DNA of 63,964 nucleotides, filler included, from Polymyxa betae A26-41 (Eukaryota; Protista; Endomyxa: Phytomyxea): assembly GCA_003693705.1 (NCBI GenBank). It is 8 parts of 8 records of this genome, joined end to end, with 100 filler letters (N's around TTAATTAATTAA, not from the genome) between each part and the next. Parts side by side here need not be neighbours in the genome. Positions count along the whole stretch, not along the records: positions 18,089 to 27,662 come from RBZT01000581.1; 7 more parts are not named here. One strand, 5' to 3'. Shown here piece by piece: positions 1 through 63,964 of the stretch (the first letter of the stretch is position 1; the number at the start of each line of letters is the position of its first letter). Position numbers and translations under genes: made by a program. The notes below the pieces were generated by a model, which was given only the letters and a program-made list of their open reading frames with translations, was not told where the DNA came from and did not search any database.

Positions 1-29
1 TAGTTATGAATGATGACTCTCATCTTGTA

Positions 30-836
30 GGAATGTTCAACAAGGAAATGATTTCTGGAATGCAAATCTGCATGATATTGATTCACAGGCAATCTCTGAT
101 AATAGCACATAATGAAACAGTTTACATTACTGATCGGACATGTTTGTCATCTGGTTGATTCTGTTCAAAGGTACAATCAATTTATAATGGAAGAATTCCA
201 GACGACGAAAGCCATCAGCATGTTGAGAAGCCTGAACCAATGTCACACAAAAAGCCGAGGTAATAGTCAGATCAATACAGTATTGATACAGAATCCTTCA
301 ATGTCTTTAGCCACCTCATTCAACGTGTAAGATTTCGTTAGTTGCTCTGATAAGATTCCAAATGTTTCAAAATGTCCCCAAATGGTGTTGATCCTCATGC
401 CTTCTAACGACTGCATCTGTGAGAGAAGGTCGGGAATCTCCCTCCAGGTAACTTGAACCTCATCAAATTACGAAGCATCTGCGGTAAAGCTGAGCTCGAG
501 CGTCTCAAGAGCTGCGCAGGCTTACACGATTTTTGCAAAAAAGCAGCATTTCGTATCTTTGTTACATCCTGTTTCCATAAGTGGTTCGCAGCTCGACTCC
601 CGATTTTATGAATCACTTTCTCACTTCGTTTGGACAGTGGACGTTCTGGTGATTCGTACAGATCCAACTCTGGCGTATACTCAGCATATGCAAGCCCTCC
701 TGTTAGTGGAATAATTATCAAATTAGAACTTTGACAGATTTAAAGATGGGACCTGCTTTGTCTTCTCCATAAGTTGCCTTCTATTGTCCATTGCTTGAGT
801 GATATTCTTCTCAGTCTTAATTGTTTGCGCGATGAT
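30..836. repeat. Left copy of a ~0.7-0.8 kb dispersed inverted repeat (partner ~12418-13097); decayed coding-like sequence
   Basis: ggaatgttcaacaaggaaatgatttctggaatgcaaatctgcatgatattg at ~30 is the reverse complement of ~13045-13097. The match stays colinear to ~836, with indels; ~410-495 is missing from the partner. Confidence 0.9.
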
Positions 837-1676
837 ATTTCTTTGAAAGTCTGACGAGGCTCAAGCACATTAGTCGAGCTTCACATGTGAACAAAGTATG
901 GATTTGTGACAATTCTTCGGCTTTATCAAACAGATCCAAAACGGCACCGCCACAAGCGACCTGCATTAACGAAGTCAGAAACTGTAAGTCGAAGCCAAAG
1001 GACGTTGATCACCCAGGTTTCTTCCGGGCTGAGATTTTCCACTTTTTTTATTTGACAATGTTGCCAAAACTCAGCGGCAAAATCTTGCTGAAGTTGGCAA
1101 CGTTTTAGTACAACTGCGATCAGCGTTCGAGCGAGTTTGGATGCCAAAGCATTAACCTGTTTTAAATCAATGCACTTCAGCCATTCCACTATCCAGCTGA
1201 TCTTTCACTTCGTCGAAAGCATAAGGAAGAGCTTCTGCGAAACTCGAAGACTAATGAGCGATAAAGGACTATCAATGCATTCAGCTCAAAAAACGGTACC
1301 ACGGATTTCGGAAATCGGAATATCGGGAACCTTTATTACATGTGCGAGCTCAGAGGGCAAGTACCAACCAGCCAGACGACGCAACTTGATGGGATGGGAA
1401 ATCGTCAGAATTTGACGATTCAGTCTCTACAACTGGGCACGAAATGCGGTCTCTATTAAGAGATTCGACGATTATGAGCGCTCATGAAGACAGTTTACTA
1501 CAGCAGAAATTCCTTTGGTAACGATTTGCTTCAATTTTTGTGCGTAACGATTTCCATCAATTTGTGCGTGACCTGATGGTCGCCATTTAGACTACGGTTT
1601 GATCTTGCTAATTTTTTTCCTGCTTGAAATATATAGTGCTGTTTGGACACTGCAAATAGTCAAGATTCAAACAGCA

Positions 1677-3935
1677 TGAGTTCAGAGCCCATTCTAATTG
1701 TTTATGGCACACAGTCAGGCAACTGTCATCGTCTAGCGCTAAGAGCGCAGCAGGAGCTGCGTCTTACCGGTCGCCAATCTCGAGTTTATTCTATGAAGAA
1801 TGTCAGTTGCCTTTCATTTAGACGATCGGATTCATTGATACATTGCTCTAGTTTGATCCGGAAGACTTAAATTCCAACGATGTCGTATTGGCTCTCATTT
1901 CGACCTATTCTGGCGGGCAACCTCCTGATGATGCGAAATTCTTCTGTACATGGGTTGAAGAAGCCAGTCAAGATGTTCGAGTTCCAAAAGATTTACTTTC
2001 GAATACAAGATTTGCTGTTTTTGGTCTTGGTGATCGCGCTTATGAGGAACAGTATTGGATTGTTATATTCGGTATTCATTCGGGCTTACTGGGTTTCTCA
2101 GGTTTAATCTTTCGGCAATTGATCTGCATGAAAACCTATTAAAGCTGAAAGGAATGGCTTTGTGCAGTCCACGCCTTTCCGATGTCAATTCGGACGGAGA
2201 TGATCTTGAAGATTGGATCGCGGATATCACTGAGGCATTGAATAGTGGGAAGACATTGCCAGGACGTGCTCCGGTCATTGATCTTGAAGATATGGGTGAT
2301 GCCATGACAAAATCTAACCAAACCAAAGAAACCGATATGGTCACATCTAAGATTCGAGCGAATCTTAGCAAACAAGGCTATAAGATTATTGGCTCACATT
2401 CTGGTGTTAAACTTTGTCGATGGACAAAAGCACAGCTTCGAGGAAGAGGTTCGTCAATCACATCTCACTTCAAAATAGCTCATCTCTGTGCTTAGGTGGA
2501 TGCTATAAGCACACCTTCTATGGTATAACTAGCTACCAGGTTAGCTTGGATTATCTTCTAAATGTCCCAATCTTAAATATAATATCAGTGTATGGAAATG
2601 ACACCAAGTTTAGCCTGCGCTAACAAATGCGTTTTTTGCTGGAGACATCAAACGAATCCAGTGGGAACCGAATGGCGTTGGAATATGGATGATCCTGAGA
2701 TGATCTTGAACGGAGCCATCGAACAGCATTGCAAAATGATCAACACAATGAGAGGTACTCTCAGATGCGTTCTGATTGTTCGTGAACTATAATTTGTCAG
2801 GCGTTCCGGGAGTCATTGCGGAACGGTTTGCAGAAGCATTTCAAGTTCGTCATTGTGCTCTTTCCTTAGTTGGAGAGCCGATTATGTAAGTCATCAAATA
2901 CTGTTCGCTTCTACGATGATTAACAAAGACGTAGGTACCCGGTATGTATTTGATATATGTGCTTGTCATTTTCTCATTTATTCTCATCATCGTCAGAAAA
3001 TCAATACTTTAGTCGGAATGATGCATGCTCGTAAGATATCCACTTTTCTCGTAACGAACGCCCAGGTATTGAAGTTGCTTTACCTGCACATTGGATGGTC
3101 TCAAATATCTGCAGTTTCCAGATTTGATTCGTGAAATGGATCCCGTTACTCAACTTTATGTATCAATTGATGCTGCTGACCGTGATACTCTGAAGGAAGT
3201 TGATCGCCCATTATTTTCTGATTTCTGGGATCGGTAATATTACTTTCACATCTCTACAAGCGCCACTAAGTTTTGAACAGTTTTATTGGGTCATTGGAAG
3301 CAATCAAGCAAAGTTCACAGAGAACTGTTTTCAGATTGACATTACTGAAAGATTATAACATGAGCGAGGTCGTTCGCTATGCATCATTGGTCGAAATCGG
3401 CCAACCATGCTTTATCGAAGTCAAAGGAGTCACATTCTGTGGATCCAACGAGAAGTCTGACCTTACTATGAAGAATGTCCCGTTCCATTCTGAAGTAACT
3501 TTGGTGATTGATTATGCAAACTTCTCATTGCTGAAGTATTCTAGGTTCGTGATTTCTGTGAGGCATTATGTGCTGAAATAGGTGGCGATCAATACGAGCT
3601 CGCCTGCGAACATGAACATTCGTGCTGTGTTCTAATTGCTAATACCAAGTTCAAAATTGATGGTAAATGGCATACATGGATTGATTACGATCGTTTCCAT
3701 CAGGTCTGTACCATTAATGTTGATTTAAAAGTCGGTTCTCATATTTTCATAGCTGGCTACATCTGGTGCCGCCTTTAGCCCTCATGATTATGCTGCTGAA
3801 ACGCCTTCTTGGGCTGTTTATAACAACGACCATAAAGGATTCGACCCAGTTGATACTCGGTTCCTCCGCAATAGCCATAAACCAAGGCCCACGAAACGCG
3901 ATGCTGATGGATCTGCAATAATTGAATCTCCATAA
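1677..3935 (+). CDS. TYW1: tRNA wybutosine-synthesis protein 1 (flavodoxin + radical SAM), multi-exon
   Basis: Motifs ILIVYGTQSGN, STYSGG, FAVFGLGD (flavodoxin); HSGVKLCRWTK, GGCYKHTFYGI, TPSLACANKCVFCWRH (CxxxCxxC), HCALSLVGEPIMYP, FIEVKGVTFCG, WHTWIDY. GT-AG introns at e.g. 1802-1851, 2052-2101, 2886-2934 and 2942-2996 restore the frame. TAA at 3933-3935. Confidence 0.96.
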
Positions 3936-3955
3936 AAATGGCGACCCAATGTAAT

Positions 3956-6131
3956 TTATTCCAATTGTTTTTGGATTCGCGACAAGAGATTAACCATAAA
4001 CATTGCATTCTTTTCAGCTTTTTGTCGCCACTCCCGCTCTACTTCTATGCATCGCGTTAGATTCGCTAGTAGAATTGGGTTCACCTTCGATAATGGCAGA
4101 TCTTGGATGCATCGAGTGCCGTCAAGTACGGATTCCGATAATTTTTTTAAATGCTGCTCCATTGCAAACATCAGACATCATCTCTTGAACCTATGATATT
4201 CTGAATGTACCTCGCCCCATTCCGCATGGATTGCAGATATCTGTCCGAAGAAGTTCATGCTAATGATATCGTCGTCATCGGAGTCGCTTCTGCTTAGTCT
4301 AAATGACGATATGCTCCCTTCGTCTCTGTCGGGTATGTCCGGCTGTGATTTTAGAATACGCCTTCACATGGTTCAAAAAATCTTACCATAGAAAGCACAG
4401 ACATCGGCCCATTTGTGTAACTCCAAGGTTTATGTTTTGCAATTTCTTCACAGGTGACTTCGACGTTGCCAGCAGTTGTACCTCGCTGGATTTCACCATC
4501 TCTGTGATGTAGAAAATCTAGGCAAGAGTATCTTTGGAAAATCAAATCGTGATGCTCAATTATAAAGGCAACCAAATCTTGTTGTTGAGTTCCACTGTAG
4601 AAACGTTAGACTAAACTATAGTTTAAATAACCAGAAAAACCTGTAAATATCATTGATAAGAGGCTCTGCCCTTCTTAGAACGTTCGGCCCGAAAACAATC
4701 CCCAGATTATAGTTACTCATCTTGTTTTCAGCACATCGCTGGCTTACGCGATTAAAGAAAGCAAAGACGTATTCCGATAGGGCCAAATGAGTTGCAGGTA
4801 GCACACCAAATATGTCTCGCAGGCGATCACATTTCTGCTGTATTGAAATGGATCTTTCTGTGAGTAACCGATTAAACGCGTTTCTTGGGGGGAAAGTGAC
4901 ATTCGTACCTGCAGAAGTAGATAATCGCATGAACTCATCGAAATAATTAAAAGTAAGTAGAGGTGGATTCAATTGCCTGATTATAGTCTTAATCATGTTG
5001 CAAATTGAATGCTGAAGTGATGTCAGATTTTTGTTTGAAAAATGATTAACTCGAACCTCGTCAACAGGAATTTCTAAATATGGAACTCCTTTCTCACAAC
5101 TTCTTCTTAGCGCTTGCATGCAAGGCAGAGAGCCGGCTACTCGAAAGATTCCTTCTGAATTCAAGCCGAATTCCTGTTCCAGCATATCGATCAAACGTAA
5201 TAACTGAACCTAAATGCTGTTAACAAAACTATCAAATATTAGTGATCTTGACGTCTCCACTTTAGCATATCGATAACCCAATATTTCCAATGTTTTCGTC
5301 CATTGCTTGAAATCAGAGACATCGTTTGCTTTCAGAACCAACGTCCTCCCGGGACAGGAGTTTTCTACCTAATTCAATATTGTTACGGAGATGCCAGGAT
5401 AACGAGGGCCTGAATACCGCAATCTGGAAGCAATGTGGTGAAATGTTAGAGGTGCTGTAATGACAAGCACCTAACGGGTATACATTCTTGGCAGGACGAT
5501 CCTTGTAATAATCATTCTCAGAATTATATGAGAAGAGCGTGAAGCTAGAAATAACTAAATTAGAAACAGCTATAAATAAAAAAAACAAATAACCTTTGCA
5601 AAATGCAGAACTGTTTCTTGAATTTGGTCGAATTCTTTTGTTTACGCCATAGCTGGCCCATGATAATTATCGGTTCATTTTTTGCTGGTTTATGATCCTT
5701 TGTGAGTCAGTTCATGATAGAGATACCTGGTCTATCCAATACCGTCAGTTTTTGCTGATCGTTTATGTCGGCTTTAGGAAATATGAGAAAATCAGGTATC
5801 AAATTTGGGTCATTCGACTCTCTGAATAATGGCCAATACGATAGGACAGACATGACCGTATCTTGGTCGTTTAATAAAAACTACAGGGTGAATTATTTCT
5901 TGACGATTATATGCAATATTAGCAAACCAGCTTTGCTACTGCTATTCGGATAACCAAATCGGAATCGGACTGACAATCCGGAAAGCAATGCGGTTTCTTC
6001 CTGACCATCATCTGCTTCAGATCGGCAATCGTTGTTTCTCCAGGGCAGAGTTGGACTGATTGTTCTCCATTAGGTAAATACAGCCTTATAGTGAAACAGA
6101 CAGATCCTGATTTGGGTGATCGTGGTGTCAT
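3956..6131 (-). CDS. Rho GTPase-activating protein (N-terminal Ubl/RA-like, PH, RhoGAP, C-terminal coiled coil), multi-exon
   Basis: GLNSEGIFRVAG (arginine finger) and ENKMSNYNLGIVFGPNVLR. PH-like MGQLWRKQKNSTKFKKQFCILQ...LVLKANDVSDFKQW across exons. Confidence 0.88.
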
Positions 6132-6444
6132 TGATCAAATGAAAGTTCCAAAGAAGAAATGAAAGAAGGCCGTAACCCCTTTCACTCTTTCAGTATGATC
6201 CCGCTATTTGCCTGTTCTCCATTTTAGGTACCTCTGTCCTCTGGCATTCAACGTGGTACAGTACGTGGTACTGTTTTTACTGGCTGCCCTTGGCTTAATT
6301 ACTTTCTGCGTCAGTTTACGCAGTTACGTTACAGTTAAGTCAACAAGTCAGAGCAACCCACTTGTCCGTTGCTCTGGCAAGTGAGACCTTTTCTTCAGAA
6401 ACTCTGTTCTGACCAGTGACCAACATAGTGTTCTAATCTGCATC

Positions 6445-6853
6445 ATGTCGGTTCCATTGAGGAAATGGTTCAATCATGTTGAGGTGAACGGGTTTCCAAA
6501 ATAACAGTCTCGACGAATTATTCATGCCGGTCTTAGACATGGCCGATCTTTGCTGTCGGCGGTGGTGCGGCTTTCGTTTGCGGCTTCTTCATGTACAGAA
6601 CCATTAGCAGAAACCCGGATATCAGGTTTGGGATGGGATTTTTATTATCGTTCAAATCTGAGTTCACTTTCCTTACAACAGTGTCGATAAATTGAACCGT
6701 GCCACTGCTATTCGTCAGAATTTTCAGGAAGGAGAGCAATTCATTAAAGGCAATGCAATTCGACAGCATGTTAAAGGCAGAGCTCATGGAATCTTCCCTG
6801 ATCTGAATGAAACTATGTCTAGACCATCAGCGTCTTCAAAGACGGAGCACTAA
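6445..6853 (+). CDS. B12D / NDUFA4 (MLRQ)-family small mitochondrial protein, 3 exons; not in the ORF track
   Basis: Spliced translation: MSVPLRKWFNHVE|TWPIFAVGGGAAFVCGFFMYRTISRNPDI|SVDKLNRATAIRQNFQEGEQFIKGNAIRQHVKGRAHGIFPDLNETMSRP. This fits the B12D pattern W..E.YP.F-TM-NP(E/D)V...R....N..EGE. Introns ~6484-6536 and ~6626-6681. Confidence 0.85.
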
Positions 6854-7009
6854 ATGTCCCTACTTTTCCAATGATTAAACTCCCATACAGAGATGCCGTC
6901 TCGTTTTATCTTTAACAAAGCTGTACTATGCCCTGCTGGTTTCAAAAGATTCTTTCAAAAGAAATGAATGTGATAAAGCCGTTTCGTAATATCAATGAAA
7001 CCGGAGTAG

Positions 7010-9705
7010 TTAACGTTTTTTTAGAAACATATTCCGAAAATCTGCATTTGATTTTCCTACTGATTCTTCCAGAATCGCATCATTACTTTGGGCTTGAGCA
7101 ACATTTAAAACGGGTTTTCTTGTTCTATCGACAGGAGCTTGAGGAATAGCAAATCCACGCGGATGAAAAACAGCAAGCTTTGACTCTTTCGACCCAGATA
7201 GATCACGCTTCAGGAACTTGTTGTTATCCTTTCCCGGAGGGTTAGATATTGCAACCGATACCTTGCACCCATTCATTGTAAATTCATTTTCAACAAGAGC
7301 AGCAGCCGATTCACTGTCCGTTTCAAATTCTATATATCCAATCCCCTTCAACTTGCCAGTTCTACTTTCAGTAGGAACTCGAACGCTTGAAATGTTTCCA
7401 TACTTTTCAAATCGAGAGCGTAACGCTTTCTCAGCATCTGCTTGTGAAGAACTCCTATCGAAACCTTTTACAAAGATGATATTGCTTTCAGGCCCGCCAG
7501 ATGCTTCAGTGGGATCAAAAAGGATCTTTCTTGGGGTTTTTCGTGCAGCGTTCTCTTTAAACGCTTCGACGCTAATAAAACGTCCATAAAGTTCACTCCG
7601 ATTCAAAGCACTGATGGCAGCTTCAACGCTTTCCGATTGAGCAAAATCAATGTAAGCAAAACCTCTTGTTCGACCTCGAACATCGCGGGGTATGCGAACT
7701 TGAATAACTTGGCCAAACGGACTAAACAATTGCTCGAGGACCTTCTCCGAGACTTTGTGATCGACATTCAAAACGAATGCAGTAAAAATAGCATCAGGCT
7801 TGACCACAGATAATTTCGGGTTTTTGGCGGTTTCCACAGCAGCTTTATGTTTGCTCTTCTTGGTGATATTATCACTGTGATTAGAGGACTCCAGTTTACG
7901 CTTAGTTGGGATGCTTGCTCTTTCGCCCTTTTCTGAACGTTTGAGATATTGATTGTCTAGCAGTAATGAAGCTTTGAAGGAAGCTTCGTCCCTAGTTTCA
8001 AGCGAACCATGTTCAGTTTCAAATCGGATCCACGCTGAGCTTATCGTCTCAAGGTTCTCATCATGTTGAAATATGTGGATTCCACGTCGAAATGCCGAAC
8101 GACATTTGTCGATGTCTCCAATTTCTTGTTCGAACCGGAAATACTGAAGCCAAAACTGAGGCTGTTTCCCGGCTTTTTTCAGTATTGTACTCCAACATTC
8201 ACGGGCACTTTCGACATTATTCAGAAGATGCAGCTCAACTTCAGCCCAATATCGGTACAGGGTGAAGACTGTATCTGTAAATGGTGATGCCTCTTGGGAA
8301 TATTGATCAAACTCAACAGCTCGTCTAAATAACATCCTAATAGTTTCTGGATCGGATTCCAAGTCCACCAATCGTGCTCGAGAATAACACATTTCCAGGA
8401 CAATTCTAATGTAATCGTCACTGGTTGGAAATGATTGGTTCATTGCTTCGTCGAAAATCAATCTGGCCTAAGCAAAATTAAGAGTCGTAGGGAACAATAA
8501 AAAAAAGCATTTTACGCTTTCAAGTGAGGTATCGTTTGCTGTTGACGTGATAATCCATTCACACCATAAACTGACGGCCCAGGGACAGTTCCTAATGGCT
8601 CTCCTACAAGCAACTAGAGCGAGAGATTCCTGTAAGGATTTCAGTTTAAGAGCACAAAGATGAGATTTTTATGATCACATACTTGTGCATTTCTGGAGCA
8701 GTGCATTCTCAAAAATCGAATGTATTTCTGCCATAAAGATTCGGAATTGAATAATACAGAAATGGCGCGCTCAAAGAGACAAGTAACGCGATTAACATGA
8801 ACGTGACCTTCTGAAAGTTCAGAACTGATATATGTGGTCCAAACAGAAAGGTCGATATGGTCAGCCTCAAGCAGCTTTGCTTCATACGGAAGCAAGCGAT
8901 TGTACACTGAATGTGCCTATCGGTAGTCAGCATAGTGAAATAAAGACAATGATGTTGCTTACCTTTGCAAATGATGCGACCTCAGGTGAAGAGCTATTAA
9001 AAGTAGACTGGTACCATTTCTTATATTCTTCCATAATATCGTCCATCTGAAGTAATGGAATGCCAAGCTGACGAATGTATAGCTTCTTCTGACGATCAGG
9101 ATCATATTCATATTTTCGGTACATTTCCCAAAGAGCTGATCCTTCTGTGAAATGTGCTCCACAGGAACTGATCGCTTTTTCAAACAAGGAAGTAACCTGA
9201 TCCCGGTCCTTGATCTGACTGGAAACGTATTCGACATATCGGAGAAAGATATCAATAGAAAGGAAATCCTGTACAGCTCGCTCGAATAGTTTGATAACAT
9301 CATTGGGCTTTGAACTGATGCGTATTTCGTCGTCGATCCATTGGATCCATATTGCTATGCTCTATTTCAGCGACGGCCGAACACGTTCAAACACTCCTGA
9401 CATTTATCCAAAGGAAATCGGGACGCCATGTCTTCACGTGCTTGACGTAATTCTTCAACCATCATTGCCGAGCGCAACACAGCGATATACTTCTCATAAT
9501 TCTCATATGAAGGGTTGAAACTCACCTAAAGATCATTGAAAAATTTCAGCAGCAATCTGTTCTGTCCCAAAACCTGTTGACTGAGCTGTAAAACTTCTTC
9601 TTGAACTTCGTCCATATCAGAGCTACCCGAGCTGCTCTCGTCATTGTCATCATCATTCATGTCGATGCTCTCAGCGACCAGAGCGTCGTCATTATCCTGC
9701 GACAT
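7010..9705 (-). CDS. SART3: SART3/PRP24 U4/U6 snRNP recycling factor (HAT repeats, two RRMs, C-terminal LSm-interaction motif)
   Basis: HAT repeats (LFERAISV, LWQKYIRF, FWLQYFRFE); RNP1 motifs RGFAYIDF and KGIGYIEF; terminal KSNADFRNMFLKK. Confidence 0.92.
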
Positions 9706-9956
9706 AATCAGCAGATTTTGTAAACAAACTGCGCAGCCTCAAACAAAACTTAATATTGGGTTTTCCAGCTCCACTGGGATTCTGCTGTCATGTTAATATT
9801 TCGCTCCTTATAGATTTATTCTCTATAGGTACATCCTAATCCTATTAGATATAGAGGGCGCTAGAATCACTATTCACCACCATTAGAAGTTACATTGCTA
9901 CTCTGTGAAAGGGACCCTCTTCTTGTGAGACAGTTAATTTCTCTCTTCGTTCGTTG

Positions 9957-11080
9957 ATGCCAAAATGCGATCCAATCTTGCTGGCTCCGGCCGCTTTAGG
10001 TATTCGACATTTTATATCAACTATGATTTCTCAGCGAACCATGCCAGGGAACCCAATAACAGCTTGGGCCCGGACCGAAAAGGAAATTGTCGTTTGTTAT
10101 GCAAGCGGGTTGATATTGTCGTTCCCTTTCAATAGGAATTTGAAGCGGCCCGGCCGGCGCCTTTCCATCGACAGTCGAGGAGTTCGAAAACACGCCATAG
10201 AACTGCAAAGTCACGATGAAGAAATGATTCGAGCTATTCGAATAGATGAGCATGATAACGTCACCGCTATTGTGGGCGATATCGGCATACGTGTATTCTC
10301 CAGCAATCAGCGCTGTCTAAGGTCCGGTATATCAAAATTTGATCAGGCTCGTCAATCATTCGTTTGCATCAACACCTTTGTGTTGAGCTCCGAAAGCGAA
10401 GCTATCATAGTGAAAGCTGGTGGCTATGAAGCCTTGATAGTCAACTTAGCGACACACATGCAAGAGAAATTATCCATCGCCTTGCCTCGACAGTCAGTGC
10501 CGATCTTTTTTGATTCCGAACGATTTATTTGGGTAACTGAAAGTATGGATTCGTCGTCCAACAAAATGGAGTCATATCTAAGCGTATCAAGGTATTGGTC
10601 TTTATCGGCTTCGTTTTTAATAGAGCAAATAAGGCGATTAATAGGTTGAGGGTCGGAGAGCGTTTCCAGAGGTTCCAACTGAGTGAAAGAACGATTAATT
10701 CTCCTGTTGACGTCTTGGATCGATATGTTGCATATGTTATCGGAAGGTCGAAAGAAAAAATTATGTTGCTCAGAATCGGTTGTGAAGATGATGTGAGAAA
10801 GCCAATGTTGATGCCAGAGCAGATCTGGTCTCTTAGAGCTCACAAGCATCCAATTGTTGCTTTGAAACTGTTTTTATCATCAATATTTGGCGTCCTCATT
10901 GTTAGCATATCGGAGACTGCCTCCATCAAACTGTGGAAGGACGCCAGATGTTTGCAAGTTTTTCGTCTGGCTCCCGCTGTATCGTTTTCGCTTGGGTATC
11001 CATACATTGTAAATTTCAATGGAAAGACTGTATGCTTTGTCGCTGATGAAGGTCTTTTCGAAGTCACTGTTCGAATTTAA
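9957..11080 (+). CDS. Putative beta-propeller/WD40-like protein, two exons (32-nt intron 10592-10623)
   Basis: The two overlapping ORFs join in frame via gtattgg...ttaatag. WD-like LRAHKHPIVAL...VSISETASIKLWK. Confidence 0.6.
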
Positions 11081-11469
11081 CCTGATCTGCATTGTTTGAT
11101 CTTGCATGCATTATATGCAATGTTTTCTTCGTTTCAAATCCACTGTCATGATCTTCTACAGCTTTTCACCGAAACGGTGTGGCATACATCACAATTGAAG
11201 GAGACTGTCGAAGTGGCATTGAAACCGAATTCCAATTGTTTTTGGAGTTCCACTGTATTCATATCGTATCTGGTCATTAAGGTGTTGCAAAGGCTGTCTT
11301 AAGTCTTGTTTTCAATCATCTTTAAACCTGCCTCGGATCAGTTCATCTAAAGGAAAACACTGTTTAAAGACAACACTAAATAAAAATCCAGTCCTTCTAT
11401 GTCACTGACTGATATCGTACAACATTGATATAGTTGCAGAGGGGAGATTTGCAAACAAAATCAAGTTTC

Positions 11470-11643
11470 AGACTGGATTCTGAGAGCAAGTATATTGCAT
11501 AAGATCAAGTTCTACAACTGTTTTCAGCTGAATTGACATGAAGCATTTTTGCATTCAGACTGGATTCTGAGAGCAAGTATATTGCATAAGATCAATTTCT
11601 ACAACTGTTTTCAGCTGAATTGACATGAAGCATTTTTGCATTC
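11470..11643. repeat. 87-bp tandem duplication
   Basis: gactggattctgagagcaagtatattgcataagatcaa(g/t)ttctacaactgttttcagctgaattgacatgaagcatttttgcattc occurs twice, with 1 mismatch. Confidence 0.95.
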
Positions 11644-11805
11644 CCTACGTAAAGTACATTCGATTACAAAATTGGCAGAGATTTATTCACCAGAAAAATG
11701 CTCGGGGCCAGGCTAAGCTGCAAAAGTTCAGAGAAATTGACGTTCGGTGCGACAATGACGTTAAATTGAACAGTGAAGTGCTAATGGTTGAAACAATAAT
11801 TATTT

Positions 11806-12240
11806 TCAGAAATTTCTGTCCTCATAGGACCTTGACATCTGCCTGGACCCACCACTACTGCCTGATACCTTGCGAAATTTATCGGCGATGCTCTTTCCTG
11901 CAGTCTTGGCACCAGAGACAGTGGCAGACATAAACTTGCCCATCGATTGCGAATCCTTGGATGACGACCTGCCTGTATGCTTCTCATATAACTTGGAAAC
12001 TTTATCACTTTTAGCGAAAGCAGCGCCAGCAGCGACACCTGCACCGACTAGCACAACAGTCGGCAGAATTAACACAGCAGCAGCGCCGACACTTGCACCG
12101 ATAGCATACTTAGTGAGGTTGCTTTCGCCTTCTTGCTCGCCTTCTGTCTGCTGCTGCTCCTGTGGTGGCGGCGACAGCGTATAGTCGAAATTAGTGGTGG
12201 AATCGTGCCAGGTCAGGGTCTCGTCATCAGACATCGACAT
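11806..12240 (-). CDS. Small hypothetical protein with a central Gly/Ala-rich hydrophobic segment
   Basis: Intronless ORF with an acidic N-terminus, YAIGASVGAAAVLILPTVVLVGAGVAAGAAF and a basic amphipathic tail. Confidence 0.6.
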   Translation of the reverse strand: MSMSDDETLTWHDSTTNFDYTLSPPPQEQQQTEGEQEGESNLTKYAIGASVGAAAVLILPTVVLVGAGVAAGAAFAKSDKVSKLYEKHTGRSSSKDSQSMGKFMSATVSGAKTAGKSIADKFRKVSGSSGGSRQMSRSYEDRNF

Positions 12241-12417
12241 GATGGTGATAGAGATATAGAAGAGAGAGACAGGCAGGTACAGATTACTATACACTTACCA
12301 ACCACTCTCTCTTATACTTGCGGTACTGTTAGTCAGTCAACACTATCATGATAATAATCGGTACGATATGAGAGACAGTCACGCATATTTTTGACACAAC
12401 GAGTCGCTAAGTTAAGT

Positions 12418-13097
12418 ATCATCGCAAATGATTCAGACTGGGAAGAATATCACTCAAGCAATGGGCAATAGAAGAAGGCAAAGCAGGTCCATCTTTAAAC
12501 TGTCAGAGTTCTAATCTGATAATTATTCCACAAACAGGAATGCTTGCATATGCTGAGTATTGGCTGAGTTGGGTCTGTACGAATCACCAGAACGTCCACT
12601 GTCCAACCGAAGTGAGAAAGTGATTCATAAAATCGGGAGTCGAGCTGCGAACCACTTAAAACAATATGTAACAAAGATACGAAATGCTGCTTTTTTGCAA
12701 TCGTGTAAGCCTGAGCAGCTCTTGAATCGTTAGAAGGCATGATGATCAACACCATTTGGGGACATTTTGAAACGTTTGGAAACTTATCAGAGCAACTAAC
12801 GAAATCTTACACGTTGAATGAGGTGGCTAAAAGAATTCTGTATCAATACTGTATTGATCTGACTATTACCTCGGCTTTTTGTGACATTGGTTCAGGCTTC
12901 TCAATATGTTGATGGCTCTCGTCGTCTGGATTTCTTCCATTATGAATTGATTGTACCTTTAAACAGAATCAACCAGATGACAAACATGTCCGATCAGTAA
13001 TGTAAACTGTTTCATTATGTGCTATTATCAGAGATCGCCTGTGAATCAATATCATGCAGATTTGCATTCCAGAAATCATTTCCTTATTGAACATTCC
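12418..13097. repeat. Right copy of the dispersed inverted repeat (partner 30-836); the decayed segment continues to ~13560
   Basis: Direct reverse-complement identity with 30-836. Confidence 0.9.
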
Positions 13098-13599
13098 CTC
13101 CATATAGACGTTCCTACAACTAAATGATGAAACACATCGAGCTGCTGAATGCATTTGATAAATATATTCAATATTGATCGGTTGTGAGGTAGGTGAAATT
13201 CAAATCTGATCCTAGAAAATAGCATTAAACTTGGTTGATTCATTTAAAGTCAAAGTATTATTTCATGTTGAGAAGCCAAATGCCAATGACGAATTGATCA
13301 ACATTTTCAAAAACAGTGGAAGATTCTTATACGATACACCTATTAAATTAATCAGACCTTGTTGCAGATATTCAAAGGCGATATCATTGGGGACAACGAA
13401 AACCAAACAATTTCGGGGATTGAACACATCGCTATTTCAAGTGACATTTTGTTCCGAATCGTCTTAACTATTAACAGCACTAGAGCTGATCTTCCACTGG
13501 ACAGTCTATTATTAGGTGTAAGAGGCCACGTGACCGATTTAAAAGTCAGCACGTAACCCTCTGGAAGTCCCAAATTTAGCCGTAGCGGGATGAGTCAGT

Positions 13600-16500
13600 T
13601 GTTGACATAGTCGTACTGGCCCACCTGCCGGCTACACCAAACGAGCTCGTGCCCTTATAATCTATCCAAACACATCAAGGCGCGTGCCTGATTAACTATC
13701 TAATCTTTTTATTAATAATGCAAGTTCATTCCTTGAGTTGTATAATTCTCACCAAGCGTTCTAGTAGCAGTTCTACAACAGGTTATTGGCCCAGATCACG
13801 CAAACGTTATCTCGTCCCACGATCACGATAGCAATCATGAGCGACTCAAAGATTTCCATGCAGCTGACTTCTTACACGCTGACGGACCGCAACTGGCAGT
13901 TATGGCGTCGAGAGGTCGTCATCGGCATGAAACGCATCAACGCGTACAACATCATGAAGGGGAACGAAATTCGACCATTCCCGATCAACAGTTTCGCGAA
14001 CCTTATCCCGGACGCAGCTAAGCTTGCCGAAGCTCAACAAAAGCTCTCCGAAGCAACGGTCGCGTTTATTACAGTCCAGAAGAAAAGTCAAGAAAACCCT
14101 AATGACGAAGTGCTAGCCAGAACGTTCCAAAACGCAAGAGCAGACCTTGAACTGGCCAGTGACGACTACATTCTTCTAACGACCAAATCTCCACCCAAGA
14201 CTTCGAGTTCCGACTCATCAGCGGGGAGAGACACAGCAGACTGGGAGCGACGACATGACCAAGCTTATCATCTTCTCATTATGTCGCTGTCCGAGACGTA
14301 CAAAACGCTTACAATCGACTGCCGTGACCTCGAGTCTACTTGGAGCACACTCGAAAACCACTTTGAGAGCAATGCGGCAGCCGACGTCATTGCCGCCGAA
14401 TCCCAACTCGACCAGCTGCGGCATGGAGACAACGATGATATACTGGAGTTCTTGAACACCATCAGACTGCTTCGCAATATGCTGGCCAGTGCCGGCGCAC
14501 CCGTCTCTGATCGGAAACTGTTCTTAACAGTTATAGAAAAGTTACCGAAGAAAATGCAAGCTCTACATGACACCATTCTGTACGGGCCTGACGATCGTAA
14601 GACATACGCCGTGCTGGAGCAGACATTATCGTCTTATGCCAAAAACAACCCAAGACGCCCACATTCCGAAGAAGCAAACCTGACTGCGACAAAGGAGAAG
14701 ACTTGCAGGCATTGTAAGTTGAAAGGCCATACAAGGGGTGAATGTCGAGCTCGTCAACACGTCTGCAAGAAATGTGGAGCGACTGGTCATTTCGAAAAAC
14801 GGTGCAAGAACAAAGACAAGCCTGACTCAAACCGCAAGTTTACTGATGAAACCCAGACGACCAATTACGCGTTCTCAATCGGCGCCAGCAAGAAGCCGAG
14901 CTGGATCATCGATACAGGAGCAACAACATCAATTAGTCCGGACGTAACCCCGGACCGGACCACACCAGGCGAGTACATTACGATGGCAAACGGCGCCGCG
15001 ATCCCGGTCAAAGGCCGAGGGCACGCAAATGCGGGTTTCCCGATCACAACCGTCCTCTGCGTTCCTGAAGCGAGCCGACCTCTTCTCTCAATCGGAAAGG
15101 CATGTGACGACGGTGACATCGATATTGCAACTTTCGACCAGAATGGATGTAAATTGTTTAAGTCAGGGAAAATCATCGCAACAGGCACCAGACGCAACGG
15201 TTTGTACGAGCTATCCAACGAAGTGCGTACGGAGGAGGTTCTTCATGCTTTAGCACCATTAGAACGATGGCATCAAAGGCTGGCGCATTCTCCTCACGCC
15301 GTCGTTAAGGAAATCATCTGCAGACAGACCGCGACAGGACTCGAGCTGAACGAGAAGACTATAAGCACTAACCATAAGTGCGAGGCTTGCGAAACGGGCA
15401 AATCGACGAAATTACCCTTTCAACTCCGCGACCCAGATCACCGAGCCAAATTACCAGGGAGAGTCATCCACATCGACCTCTGTGGGCCGATGCAAATCGA
15501 GAGCATCCAAGGCAACTGATACGCCATGCCTGTCGTTGATGAGCAATCCAGATTCGTTACCATTTACTTCATGGCTAGGAAAAGCGAAGCAGCAGACTTA
15601 CTGCTGAAGTGCATCAAAGAGTATGAGACCTACACAGGCAACCGGGTCAATACAGTTCAGGAGACAATGGCGGGGAGTTCACATCAACGTACCTGAAGAA
15701 CGAGCTCGCCGACAGAGGGACACGCCTGCAGACGACCATCCCGTACACGCCAGAGCAAAACGGAGTGGCTGAAAGAATGAACAGGACATTGGTCGATCGA
15801 GCAAGAACCATGTTAACGCACGCAGGCCTAAAGACAGAGTTTTGGCAGTTCACGATGGCAACAGCAACCCACGTAACGAACCGGCTGCCGACGAACGCCA
15901 ACGGAAGAAGGTCACCCTACGAACTATGGACTGGACGGAAACCAGACCTGCAGCACATTCGCGTATTCGGATGCAGAGCCTATGGAGACATTCCAGATCA
16001 GAAAAGGCAAAAATTCGATGTCAAAGCTAATGTTTGCATCTTCTTGCCACGAATCAAAAGGGATACGTACTCATGGACGAAAGCACCGGCAGCATCATCA
16101 CATGCAGAGACGTCATCTTCGACGAATTGCACTTTCCTCAAAAGAATTCGACACAGCAGCGTGACATTCTAGGAGGCAAGGGAGAGCCATGCACCACAGC
16201 TACCGAGCTCGACATGCATCTTAAGCCATCCCCTTCAATCGAGCTCAATCATCAACCAGAACTGCCTCCGAAGACGTCAACGCCGCTCCAGAAACCTTCG
16301 ACGATACCTGAAGATCATGATCAACAACATCTTCGAGAATCGGATGAAGACCCGCACCAAAATAATACTACAGAACCGCACGCAATTGTTGATATACAAT
16401 CGGACGACGACCATGAGCCCTAGACCCAGCAAGCAACTGCTCCAAAATCATCGACACATAGATCAACACAAAATCGCCGAACATCATTCTCTTCCCCAAC

Positions 16501-17367
16501 AGAATCCGCAAAACTAAAGAGAAGAACTTCCTCTCGCATCAAAGTACAACCTGTACGTCTAGAGGATGAACAAGGAGATGAATACATTGCAAGAACAAGC
16601 ACAAGATCAATCATACCGTTCTGACGGTAACAGAGCCTCGAACATACGACGAAGCCATGAAGAGTCTCCAAAGAAACGAATGGCAAGACGCGATGGAAAA
16701 AGAATTCGACTCGCTCAACAAGAACAACACATGGACACTCTGTCAACTACCTGCAAACAGAAAAGCAATCAAGTCAAGATGGGTTTACAAGGCAAAGACA
16801 AAACCTGACGGTACCATCGAGCGCTACAAGGCAAGACTCGTCGCTCAAGGCTTCAGCCAACGACACGGTATCGACTACGATGACACATTCTCTCCGGTTG
16901 CGACCATGCCGACGATCAGTATCCTCATCAGCCTGCAAGCACATCACTGGCATGTAAGACAGCTCGACGTGGACACAGCATACCTGAACGCCAAGCTGGA
17001 CACAGAACTGTACATCACGCAACCGAAAGGATTCGAAATCGCGAACAGCCAGGGAGAGCCGATGGTTTGTAGGCTAAACAAGGCAATATATGGCCTGAAA
17101 CAAGCCGGACTCGCCTGGTACAACCACTTGACGCAATTACTTCAGGACATGAGCTTCGAGAAGTCGACTTCCGATCAAAGCCTGTTCATGAAGCGATCAC
17201 ATAACCCGGTATTCGTTGCAACTTATGTTGATGACCTGATAGTTGCATCCCCATCACTCGACAACATCATCGACTTTGAGAAGGACCTGCAGAAAAGGTT
17301 AAACATCAAGATCCTCGGAGATATACGACACATACTAGGATGGAACGTCAACTTTGTGGACGGATAC
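13600..17367 (+). mobile_element. Ty1/Copia retrotransposon: 5' LTR 13600-13780, PBS, gag-PR-IN-RT with stop/frameshifts; interrupted at 17368
   Basis: LTR TGTTG...CAACA; PBS GGTTATTGGCCCAG; two CCHC knuckles; WIIDTGA; GAG-pre-integrase WHQRLAH/CEAC; IHIDLCGP; EQNGVAERMNRTL; RYKARLVAQG; QLDVDTAYL; YVDD. In-frame TGA at 15517. Confidence 0.95.
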
Positions 17368-18979
17368 TGTCATGCCCATTGAGCATNNNNNNNNNNNNNN
17401 NNNNNNNNNNNNNNNNNNNNNNNNNNNNNNNNNNNNNNNNNNNNNNNNNNNNNNNNNNNNNNNNNNNNNNNNNNNNNNNNNNNNNNNNNNNNNNNNNNNC
17501 AACGATTCCGATCAACTCCAAAATTCATACGTTTCTCATCTCGTCTCCGACTCTCTATTGTTTCGTTCTCTCGCCTCGCATCACCTCCGACTCCCCTCCG
17601 ACCTTCGTCTCCGCTCCGCCTCCGTCTCACCGGCACCGCTCCGTACGTCCTTCCTACGCTCCACTACGATCCCCTCACCGCTCCACTCCGACCCTCTCTC
17701 CGCTCCACTCCGTGCCCCGCCGCTCCGCCTCCGAGGACTCCCTGACGTCGCTCCGTTGCAGGACACCGGTCCCCCGCGTCCTACCCTCTGCTCCCGAGTC
17801 ATCGCACCGCTTATCTAACCAATAAAAGGGGACTTTTTACTCGATCCTAACAGTTTGATCGGAATCCCCTTTCTTCCAGCTCTTTCAAGTTCCCGCATTA
17901 TTTCTGCCTGCTATTTTACCCTCAAGCCTATCTCCGTTTCCCTACGAGTTACCTCTACGAATTTTCTATTTGGGTTGTGTCCCTTGGANNNNNNNNNNNN
18001 NNNNNNNNNNNNNNNNNNNNNNNNNNNNNNNNTTAATTAATTAANNNNNNNNNNNNNNNNNNNNNNNNNNNNNNNNNNNNNNNNNNNNAGCGCGATTACC
18101 TCATTGCAGTTACAAATTTTGCAGGTTTTAGCTCTTTGATTTCTCCTTTGCAGTCGATAACTGTCTCCTTGAACAAGAGCTGCGTTATTAATGATAGCTT
18201 TAATGGAAAGGTAGTTGTAATATTAAAGTAGATAATGCAGAGATGTGGTGTAAAGACGTTGTCAGATAATTTTTGAAAATGCCCACAGCTACGATCCTAT
18301 AAATGAGATTGAATTGTGTTCAACTAATTTCAACAAACTATTAGAATCGAATCAGGACAAATCTCAGAAAAAGAGACACCCGATATTTGTGGACTTTATC
18401 TGACTATCTCTTCACCAACCTAAATGGGTAATCATTCGACTTCCTATCACCCTGTAGTCTTGTACGAGAGCGTTATCACTCCTGAGATATGCATTGTCTG
18501 GGATTCTGCCATGGTCGATTATGACCAACATGACAGGGCAAATATCAATGCAGAGAATGTTTATAAACCTACCTGAAATTCAGTCATAGGAAGATACTGC
18601 CTTAGAAATNNNNNNNNNNNNNNNNAAGTTTTCAAAGAACCTTCCACATTTGGTTATCTGATAAATAGAGCTTTACATTTCGAGGTTTGTTCACCAAAGA
18701 CTTAAAAAATCTCCAAGAATCAGTAATATATAAGTAATTGTTGAACTAAATGGCTGTTTGTGGTAGCGTCTATGTTCGTGCTCAAGTTATCTGAGAAGTC
18801 TTCGTATTGGTTCAAGTAAATTCTGATTTACGAACCACTGTTCCATTAACAGCCATCTCTTCACCATTCTTCCGAATCTGTACAGATCTGGGCCACAGTT
18901 CTATTATTTACATTGTCGGGTCCTTTTATTACTTTGAGACCGTTTATAAGTTTTAATTTTCTGCTGAAAATACTTACAA

Positions 18980-19467
18980 GGTACCTCTCATATCAGGAAC
19001 AGCTCGCGATCGACATCGTTATCGTCGACGAATCGCTTCAACTCAGAGCAGATGAAGGCAAGAACAGGAACGATCTTTGGCTGAATTTCCAACATTTCAT
19101 GGGATTCATCTAGGATAAGATAATATCATAAATGCAGGACATTGTTGATAGCGATCCAATTGACGCTCTAACGATGATGATGCACGAATGGCTAACAACT
19201 GACCCTGCGCTTGCCACCATCAGTATCCTCGACGTACATAGACCATCTACCGAGCAAATCATCTGCAGTGACTGGACCAGGATCCATGACATCGACCTGG
19301 CTTTAGTACCTGATAGATGGGTCGTGTCATATTCTCTCCAGAACCTCAATCTGCTCTTACTTGATGGCTGTCCTGGTATGTTTACCATTTCTTGATTTTC
19401 ATCATGGTTTTATTTCATCTCGCCGGTCTCTTCATCCTGTTCTAATTTATTTACTGCTTACAACCTG
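18980..19467 (+). pseudogene. Fragment of an unknown gene; its last ~150 bp are repeated at 24060-24211
   Basis: Consecutive ORFs separated by stops; direct repeat seen in sequence. Confidence 0.35.
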
Positions 19468-20389
19468 TGTTAGCGAACATCTGTTGATATCGCCGCATCA
19501 AAGCGTTGAGGACTCTTAACTCTCGGACCGCTTCATTCAACATGTTGATTCGTGCAGTAGCGTCCAATTGTCTAGGGTTCAATTCCATTAAACATAACAA
19601 GCCTCGCATTCGTTCTGTATTTGGTCAATCGTATGTCACCGTGGAACTGAGCATGGAATGCATTGCCTAATGAATTCGACACGCAATGGCAATCTAACAT
19701 ACTGAGATTGCGACGTTCTAATTCGGAAAGCGCAGCAATTGCAGGATGGATATCGGCAACTATGTCGTTATTGTAGAATGGTTCTCCATTCTTACAACGA
19801 TATTCCAAAGATCCGTGCTCGTGAGATGATGTCTAATTATTTGAGACAAGTTCTGGATCTATGTCTAGACTGAAATATGAAGGGTTCAGGAATGAGGAGT
19901 AAAGCATTGGATCACCGATTGATTTCGCCAAGCTTAAATATTTTTTATAAAATTTATGCAGCAAGTACTCTTTGCTATCTCCACGTTATATCGAATACTC
20001 GTGAGATCTGGCAAATAAAGTCCCCCACAGGCTCAGATTCTTGAGAGTTTTATCTGAGATGCATTCATTAAATTATTGGGGCCTCTTTTTATCCGACACA
20101 ATAACGATGGGTTTTTTGGGAAAATGATCGTTTTGTAGGATAGGCACGGTTACCGTTAGACCGGTTACCAAAGTATTGTGACCGGTTTTACCACCATGAG
20201 TAAATACTGATTTCTTTTTAAGTGCCCACAACGATTATGTCCAACTCAGAACAGTCTCTATGATATGGAAATACTGATTAGATTGCGATTTGGCATCTCC
20301 TACGGGAGAAACTCTGTTGAAGCGCAACTTATTAATAGCAGATGTAGAAATCAGTTCGAAAGTTACTCACCCCACCGTGTTGACATCTA

Positions 20390-21143
20390 GTTTGACTCGC
20401 CCGAACTCATAACAGAAACTAAACCCGGTCTGCTACACGACTTCGAAAGGGCGTTGAAGTCATGGCCGGAGCAATCCTGGACATTCGTTGACCTGCTTAA
20501 TGACCCATTTTCGATTGTGTTCGCGACAATACGATTCAGCACACCGATCGCTATACTGAATGGCCTGACATACGTCATTGGCTGATTGATGAGATAGCGC
20601 CAGGAGCTGCTCCCGGTGGGCTTCCAACTCCCGGTCCATCGCAACCGATTCCCGAAGCGAGCAGCTCTACTACGGATTGTTCAGAGCAGATTTCTCGTGC
20701 GACACAACAAGACCGCTTCCGGATCAGAATCCAGTCTCTTCAACTGAATCAGATCCAATTCCTGATCCAGGGTCCATTCCTTCGATATCAAGTTCATTGC
20801 GACCTATTTTTGCTTCCGAAACTAACAGCTTCTATGTGCATCATTCAGAGCCGATCCTTAATCGAGAATCTGAAGCTCTCGTCTCTGATTCTTCCGAGTC
20901 CAATGCTGTTTCCGAACCCCATGTCCCGACTCCGATTCTGCAAGATTCAAGTTCCGTTTCTGTGAAGAAGGATTCGGATTCAAAATCATCAGGTGAGCGA
21001 ACTTGGAAATCTCGCTTCTAATTTTTGAAATTTTCTTGTTCAGGAATTTATATCATAGTAATTGTGTCTATTGTCATTATCTGTGTATTCATTGCTATAC
21101 TCGCTCTAACAAGTAAAAAGTTGCTCAAAGGCCATCGTTGTAG
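20390..21143 (+). pseudogene. Ser/Pro-rich-stalk protein with a C-terminal TM helix (paralog at ~46200-46590, minus strand); 5' part apparently disrupted
   Basis: PDPGSIPSISSSLRPIFASETNSF..., an intron at ~20993-21043, then GIYIIVIVSIVIICVFIAILALTSKK. Confidence 0.55.
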
Positions 21144-24100
21144 TTCTATCTGTGCTGTTAATCAAGTCTGTTAAAGTTGGAGTCCAGGTATCCTTTAAAC
21201 TCTTTAATACATTATTACAACCTCTCGTTCCTGACATTATTCACATCTCTTCATATTCCAAAACATAATATCGACATTATCGACCGCTTTCCCATTCATT
21301 GTGATGTTTGGTGATGTTTAATTGTTTGTCATTCTTATTATTGTAATACTCCTATTGGATACGCTGCCGACATTTACCTATGTGAGAGATGTTGCACAAC
21401 TTAGAACAGATGATCCACGAAGTATAATATTCCTTTATGTCGTCGTGAGAGATGATTATCACAAGCGAGAGATTGGCATTAGACGATTGGTGGTCAATTG
21501 CTGACATTCCTGCCAAGATCCATAACTATCAGAATTACGAATACACTCCTGGGCTCTGCTGTTTGTAGCCTACAGAAACAGAATCATACATTTTACCTGC
21601 AAAATGGAATGCCTCGTTCACCTTCATTAAAATAGATTCTTTCCAAGGCGATAGATAAATGTTCGTTAAATCTACCGAGACCCCTTTTTGGTACTCTTCC
21701 ATTCCAGATGTCAATAAGCAGACATCCAAAATGGTATATAAGTATTCAAGAATCTCTTCGATATATTGTGAGCATTCTTAAGAATAAATATGCACAGCAT
21801 GGGATATAGACGAAAATATTCGTACTGAGCTTGATGCTGAAGAACAGCGACTATCAACCTGAAACTACATCTTGACCTTTGACCGAATACTTCTTCGAGA
21901 CCGATATAGCAGTACAAAACAAAAGGTTTATTTGAAAAAATGTAAAGACCGACGATTAGACAGCAATATACAAGACAAACTGCAAAAGCGAGGACCAACA
22001 AAAAAGTGAACGGAGAAGAATCGTGAAGTAATGTCAACACATGGAGACATAGAGCTATAGGCTGCAGAATTAAAAATTGCAATTATAAATAAATAGAGAA
22101 ATGATCAGAGATCGAATCAAGGTGGAAGCGAAATCATCCCAGCTGACATGAAGGCACCTGATTTATACCAATGTCAGAATAAAAGCTGAAACCAAATCTC
22201 TTGAGCCTACCAACAACGAATATACATCCATATCTATATATCGAAGTGCATGACGATGACCATTGTGGAATAAATGATACAGGCTGCCTAGCACGATGAA
22301 GGGTAAAAAAGTCGTGCTGCCGTAATGCAAAACATAGACGAGATACTATATGAGAGTCTATAGAGAGATATTGCCATGTTAAGGGAATCATCTTACTTAA
22401 TCTGGAAGCTAATAGTCAGTTAGTTTATCAGAAAACATTCTTTAAACATTAGAGCTAACTAAAGCTGTGAAACAATTCGAAAAATTCCCATTACAAGATC
22501 AAGCATCAAAATTAGAATATGAATGAACCTCTCCCTAAACTAATCCTGTTTTAACTGGTCGAAGTCAGGCTTTGACCTGGTTTTGCTACTTCAAATCAGT
22601 CCAGGTTTTGATCAGCAGACAGTCACATCATAGATCCTTGCGAAGTGCTTTTATAAAGTTTTAACTTTATAAATCGTAAATACTTAAGATGAAGATGAAG
22701 AACCTCTGATGGATTTGATTCAGCAGCATATGGCTGTATTAACTGCTGAGCCGTTATATATTTCACATTCATATAGCCATACAATATTTCTCTGAGCATA
22801 GATACGCCATGCTTGGCAATCACTGGCTATCTGCTAAATTCTGTAAGGTATGTAAGCTCATTTCCTTTGATACTGATTGAGATAGTCTGTTAACATGCTG
22901 GTTCAGTTACCAGAATTTGGTCACGCCTCAAATGATTGAATACCGTAGTTGGTTTCTAGGTATGCACAAGTTCTGAATACAGCTCTTCGAAGATATTTGT
23001 AAAAATGATAACCTTATTGCTCTTCATTAATTTTTTGAATATGGTTGACACTAATTGTCAATGTACTGCTTAGAAATATGCACCTTATCAGTACAGTTTA
23101 TTCTGATATATGTTGTGGACTTGGTATGAATGAGTCTATCTTCGTTAAACCAGTATATATTTCCATGCTATGTTTGACATCTTTCAGGGGAAACTAAGAA
23201 AAGCAAACATTATAGAAAACGTTTGTGGGAAGAATTCCTGATATTCATACCGAATGCCGAATATCAGAAAGGTCATTGATCAAAGCTCTAAATAGCAGAC
23301 GCAGCTTCACCCTATCTATAATCACATCGTTATTTCTACCAGAAATCCTTTGTGCTAGTATACTGAACAGACAACGGGCCCTGGAACAATGTCCATTGAA
23401 GATCATCTGCTTCCGACTTGCCTTAGTGTTGGTAAGAATCAGCCCATCTCCCAAGTCCTGTTCCTTCGACAATTTCTCTGTTATTATTTATGGTTTGATG
23501 CCTGTAGACCACGCCGACGATACTTATATTCGTGTTGATAGTTAGTGACGTTGCCTTCCATGTGCATTCGAATCCGTTCCTCGATACATTCTCCCATCCA
23601 AGATATAAGTGGCTGCGCCAACCATTTCCCAGTAATGAAACTGACAGTGATCTGGGCCGCCCAACAGTTGCTAAAGCAACCAGATCGACTAGCTGCCTCA
23701 ATTGCCATAGCACGAGCATCATCGACATATCCTTTATTTCAGAGTTGTTTGGCTGCTGATGTCAAGATAACTAGTTGGGCTACATTTGGTTATTGCTTTG
23801 AATTCACTTGCACTTTACTATTTGGGTTAAAGGCTCTTGATGTTTCGAAGCCAATATATGTACTGTTTCGCATGCTTGATAAGGTATTAAGCTTTGCTGC
23901 TACCAATAGCTTTATTCGTGACGTTTGTTTTGTTATCAAAGTAAACTGGATTGCTCGAATTCTCATGATGTCATTTAGTGTAAGCCGCCGAGATCGCTTT
24001 CAGCTTTGCTAACTTCAAGATACTAACAGCAGATGCCTTTGGCGAGGGTGGGGGGGGGGGATGGTGTCGTGTCATATTCTACCCAGAACCTCAATCTGCT

Positions 24101-25109
24101 CTTACTTAATGACTGTCCTGGTATGTTTACCATTTCTTTATTTCATCATGGTTTTATTTCATCTCGCGGGTCTGTTCATCCTTTTTTTATTTATTTACTG
24201 CTTACAACTTGATGTTAAGTATATCGTGCATCTAAATCAATATTATCATGGGTCAAATTTTGAATATTTCTCTCAGTGAGAGTAGCTGGATATCATCTAT
24301 TGAATGCATAGATGGGGTATTCGCCAAACCTGCTCTTCAAGAACACTTTCCAGTCTAATGTTATCTGTTTTCTTCAAAGGTAAACCCATTGGGACACTCA
24401 TCTTTGATAGATGAATGTCATTACGCCGATGTCAGGTGACTTCCTTCAAGTCCTGAATCTTCATCATGCTGATTATCCAGATGCGTCCACATTGTCGTCC
24501 TATATTTCAATGCAAAATCGTTCCGGATTTTCAGTGTGAACTCAACCACGTATTGTTTGAGGACCTCGGTTACCAGCGTGTCTCCCATGTTGAGAGTTCA
24601 CATCGCCCTTGAGATCCATATCGCTGCCAAGTGGTGGCAAATCGCAACAGTACTATGGACCCGACGCTGTTAAAAAAGTAAGGTTCTTTATCAACAAAGT
24701 CGATATTTGCAGTGCAATCCAGGATATTTGAAGGCCCTTTCTGCGAAACGATAAAGAAAATTTTCAACGAGGTCATCTCGGAGAAGACAAAGCCGGGTCA
24801 GGTCCCGGAGCAACTGGAAGATCCCAAGAAGGAAGAGAACGGTCCTAAATTTCTCTTCACATCAGCTTTCCACATGTCGCCTGTTGGATGCATTGGTTAA
24901 TCGATAATCTCAGCAATTGTGGCAAAGATCGTGAAATACCTCTGGAAGCTGGTGAAGCCGTTAGCATTGTCTGCTTGAATGAAATTCGTTTTAAGGATGC
25001 GCGTTCTGCGGGAACAAATTGACGAAGTTGTTCTCACTATTCGTCAGATTGAGATGGACATCTCCACTCTGGAAAAAGAGGAAGATAAATTCTCAAATTG
25101 ATGGCGCGA

Positions 25110-25940
25110 ATGGGAAATAAATCGATTTGAATGCATTGTCACTACCGATATATATTGTTTTTTTTTGTGAAGCATTGTCTTTATTGGAAGGCTCGGTCCC
25201 AGTATTTTACCGTATCCCCATTGTGAATATCGATTCCTTTAACCTTCCATCAACAGCTGATAGTTTCGCTTTTAGTCCAGCAATTACAATTCTGTCTTTT
25301 GCATTGAAAAAGGGGGTCTTCGCTTTGCTTTGCACCTTTTCCGCCATTTCTGATATTACTGTCTGTGGTCACCACTTTCCAGCCTGTATGTATACAGAAG
25401 GGCGCCAGCCGCCAGTGATGTAAAATTGACAAAAAAGTTTTGAACCATACCAGAGGGGGATATGGTCCACTCAGCAATCTGTTTGTTTATTGTGAGTAGG
25501 GTTCGCAATTCAGGTACGATTCTCGGCATGGTTGTCTATTGTAATCTATATGACATATCATTAGATGGGGTCGGGAAAATGTGACAACCAGGCAAGATTC
25601 GGCCGGTATATCTAAAGAAAAGGTCGAAGCTTGCTGCCAATTTGTAATCTGAGTGACGTTTGCCCTAGAGCCATGCAAGTTTGTGGCGACATAGAATCTA
25701 CATCAAATCATGGAGCCATGGCGCGCTGTTTCCAGACCATTTCTCTATTGTGCTTGCGACACTTTCGCCTGTTTTAATATCGGCTGTCATGATTCCCATA
25801 ACGTCAGTAATGGCTCATGTTCAGAACTGTTCTGCACACAACAGCGGTAGCACCCTGGAAACTGTTTCAATTCACATCACTTTCAGAACAAGAGCAACTG
25901 AAACTATTCATCTCGAGCTGAGCTTTTCATCTGTGTGTTG
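25110..25940 (-). other. Endogenous viral element: decayed RdRp core of a segmented negative-strand RNA virus (bunya/articulavirus-like L or PB1)
   Basis: One minus-strand frame (with stops) reads DEKLSSR*IVSVALVLKVM*IETVSRVL (motif F), then STIEKWSG (A), then ~97 aa later SPSGMVQNFFVNFTSLAAG (B). After frameshifts come KVVTTDS (possible C), TMGIR*N...SQKKTIYI (D) and (E>A)FKSIYF (E). No introns. Confidence 0.72.
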
Positions 25941-27662
25941 TGTCGTCCCCGACATGATCGGAGGCCGCCCCGCCAGCACGTGACCTGCCCGTGGTACGGA
26001 TCGCGTACCCGACCCCAAGACTCACCCTGGCCCTGTTTCTCTTCTTTTTTCTCATTACTATCTGAATACACCTGGTGACACTTCCGTTCACCTGCGTTCT
26101 TTATCTGTTTACTTATAGTACACGTCATTTTTTGAACGAGTCATGGTCTCTAGCGAACAAGCCAGCCCGCCGCAGCTGCAAGACGCTTCCGAACCCGGCC
26201 CCGCACCGGTCTCCGATCACCCAGCACCCGCTACCCCAATCGAACGAGTCCAGCAACTGCTTCGATCGGCGATCTCCCGTCTGGACGAATCTATCGTCTC
26301 CGACACAAACGCCCAAACACGAGCGCTCCAATCAGAGGTCAACGCGCTGACCGAACAGCTCACGTCCCTCAACGCGGCATATGCCGCACTCGGCGTGCTC
26401 CCGCAGCCCCGATCACCATTGCCGCCTAGTGGACATCCGACCCCGACATACGAACGTCCTATCTCGCTCCCCTCACGACTGCCAAGATTCCAACGCTCGT
26501 CATCATCCGTCCAAGGAGTCCAAGAATTCCTGACATCATTCGAAGACCTTCTACGAGCTCACTCATACCCGACATCACATTACGTACACGCCCTTTTGAC
26601 CTGTTGCGGTAAGGATGAGGCAATCTCATCGGTTCTTTCCAGGAACAGTTAGAAGCCATCTCAATGAAGAAGGGCGAGAGCGTTAAGTCCTTCTGTGACC
26701 GTTATGTTCAGGCCATGCGTCTAGCGGAACTTGACCCGCATCGTGACGATCGTCGTATTCATTTCATTCAGCGACTTCCGAACGACATCCAGATCCAACT
26801 CCGCTCTTTCAAGGTTTCATGCCCGGACGCCGTAAGTCCGTGGCAGCCATCACCGACACGTTGGCCCTTATCCGTCCGGCATCCTATCAAGCCAAGTCCA
26901 TACCTCCTTCTCAGACCCCCAATTCGAACTGGTGCCCGCATCATCGCACGTCCACCATGATGCAGCCGACTGCCGTGTTCTGCAGTCCGGAACGTCTTCC
27001 AGCGCCACCAACAGACCCGAGAATTCCAGTAAGTGGTGTGACCATCACAAGACCAACCGTCACGACAGCAGCGAGTGTCGGGCCAAAACGAAGGCCGCGT
27101 CCTCATCGACCCCGAAACCCGGTACTTCTGACTCTGGTCAGCTCCGCTGTTATTCCTGTAACAAGACTGGACACTTCGCACGGGACTGTTCGACTTTCCC
27201 CTCGAATCCCGTTACGCCTGCTTCCAACCACCACATCAGCTACGGCTCGACAGCAAGGCATGGCGATGTCTCGATTTCATCATCCTCAGCCACGGTGACC
27301 GGAGTTGTGGAGGCGTTTAACGATATGTCCAGTTCCATCCACATGGTCGACACCGACACTTCACTATCATCAGCTTTGTTCGTCCCAATCACTCTGGCTG
27401 ACCGCCTTGACCTTCAGGCTTATATCGACACGGGGGCCTCCAACTCCGCAGTCCGTCAATCCTTCATACAGCAGCTACCCCCACAGGTTCAGAAGTCCTT
27501 CCAGGCCTGTGCAGAAGGAAGCGTCATCTCTCTTGGCGCAAAAGATGCGTTTATTCCACGGATCGGCAATGTCTTAATTCCGTTCAAATGGGGTGGAAAG
27601 TCATTCTCGCACCGATTCGAGGTCCACGATCCTCCGGAGGGCATCGATGTCATCGTGGGGCG
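25941..27662 (+). mobile_element. Ty3/Gypsy retrotransposon 5' part: LTR ~25941-26127, gag, protease (frameshifted); runs into a gap
   Basis: TGTCGT...ACGTCA termini; two WC..H....H....C knuckles and CYSCNKTGHFARDC; YIDTGAS protease. Confidence 0.88.
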
Positions 27663-27762
27663 NNNNNNNNNNNNNNNNNNNNNNNNNNNNNNNNNNNNNN
27701 NNNNNNTTAATTAATTAANNNNNNNNNNNNNNNNNNNNNNNNNNNNNNNNNNNNNNNNNNNN

Positions 27763-27991
27763 TGCATATCAAGAAAACTGCGCAGAAAAACCTGCGCGCC
27801 GGAGTTAGGTCCCAGAATGTCAGTTTCATTATCATCAGCTATTTATATCCAATCAATTATTAATAAACTTTTATCGATGTTGAATAAAAGGCCGTGTATT
27901 GCACGAGAGATTCTGGTACCTTAGCCACATTTCGTTCATAATCAATCTGAATTCTCTTATCCGGCAACACCAAATAGCTGTTGATTCAACA
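27763..27991 (+). mobile_element. LTR 3' end (Copia-type, ...TCAACA) inserted in the hAT transposase; second copy at 62447-62642
   Basis: Near-identical ~195 bp at both sites. Identity stops exactly at ...gttgattcaaca; AATAAA inside. Confidence 0.75.
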
Positions 27992-29902
27992 GAAGATCAG
28001 TACACTCTTCCATCACGAAAGGTTATAAATAGTCGCGTCAAAGATATTCATCTGCAAAGTAAAGCAGAGACTATTCTTCAGTTGCGAATTGCTACTGAAG
28101 TGCGAAGAGTTGGCATAACCACAGATGTATGGACGTCGCCGACCAAAAAAGGCAAAAAACTTATTGTCCGTTTGAAATCACTATTCTGAGTATCCTCTAG
28201 GATACATGGCAGTTACTCTACACTGGATGGACGATTAATTTGAAAAGCAAACCGTCTTGATCGCATTTCCCCGAGTTGTGTATCCTCATACATCGCAAAA
28301 CATTGCTAACGCTTTATTTGATGCTATCAAGGATTTCGACCCTGTCCTTTTAAAGCGCATCTGTGCGATAACAGCCGATAATGCCATTATGCCAGCACCA
28401 ACGTTGCTATGATGTCACTTCTCCAGACATTATTGGATCACCATCATGACCCACCTGCGTATCAGAATGATGATGATACAGAGCCTGAGGAGGTACCGCA
28501 AGGATCGGTTCAGAATGTGAACCTCTTTCGTTGTCTTGCACATGTTCTTCAATTGTGCGTCAGAAAGGGGATGAAAGATTGTGACTTCAAGAGTTCCAGT
28601 ATCGGACGGTTTCGTGACTTCGTTAAAAAGGTGAATGATTCTCCCAAGCTTCGTGAACGCCTTGAAGCTGTTTGCGGTGATCTTCGAATTAATTTCCGTC
28701 AGCTTTTGTTGGACTGCGCAACTCGTTGGAATTCGACATGGGACATGATCGATGTTTTACTGCAAATGAGATGCGCTATTGATGAGCTCCTTCGTCGCAT
28801 TCAACTTTCGTTTCCTGGCTACGATCGACTTACTATTTTACCGAACGATTACATTGCCCGTGGTTTTAATGACATGCTCTGGTCAGCAATATCTGATTTC
28901 CATTCGTTTCTGGGATATTTCAAAGAGGCGACAGTGTTGTTATCTGGCTCGACATACCCCACCCTCGGCATCGTTATTCCAGTGATCTACTGTCTTCGGG
29001 ACGAAATGCAACGAGCAATTTGACAATTATTTAGGATCCAAGTCGACTCACATAGTACAATTCGCCGAGGCTGCAATCACAAAACTGGACCAGTATTAGG
29101 ACGTTGTTGGCAACGAATTTGCGCTATGTGCAGGAATCATTGACCCCAGGGTCAAGAATCACCCGGAAAAATGCGGCGTTGGTGTCCAACGACAGAAAAT
29201 TACGATCGAGGTCATTTTTTGATGAACATTATAAGGTTAAGTACGGTCATCAGGGGTTATTATTTTATCATCCTCTTGTTCTCATTACGATGATAGGTAC
29301 GAAAACCGGAAGGCTGGTGAGCAAAATTCAGCTGCTAACCACACCGTCTCGACATCGAACATATTCAAAAGGTTATCGCCTGATAATGCGGATTCTTCTG
29401 TCCACAGGGAGAGAGTTTCTCGGCGGAAGTGGACAAATGGCTCAATCATTCTCCACTCAATTTGCAGGACAGCACATCTGACATATGCTCTTTTTTCTGT
29501 TCAACAAAGAAATTATATCCTCCCATCTTACTGATGGCAAAACATTTCCTCGCTGTGACGGCGACCTCTGTCCCAAGCGAAATTGTGTTCTCAAAGCGGG
29601 ATTAACAATAAGCAAAAAAGAGCTAGGCTTTCCGACGCTACAGTTCAGATGTTGATGGAGTTGCAGTCGTTCAAAAAATTGAAGCAAAAAAGTTAGCGCT
29701 GACCAAGTTAATACTTAATAAACGGAAATGAAATCAGTTAAATGAGCCGACTCGAGTCAACTGAGAGCCGGCTCAAGCCGGTTCTGAATCGACTCAGGAA
29801 TGAGCTGACTCGAGTCGGCTCCGAGCCGACTCAACACCGGCGTGAGTGGCTAAGGCAAATTTCTGAGTCGGCTCGAGCGGCTCTGAGCCGAAGCCATCTC
29901 TA
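27992..29902 (+). mobile_element. hAT DNA transposon (decayed transposase, subterminal repeats, right TIR ...CATCTCTA)
   Basis: ITTDVWTS, YMAVTLHW, ITADNA, RCLAHVLQL, CATRWNSTWDM, SGSTYPT, IDPR, ATSVPSE. GAGCCGACTCGAG-type subterminal repeats at 29742-29890; terminus reads TAGAGATG in reverse. Confidence 0.92.
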
Positions 29903-30316
29903 CGTAGACTGTGCATCCAAAAACTCTCAAGTTGGAAAGATCGGGTTTTCTACCAAACCAAGTCTCGTATGGAGTCTTTGAGTTTAGCGCTTTGGTTGGG
30001 GTTCTGTTGTGAACATAAATGGCCATTTTCATGGCTTCTCGCCAAGATATTTTTGGAGCTCCTGCATAGTGTAGCATACAGCGTGCCATGTCGGTGGTTG
30101 TGCGGATAATGTTTTCGGAGGATGGATTCTCCTGAGAGCTGTGCGGCAATGTTCGCTCTAATTTGATTCCCTTTTTATTAAGGAAGTTTAAGAATTCGAT
30201 GGATTTGAATTCACCCCCTCCATTAGCGCGGAGTGCAATTATGCCTTTTCTATGCAAGTTTGTCAATCTGTTGTGATAGATTTGCGCTTCTAATTTTTCT
30301 CGTGAGAAAAATATCA
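29903..30316 (-). mobile_element. Copia integrase-core fragment bounded by a hAT and a Harbinger insertion
   Basis: LRANGGGEF...HSSQEN...MARCML...TPYETWFGRKPDLSNLRVFGC. Confidence 0.9.
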
Positions 30317-32609
30317 GAGCATCTCCAATGCGCAGCCAAAGCCAAAGCCAAGGACTTTCTTGGCTCAAAATTCTTCCCCAATGGAGAGCAAAAATCCAAC
30401 GGCGCACTTTTTTTTGGATTCTTGAAGCCAAAGTCCTCAGTTTGGCTTTATAGCCAGACTTCGAGCTACGGAGTTTAGCCGCAGATTCTGCGACAGGAGC
30501 GGGCTGCGCGACGAAAAGAGCTCACTCTAATCTACATTGAACATGGTGATGGGCAAGGCCTGGACGTCAGCTGAAAACGTTTTCTTGGCTAGGTCGGTGG
30601 TCTTCGCTAGCCACGATCCGAGCAAGGGTGTATCCCAGACTGCAGAGCACTATTGGAGGTCAGTATTTGCTCAGTTTAAGACATTCATCGGTGAAGAATC
30701 CGAGCGCACCGAAATCGCATGCCAAAATCAATTGATAAAAGTGATTCAACCGCAAGTTTCCAAATTTGTCGGTCATTATACCACTATCACTGGCACTCCG
30801 AAATCTGGCTACAATAATGAAGACGACTATATAAATTTGGCAATTCAGTTGTATTCAGATGTCGAAAAAACTGAATTTAAAATGCTAGAAGTATGGAAGT
30901 TTCTTCGTAAAGACGTTCCTAAGTTTCAGGATGTTTTGTCTCCTACGCCTGGAAGCAAACATAAACGTAACCGCCCTGTGGAAACCCCTAGCATCGAGGA
31001 GATGATTAATCGTGAACAGTCTGAGACCGTAGAGAATATGTAACGGCCAGAGGGCTGTAAAAAGGCCAAATTGAATTATATTGTCGCTGAAGAGAAAGCT
31101 GCCTTTCGTAGTGACATGAAGGAAGCTATGGCGCATCGCAACAAACTTCTGGAAGAGCAAACCTTGGTTGGAAAGCGGCTTGCAGCGCTGCAGGAGGAGC
31201 AAATCCAGATTCATTATTTTCCGGACGTGACGACATCGTTTCAAAAAAGTATATCGCTTTGAAACAGAAGATCGAATTGCAAAAACTGAAAAAGCAGGCA
31301 ATGGAAGCAGGAATCGATATTGCCGGTTTTGATTTTGACCGCTAATTGTTTATAAACTCATTGTGTTGCGGCTTGGCTATTCCAAATATGGAAAATCAAG
31401 TCTTTTCGCAGTTGGAAACACTTTTCAGTATTCCGGATCTCCAAAGAGCGGCTGATGATTGCCAATAACGATGCAGGTGGTAAATCTTCGATTCGGGTAG
31501 GAGTAATGAGGATATTCTCATCGTCGTTCAATCTGGACGAAGCCACCTTTCGTGCACGTTTTTGGGCCGATCAGTCTTCCGAACAGGTCGGGGATCAAAG
31601 TCAGTATCGAAAAGAGTGTCAGAGCCTCGTTCGTCTTCAACAATCATGTTAGGTAAAATAATGCATGTGGTCATTGTAAGAGGAGCGACTGAAGTTAGAT
31701 GAAGGGGACGAAGGGAGCTAACTACTTTGCAGGCGAACAANNNNNNNNNNNNNNNNNNNNNNNNNNNNNNNNNNNNNNNNNNNNNNNNNNNNNNNNNNNN
31801 NNNNAGTGGGCCAGGCGACTTGGACATGGACAGAGTCAGAGACGGCTGGCATTACAGTCAAAAACGGATGAATCGTTGATCGTGCATTCTGGGCCAGTCA
31901 GTTATTTGTAGTTCAGATTACGGGGTTTTGTGCAGAGTTTCCTAACTAAGCGCAGAAAATGTAGAGAGTAGCGCAGTTTCATGACAGTTATGATATCACT
32001 TAACTTCTGAGTCGTCCATAAACGTCAGGATTCTTAACAATAGCAAATCTGGCCTGCAAAACTCCAAACGCGCGTTCGATGTCTTTACTGCAAGACTCCT
32101 GTAGTTTTGTGAAGAACAAATTTGCTGCTCCTTGAGGATCTGGTAGGGCCTTAACAAGAACGGGCCAATTGGGGTAAATGCCGTCGGCCAGCCAATAGGG
32201 CAGATTGTACTTGTTGCCATTGACCTCGTATTCAATTTGATGAGCGGTTCCGTGTGTGATTGAGTGTAACAAATGAGATCTTTGTAAAATATTGATATCG
32301 TTCAAAGCGCCCGGCATTCCAAAAAACGCATGCCAGAACCAAAGATCGTAAGAATCCGCTGCTTCCAGTACAATCGAAGTACCTTTTACGCCCCGGTACG
32401 AACCTTGCCAGGCCATCGGGCAATTTTTCCACTTCCAACTATAACAATCTATTGAGCCCAGCAAACCAGGAAAACCACGACCTGCATTCTGCTCTAATAT
32501 TCTACGAAGGTCTTCCGAGGTAGGAGAACGTAGGTATTCTTCTCCATACTTGTCTATAACAGCTTTGCAGAAATGGTCTAGGCATTCTACTACAGTCGAT
32601 TCACCAATC
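30317..32609. mobile_element. PIF/Harbinger transposon: TIR GAGCATCTCCAA after TCA; Myb/SANT-like ORF (+, ~30543-31345) and DDE transposase (-, 32609-31358), both disrupted
   Basis: Typical TIR. ORF1 has WTSAENVFL..YW..RPEGCKKAK. The transposase has GSIDC..W.WKNCP.AW, WHAFFG.PG..NDIN, YWLADGIYP, KDIERAFGVLQARF, CIILPNMIVEDE and L.KDL..HIW. Confidence 0.93.
31675..31986. mobile_element. Solo LTR (TG...CA, contains a short gap) inserted in the Harbinger transposase
   Basis: TGTAAG...ATGACA with 5-bp TSD GTCAT/GTTAT (1 mismatch). Removing it rejoins ..DII/T-CIIL.NMIVEDE. Confidence 0.8.
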
Positions 32610-32779
32610 TGTCATGCCCACGGAGCATGACAGTACTCGCAGCCGCCCAGCCGACCACCAGGCAGTCGTACTGGCCCTCCGTGAGGGGCTGCACAGAGGG
32701 TTGCGCCCCTGCAGACGACTCCTATAGGGGAAGAGCCCTAACTGTCACGGACTGCTCGGGTCCCCTCGTCTCCCAACTA
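32610..32779. mobile_element. End of another (probably LTR) element, TGTCATGCCCACGGAGCATGACA...; the same terminus interrupts the Copia RT at 17368
   Basis: tgtcatgcccattgagcat at 17368 vs tgtcatgcccacggagcat at 32610; each truncates a host ORF. Confidence 0.65.
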
Positions 32780-32879
32780 NNNNNNNNNNNNNNNNNNNNN
32801 NNNNNNNNNNNNNNNNNNNNNNNTTAATTAATTAANNNNNNNNNNNNNNNNNNNNNNNNNNNNNNNNNNNNNNNNNNNN

Positions 32880-33839
32880 TGCAATATGACGGCGATGAGA
32901 TCAGAGCGCCCCGTTTCGATCAGATCGTCGATCTGTAACGCTAGCGCTCGGACGACGAAACGGACGAATGGTAGCAGGGCGCGCAGCTCGGAATCCGTGA
33001 ACTCCTTGATCTTCATTTCGTCCAGCTGGATCGGCATCCCGAGGAAGAACAGTTTGCGGGCCAGAATGGGCCGGGATCTGATATGGTGTCCATGCTCTTT
33101 GGAAATTGTTTCGGCGATAATCATAACCCCACTTCGCGTTCCTCTTTGCGAGCTGGTCTTGTAGTTTGTCCCAGTGCGAAAGGTCGGATGAAATCTGTTC
33201 CTCATGGGGCCGGATTATATCGAGAATATCAGCAGGAATATCGCTGATGTAGCCGTTGGAAGACGTGGTCAGCGCTTTGCTCAGCACATAATCACACATC
33301 AGCTTGATGGGATCGTATGAATGTAGTCGGAACATCCAGAAGGTGTTGTTGACGACGAGGACCCAGCCGGGCGTCAGTTCCGCCACGGATCCGATTTGCC
33401 CGATCACGTCGAATAGGTTCATGATCACTTCAATCTCATCCATAGCGATGGACAGGAGCCTATACATGAACAGAGGCGCCGTCTCTTCTGTTAAGAGATC
33501 GCTCAGTGAAGCGACATTACGTTGATCTCTGCATATATTGATCAGCCATTTGATGTCGCGGATGAAACTGTCTCTGGAGGTCGGTAGCTTAGCAACGATC
33601 CGGGTCAGACGCTGATTACGGAGAATGTCCCGGACTAATTTAAAATGGGCCTTGTCGACCAGGGCGAGTCTTCCGAGTAAGACCGGGTCCGGCCGGGCAT
33701 GACGGAAGACAGCCTCCAAAATCTGGCTAGGAGAGGAGTGGGCAAGGTTCGGGTGCGGTCTGCACTTCGATCGGAGTCCGGGATAAAGCAAGGCCGACAC
33801 ACTCATTAGAATCAGTGTTGTATTTAGCTTCGTTGTCAT
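32880..33839 (-). pseudogene. Secreted F-box-like protein, paralog 1 (+1 frameshift ~33119; runs into a gap)
   Basis: Hydrophobic N-terminus; LAHSSPSQILEAVFRHARPDPVLLGRLALVDKAHFKLV; colinear and highly similar to 34736-36089. Confidence 0.7.
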
Positions 33840-33956
33840 GACTGCAGGACAAACGCGATGAGATAGGAGATGGATAGAGTCGACGGGTTCGGAATTCACG
33901 GACAATGTATAGCAATATCGGGCAAGGGTTTCTCTTTGTCTTTGTCGACTGATGAG

Positions 33957-34146
33957 AGGCCTCCATTCGTCTCAAGTACGCGCAGCCTCCATTCGTCTCA
34001 AGGACGCGCAGCCTTCCAATCGTCTCATGGATGCGCAGCCTTCCATTCGTCGACGAAGACGACAATACGCAGCTCTCCATTCGTCGAACTCTCACAGATG
34101 CGCAGCCTTCCATTCGTCTCAAGGATGCGCAGCCTTCCATTCATCG
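33957..34146. repeat. Imperfect minisatellite, ~7 units of ~26-36 bp (core CGCAGCCTTCCATTCGTC)
   Basis: Repeated gcgcagcc(t)tccattcgtc(tcaaggat) units read directly from the sequence. Confidence 0.9.
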
Positions 34147-34735
34147 GCTGGCAGAATAGTGCATTGCCGTCGGGACCTTTCTTCTGTAGGTTCGACATTA
34201 TCGATGTGGTATTGGAGGGTTGCGAATCGTTTCCTAACTGTCGGCGATGAGCAACGTGCCATTTCCGCAATACGATGTGAGTGTCTTAACGTATGGGATA
34301 GCCAATAAACACGCCTTTATCAGCTATTTTTACGCACGCTGCACTGCCTATGCTGCAACATTGAGGGGCAGAATTTACGCGACGCTCTCTATTCTCGGGG
34401 GTCGTGACGTCTGTCACTTTTCCTCTATTATCTTCTTGAGTTATCATCGGATGGGCTCCGATTGACTGTACGCCTAACGCTTCGAAGCTTCCATCGATTG
34501 TTCTACATCCAGTTCTGTATCAGAACTTAGTCTCGTAAAATGACCTTGTAGCAGTATTGACACGGCGCCTTAACATTGAGAATTAAAACATTAAGAATTA
34601 ACAGGATGTGTTTCTTACAGTACAATCGAATTGTCAGGTAAGAGCTGTCTCCGGTAAAAATCGCGACATCATTCATTGTGTTATCCACGTTCGGGCGAGC
34701 CAACCTCATTTTATATTGTTTGCAACTTTAACAAA

Positions 34736-36089
34736 TCACCTGTTCTCGGCTTTCCCCATCGACTCTCTTTTTCTCGAAGGAGTAGGGCGACATGCGAAAT
34801 TTTGAATTGACATCTCTTCTAAAGTAGCGTAGTTCAAACAAATTATCAATCTCAGAACGTGGTACAGCATACGACCATAGTTATCGAGACTGCTGACCAA
34901 GCCCGGGACGGACATAAGCAGTCGAACAGCTTCCACATTCTTAACCTGTACAGCACGGTGTAGAAAGTACGAGTCAGCAAACGAATTGGTTCGGGCAAGC
35001 CAGCCTTCCGGAAGCGGCGCTTCCAACAGCATGCACAGCAGGTCGTGCTGGCCCTTGGCCATGATCAGGCATCGGACGATACGTTCGAGATAGCACGGCG
35101 TTTCCGTGAAACCGTCGAGAGGTGGAGAGAAGAACGCCTCCGATTGCAATATGACGGCGATGAGATCATAGCGGGGCAAAGGGGATCTGCATCGCTAGAG
35201 CTCGGACGACGAAACGGGCGAACGGTAGCAGGGCGCGCAGCTCGGAAACCGTGAACTCCTTGATCTCCATATCGCACAGTAGAATCGGCATCCCGAGATA
35301 CAGCAGTTTGCGGGCCAGTATGGGCCGTGATCGGATATGGTGACCATGCTCTTTGGAAATTTTCTCGGCGAGATCATAAATCGCCATCGCGTTTTCCTTT
35401 GCGAGCTGGTCTTGTAGCTGTCCCCAGTTCGAAAGGTCGGATGAAATCTGTTCCTCATAGGGCCGGATTATATCGAGAATATCGGCAGGAATATCGCTGA
35501 TGTTGCTAATGATAGAAGTGGTCAGCGCTTTGCGCAGAGCATAGTCAAACATCAGCTTGATGGGGTCATATGAATGTTCTCTGTACATCCAGAAGGTGTT
35601 GTTGACGACGAGGACCCAGCCGGGAATCAATTCGGCCACGGATTCGATTTGCCCGATCACGTCGAATAGGTTCATGATCACATCAGTCTCATCCATAGCG
35701 ATGGACATCATCCGATACAGAAACAGAGGCGCCGTCTCTTCTGTTAGAAGATCGTTCAGGACAGCGACATTACTTGGTCGCTCTGTGCATATATTGATCA
35801 GCCATTTGATGTCGCCGATGATATTATCTCGGGAGGTCGGTAGCTGGATAACAATCCGTTTCAGACGCTGATTACGGAGGATGTCCCGGACTAATTTAAA
35901 ACGGGTCTTGTCGACCAGCGCGAGCGTTCCGAGTAAGACCGGGTCCGGACGGGCATGACGGACGACAAACTTCAGAATCTCGTTAGGACAGGAGCGGGCA
36001 AGGTTCGGATGCGGGCTGCACTTTGATCGGAGTCCTGGATAAAGCAAGGCCGACACACCCACCAGAATCAGTGCTGTAACTGGATTCAT
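34736..36089 (-). pseudogene. Secreted F-box-like/ankyrin protein, paralog 2 (net 11-nt deletion frameshift ~35180)
   Basis: Signal-like MNPVTALILVGVSALLYPGLRS; F-box-like PNEILKFVVRH..LALVDK.RF.LV; ankyrin-like FLHRAVQVKNVEAVRLLMSVPG..LDNYG in the downstream frame. Confidence 0.7.
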
Positions 36090-37199
36090 TGTGATGACTT
36101 CAGGACAGAGGAGATGAGAGACGAGATGGATCGAGTCGGGACCGAGTGCGAACTTCACTGAGAATGTATAACAATAGGTCACTCCCAGTCGCACCCCTGC
36201 AGGCGCTCGGAGGCCCCGCCAGTTTGTGTCACTACACTCTCGCCAGTACCATTCTGAGCGGTCGAACGTTTTGTCCACTGGTCGATCGAGGCCGCGCTGT
36301 CCCTTGTGGACACTCTCGTCAGAGCTATACCACTGGTGGACAGCGCGGCCTCGATCTACCAATTGCTGTATGGGATCTGCTTGTTGTCTCAGATAAGTGG
36401 AAAGCGATGTGAATCCTGCGCTTTTCACCAATGATACGAGAATTCGGTAGCGATCGAGGATGACGAAGACGATCATGCTCACTAACAAATTTTCATCAAC
36501 CGATCATCACCAGTTTGAAGTTGGCAAGCACTTCAGTTCTGGCGAACTGCTTGTAAAATGCGTCCGAGAACTGTCGCGAACTTCTGGTTTTTTGTTGAAT
36601 TTCTAAAAAATATGCTCTAGTAGTCAAAGACCCTTGGCTTTTTTTCAGAAGCTGTGAGTATTTTGTGAGACATTCTCATTTATTTTAATTGAAAACATCG
36701 TCCAAAGCCGACAATTACTCAAAATGAATTTCATTGAATTGTTTCGTCATCAAAGACGAGCCTGTAAATCAGATATTCTCATAGCATGTGATTGATGAGC
36801 TCGACTGTAAACAGATTCAATCGAAGTTGGATTGGATTGGATTCGACTAGTTCGCTGATTGATGGTCAACAGGCGGCGCTTTTTCCAAAACGCATGGATG
36901 GAAAATTTAGGCAAATTGCCCAAATAGATTCCAGCACCCTTACTACCGATTTCGGGGCGTTGCATTAATTCATCCGTTTAAATAGCAATGTCGACATACA
37001 TCGCTGGGCTCTATATTTAGATTGTGTAGATGTGATCGGGCTCGAGTGTGTCCTGTTCTAACTCTGTTTGAATAGAGGGCTATCAAAGCAGATCTGGTGA
37101 TCTGTATTACCATCTCTACTCTGTGTTCGAGAATAACCGTCTACTAGAGGAGTTCGTTTCGGGTGGTTTGAAAATCCGCTTGGTTTCACCTTTTTCAAT

Positions 37200-40100
37200 A
37201 AATAATTATATAGTTTTTGTCATTCTAACTGCTTATACCTTTGTTTATCTGAAGAAACTAATGGTTCGTGTTCAATCAATTCTCCATCTATTGCAGCATG
37301 CTTGGCTAGCTCGTCGATCGCATCACTTTCTGCAATCTGCTGTGTGTGACTGGGAATAAGGTGAATTTCGACTTCGTTTTCGGCGCTAAGTTCAGCTAGC
37401 GTTGACGAATTTGTATTTGTACGGAAGACATGCCAGTCATTGCAAACAAAATAATGAATCCCTAAAGATATGAATATGTCTATTTTCTGGATACAGATCT
37501 AGAAGTGAGCTATTGCCAGATTGTAATGCGATGATTTCTGCTTCATAGCTTGACTTTACATGTTCCATCTGAATTGAGGTGTGGATCTCAAATTCAAATA
37601 TAGTGCTGTGTGGATTTGAAGCAGCTCCACTTGCTATGTACTCCGTATTTAAACTGTCTCTGTTGAAACTGCCGTCTGTCCAAAGTGAAATATCGGGATT
37701 GGTGGGAATAAATAGCGCATTCTCGTGTTTTTCTAACGCTTCTGCTCTGGAACTCATGTGGAATTTACATTCTTGCATGTTGTTTCAGTATATAGGATTT
37801 CACTATATTTTGTGCGTGGATATGAGCACTATATCTCTTTGTTGTAACTTCTACAGCTCTTCTGACAAGTCCAAAAGGGGTCCATCCATCTGCTGCACGT
37901 CCTTGTTCGTCCCGTATTCTGTAGTCGTCTTTTAATAAACGACCCTGCTACGTGTGCGACCCCTCGCACAAATAAGCCCGTGTGCGACTGTACGTCGCAC
38001 ACCGCTTATCTGCGCGACCCCCTCTCAAACTCTCTCTTACGATCTAAACAGTAGTAGCGCCTACAAATGCTCTCAGGTCTGGGCAAACTTCGGCTGGGCC
38101 GATGTAAGTCCCATGTTTCAGGCACCACTCTCAGCTGCTCTGCCTCTACTTCGCCTACACCCACAGCGCCATTGGAATGCGAGCGTCCATATCCACCCAG
38201 AAAGCCCACCGACAATGGAGATCACTCTAATCTGCATAATATCCACGAAGAAGTCGAAGACGATCATACGCCGATATTTATCGATAAAGAAGGCGAATTG
38301 CAATGGAATGGAAGCAAAACTATCCAAACTTTTTGTGAAGTCGAGTCGATGACAATCGGCCGAGTATTTGAATCTTTAAATGAGGCTCGCCAGCATTGCG
38401 TATCTTTTGCTAAGTGCCCTCTGAAACAGAAAAGCACTCAGAAATTGAGATACGTTACTTTCCTCTGCTTTTGTAACGGTTTTTCATGAGAAAAATGATT
38501 CAATATTTGCAGAAGAGTTTCAGCGTTCGAAAAAGTCTTTGAAGTGCGGCTGCCAGTTCTTTATCCGACTGCGTTGCCTCGACGACGGCAATAGCGAAAA
38601 AAATCAGGGTTTACGAGATATCCAATGAGCACAACCATGAGCTGTTCAACGAAGCCGAGTTGGAAGCCCTACCTCAAAATCGATTTATTCCTGAAGATGA
38701 AGAGAAAAAGATGCTTGAGATAACTGAGCATGGGGTCTTGACCTGCTCCCAGATTATGGTGTTAATTGAACGGGAACACTTTCCTGAAACGATATGTCAG
38801 CCGAGCAGAGCTGCACCAAAATCAGCATTAGCGGAAGAAGGGGAAGAAATCCCTGACCCAAAAAGGTAGCATGTCCAAGTAGCGGAAGATTCCGCCGAAT
38901 GCGATTGCATAAAAACAGATTAACTGTTTGATTGTATTGAATGTATTCTCCATTGTATCGAGGGGGTCGCACACGTATCAGGGTCGTTTAATAAAATGCC
39001 CTGAACTTCTGGCTTAAGGACTGTTCGTGCCGAATCTGTAATGATTTTAGCTTTCAGCGAATGGAATTTTGAAGTTGCATGTAAAAGTGGAATTGGTGTG
39101 GATCTAATACATCCATTGTATATTCTCATATATTCATTATATGCGAGTTCTAACGGTTGTATCGGGCTTCTCATCGTGGTTTCAGCTCTAATCCATGGTG
39201 TGTAAAAGTTTAATATTCCTCCTATGAAGGCATGACAGGCTTGGCGAAAGATTTTTTCAGGGATTCTATATTTTTGCAGCCGTTTGATGAATTGACATTT
39301 TTTTTACGATGGTCTTGTGCTACTTTCTCTGTGCCTATCAGGAATGTGGATTTATTTGTCTCTTTGTCAGCAACCAGCTGTGCTCCCAGATATCGAATGG
39401 AATCTGTGGTTTTTATGATCATGTTTTCAATTTGTATGCAGTCCTTCTTATTGTACTCATTGTATATGATATGGTCTTATCTGCATTGATTTTGATCTTG
39501 TTTTCTCGCACCAGCTTTCCAGAATACACATCTACCTTGCGCGTTAACATCAGGTGGTATGAATGGATGGATTAATAGTACCGTATTTGCTCTAGCGATA
39601 CACTGTGTCAGTATCCTCTCTTGATTTTTCTTGAACTTTCGAGGTCTTTTCTCCAATAGATGGCATTCTGTCTGCCAGTATCGGTTGCTGTAGAATTTGG
39701 GTATCCATTTATCTCTCTGTACCTACCGATTTCCGATAAGCATATTTTATCTATATTTTTTGGTTCGAGTTAGAAATATGAGCTGTGATCTTATTGAGTA
39801 AGCATGCATTCCATTGTAATTGTAAATTACTGAATCAATGTGTGCTGATATTTTGAGGTGCTTGAACGACTTCTTCCTGTAAAAGTTCACAATTTTGAAC
39901 TTCAACATCACTGGAAGTGTTCTGGTGTATGTTCATGTTATCATTCATGGCTAGTCTTCGAAAAACTTCGGTGATATTTCTCTGAACATGGCGTCCGTTT
40001 CCTGGTGGTGGCAGCCTGTAAAGTCTGGCTTCGCTTTCTTCGGAACGAGGGTTTTCCCAAATGAGTTTTATGATATTCTTACAGAATAATTTTCTATTTA

Positions 40101-41480
40101 GGTAATGATGTACATGTTGGATGATGTCGACAATCACTCTTTTATTGATAATATTTTTTTTAAGAAACACTGCCATCTTCGCTTTGTTGTATTTATGGTT
40201 GCTGTAGGGGGCATGAGAGCCAAGAATGCCCGTCATTGGAACAGGCCACACATTGTTGGATGCCTGCTTCTTCAGGGCAATCTTTTGTGCTGTGTGGTGC
40301 AGCGCATCTGCCGCATCGGATACTTTGGAATTGCATGTCGGTACAGCTCGGATATTTGCATGTCCGGCATATCTTGGACTTGGGGCTGTTAGGTGATGCA
40401 ACGCGGTCTTTGCGTTTGAATATTGTAATGTGTCCTTCGTTGATAATGTGATTGGCCTTGTCAGGATAGTTGTAACATAGCTTGTTACATCCTGGCGTGC
40501 TGAGCGTGATGACTTGGACGGGTTTGGGTCCCGAACAGACTGCAAGCAAACCCTTGGATTTGATAATGCACTATGGGACATTGAATACAACAACATGTCG
40601 ATCATCATCGGATTGGGCAGTTCGATGGGGTGTGATATTGTTTGGAAGTTCCCTTTATTTGCAGTGTCTTTGAGAATTTTGTATTGCCCTGTTGATGATT
40701 AAGTCGGTTTTGATTATATTCTCTGTGTGTGTTACCGGGGTTAGGTTGGATAATGTGATGTCTCCTTTGTCGTCTACATCTATGTTTACCATGATGTCAT
40801 TTCATTTAGAAAATCGGCAAATTCAGCATATTTTTCCAATACTTCGATAGGGTCCAAGGTGTTATTTTGATGGTCTTGTTCGGATTCGATGAGGGCTGTA
40901 CTGTAGTTAAATTCATTGCGAGGAATTTTTGGTGGTGGTTTGTAGTTAGCCATATTTTTCAGTCCGCCTTTGTTGCTTTTCGGTGCACGTTGTGTCTTTT
41001 GTTGTGGGGGGTTGATTACATTATTAGAGGTGCTCTTTTTCTTCTGGTTGGCTGTCGAGGAGTTAGCTGCGTCGGCAACCTCTTTCATGGTTTCTTCTTC
41101 GTTGTTTGATGTTTTCATCGCAGGTTCAAAATGTGTTTGATCTTGCTGGAAGGTTCTACAATTTGCAGGACGCAAACATTATCGGCGCAGACGAAGCACA
41201 ATCAACCTCATTCAGAGGAGATAGCCCGAATGGCACAGACTTGGTTGCAGCCGTAGATAATGTTTCTATAGGAGGAAATGGACCTGTCGGACGCTCTGGG
41301 CTGGGACCGGCCCTATTCTGTCCTGTAATAGAACCAACGTTTTGCCACAGCCATGACAGTTTTCGTATCGATAGGAAGGAGAGAAGAATTTGTATTCCTG
41401 AGAGCAACCAAATGTAGGAGAGCTTGGAAGCGCGCGAGTCTGGAAGTGCGCGGAGGGGGCTGCGCGAGCTTAAAAGAGGA
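37200..41480 (-). mobile_element. Decayed LINE (non-LTR) with ORF1 zinc knuckles, endonuclease start, RT thumb and RNase H
   Basis: CGRCAAPHSTKDC and CVACSNDGHSWLSC; LQWNA; IRYLGAQL; LWTDGS...SSYEAEIIAL...IFRDS, HLIPSH. Confidence 0.8.
37940..38986 (+). mobile_element. Internally deleted Mutator-like element (MULE) with TIRs, 9-bp TSD and a FAR1-type DNA-binding domain; inserted in the LINE
   Basis: TIRs CGACCCTGCTACGTGTGCGACCCCTCG and CGAGGGGGTCGCACACGTATCAGGGTCG. TSD TTTAATAAA at 37931-37939 and 38987-38995. Protein GRVFESLNEA...SLKCGCQFFIR...EHNHEL. Confidence 0.93.
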
Positions 41481-41482
41481 AA

Positions 41483-42008
41483 CCGCTCTGTCAGAAGCAG
41501 CACGAGATGCAGTCTGGCTCGGAAACATCCTCACAGAATTGGGCTTTTAAAACTCCGAGCCGATTACCATTTATGAAGACAATCAGGGATGTATCTCTTT
41601 AATAAAACATCTAAGATCAGATAAGCGATCCAAACACATCGACACAAAGTACCATCCCCATCCGCGATCATGCATGTGGAGCAAGAATTAAATCAATCCG
41701 CATCAAATATTGTCCAACAGAGCAGATGGCTGCTGACGCTCTTACGAAAGCGGTTCCTTCTGCCAAGCTGAAGTTATGCAGAGCATTATTCGGACTCCAA
41801 GATTTGCATACAGTGACGAAGGGGGTGTAGGAGTACTGCAGCCTGTAGGCCACGCCACTGTATGACGCTCTCCACGCAGTTTCTGTCATCAATTGGCATC
41901 TCTGCCACACTTTTCATAAACCTCTTACCTGGGAGACGCTATACAGACTCGTCAACGCGGCGTCTGTAAATTTCTATTTAAAAAGGTTCATCCCACTAAA
42001 CCAATCTC
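41483..42008 (+). mobile_element. Copia 3' end: RNase H, polypurine tract, 3' LTR starting at 41826
   Basis: AVWL...IYEDNQGCI...RSKHIDTKYH...CPTEQMAADALTK; GAAGGGGG then TGTAGG. Confidence 0.9.
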
Positions 42009-43618
42009 NNNNNNNNNNNNNNNNNNNNNNNNNNNNNNNNNNNNNNNNNNNNTTAATTAATTAANNNNNNNNNNNNNNNNNNNNNNNNNNNNNNNNNNNN
42101 NNNNNNNNATGATTTTTTTATAGAATGAACGTGAGGGATTTTTGGGGCATTTTGCTCAGTAAGGGGGGATTTACGCATTATTTTGCGCAAATATTACTAC
42201 TGCGCACCTTTTTTTTTGCGTGGGTCTACTGGGCCAAATGGTCGCATCGTGATTCTTTTTTTCTCGTTCGCAGAAATCTCTCAATACGTACTTTTTCGGT
42301 TTCGAAGCGGTTTCACATGATCGGCGACACACGGAGGTTTGGTAGGACTTCAGAGTTTGGGAAACCGCTCTTCTGCGAAATGCAACATACTGACCATGCT
42401 GATCAATTAAATCTTTCCAGGCCTGGACTCATGAATGCCGATGAAATTCATCTTCAGGAATAATTCATCAAAAAAGTTTCCGAGCCAAACCCTGAAGAAA
42501 GGAATTTTTAGTCCGTGACAAGAATGAATATTAATATTTGTCCCTTCTGAGGGATTTAGTTATTTGCGGAAGGGGGAGAACTTATTCATGTTTATTCTAT
42601 ATCCGAGTGGAGACGTTCGATGGCCAAAGTTGTCGGCTCACATTCAGAAACAGATTCATTTCAAGATATCAACCCTTTTACACATGTTACTAATGGGGCG
42701 ACTGAACTTCAAGTCAATGTAGCGAGACGCATTCGGAGTTTTGGGTCGTTTCACCTGCAATAAATGTGCATCGGTGCTTTCACGGAAATTGGAATATTAA
42801 TTCTATATTCCGGACTTATTGGTTTTCTTCTCATGTGATGAAGGAGTAAGCTATTTACTAAGGCAGCTCATGCGGAGTAATTTTATTCCGCTGCAAACTG
42901 AGAGGAATAATAACATATTCCGGAAGCTGTTCCCATGAAATAAATAGTGTTTATCTATTTCGGCATCCCTGCAGTGAATCTCAGACACATTGGAAAATAT
43001 ATGGGGCTCTTTTGGATTGGCGATTCTCTGTAATTCTGTTTATTGATAAAATAAAAGCTGAATATTGTAAATATATTCTTACTCCCATGTTGGTCTCTAA
43101 CCATTAGAACGTGACCTTCGCAAACGTCGAAAGAAGTCAAATTCGTTTCAAAATACTGGCAGTTAAAGATGGCTTGCTGTTCTGCCCTTATTGTAGATGC
43201 ACAGCCGGATGAAGATCGGTGTTACTTCAGCGAAAATTCGTTCTTATATGCGATGCCGTAAAAGTCACAAGCTACACTTCAGGTCCCGGGATCTTGAATG
43301 TCATGCCACACTGTTGGGAAATCAGGCGATCCATGGTTGTGGCGATTGGTGAAGGGAAAACCCCAAGGCAGGATATTAAATTTGAAAAGGGCTGCGCGCA
43401 GTTTTCTGTTTGCAGAAATGCGCTCGTCCACCATAGTATTTCTTCGTAATCAATTGTGACACCATCTTCGAGATTGTCACGCTTTTCGCTTCACAGCGCA
43501 AACTATTCTGATCTTCATCCAATGCTATTAATAAATAAATCTGCAAAAAGCGAAGAATTGTGTTTCAAGATGAGCGCGCAACACCGGAGTCCGAAGCTCA
43601 GACTCCATTTGCCTGGAA

Positions 43619-45104
43619 ATGTTTTGCCGGACGATTCCCTTCCTGATCCTGAGCCTATCTGAGTGCTTGGCTGCATTCAGTCTTGCCCCTTGTAATGTTA
43701 CAGATTCTCGGGAACAGACTCCTATCAACGTCTATCCTTTCGATCACAATGTCACTGTCTATCCTCTCGACCTCACAGACACACAAGTAAGATTTCTTTG
43801 TCAAAATGTTATAATCTCTGAGATTTTCATAATCAGAATGATGAACCAGTTAAGACGGTCTCCCGGAAACGTTCTCGTGCTGTCGTGACATCAACCGACC
43901 TTCTGTATTCCTTCAATCATGATTTGACTGATATCAATGATTATAACAGTCTCTGCAAGTTTCTGGTGAATTTGTTGAACCTTTTGTCCCTCTGTATATC
44001 AACGGTTGATTAGATCAAAGAGCCGAATGATGAGGAACTTCATTTTCTGTCTTCAAAGTCCGATGGTGATACAGGTCAATGCTCCTTGAGCAGCTCTCGA
44101 TTCGTTATCAACATGAAAGGACATGATCTGGATGTGAGCGAAACGAAACAAATCCGTTTTGCTCCGAACACGTTACAGAGACTGATTCTGATTGCGAATC
44201 TGTATCGGAAATTGGACTGGTTTATCCGGAAGTACGATTGGTGCTGGACCAAGGCTGATGGGAAACTCCGCAATTGGATGTATAATGTGTGTCGTCCTGT
44301 ACTGCAATGCGTCATACAATGCTGTCAGAAAGATCTCCGGCGATTTCAGGCAGTCTGGGGGAATCCCTTCAATCATTGGATGATCTCTGACAGATGCTCC
44401 AGAGAGGAATGCCGATCGAAACTGGCAGCTGCCGATCAGTTGATGAATCTGTTCCGAGATCGCTCTTTCATCTCTATTGACCTTCCTGCGAATGACGATA
44501 ATCCGTCCTCAAAACGGATGAAATTTTATTCATCACCAACGGATCTCATTCTGCCTGTGTTTAGCGGTCTGCCTGAATTTCTGAGAATGTTGAATTTTGG
44601 CGTTGAAGAGATCACGGACTATAGAACTCTGTGTGCTTTTCTGGTGAGATTTATTCATGCGGAATTCTCACGCCTGAAACTCCCATTCAGAATAAGCAGC
44701 CTGATGATGCCGAGTTCGCGTTTCTCTCTGATGCGAACATATTGATTCCACCAAAGGGCAGAAAACGAGCTGCAAGAGACCATCTCATCATCAAAGCTGA
44801 CGATGATCAGCTCATATTGGCCGAAACGTCGGAAATCGCGACCTCGCAGACCACGTTACAGAAGTTGATATTGGTGGCCAGTTTATGTCTCAACCTTATT
44901 CGGGCCAAGATCGCCGACCCGAAACTGAGCCTGGAACGTGTACGTTCTGGTCGTCGGCTGCGACGAAGATGTTTCTCTGTACTTTTCTGTGTTCGAATAT
45001 GCTGTCAGAATGATCTTCGGACTTTTCAATCTCGATGGGGAAATCCGTTTCCGCATAGCTGTTTTACGGCGCTTTGTTCTAGGCACAATGGCAAGAGTAG
45101 ATAG
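43619..45104 (+). CDS. Candidate secreted effector with two tandem Cys/His-containing modules and NLS-like motifs (introns 43787-43836, 43966-44013, 44644-44690)
   Basis: Signal-like MFCRTIPFLILSLSECLA. All three GT-AG introns give one open frame. Internal repeat DY..LC.FL|.K.P.D.E..FL...TLQ.LIL.A.L...VL.CV..CCQ.DLR.FQ..WGNPF.H......CSR. Confidence 0.8.
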
Positions 45105-45197
45105 TGCGGATTTGAAACTCTCATTGTCAGTGATAATAAGGAATACTCAATCAAATCGCAACTAGTTCTTGATAGAGAACGACTTGGTCATTGTCTA

Positions 45198-45548
45198 TTG
45201 AAAGATTCTATGAAAGGATTTGGGACGGTATTTCTGTGTTCCAGTTTTTTTTTATATTTTCTGAATATGTCACAGAAGCTCATGTTGGAGTGTATTCAGC
45301 GAATTCAAAATGAACTGAAGAAGCGGAAGTTGAAATCTTCGCGTGATCTGGATGAATATCTCCGAGATTCTGTAAATCCAATATTATACTGTCTTGAACA
45401 TCATTGTAATAATGATGTCAATTATTTCTCTCATATATTTGGACATTATAAGGATCATTATCAATTTCAACACAATTACTGTCCTGGACATACTGGACAA
45501 TGTCCTGCTCTATCTGCTGGAAATTCTACCCATTTACTCACTCAGTAA
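45198..45548 (+). CDS. Short or partial gene carrying a related Cys/His module
   Basis: VNPILYCLEHHCNNDVNYFSHIFGHYKDHYQFQHNYC resembles the module of 43619-45104; KKRK. Confidence 0.5.
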   Translation: MKDSMKGFGTVFLCSSFFLYFLNMSQKLMLECIQRIQNELKKRKLKSSRDLDEYLRDSVNPILYCLEHHCNNDVNYFSHIFGHYKDHYQFQHNYCPGHTGQCPALSAGNSTHLLTQ

Positions 45549-45819
45549 ACCTTTAAAACCTGTAACAGCAATGAAACTCATGTTACAATGGACTGTTTAT
45601 GTTGCATGTCTCTGTGAATTACTACCAACAAAGCCGCCGTTTCGGATTCCAGCCGCATGAAGGGCTCATTGTAGAGAACCTGCAGCTTGGTAACGTAAAA
45701 CATCACATGACTATGGAGTAACATAAACGTAGCGTTACCTAAGAGCCATTGTTACTTGTCCAGAGGCGAGCGACTGTCTCCGATTGACTGGTTGTAGGAC
45801 GCCTTTTCCCCAAATCGAA

Positions 45820-46600
45820 GTCCTGTCGCGATTTTCTACCAATCGTCTAAGTCGAATTTTTCGCTTTTGGTAGTCAAATCTCCAGACGAAAGATAGCACG
45901 TAAATAGTCGGCTTTCGAAAACGATCGCCACAACTGAACATAGCGAGTACTAAATCATCTTTTCAGCTTGTACAGCCTCTCTCACATTGGGAAATATCGG
46001 CAGAGTACCCAGTAATAGCACAGCTGCAATTATAAACATCATGATGAATATGATTTATGAAAGCTGTCGCTAATGGCGATATTATTTATTGGAAAGAGAA
46101 GAGATTTTTACATGGTGTATTGCAGATTTCGATAGAAACCGGGATTGCAACTCCATCAGAGCTGATTATCAGGACAGAAACAAATACAGGCGATGATTGC
46201 TGAAAATCGTTCTACTTGGCAGAGCGAGCGAGTACAGCAGTGAATACACTGACAAAAACCCTAACCCTAACAGTTAGAATAATAGAAAGTTCCTGAACAA
46301 AGGAAATATTAACAATTAAAAGCGAGATTTCCAAAGTCGCTTTCGTTCTGATTTCAAATCCACCGTTCATTTCTGAATCTAAGCTCGGATCCTGCTGGAT
46401 GGGAGTCGGGCTCGGAAGATTCCAAGACGAGATCGACAGGCTCCTGATTGATGATCTGCTCTGAACGATTTACCATGAAGGTGTTCGTTTCGGAAGCGAA
46501 CAGAGGAGGCGATGAGCTAGATTTCGAACGAGCGGATCCTGGACCAATATCGACAATCTGCCTTGATTTGGGAGTGACGGATATTCGCAATAATCAGGGC
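45820..46600 (-). repeat. Diverged inverted segmental duplicate of ~20760-21520 (stalk-TM gene end plus adjacent decayed fragment)
   Basis: PGSARSKSSSSPPLFASETNTF vs PGSIPSISSSLRPIFASETNSF; shared intron ttggaaatctcgctt...ttgttcaggaa; shared downstream ataatatcg.catt and agacgattggt. Confidence 0.8.
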
Positions 46601-47223
46601 TGAAATCAGCCAATATTACTGCCCGAGCTTCATGCATTCGATCTATCCGATTTCTGCTGTAGATTCAGCGCAAGTTTCCCTTCGCTGAATGGCGCTGCTG
46701 CTTATCGAACGGCAGGCGATCATAGATTGCGCCGAAAATGATAGAATTGTTGTATCTTCCCGAGAATTAATTAACAAGCTCTGCGCTTCTTAATGGATTT
46801 TTATCTAGGGTTTGTCACCCTCAGATAGGCTCTACTTAACCTCAAGTCTTGCGTACTGTCGACTTTCGCCACGTGGAACTTCCTGCTTGAAAACGAATTC
46901 CCGTGGGATGAATTCACAGTGGTTATGGTGCTTACCTGTCAATGGTAAGCAGAGAACATGAGAGAGAGAGGTGAAAGGGGACAGACTTCAAGAACTGTAC
47001 TAAAAGAAACGTCACAAAATTGCGGCGAAACTGAGATCTGCCCCAAATCCGAAAGAGAGGCAGAGAAACAGAGATTCGGATGAGAGGACTGAATCACGCA
47101 GATTCCGCCGACCTGAAGCTCTCTTTCGGGTCAAATCGTCGGACTCGGCTGTTTCAGCTTTAAAAAACTGCGAACCGCTCTGACCTCGGTCAAAATCCCG
47201 TCATTCAGAAATTGAAGGGATTC

Positions 47224-50200
47224 ATGAAATCCCTTTTACTGCTGATAGGGCTCTGTGCCTCAGCTGTCCACGTTCTGTCTGCGAATCCTGAGTTGGATTC
47301 CAACCTTCATCCCGCTGACGATTGTCAGAATCCGGAATCGACGCCTTCGCATGACGATTCGAAGCCTTCACATGTCGATCTTCCCAAGTTTCTATCTCGC
47401 GCTGAATACGAATCTCTGAAAATGTTCTGTGAATATCCGAGAACATTTTTGAAACTCGTCCCTGCTCATATTATGGAGATCCCTGCTGTTCCAGAACTGG
47501 CTTTATTCGCACAATTCTGTGAATTCACCGAAAACGACGACAAACTTCAAGCTCATGTTACTGATGATCTGTTTGAGGCTATTAATGGAAGTGATCGAGA
47601 TATTCGACTTGAAATATTGTACTCATTATCATATATTAATGTGATGAATGATATACAATCAGATATTGATCATAAATGTGGTCTAATAATATCACGGGAT
47701 ATTCTACATGCTGCTTCATTATCATCTCATCATGTTACTGAATATCTTCAACTCGCATTCCCTCTAAATCAACATGATCGATTACGCAGAATCTTGTTTG
47801 ATCATCTCGAGATGAACGATTTCATTATGGAGCATCTCCTCTCAGCCATTCCTCCAGATGAACTTCCCAATATCTTATCGGATTACGTTATCTATCGGTA
47901 ACAACATCAGTATGCTCGGACTTAATACCCATTACTTATTCCATTTCAGGCGGCAACAGTCGGCCAGTATTCCCGGTATGCCATCGGACGTGTCATAGCT
48001 CAACATCTGAATACGATCCATTTCGCATCCGGAAGCGACTTTCTCCAATCGATGCTCGAATCGGTCGAGGACCAAATCGCCAATCAATCCGTAACACAAA
48101 TCCCTTTCACTCCGGACGTCGTACTGGTCCTGACGTTTTCTCTTCGCAGTCCGCCACCGACTCCCAACTGATTCCAACGACATTGTTGTTCTCTGCTATC
48201 TACATCTCTACGCTCGATAACCGCACCGATTGGCTCTACAAACTGATCGATCTCATTATGCATCCGGACCTGAAACCTATCACGATCGGCGGGCCAGTAT
48301 TCCTCGACGCGATCGGTTCGCAGATCGTGGCCTTGCTCGACGATGATCAGCCGGATCAGGCGTACTACCCCGTGTTTCGTCTGGTTCAAGATCGATTCTG
48401 CGATGGCGTCCTCAGCGAGGCTCTGCAGACGCTGTTTTTGCGAAGTTTGTGATGGCGCTGAACCAGCGCGCTTTCAATCCGACGGATGCTCGACACCAGC
48501 TCGTTGCCGATCATATCAACGATCGCGGACAGTTCAACGACTTCCGCCTGGACCTGATATTGCGGACATTGAATCGCAGACAGAGCCTGTCCGTGATTCG
48601 TTCGATTCTGACCAGCATGTAACATTACCATTGACCATTTCTCTCTTCATTTGACATTTTGATTTCAGTGGGAGATCGTTCCCTCTACACAACAGCCATT
48701 TGTACACGGACTTTTTAATTCACCTTTATAGATTCGATGTACAGCACGACTTCTTTCAGGTTCTGATTGATGACGTGGCTGACCATTGTTATCGGTACAG
48801 ATTTCGTTTCCAATGGAAAGTTCCCCTATTAATTGGTGTCCAGTAACCAAGAGCGCCATTTTATTGCGCTCTTTCTACTTCAACAATGCTCGAACGAACT
48901 TCTCAATACGCCCGCAAATCGAAAGGTCATCTACCGTCTTTTAGCATTCAATGAGAATCTGTTAAATCACGATTCGGTCCGCACAATTGTTACATCCGTA
49001 TTGCAACGTTTCACTGTTGAATCGCTGGCAGATGTTCTTGCAGCCCTGCTAAGGTCTGAACAGTAACGAAATACTCTATCATTCTCAATAATGTTACAGA
49101 TCCGGCGGATATCCCATCTGCCATCAGATCTGCACGGTTTGGTCGACCATGAAAGTCCGCGACCTGCAAATCGCTTCTCTATCAACAGTTGCTCCGCATG
49201 TATGGGCGTTCGCATTCCGGACCCAGATCGCTGAAGAAATCGCGGAGCACGCCCTCCTTGCGTTCTGCGACTCCTGGTTCCGGCAGCTGTACCCGAACAC
49301 CGTGGCGGAATGTCGTTTCGCTGTTATTTGGATGTTATGGTGTAACGAAGGTGAAGAGTCTCTTCCACATTCGAACTGGATCGCAATACTCGATTACGAA
49401 CCGAAAATGCGACTGTATACTTGAGCTAGGGTTTGCTTTAACCCAGTCTGACAGTCGTACTTAAAGACGATTCGATCGCCGACCTCCAGCGACTGTTATG
49501 TTACCTTCTGGATCAAAACCCGCAACTGCCCTATCGCCGGTCGCCTTTCGTTCAGGTTCTGCGACGCTCCAAGCATCCGGCAGTGTTCTACGAGATTATC
49601 CGTCATTGGTAATGTTACCGAGTCGTGTCATGCAAATGTGTTCCCTGATTCCATTCAGTTACAGCCCGAACGGCCGATCCACTGCGGACCAGCACGCCCT
49701 CCGACGTCGGTTCTGTCGCGATCTGTATCTGGGCCTGGTCCAGTATCACCCATCAATGGCAGCCCAGTCGGTTTGTAGTTCGGATGTCGGCGCCGCTGTC
49801 GACTCGTCCATTGTGACGTCGTTTCTGCGGGATGTTTTGACAAAGTAACATAATTCGGTCTAATCGGGCGCTGGTTACCGAATGATCCCTTGTAGGATGG
49901 CTACGGAGATGTCTCTGGAGCTCAAACCCTATGATGACCTTGTGCTCGGAATGATGCAGCTCTCTACAAATGATGGTCTCTGATCACAGCGGAGTGAATG
50001 GCTGCAGCACGTCATTCTCATGGTTGCGTTCCCGGCCCAACAAGCGCGTCGCGTCGTCGTCCTCGCTCTCACGGAGTTCGAGCCTCGCTTCGTACGGCAG
50101 CATTTCTCCGTCATCGAGCGTCTGATTCGAACGATGCCACTCACGGACTTAACCCACATCGCCGATTCCAAATCGATTCTCTGCCAGCTGTTACTGGTTG

Positions 50201-51800
50201 TGAATGAAGAGGAGTGAGCGAAACCCTAACCCCCCCCGTTGTACTCGAATTCGTGTCATTAGCTGTGACATTACCACGGACATTGTCCAGTATATCGTTG
50301 AAAACTCGTCCTGGTCCGTGATCATCTCCGAATCCGATTTTCTGGATCTATTACCCGGATTGGGACAAACTCCGCTAAGTGTATTAAGCCGCGGAATCCG
50401 CTCGATCTGGTCCGTCCGGAGTTTTCACCCCCCACGGACTATGTTTATTGAGATGCAGTTAGGTCCGGGCAGGCTGCGCCTCCATCTGCCACAGAGAGAG
50501 CTGCACTCGGACTGGTTCTGATCACCATCATCCAGCGGCGTCTTTTGGCTCTGAACGCATTTCCGGATTCGGACTTGGTCGAACTCAATTCGTGCCTGCA
50601 TCACATCATGTAACGTAGAGTAACGTTTCGCAGGGCATCGGTCTGACTCTGTGACAGGAACATGAGTGTCGATGAGCGTTCGCTGCGGAGTTATCAACGG
50701 GTCGCTTTGGACAGGTCGCCCTTTATGTTACATTGTCTACTCTCTGATTGATTTTCCAGCAACTTGAAATGTGCGAATCGCGAATTTCTGGAGGGTCTTA
50801 GCAGGCTGTATCCAGACAGCTCATCGCGTTGATCAATCTCATATGAAGTCCGTCTCTCAACGCAACTGGAATTTTTAGAGAAAAAGATTAAAAATTTACG
50901 TGAAGGGTTCGTTTGGTCGCTTCTTCCTGGACTTCAATCTATATGACAACGTTATGTTTCAGGTTGATGCACTTTCCAGAGGATTTTCTCCCAGAATCGT
51001 TCGCTCTCAGGTCGGTTTACGATACCCCCTGTCTGATTTCTGATCCTTCAATAACAGTGTGATGGAGTCTGAATCTATCCTGCCGATGATGTTACGACTG
51101 CAATTGGATTATTATGACGAGTCGCATCGGTTGCTCATCGATTATGGGCTGCGGAGTTTCCGCTCGGAATTGAAAACCAACAAGATCGGAGCGGATGTTT
51201 TGGAGTGTTTGCTGGAGCCGGATGCGTCTTGGCTGCAGAAAAACTTCTGGTTTCAGGCCATCTTTAAGCAAATCCGTGACCTAATGGGGCCAAAAGCTAT
51301 GAACAACACGGATGTGAAGAAATTGCTTTCATCCAGCTTGATATTTTAGTTTGTCTGAATACCAATTTTCAGAGTTCAGCAACTATGCTGAAATTAGAAT
51401 GTCTTTTAAAGAATTCAAATGGTCGCTCGGAACAGCAGAATATCAGCAAGATGACGATCTCATTCCTTACAAAACGATGTCCAATATTCACCATCTCTCA
51501 TCGTTGTAGTCGCTCTCTTAATACGGGTCATCGTTCGGAACCAGCACGGAAAAGATCCCAGAAGAAGAGCTGGGCTCTTTTAGCGCTCTTTTTAAGAATG
51601 TGAAAGTCAATTTTATGCAGAGATTGTTGGGCAACGGAGCGGAAAAACTTCAATCCGCCAATTTTGTGGAATTTGGATTCGGTCGATAAACTCGCAATCA
51701 GCAGATACGGAGCTGATTTAGAAATCGCATCAGATGTCAACCACTCATAATGTTGGTATTCTACCACATCAACGACTATCACGACTAATCTGCTGTCAGT
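47224..51800 (+). pseudogene. Large multi-exon secreted alpha-helical protein, apparently with disabling stops/frameshifts; 3' end approximate
   Basis: Signal MKSLLLLIGLCASAVHVLSA and a series of helical exons with GT-AG introns; I could not build one clean frame. Confidence 0.5.
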
Positions 51801-52584
51801 ATGATAACGCCGTCTACCAAAACAAATTACGATTCAAGCATCACCAAAAATCCTCTCAATCTGGAATCTCACAAAGTTGTTTGATGGCATCATCTGTAAA
51901 ATTTCAGATAACAGGCAATACTGGATTAGGGCCCAAATCGTTAGCAAAGATTTGAATGGGGAAATGAGAGCCGAAGTGTTCAGAGCGTTTAACCCATCAA
52001 TTGCTCACTCAACTGATTGGTGGCTCTGAAAATCTAGCAAACGTTGTTTGTGTTATTTCGGACTTATGAGAGTGTTAACGTCAGGAACAATATATAGGGA
52101 AAGACACTGCAAAGGCCGCAGACGGGCCTCTGGCCTTGTAAAGCCGCCCTTTCCCCAGTTTATTTAAAAGGGAAAAGAATGTGCTCTCGTCTGGTGACAG
52201 ATTCAGAGTGATGCGTCGGCGATAGTTGTTGGGGGATAGGTTTAGGGTTTAGGGAATTTGGTGTTCTTGGCACTTGGCTGCTACGTGCTGATGCTCATTA
52301 GAATGTTCCTGCCGTTAACTTTGTGCACGCTACACTCGTCTGACGCAGCCTCCCATGTACACCAATTGTTAGGGTTTAGGGCAACAGTCGCCACGGACAT
52401 AGATTTGGTTACGACTCGCACTACCAGTGGAATGCAGCCCTCACGGACGGTCTCCATGACGCATACAAGCCCGTGAGTACAGCAACCGAATTTCGCATTA
52501 AAATACAATCATCCATCTTGTCCTCATCTGAGAGCTTCGTCACTGTTTGTAGAACCCATCGCCTTCAAAGGATCCATCTCAGCC

Positions 52585-53676
52585 ATGACGAAACAGAGCG
52601 ATTGCAGCGCTCTCTACAGCCCTGTTAAGACACTTCCGACCCTGTTTAACCGCGAATCCAGCAGTGACTTAACGTTGCTCGTGAACGACACGAAATTCCA
52701 TTGTCACGGTGTGGTACTGGCCCCCCTCTGCGAATATGTGAATCGTTTCCTCGATTCACCTCTGGTGAAATCTGACAGCGATGATTTGGCCCTAAAGCCG
52801 GCGGATTCTGTGATCAATGTTGATCTTCCGGATCTCGAGATCCCAAAAAACTTCAAGAAGGACGAGAATGACGGCAGCAATGTGGTCTGGTTTGAGAAAT
52901 TTCTAAAACTTTTGTATGGCCTTCATGACATTTCTAGCGATAATCCAGCTGAAGTGTTCATTATGGCTCAGATCGCCGATTTTATAGTTTGCGAGTCGAT
53001 GCTGAAATTATGTGATGATATTCTCACGAAAATCAGGTACAACAAAACTAATGTTCTGAATGTGGCTTTATTCTGCCAAAGCTACCCTCTATCTAACACA
53101 TTTCAAGCTGTAAAGAAGTTCATTGCAGACAATATTATTGACCCCCGCTTTATTCTGCCAAAGCTACCCTCTATCTAACACATTTCAAGCTGTAAAGAAG
53201 TTCATTGCAGACAATATTATTGACCCCCTCTATCTAACACATTTCAAGCTGTAAAGAAGTTCATTGCAGACAATATTATTGACCTGCAAGGCGATCCAAA
53301 ACTTTACAAGATCCAGCTGGAACATTTCTTTGATATCATGAATCTACCTCCAGGCTGTCGAATGTGGCAGTTTTTTGCGGTGTTCTGCTATGCGACTGGA
53401 CAAGTTCCAGTCAAAAACCCGAATTCCAAAAAGAATGGTATTCGATATACAATTGCTAATACCCGTGCTATCAAAGATGCCGATAAAAGGAAGTTCTTTC
53501 AAGATGTGGTGCTTTCATCCAGTAAAAAATGGAATCAACAGACGTTGAATAACATCAACAAATATTTCAACGCAAAGGAGAGTACGAGTCGGCAAAGTTT
53601 TGGCGGCTCAGCAAAAGACCGAGCTTTTCTTTCCGAGACTTTGCTGCAGTGTTACTACCGCTTACAATGCACCTAG
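52585..53676 (+). pseudogene. BTB/POZ-domain gene interrupted by nested tandem duplications (53065-53284)
   Basis: SDLTLLVNDTKFHCHGVVLAPLCEY...FEKFLKLLY. Duplications of 82 and 59 bp give a stop at 53176; the frame resumes downstream. Confidence 0.8.
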
Positions 53677-54792
53677 CAAAATCCTGATTTTCTCCAGAAT
53701 CTCGTTCAATAAACGCACCACTCGATCAGTGTGATTTGCAAACCCTGTTTAGAACACATGATTCACCCTATCTTGTAATCAGAGCTGTAGTATTCCACAG
53801 AAAATTTCATAGAGGCTTAAGATCCATCTGTTAAAATGTCGAAGTTATCTCTCACAGTCATTTTTCGCAGCATTCCGCAGAAGTCCGCGATCATTTTGCA
53901 GTTTCCATCTTTGTTTAAAACTGCAGTTTGTTGGCAATTTTGTATTGTGTTCGGTACCTGAATAATGTTCGTTTCAGTTTGCTGAATTTTATCAATAACC
54001 TTTCAGTCAATATCAGTTTCAGTCAACGCTATCATTAGGCTGCGTGTAGCAAGTGTTTCAGAAACAAGATTCAATGCCGAAGTGCTGCAAGTTCTCTCTC
54101 AGCAATCGTCCGGCTGTAAATTGAAGTATCTTACGAGAGCAATGTGGCCTGCAATGGGACCAATATTGTCATAACCTTAAAATCACCCTGATTTCCGGTC
54201 TACAATCACGATACAAAAGCTCGAACTTATATCCAGTCTGTGTCACAAAATTGCCTTAATCCGGGAGCTCCGTCGCGACTCACTCAAATGCAATCCATGT
54301 TTGAACGAATGGAGGATTTTCGTTGGTGGTCCAGTATGACGCTGTCTCATTTCATGCTCCAAAATCTGCGTACAATTCTTCAAAATGCACGACCGTTGTA
54401 TCGCTTGGCACACATGGGCCGGTATGGCCTGTTCGTCGTCTTTTCAGAGCGAAATGAGACCGATCTGTCCTGTCGCTGCTGGAAAAGCGAAGGTTGAGAT
54501 TCCGGAATACTTCAAGGAAGAAGTTTGGGCGGGAAAAAATCGGTCTTAGACGGGTCCGTGACATCTTCTCCTGCAGCTGCCTCAAGGCTCCGGACTCGGG
54601 CGAACAAATCGCTGCGCGCTGAATCCCCGTCGACCATTCAGTACCAGTTATCCCGTCCAGTTTTTTATTAATTAAAAAAAATAAAAAAATAAAAAAATAT
54701 GTAAAAATGATAAAAATAAGAAAAAAAAGAAAAAAGTACGATTTTTGGCTCGAAAACACTTCTAAAGCTCGAGCAGCGATTCTTCCAAAAGT

Positions 54793-55674
54793 TCATTTAT
54801 TGGATTTGATTTCGGGATATTGTTCGGGCTTAGCTGGAATGTGAATCGGTATGGGGGTGGGCTGGGGCTCCTTATCTTTAGCGATATGATCGGCGTCGAT
54901 CTGATTGAATCGGATCGGGGCCACGGTCATGACCGAGATCGCCTGCGGCGCCGTCCGATCCCGTCCGGCCCACGACGCCGTCGACGACCGCTTCATGATC
55001 GACACGATCACGAGCAGGTTCGTGGCGAACACCGTCACCGATCGGAAGTCGCTATAATACTGATGGACGACGATCGCGCTCAGCACGATATTGACGACGA
55101 ACAGGACGGCGACGATCGCGAAGCTCCCGAACACGCGATCATTATGCCAATAGAACCCGGCCCGAATGCGGTCGTACTGGCCCAGGACGGTCTCGAGGTG
55201 GGTCTGCGGCACGTTCGGGTCCGTGTCCAGGAACTCGATCATGAAGCGCTCCTTGTTCCAGATCGTCCAATAATGCAGCATGAGGAAGGCGAACGTGACG
55301 AAGTTGAAGATGAGGGCGGCGAGGTTGATGGCGTCCTCGAGGACGTCGAAGTTCTCCTCCTCCGAGCACGAATGCGGATACTGCTTGGACGGGTCGGGCG
55401 AATCGGGCTCGGCCGGGCACAGCTGCGGGACCAGCACGACCAGCAGGCAGGCGAGCGCCGCCTTGAACCCTTCGGTGGCGATCATCAGCAGGGTGACGAT
55501 CTTGTCGCGGAAATCGGCGTCCGAGACGCCCTTCTTGACGGATTTCAGCCGAGGCAGCGGCGGCGTCGCTTTCATCGCTGCGATGGGAGGTCGGGCCTCG
55601 GACGAGTACGCCCCAAACGATCCACTGTGATGTTCGATCTCGTCATACAGATCGGGCGCCGAGCATCTACGCAA
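54793..55674 (-). CDS. Intronless, GC-rich multi-pass membrane protein
   Basis: 293-aa ORF with about four hydrophobic segments and VPQLC...HSCS.EEN. Codon third positions are almost all G/C, unlike the flanks. Confidence 0.85.
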   Translation of the reverse strand: MRRCSAPDLYDEIEHHSGSFGAYSSEARPPIAAMKATPPLPRLKSVKKGVSDADFRDKIVTLLMIATEGFKAALACLLVVLVPQLCPAEPDSPDPSKQYPHSCSEEENFDVLEDAINLAALIFNFVTFAFLMLHYWTIWNKERFMIEFLDTDPNVPQTHLETVLGQYDRIRAGFYWHNDRVFGSFAIVAVLFVVNIVLSAIVVHQYYSDFRSVTVFATNLLVIVSIMKRSSTASWAGRDRTAPQAISVMTVAPIRFNQIDADHIAKDKEPQPTPIPIHIPAKPEQYPEIKSNK

Positions 55675-56545
55675 CTTATCGGAATATTATCTCCTTTTTT
55701 GAACAACTTACAAAAAACACGCACTTTTTTTCAGTGTTTATTTTTATCTCTATAAAATGCCAGCTTGAAAAAGCCTCTGATAAACTAATTCTTTCTTATT
55801 ACCGATACCATCCCGTCTTCCCGTGTCAGTTCTATGGCTTATAACTGATAATCTCTCATCACTCATAACAAATAAACATTTTGCTAAAATCGGTTATAAG
55901 AGAGTAAAATGAAAAAACGCTCTATCATATTAGATTGCAAGCAATTAGGGTTTATTGGTTAAATAATGAGCGTATAGCTCACTGCTTCTGGCCAGATAGG
56001 CGTTTTCCGTAAGTTCAGAGGTTAATCCATAGAAGATAAGATGAATGGTTTTGATTCGGAAGAATATTGAGGAGGATGATCATCAAGAGTATCGAGACAG
56101 ATTTTCAGAGCATTTCCCTTCTTTTTAACCAATAATGGTTCTATTTGCCCCTCTTTCTCCATGACTTCAACGTTAAGGGAGCCAGTTACCTTTCCAACGG
56201 CCTCATGACGTTGGTCACTTTGAGTCGTCGTCCTAGCTTGATACATGCAGGCGGAGCTCTCCGCAACTTTGAAACGATTATGTTACCGTATGACAGAAAA
56301 ATCCAACTAGACCGAATATCCCGTATTTGAGGGTCAACGACAAAAATGACCGTATTTCCGGTCCTCTTGGGACAAAAATGCGAATCCGTATCATCGAAAA
56401 TGCAGCAATTTTTGCAACATTAAGTTTGGGGTTGGGGGTCAGGGTNNNNNNNNNNNNNNNNNNNNNNNNNNNNNNNNNNNNNNNNNNNNTTAATTAATTA
56501 ANNNNNNNNNNNNNNNNNNNNNNNNNNNNNNNNNNNNNNNNNNNN

Positions 56546-57754
56546 CATGTCACGCTGACGTTTGAAAACCTCCTTCTGTTCTGTAACAGATGGTTGCAAC
56601 GGGCACTCAGACATCCGATGGCCCAGGCTGACGGCACTTGAAGCAGGTTATTTCCTGCTTAGAAAACTTTGTCGCAGAATTCGAACCCTTCGCATGGCCC
56701 ATTTCGGAAGACTTTCGTTTATGAGAGCCTGGACGGCTCTGCATAGCCACGTCACTTTCAAACATGGGGATCTGCTTTCCAGCCTCTTCAAAAAACAGCT
56801 CAGGGTTTATTTTGAAGTTCAGGCCGCGTAATCTCCACAATCGTGCGCATATGCTGTCGCAAACGATATGGTTGCAACGCATTCAACATGAAGCGCACCC
56901 AATTCTTCTTGCCAGCATCACTGTTAAACACATCCTGCAGGTTGTGTCGTCGGGTGATGTCATCCATCAAACACACAAGGGCGTCTAACCGAGCAAACGG
57001 TGACTTTATGTTCGCATCCATTTTGAGTTCTTCCTTAAAGATGACATGGACCCTCGAATGAGAAGTCTTGTCTTTCTTCACGTACTCTTTCAAAAAGCCG
57101 AGCAGCACTTCATCTGTCAGCTGTTCAATATTTATTTTTAGATGCCACTTGGCAATCATCTGTAATAATAGAGGGTCAATCATGGACGCAACACTGCGTG
57201 ACCCGGGAATATGGCCAACACTGGCTCGACAAGCATCCTCCACACGGAGAATATAAACGCGGTATTTTTCCAACCAGTTCAAAATTTCATACGTATCAGT
57301 GGAGCGGAGCACTGGAGCCTCATTTGCCTCTACATGAACCATGGCTCCCGCAACCCTATCACTCGATAGAGTAGATGCCAACCCGGCACCAAACGGCATT
57401 TGTGACTGCCGCTGGCCTTCAGCAACTGATGAATTTTGACCTGCGGTCATGGTTGGCTGATCATCCACCACCATTGAATCCTGGGAGTTACGAGCACCAG
57501 TCGCACTCGACATCGCGTCTCCAAATTTCGTAGCACTAGAATAATTATTCCGTGGCTTGAATCGGAGATTCAACCAAATAAGAAATAATATGGAAAAAGT
57601 TAATCTGTTTATTGCCACAGCATTAGTGCTCCTTATATAGAAAAAGGAATGCAAATTCTCGTTATGGTACCTTCCAAGACTTCATGTAATATAACATGTA
57701 ACATAACAGTTACAGTAGGGCGCAATAAGTGTTCGCAATTATTACTGCACTACA
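56546..57754 (-). mobile_element. Gypsy 5' part: LTR ~57754-57529 and gag with a CCHC-like knuckle (frameshifted)
   Basis: TGTAGTGC...GTGCTACG with TATATAA and AATAAA; gag APVLRSTD...SVASMID; CFKCRQPG. Confidence 0.75.
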
Positions 57755-57835
57755 CACTAACTCAATGTAGCGACTACCTTGTATTTGGTGGAGAGATTAG
57801 TAACAGCTGGAGATATTTGTTAGGGTTTGTGACTC

Positions 57836-59735
57836 TGAGACGTGCAAACTCAACGAAAATCTTCTGTTGAGCAACAGGTTGCGCTTTCTCAACAATCGTT
57901 GAGTTTGAGTTTATGACTGCATGCATTGAGTTTGATCAGCGACTGTATGACCGGCAGGAAACTCAAACTCAAAAACGAATCTGGCGCACCGAATTGTCTC
58001 TAATGTATTTACATATATGAGACCATGAATCGATCTTAGTCTACTCGATCGATTGTACGGTAGATGTTGGTAGTTATTTTCAAAAAGAGAATCTGAAAAA
58101 AGGCGACTCACGCCTCATTCCCCTCCTGTAGAAACAATCTCATCTAAAACTGCTGCTAAATTAACAACATTTGGCGATCGAGACTTCTTGATTAAGGTGA
58201 TGACATGATGACGACATTGGGCCAAATGATGAGATAAACTTTCCCAATGATCAAATTCTGAAGAGAGGCCTCGCCATCGAATCTGAAGGGACCACTGACC
58301 CTTCTTATTACACTTTGCATCGGCAATATCGTCAATTTCGAAGCCTTCATCATCATGTGCTATCTGTGTTAACAAGTCATCTGTAACATTCAGACTTGAA
58401 TCTGAGTAAAATCGAAGACGCTGTGCGTGAATCTCAAAAACCTGATGTGAGACCAGATTTTCAACAGAAAAAACGAGATCAGCAATGACATCTTTGATGA
58501 GAGCAGGACCATGCCATTTGAATAGGAGTTTACTAGAATTTTGGCGCTGTGTCATAGCATAGAGAACGTAATCACCGACAGTGAAATTAGCTGCGGGATA
58601 TTTACGCTTAGAGTTTTTGCGAACTCGGCTACTAACACGACTTTCGGCAACGTCAGCGTGCATTTTAGATAACGACTCTTTCAAGTCAGAAACACGCTTG
58701 GCCATCTCCTCCTCCGATAGGGGCATTGACATAATCTCCTGTTTACGTGGGTTCCAAATTGCGTCGAGAGGAGTCGACGGATCTCGTGCAGTGAACAATG
58801 TAATCGGGGCGAAACCTAAGGCGGGCGGAATGGTATTATTCAAAGCAAAACGTACAATTGGTACAATCGCGCAGAGCCAGGCGAAACTCCGAAATTAACG
58901 ATCGAAAGACCGATAAAATATGATGATTAGCTGTTTCGACACCTCCGTGCGTCCACGGGCAGTACGCCAAGTGAAATTGATGTGTGGCACGCATGCGTAG
59001 AGGTAATTCAGCAATAATATAATTCACAAAATGAGTACCACGGTCTGTGACCCAAACGGGGGCTATTCCATGACGAGAAAACCAATCTAACAAAGAATCA
59101 GCGGCATGAGCAGCGCTGGGCTCAACCGCAGGAAACATATCGACATAGCCTGAAAGTCGATCGCGAATAACCAACAAGTGTTTTGACTGAAAATTAGAAG
59201 GACCGATATATAGATAATCGAAATCAATAATCTCGTTAGCTACTGTAGGAGCAGCTGTAGCACCGAACGATCTAGGGACTACATCACCAGCTTTGCCTGG
59301 CACACAATGTAAACATAAGCGAACAAATTCCGCGACATCAGCTCGTATAGTCGACAAAAAAAGCGAGGAAGTAAAACAGAAAGCGTTGCTGAGACACCAC
59401 GATGGCCAGAAGAGCCACAATGCGCGACTATCAAAATACGTAGTTGAAGTGTTTTAACACTTTCAGGAATCCATAGGACGCCAGTATCGCTAATAAAAAG
59501 TCCAGCTAGATTACGAAAAAAATTAATCGATCCAATAACGTAGGATTCGACATCACCATTTAGAGCTTCGCGCTGAACATCAGCAATCTCAGACTCTGTA
59601 GGGAACACGTGGTCCTGCAAAGGATTAACGATGCCTGCAGGAATGTTGGACTGTCGTTTCAATCTACAAACTCGGAGTGGTATAACTGAAGGACCAGCAC
59701 CCCACCGCGAAAGCATATCCGCCCAAACATTGAAC
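57836..59735 (-). mobile_element. Chromodomain-bearing Gypsy 3' part: RNase H end, integrase, chromodomain, PPT, 3' LTR 58117-57836
   Basis: NVWADMLSRW; [14 protein letters not shown]; DFDYL..D..S..TDRGTHF..WTHGGVE; WHGP; chromodomain FEIDDI...IRWRGL...WE; PPT GGAGGGGAA; LTR TGAGGCGTG...CACGTCTCA. Confidence 0.92.
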
Positions 59736-60246
59736 NNNNNNNNNNNNNNNNNNNNNNNNNNNNNNNNNNNNNNNNNNNNTTAATTAATTAANNNNNNNNN
59801 NNNNNNNNNNNNNNNNNNNNNNNNNNNNNNNNNNNGCTATCGATTGAACTTGTGCTGTTGCTATTGGAAACAACTCGATGAGATCACCGCGGCTGCAACA
59901 AAAAATTCCATAATAAAATTGCATTCTGTTAGTGGTTGATGTCGAACATCCTTCGGCAACAGAATGTAAACGATTCAGAATTTGTCCGTCTGATCTCTCA
60001 TAGAATCAGGAAAGGATTCTTTCCGTCTCCCTCTATAGACAGGCAACGCCTTATGATTCAAAGCAACTTTTTAGCAAGCTTAGTATTGCGAATCAATGCA
60101 AACAGCAAGAAATAAGCCCGTCTGTACGAGCGGTTTCGAGATTGCTGCTTTCACTAAACCCGTTAAACATGTGTTGTCTCGGTTTAGATAAATATAAATA
60201 TACAATCTCATGGCGATTATCTAGCAAGGTCGTGGGAGGAGATCGA

Positions 60247-62250
60247 TTACAGGTCAGTGTCGTCGTCAGTTAAAGCGGCAATTAAACGTGCCGCCTTGAC
60301 TCGGCTTGTATCTGCATCGAGATGATCATTGTTGTCTCCTTTGGATTCTGACTCGTCAGCGGAGCTCATATCATTGCTTTCAGAGCCGGACTCGTCATCG
60401 TACCATTTGCTCTGAAACTGAGTCCTGGCAATCACAGCAGCGGTATTCGTATCCGAGAACCGAGGCAATCTTTGCGATGGGTGAATAGGTCCTTTGCTGG
60501 ATTGCTGCGAAGATACCGACGTCACTGTTGATCTGGTCATGCCCAATATTGGCGACGATCTCCGTCTGGGATCAAGCGACATTTCCATGCTGTTGGGAGC
60601 CGAACTTGCCGAATCTTCATCCACTGACATGTCGACATTCATTGGAGACTTCTCGACGAATACTTCGAGCATATTGGAGCTCAGATCGTGCGCCACATCT
60701 AACAAACAAACTCAGCAAACAAACAGATCGCGGTATACAATGAGCTTACCAGTCTTATCTACATCGACGGGACCAGCTTCGATAGAATTACGATCTGAAG
60801 GCCGTTAGAAAAAGAGTATGTGCTCATATGCCCAGCTTACGCTCAGAGTTAATACACTGACTTTGCATCTCGAAGAAATCCTGCGATTCCGACCTCCTCT
60901 CAGCTTTGCAACTCTCAAGCTAAACGAAAATAAATAACAATTCGATAGGAAAAGAAGACGATTTCAACTTACACTATCCACTGTTATTGGGGTGTACAGT
61001 GTCGATAACCCTTGAATTAACGAGGATACTGGACCATCAAAGAACCGAATGCATTCTTGGAAACTTGCAGCTGAACATGTTTGATCGAAATGGAAAGAAG
61101 CCTCGGCCCTAAACAATCGATTTGTCAAACGCATTTATAGAGTCGTGCGAAATGAGAGTTTACTTGATATCGGAACCGCCAGCATGAAAGAATTTGAAAG
61201 CACCGTTGTGGTAGGATTCAGGAGCCTTGTCGAAAAGACCCGCACAAACTATTTCTGCGGCAGTAGCGATTTCAATATCTGGATCATGGCAGAAGCAGCT
61301 TAGTGTTTTTCCAAGCTAAAATAAGCGATTGATTAGAAAAAATGGAGTTAACGAGAATCATGAATGAGCACCTTAGCGAAGTGTCTCGAGGAAATTTCAA
61401 AGCTAAGCTCATCAAGCATCGCATCTGCATGAATAATTTAGATTAGTGCATACAAAAGATATTAGAGAAGCAACCTAGCAGCCACAGGCAAGGTTTTCTC
61501 CAACCGGCCTCATCTGAAGAAAGAATATCCTCAAGAAGTTCGACAGAAAATAAAGGATTCTGCATAAGCGATTCACTTAAGATGCGACGGCAGAGCTCAG
61601 GCACAATGTTTAACAGATCGTCTATCGAGACGACCGAATCTGGTGAGCTGAAAAGAATGTCAGATAGGCAAATCCAGAGCGACACTTTTTTTTTACTTGG
61701 AGTGTACATCACCCTTGTGCATAAAATTTAGTTCTTTGGTTGATATCAAAGAATGTTTGGATATCCTACGAGTTCCTTGAACTCCACTCGTCCTTCCGAC
61801 TGTAGAGATTATTGATTGACGTGATCCCGATGATGGCACTGCTCGCAAAATCAATATGTAAAGATCACTATGCCGAAATAAAACCATACTATCTGGGCTG
61901 GGCATCGTATGGCGATTGACGGCACGGATGTCATCAGCAGAGCCAGAGCAAATCGCCACGATGACGCGATGAAGATTCTCCATGCACGCACAGGCAGATG
62001 GACGAATTTTCTGCAGGTGCTTGATAACAGCATCCATATCTGAGTCTGAACGCCTTGTCAGACAGAGATTAGCCCCATTGATAAAGAAGAACCTTCAATG
62101 ATGACTTTTCTGGTCTCAAGCTCGATCATCATAGCCAAAACTGTGACAGTAACAATGACATCAACGATGGAAGCCTGATCAGGAATAGCTCGGCTAATCA
62201 TAAGCTGGGCTTGAATTAGAATATGAATTGCAGCTGAACGCCGATTCATT
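60247..62250 (-). CDS. Multi-exon hypothetical protein (helical region plus acidic disordered C-terminus), possibly disrupted
   Basis: Series of minus-strand ORFs joined by GT-AG introns; no recognisable domain. Confidence 0.45.
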
Positions 62251-62446
62251 TACCAGAACATGCAATGTAGATGGAAAGGTTTCCTCGGTTGTAAAACCTT
62301 TAGCAGTAACTGAATGGATCGAGGAGAATTCCCACAAAGGCTTTAANNNNNNNNNNNNNNNNNNNNNNNNNNNNNNNNNNNNNNNNNNNNTTAATTAATT
62401 AANNNNNNNNNNNNNNNNNNNNNNNNNNNNNNNNNNNNNNNNNNNN

Positions 62447-62642
62447 GCGCCGGAGTTAGGTCCCAGAATGTCAGTTTCATTATCATCAGCTATTTATATC
62501 CAATCAATTACTAATAAACTTTTATCGAAGTTGAATAAAAGGCCGTGTATTGCACGAGAGATTCTGGTACCTTAGCCACACTTCGTTCATAATCAATCTG
62601 AATTCTCTTATCCGGCAACACCAAATAGCTGTTGATTCAACA
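62447..62642 (+). mobile_element. Second copy of the LTR end seen at 27797-27991
   Basis: Near-identical sequence ending in TCAACA. Confidence 0.75.
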
Positions 62643-63964
62643 GTTTGCGGCGAAAGTTACTCTCTTGGTGAAATCCTCACTCTCAGCGGTTCCCAGTGTA
62701 TGGACTGCGTATACGGCCACCTCGGTGATTATCTGTTGGGGCTATCTCATGGTTGAAGCAAACAGTGCATTGTCCGATTTGCGCCAGGAGAGAGCAGACC
62801 TAAAAGGATGATTTCCTTTAACATCTAAATTTTGAATTATGTAAAAGTCATTGTACCAGTTAGTATCTTCGTTTGAAGAGCGGTTTCTGTTGGTTGGCGG
62901 GCGGACAACAATAAATAGGAATTGTTTCGCGGGGCTAAAACAGAAGCGATCCTGAAGGAAGAAAGAATGATGCTGAGCCACACTCTTGCATGTGATTGTT
63001 GAAAGTGGCCAGAGTTATCATCATCAATTGGTAGCAATTTTCATTATTGATCACTTTGACTTCGATATTTTTGAGTTCTTGATTAAACTTGGATTATCGT
63101 ACGTGTCAATTTGATGAATAGGTGGTGCTGCCGTAAACAAAACGATCCAGCTGACTTTGGAAAATAGCAAGTCGATATTCTTTCGGGGCGAGTGCCGGGG
63201 ACAACGCAAAAGCAGAATCAGAAAGTTTATGTTTAAAAGGGCGCGAGGGTAGAGCGGATGGCCATTCAAACGCCAACGAGGGTGAAGATTATTCATATCA
63301 AAACGTTCGACAGAAATGCGTCCAAATATAGTCCAGATACAAGGACATGGGATCAATCATGAAGAGAGTACAGAACAGTCGCAAGTGGGAATTCCGAGCG
63401 CATCCGTGTTCAAAAGGCTAACGCTGTGTACATCGTGAAGCAAAATCTCTTAAAAGAGTCTTCTCATTGGCCTAGACTTTTCTCTGCTGCAAACGGAATA
63501 TTGGTGGATACAAAGCAATGTTTCTTCCAGATTCCGTCCACTTAGGTGCTCCAAAGTGACTTCGCCCTTATAAAGTCGCAGATTTGATTTTGGGACGACA
63601 CTCCTGCCTTTGGAACTGAGCCCGAACGTGCTCTAGTAATTGCTCAAGATTGAAACCTCGTAGCTCTTGATTCTTTTGACCATTTTCTTTGTTTACCGAA
63701 TTTGCACTCTCACCGCGTTGAGAAACAACGTGATTGCATGCAACTGTAACTTCCAACGCATTCAATCAATGTCGATCGTTCCTGGGTTCGCATGACCGAA
63801 TAGATTCAGACCGTCAAGTATACTCTCTCCGTTTTCAGACTCATCACGACAGATCCCGGAAAAAACGTTTTTGCATCTGCAGTCTACATTGGTATAGGTT
63901 CATCAACTTGAGAGATCAGACATGACCGTGTTGTGGGTGCCGTCAGTAGAATGGTATTGCGTAT

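What the first reader, a model, noticed from the sequence alone, without database searches (positions are those of the whole stretch)
25110..25940. Endogenised polymerase of a segmented negative-strand RNA virus in a protist genome
Seen: the minus strand, hidden from the ORF track by stops, reads in one frame for ~550 nt. It gives ..DEKLSSR*IVSVALVLKVM*IETVSRVL..STIEKWSG..(~97 aa)..SPSGMVQNFFVNFTSLAAG. After frameshifts it gives KVVTTDS, MGIR*N..SQKKTIYI and AFKSIYF. Known: Polyploviricotina RdRps have, in this order, motif F (K..R.I...ET.SR, e.g. influenza PB1 KLKRRAI..VETLARS), A (DxxKW), B (GM.QG/GMMMG..SS), C (SDD), D (K) and E (EFxS), with ~95-100 aa from A to B. Inference: this is a fossil of a bunya/articulavirus-like virus that replicated in this lineage. 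That matters if the host is a plasmodiophorid, as these are known mainly as vectors of plant viruses. The catalytic D of motif A and the SDD are degraded.
Basis: partly seen in the sequence, partly recalled or inferred. Interest (0 to 1): 0.92.

Follow-up and report, generated by a model that had tools for sequence, protein, structure and literature searches.

The report
Likely chance mimic of viral polymerase
A duplicated, stop-riddled stretch of a eukaryote genome, cut by a retrotransposon, spells several short strings that look like the motifs of a flu-type RNA virus polymerase, but they score no better than chance in most tests, so it is likely ordinary non-coding DNA, with about a one-in-four chance of being a very old viral fossil.

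Summary
The peptide strings are present as described on the minus strand (25922-25114), in genomic DNA contiguous with host flanks. The RdRp reading is not supported. No match came from Pfam, PDB, 1.84 billion representatives or IMG/VR. Profiles built here from 131 natural orthomyxo-, phenui- and peribunya/tospo-type polymerases score the site at background. A motif-chain score reaches p about 0.02 per window only with orthomyxo blocks and frames tuned to the site, and p 0.1-1 otherwise. The frame is no more open than random DNA. The D- and E-like strings are the reverse complement of the poly(A) region (AATAAA, T9 run) of a spliced + strand host transcript. Real features: a second copy of the block (about 95% alike), and an LTR element inserted at 25941 with a 5-bp target-site duplication. 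For the fossil: motif order, top rank within the window, and a lysine at the expected motif-F position in the uninterrupted copy. Host not identified. Verdict: likely chance mimicry (0.68); decayed articulavirus/bunyavirus-like fossil 0.27. The scan had no look-alike note on other DNA.

The parts
25854..25922 (-). Motif-F-like strings KLSSR*I and ETVSR; the K-L-x-x-R-x-I register equals that of natural PB1 rows
   Evidence: per-position frequency in random DNA 2.5e-4 and 1e-3 with orthomyxo blocks
25734..25751 (-). Motif-A-like string TIEKWS; no catalytic Asp
   Evidence: block score -4.6 (orthomyxo) and 1.5 (pooled) against 35-36 for natural rows under the pooled block
25413..25451 (-). Motif-B-like string GMVQNFFVNFTSL; second conserved Gly absent
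25316..25376 (-).
   Evidence: p 0.36-0.90
25114..25221 (-). Motif-D/E-like strings MGI...NASQKKTIYI and AFKSIYF; they overlap the host poly(A) region on the other strand
25116..25166 (+). Poly(A) region of a host transcript: AATAAA at 25116-25121, A-tail added after 25144, T9 run at 25158-25166
   Evidence: run X3 contig 24624-25144, no differences, A11 loose end; only AATAAA in 24434-25940
22649..25144 (+). Spliced, partly multi-copy host transcription unit without a long ORF or Pfam match
   Evidence: (five GT..AG joints in X3 or X8 inside this unit; summed depth to 2687 against 140 in X1)
25295..25940 (.). Block present in a second, diverged copy (paralog or divergent allele) that lacks the LTR insertion
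   Evidence: 27 substitutions, 11 indels, one replaced stretch; depth about 150 for each copy in X1
25936..25940 (+). Left copy of the 5-bp target-site duplication (TGTTG)
   Evidence: matching 3' junction in a loose end of X3 at 26128
25941..26127 (+). 5' LTR (TG...CA, 187 bp) of a retrotransposon inserted into the motif-F-like stretch
26128..27662 (+). Internal part of the LTR element: broken gag-like frame, zinc knuckle, protease-like DTGA string; cut by the contig end
   Evidence: (PF00098, E 1.6e-6)

Best explanation
The stretch is likely non-coding host DNA whose minus strand spells polymerase-like strings by chance. Shown: it is genomic, exists in two diverged copies, and was cut at 25941 in this copy by an LTR retrotransposon that duplicated 5 bp of target. 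Also shown: its left end is the 3' end of a spliced, polyadenylated + strand transcript. Inferred: the D- and E-like strings come from that transcript's T run, AT repeat and AATAAA read backwards; the F-, A- and B-like strings are a chance chain that a scan of many windows will meet. Inferred: the block was already non-coding when it was duplicated and has drifted neutrally since. It makes no polymerase under either reading.
For: No RdRp hit in Pfam (0 of 4 frames), PDB, 5.8 billion proteins of 344-2000 aa, 1.84 billion representatives (3 hits, all repeat proteins) or IMG/VR. Family HMMs run with --max on the window's six frames do not list the site among their best rows. Frameshift-aware local scores are 17-23 bits against a window background of 24-26. 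Whole-core scores are reached by 28-30 of 30 random sequences, while all 24 cross-family scores of intact polymerases exceed their null maximum. Held-out PB1 blocks give p 0.85 and 0.75; cross-family polymerases keep two of them (medians 17.1/8.9 for motif C, 6.6/4.4 for the FSNK block; window 2.5 and 0.2). The F-A-B chain alone ranks third in the window and is reached by 322 of 504 random windows. hhalign gives probability 0.3-0.9%, like control frames. The best of 131 pairwise scores is matched by 11 of 60 shuffles. Copy differences show no coding constraint: codon positions 8/12/6 for 26 substitutions, and 9 of 11 indels shift the frame.
Against: The site is the best motif chain of the window in 8 of 8 settings, with p 0.017-0.018 per window for orthomyxo blocks with tuned frames. 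One frameshift-aware local alignment runs from F to past E (25925-25020) in order (32.4 bits, below the null mean of 37.1). hhalign's best alignment to five PB1 rows recovers the FSNK-block-to-B register over 83 columns (E 0.13). The uninterrupted copy has a lysine codon right upstream of the junction, in register with PB1 K229 (read by eye; about 1 in 16 by chance). No alternative protein origin was found. My profiles cover three families only.
Confidence: 0.68

Rival explanations
1. A heavily decayed fossil of the polymerase gene of a deep-branching segmented negative-strand RNA virus (PB1-like in F, A-B spacing and D; phenuivirus-like in the ETxSR string and B-D spacing). Viral RNA would have been copied to DNA by a host reverse transcriptase and inserted antisense to the neighbouring transcript; it then died, was duplicated, and was later split by the LTR element.
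For: Six strings in the right order; A-B 100 codons (orthomyxo rows 100-116), F2-F3 15 (14-17), D-E 9 (9-11). NASQKKT against natural NISQKKT, IETVSRVL against natural IETVSRIL, NFTS against natural NFTS. Chain p about 0.02. Lysine at the F position in the second copy. Intact peribunya/tospo-type polymerases pass E<0.01 against the orthomyxo HMM in only 5 of 41 cases, so a decayed distant one could be invisible. Negative-strand RdRp EVEs are reported in a protist (Perkinsus olseni, PMC12548735, passages).
Against: Motif C, the motif A Asp, the second motif B Gly, the motif E Glu, the FSNK Lys and the GGxEKK loop are all missing. F3-A spacing is 39 against 47-78, and a 12-residue insert is needed inside motif D. 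The best matches come from different families for different motifs, and the mixture model that allows this is not significant (54 of 504 at best). The copies differ by 12 indel events for 27 substitutions; at that rate, enough decay to give 8 stops would probably have broken most motifs by frameshift (inference).
Confidence: 0.27
2. A decayed host gene or DNA-transposon fragment of a family absent from Pfam, whose true frame is not the one the reader chose.
For: The contig is full of decayed repeats. A + frame at 25001-25348 has 1 stop in 116 codons. RNA-like contigs of the second copy cover 25788-25940 and 254-585 bases beyond.
Against: 0 Pfam families in the 15 frames scanned over 22650-25940; no relative for P0001. 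The other frames were not searched in the large protein collections.
Confidence: 0.05

Closest known systems
PB1 polymerase subunit of Articulavirales (Orthomyxoviridae and relatives; natural rows L119-L139)
   Same: K-L-x-x-R-x-I register, Glu 15 codons after the Arg, K-W with Pro seven residues on, 100 codons A to B, G-M, N-x-S-x-K-K-T, F-x-S.
   Different: No SDD (stated to be requisite in PMC10636315, passages), no motif A Asp, no GGxEKK loop, no FSNK Lys; spacing F3-A and B-D is off; no profile score above background.
L polymerase of Phenuiviridae and Peribunyaviridae/Tospoviridae (natural rows L001-L118, L141-L246)
   Same: IETVSR-like string, KWS, GMxQ, and a B-D distance within the phenuivirus range.
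   Different: Chain scores with these blocks are reached by 411 of 411 random windows; no HMM match.
Non-retroviral endogenous viral elements in protists, e.g. Mononegavirales-like RdRp EVEs of Perkinsus olseni (PMC12548735, passages)
   Same: If real, this would be a negative-strand RdRp sequence fixed in the DNA of a unicellular eukaryote.
   Different: Those were found by profile match in predicted proteins; this stretch has 8+ stops, frameshifts and no profile match.
LTR retrotransposon insertion (Ty3/gypsy-like gag by eye)
   Same: TG...CA LTR, 5-bp target-site duplication, gag zinc knuckle.
   Different: No TGG primer site right after the LTR; pol is cut off by the contig end, so the superfamily is not settled.

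Membership tests
Polyploviricotina RdRp (PB1 or L) | Significant match to family profiles | tested here: not met
   Pfam; HMMs from 21, 69 and 41 natural rows; frameshift-aware and hhalign tests
Polyploviricotina RdRp (PB1 or L) | Motif A catalytic Asp (DxxKW) | tested here: not met
   Thr at 25751
Polyploviricotina RdRp (PB1 or L) | Motif C SDD between B and D | tested here: not met
   best block between B and D in any frame, p 0.70-0.90 for four profiles
Polyploviricotina RdRp (PB1 or L) | Motifs F, A, B, D, E in order with family-like spacing | tested here: inconclusive
   order met; p 0.017-0.018 in 2 of 10 settings, 0.24-1.0 in the other 8; 54-501 of 504 in 5 mixture settings
Articulavirales PB1 | Other conserved blocks (GGxEKK, FSNK, post-E blocks) | tested here: not met
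   seven held-out blocks, joint p 0.85 and 0.75; power is limited, since cross-family rows keep only two of them
Polyploviricotina RdRp (PB1 or L) | Palm fold | tested here: inconclusive
   single-sequence model pLDDT 37, no Foldseek match at E<=0.001; uninformative
Polyploviricotina RdRp (PB1 or L) | Placement in an RdRp tree | not tested
   no significant alignment to build it on
Endogenous viral element | Present in host genomic DNA, contiguous with host flanks | tested here: met
   DNA-type runs X1 and X2 (two studies; X1 may be the source of the assembly) hold 24624-25366 with no differences; overlapping X1 contigs reach 25934
Endogenous viral element | Demonstrable viral homology | tested here: not met
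   as above
LTR retrotransposon | TG...CA terminal repeat with target-site duplication and gag | tested here: met
   the 3' LTR itself lies outside the contig and is inferred from one loose end

The most novel reading that the evidence does not exclude
This is an ancient, duplicated fossil of the polymerase of an unknown family of segmented negative-strand RNA viruses, mixing influenza-like and phenuivirus-like motifs, fixed in the germ line of a protist and later split by an LTR element: direct evidence that such viruses replicated in this microbial eukaryote lineage.
Probability: 0.27. Interest if true: 0.8.

Novelty: not a real feature. Interest (0 to 1): 0.28.

Why it matters
If the fossil reading held, it would tie an articulavirus- or bunyavirus-like lineage to a unicellular eukaryote host. 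PMC10636315 (passages) treats protist-infecting Articulavirales as hypothetical, and five of my six paper searches listed no such element in plasmodiophorids; I saw listings only, apart from passages of three papers. As it stands, the case shows how degenerate motif chains read through stops can look convincing yet sit within chance, helped by A/T runs at a poly(A) site. The LTR insertion with an empty second copy gives a direct, cheap way to settle it.

Tried and rejected
No whole genome is held, so no genome-wide copy search. PDB hits of P0001 to TAL-repeat proteins are chance matches of one short string summed over repeats (0 stretches pass alone). The three representative hits are bacterial-type repeat proteins. 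P0001 was searched among proteins of 344-2000 aa only; shorter ones were covered only by the representative search. An exact 35-base window pattern found 0 matches in metagenome contigs. Patterns for the F+A motif pair gave 36 viral loci: 1 in frame, with 4 stops, and none an RdRp by my three HMMs. The orthomyxo alignment found 1 metagenome locus, L283, used only as a control. Single-sequence fold and Foldseek were uninformative. Rfam 0 on the contig. No RNA holder was listed by label; I treat X3 and X8 as RNA only from GT..AG joints and an A tail. The RNA-like contigs do not cover 25268-25786 of this copy, which proves nothing. Host identity: 0 of 5 host ORFs found by exact look-up, SART3-like exon hits only 26-31%, Atlas hits under 0.9. 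The Atlas gave no result for the candidate frame, so language-model features remain untested. Rejected: that the adjacent LTR element captured viral RNA, because the target-site duplication and the empty second copy show it arrived later. Rejected: KVVTTDS as motif C (chance level). About 35 score settings were tried over; only the 2 tuned orthomyxo settings (and their forerunners) fell below p 0.05. Rows dropped before counts: duplicates and short rows (112 to 69 phenui cores; 41 cores kept from 106 peribunya/tospo loci), and rows failing an anchor regex (18 of 21, 44 of 69, 39 of 41 kept for blocks). Arena-, nairo-, hanta-, amnoon- and other families were tested only through Pfam. No supplements were read.

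Full report
Observation. One minus frame (from 25937) carries the F-, A- and B-like strings; the C-, D- and E-like strings are in two other frames. That frame has 8 stops in 196 codons, where 11.0 are expected (P=0.22), so it is recognisable only through the motifs, not through openness. The window is a string of joined contigs; this one runs 18089-27662.

Unguided searches. With X at the stops, the frame found nothing in Pfam, among proteins of 344-2000 aa in the 5.8-billion collection, or in IMG/VR. PDB sequence hits were TAL repeats matching one short string, and the downstream frame had none. The 1.84-billion search gave three repeat proteins. Eleven other frames over 22650-25940 had no Pfam family. 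A single-sequence model was unusable (pLDDT 37) and matched nothing.

Targeted tests. I fetched natural polymerases with short motif patterns and built profiles from 21 orthomyxo-type, 69 phenui-type and 41 peribunya/tospo-type rows. HMMs run without filters on the window's six frames did not list the site among their best rows. Frameshift-aware local alignment gave 17-23 bits against 24-26 for the window's best background site. Forced whole-core alignment was reached by 28-30 of 30 random sequences, while all 24 cross-family scores of intact polymerases beat their null maximum. A profile extended past motif E was reached by 6-20 of 20 random sequences in six settings; its traceback does span 25925-25020 in order, at 32.4 bits. 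hhalign probabilities were 0.3-0.9%, as for control frames, against 78% and 10% for two intact cross-family controls. The best of 131 pairwise alignments was matched by 11 of 60 shuffles and beaten by a control frame. Power is limited: the orthomyxo HMM passes E<0.01 on only 5 of 41 intact peribunya/tospo rows.

Motif chain. Blocks and spacings came from the natural rows only. F-A-B alone ranked third in the window. The full chain ranked first in 8 of 8 settings. In a larger null it was reached by 12 and 7 of 411 random windows with orthomyxo blocks and frames set as in the candidate, by 132 and 95 of 411 with any frame allowed, by 411 of 411 with phenui or peribunya blocks, and by 104 and 406 of 411 with pooled blocks. 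A mixture that lets each motif follow its best family was reached by 54-501 of 504. For a site picked from a very large scan, p of 0.02 at best is weak.

Held-out test. Intact polymerases of other families keep two of them, motif C and the FSNK block; the window scores 2.5 and 0.2 against medians of 17.1/8.9 and 6.6/4.4. Motif C is at chance under four profiles (p 0.70-0.90). PMC10636315 (passages) calls SDD requisite for PB1.

Genomic setting. DNA-type runs of two studies hold the stretch contiguous with its left flank, so it is not a stray RNA virus contig. Runs X3 and X8 show GT..AG joints on the + strand from 22842 to 24434, and X3 shows an A tail after 25144. The only AATAAA in 24434-25940 lies at 25116-25121 and a T9 run follows at 25158-25166; that AATAAA plus a U-rich element marks a poly(A) site is recalled knowledge. 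Read backwards these give the IYF of the E-like string and the QKKT of the D-like string, the highest-scoring block of the orthomyxo chain. This does not exclude a cryptic signal inside a fossil, but it offers a non-viral source for the best block.

Second copy and LTR. X1 holds a second copy of at least 25295-25940 at the same depth (about 150 each), with 27 substitutions, 11 indels and one replaced stretch; it may be a paralog or a divergent allele. Substitutions fall 8/12/6 on codon positions and 9 of 11 indels shift the frame. Of the 8 stops, 6 show no listed change, 1 is altered but still a stop by my reading, and 1 lies in a deleted stretch, so the block was non-coding before the copies parted. 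The second copy lacks the element that starts at 25941 and is the copy seen in X3 and X8 (25788-25940 plus 585 and about 254 further bases). The element has a TG...CA repeat at 25941-26127, a 5-bp target duplication (with the X3 junction at 26128) and a gag zinc knuckle. It therefore arrived after the sequence it splits and did not bring it.

Evidence for the fossil. Negative-strand RdRp EVEs occur in a protist (PMC12548735, passages). These keep the reading alive at about 0.27.

Host. Not identified. Short GT..AG introns and host proteins only 26-31% like anything found fit an under-sampled microbial eukaryote (inference); two earlier notes on this genome say 'protist' and 'unidentified eukaryote' (unchecked).

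Literature. Six searches listed no report of this element; two returned nothing. I read passages of PMC12548735, PMC10101049 and PMC10636315, only listings of the rest, and no supplements. The scan's own notes hold no look-alike.

Verdict. Strings confirmed, significance not shown. Best reading: chance mimicry in duplicated non-coding DNA cut by an LTR element (0.68). Rival: decayed polymerase of an unsampled segmented negative-strand virus (0.27; interest 0.8 if true). Overall interest 0.28. The 585 bases beyond the junction in the second copy should decide it.

Noticed in passing
window 22649-25144 (+): Spliced, polyadenylated unit whose middle (about 23500-24650) is multi-copy; other family members diverge after 24653, so this copy has its own 3' end. 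Longest open stretch of one spliced form is 201 codons, no Pfam match. A 91% copy of 24060-24217 lies at 19316-19472.
   Followed up: partly
window 25941-27662 (+): LTR element with a short 187-bp LTR and no TGG primer site after it; the LTR is joined to other flanks in X1 and X3, so the family has several insertions.
   Followed up: partly
window 17989-18088, 27663-27762 and six more: The window is a string of contigs joined by N runs holding TTAATTAATTAA; neighbours across these joints need not be neighbours in the genome.
   Followed up: yes
window 32930-33971 and 35166-36503 (-): Two 87% alike copies of a gene for a predicted secreted protein (signal-peptide-like start, ankyrin-like end by eye); no Pfam match, Atlas hits under 0.9 with weak F-box leads.
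   Followed up: partly
window 13768-17382 (+): Ty1/copia-like element (gag, integrase-like and RT-like frames by eye), cut by a gap; inverted repeats at 30-670 and 12566-13097.
   Followed up: no
window 20763-21211 and 46116-46546: Decayed repeat pair, 67% alike, inverted.
   Followed up: no
L121, L124: Two divergent PB1-like contigs from environmental libraries (55% to each other, about 30-36% to other PB1 rows) whose motif B carries NFTS, as the window's string does; no significant pairwise match to the window.
   Followed up: partly
window 7010-9361 (-): SART3/Prp24-like host gene with best hits of only 26-31%, so the host lineage is poorly covered in the protein collection.
   Followed up: partly
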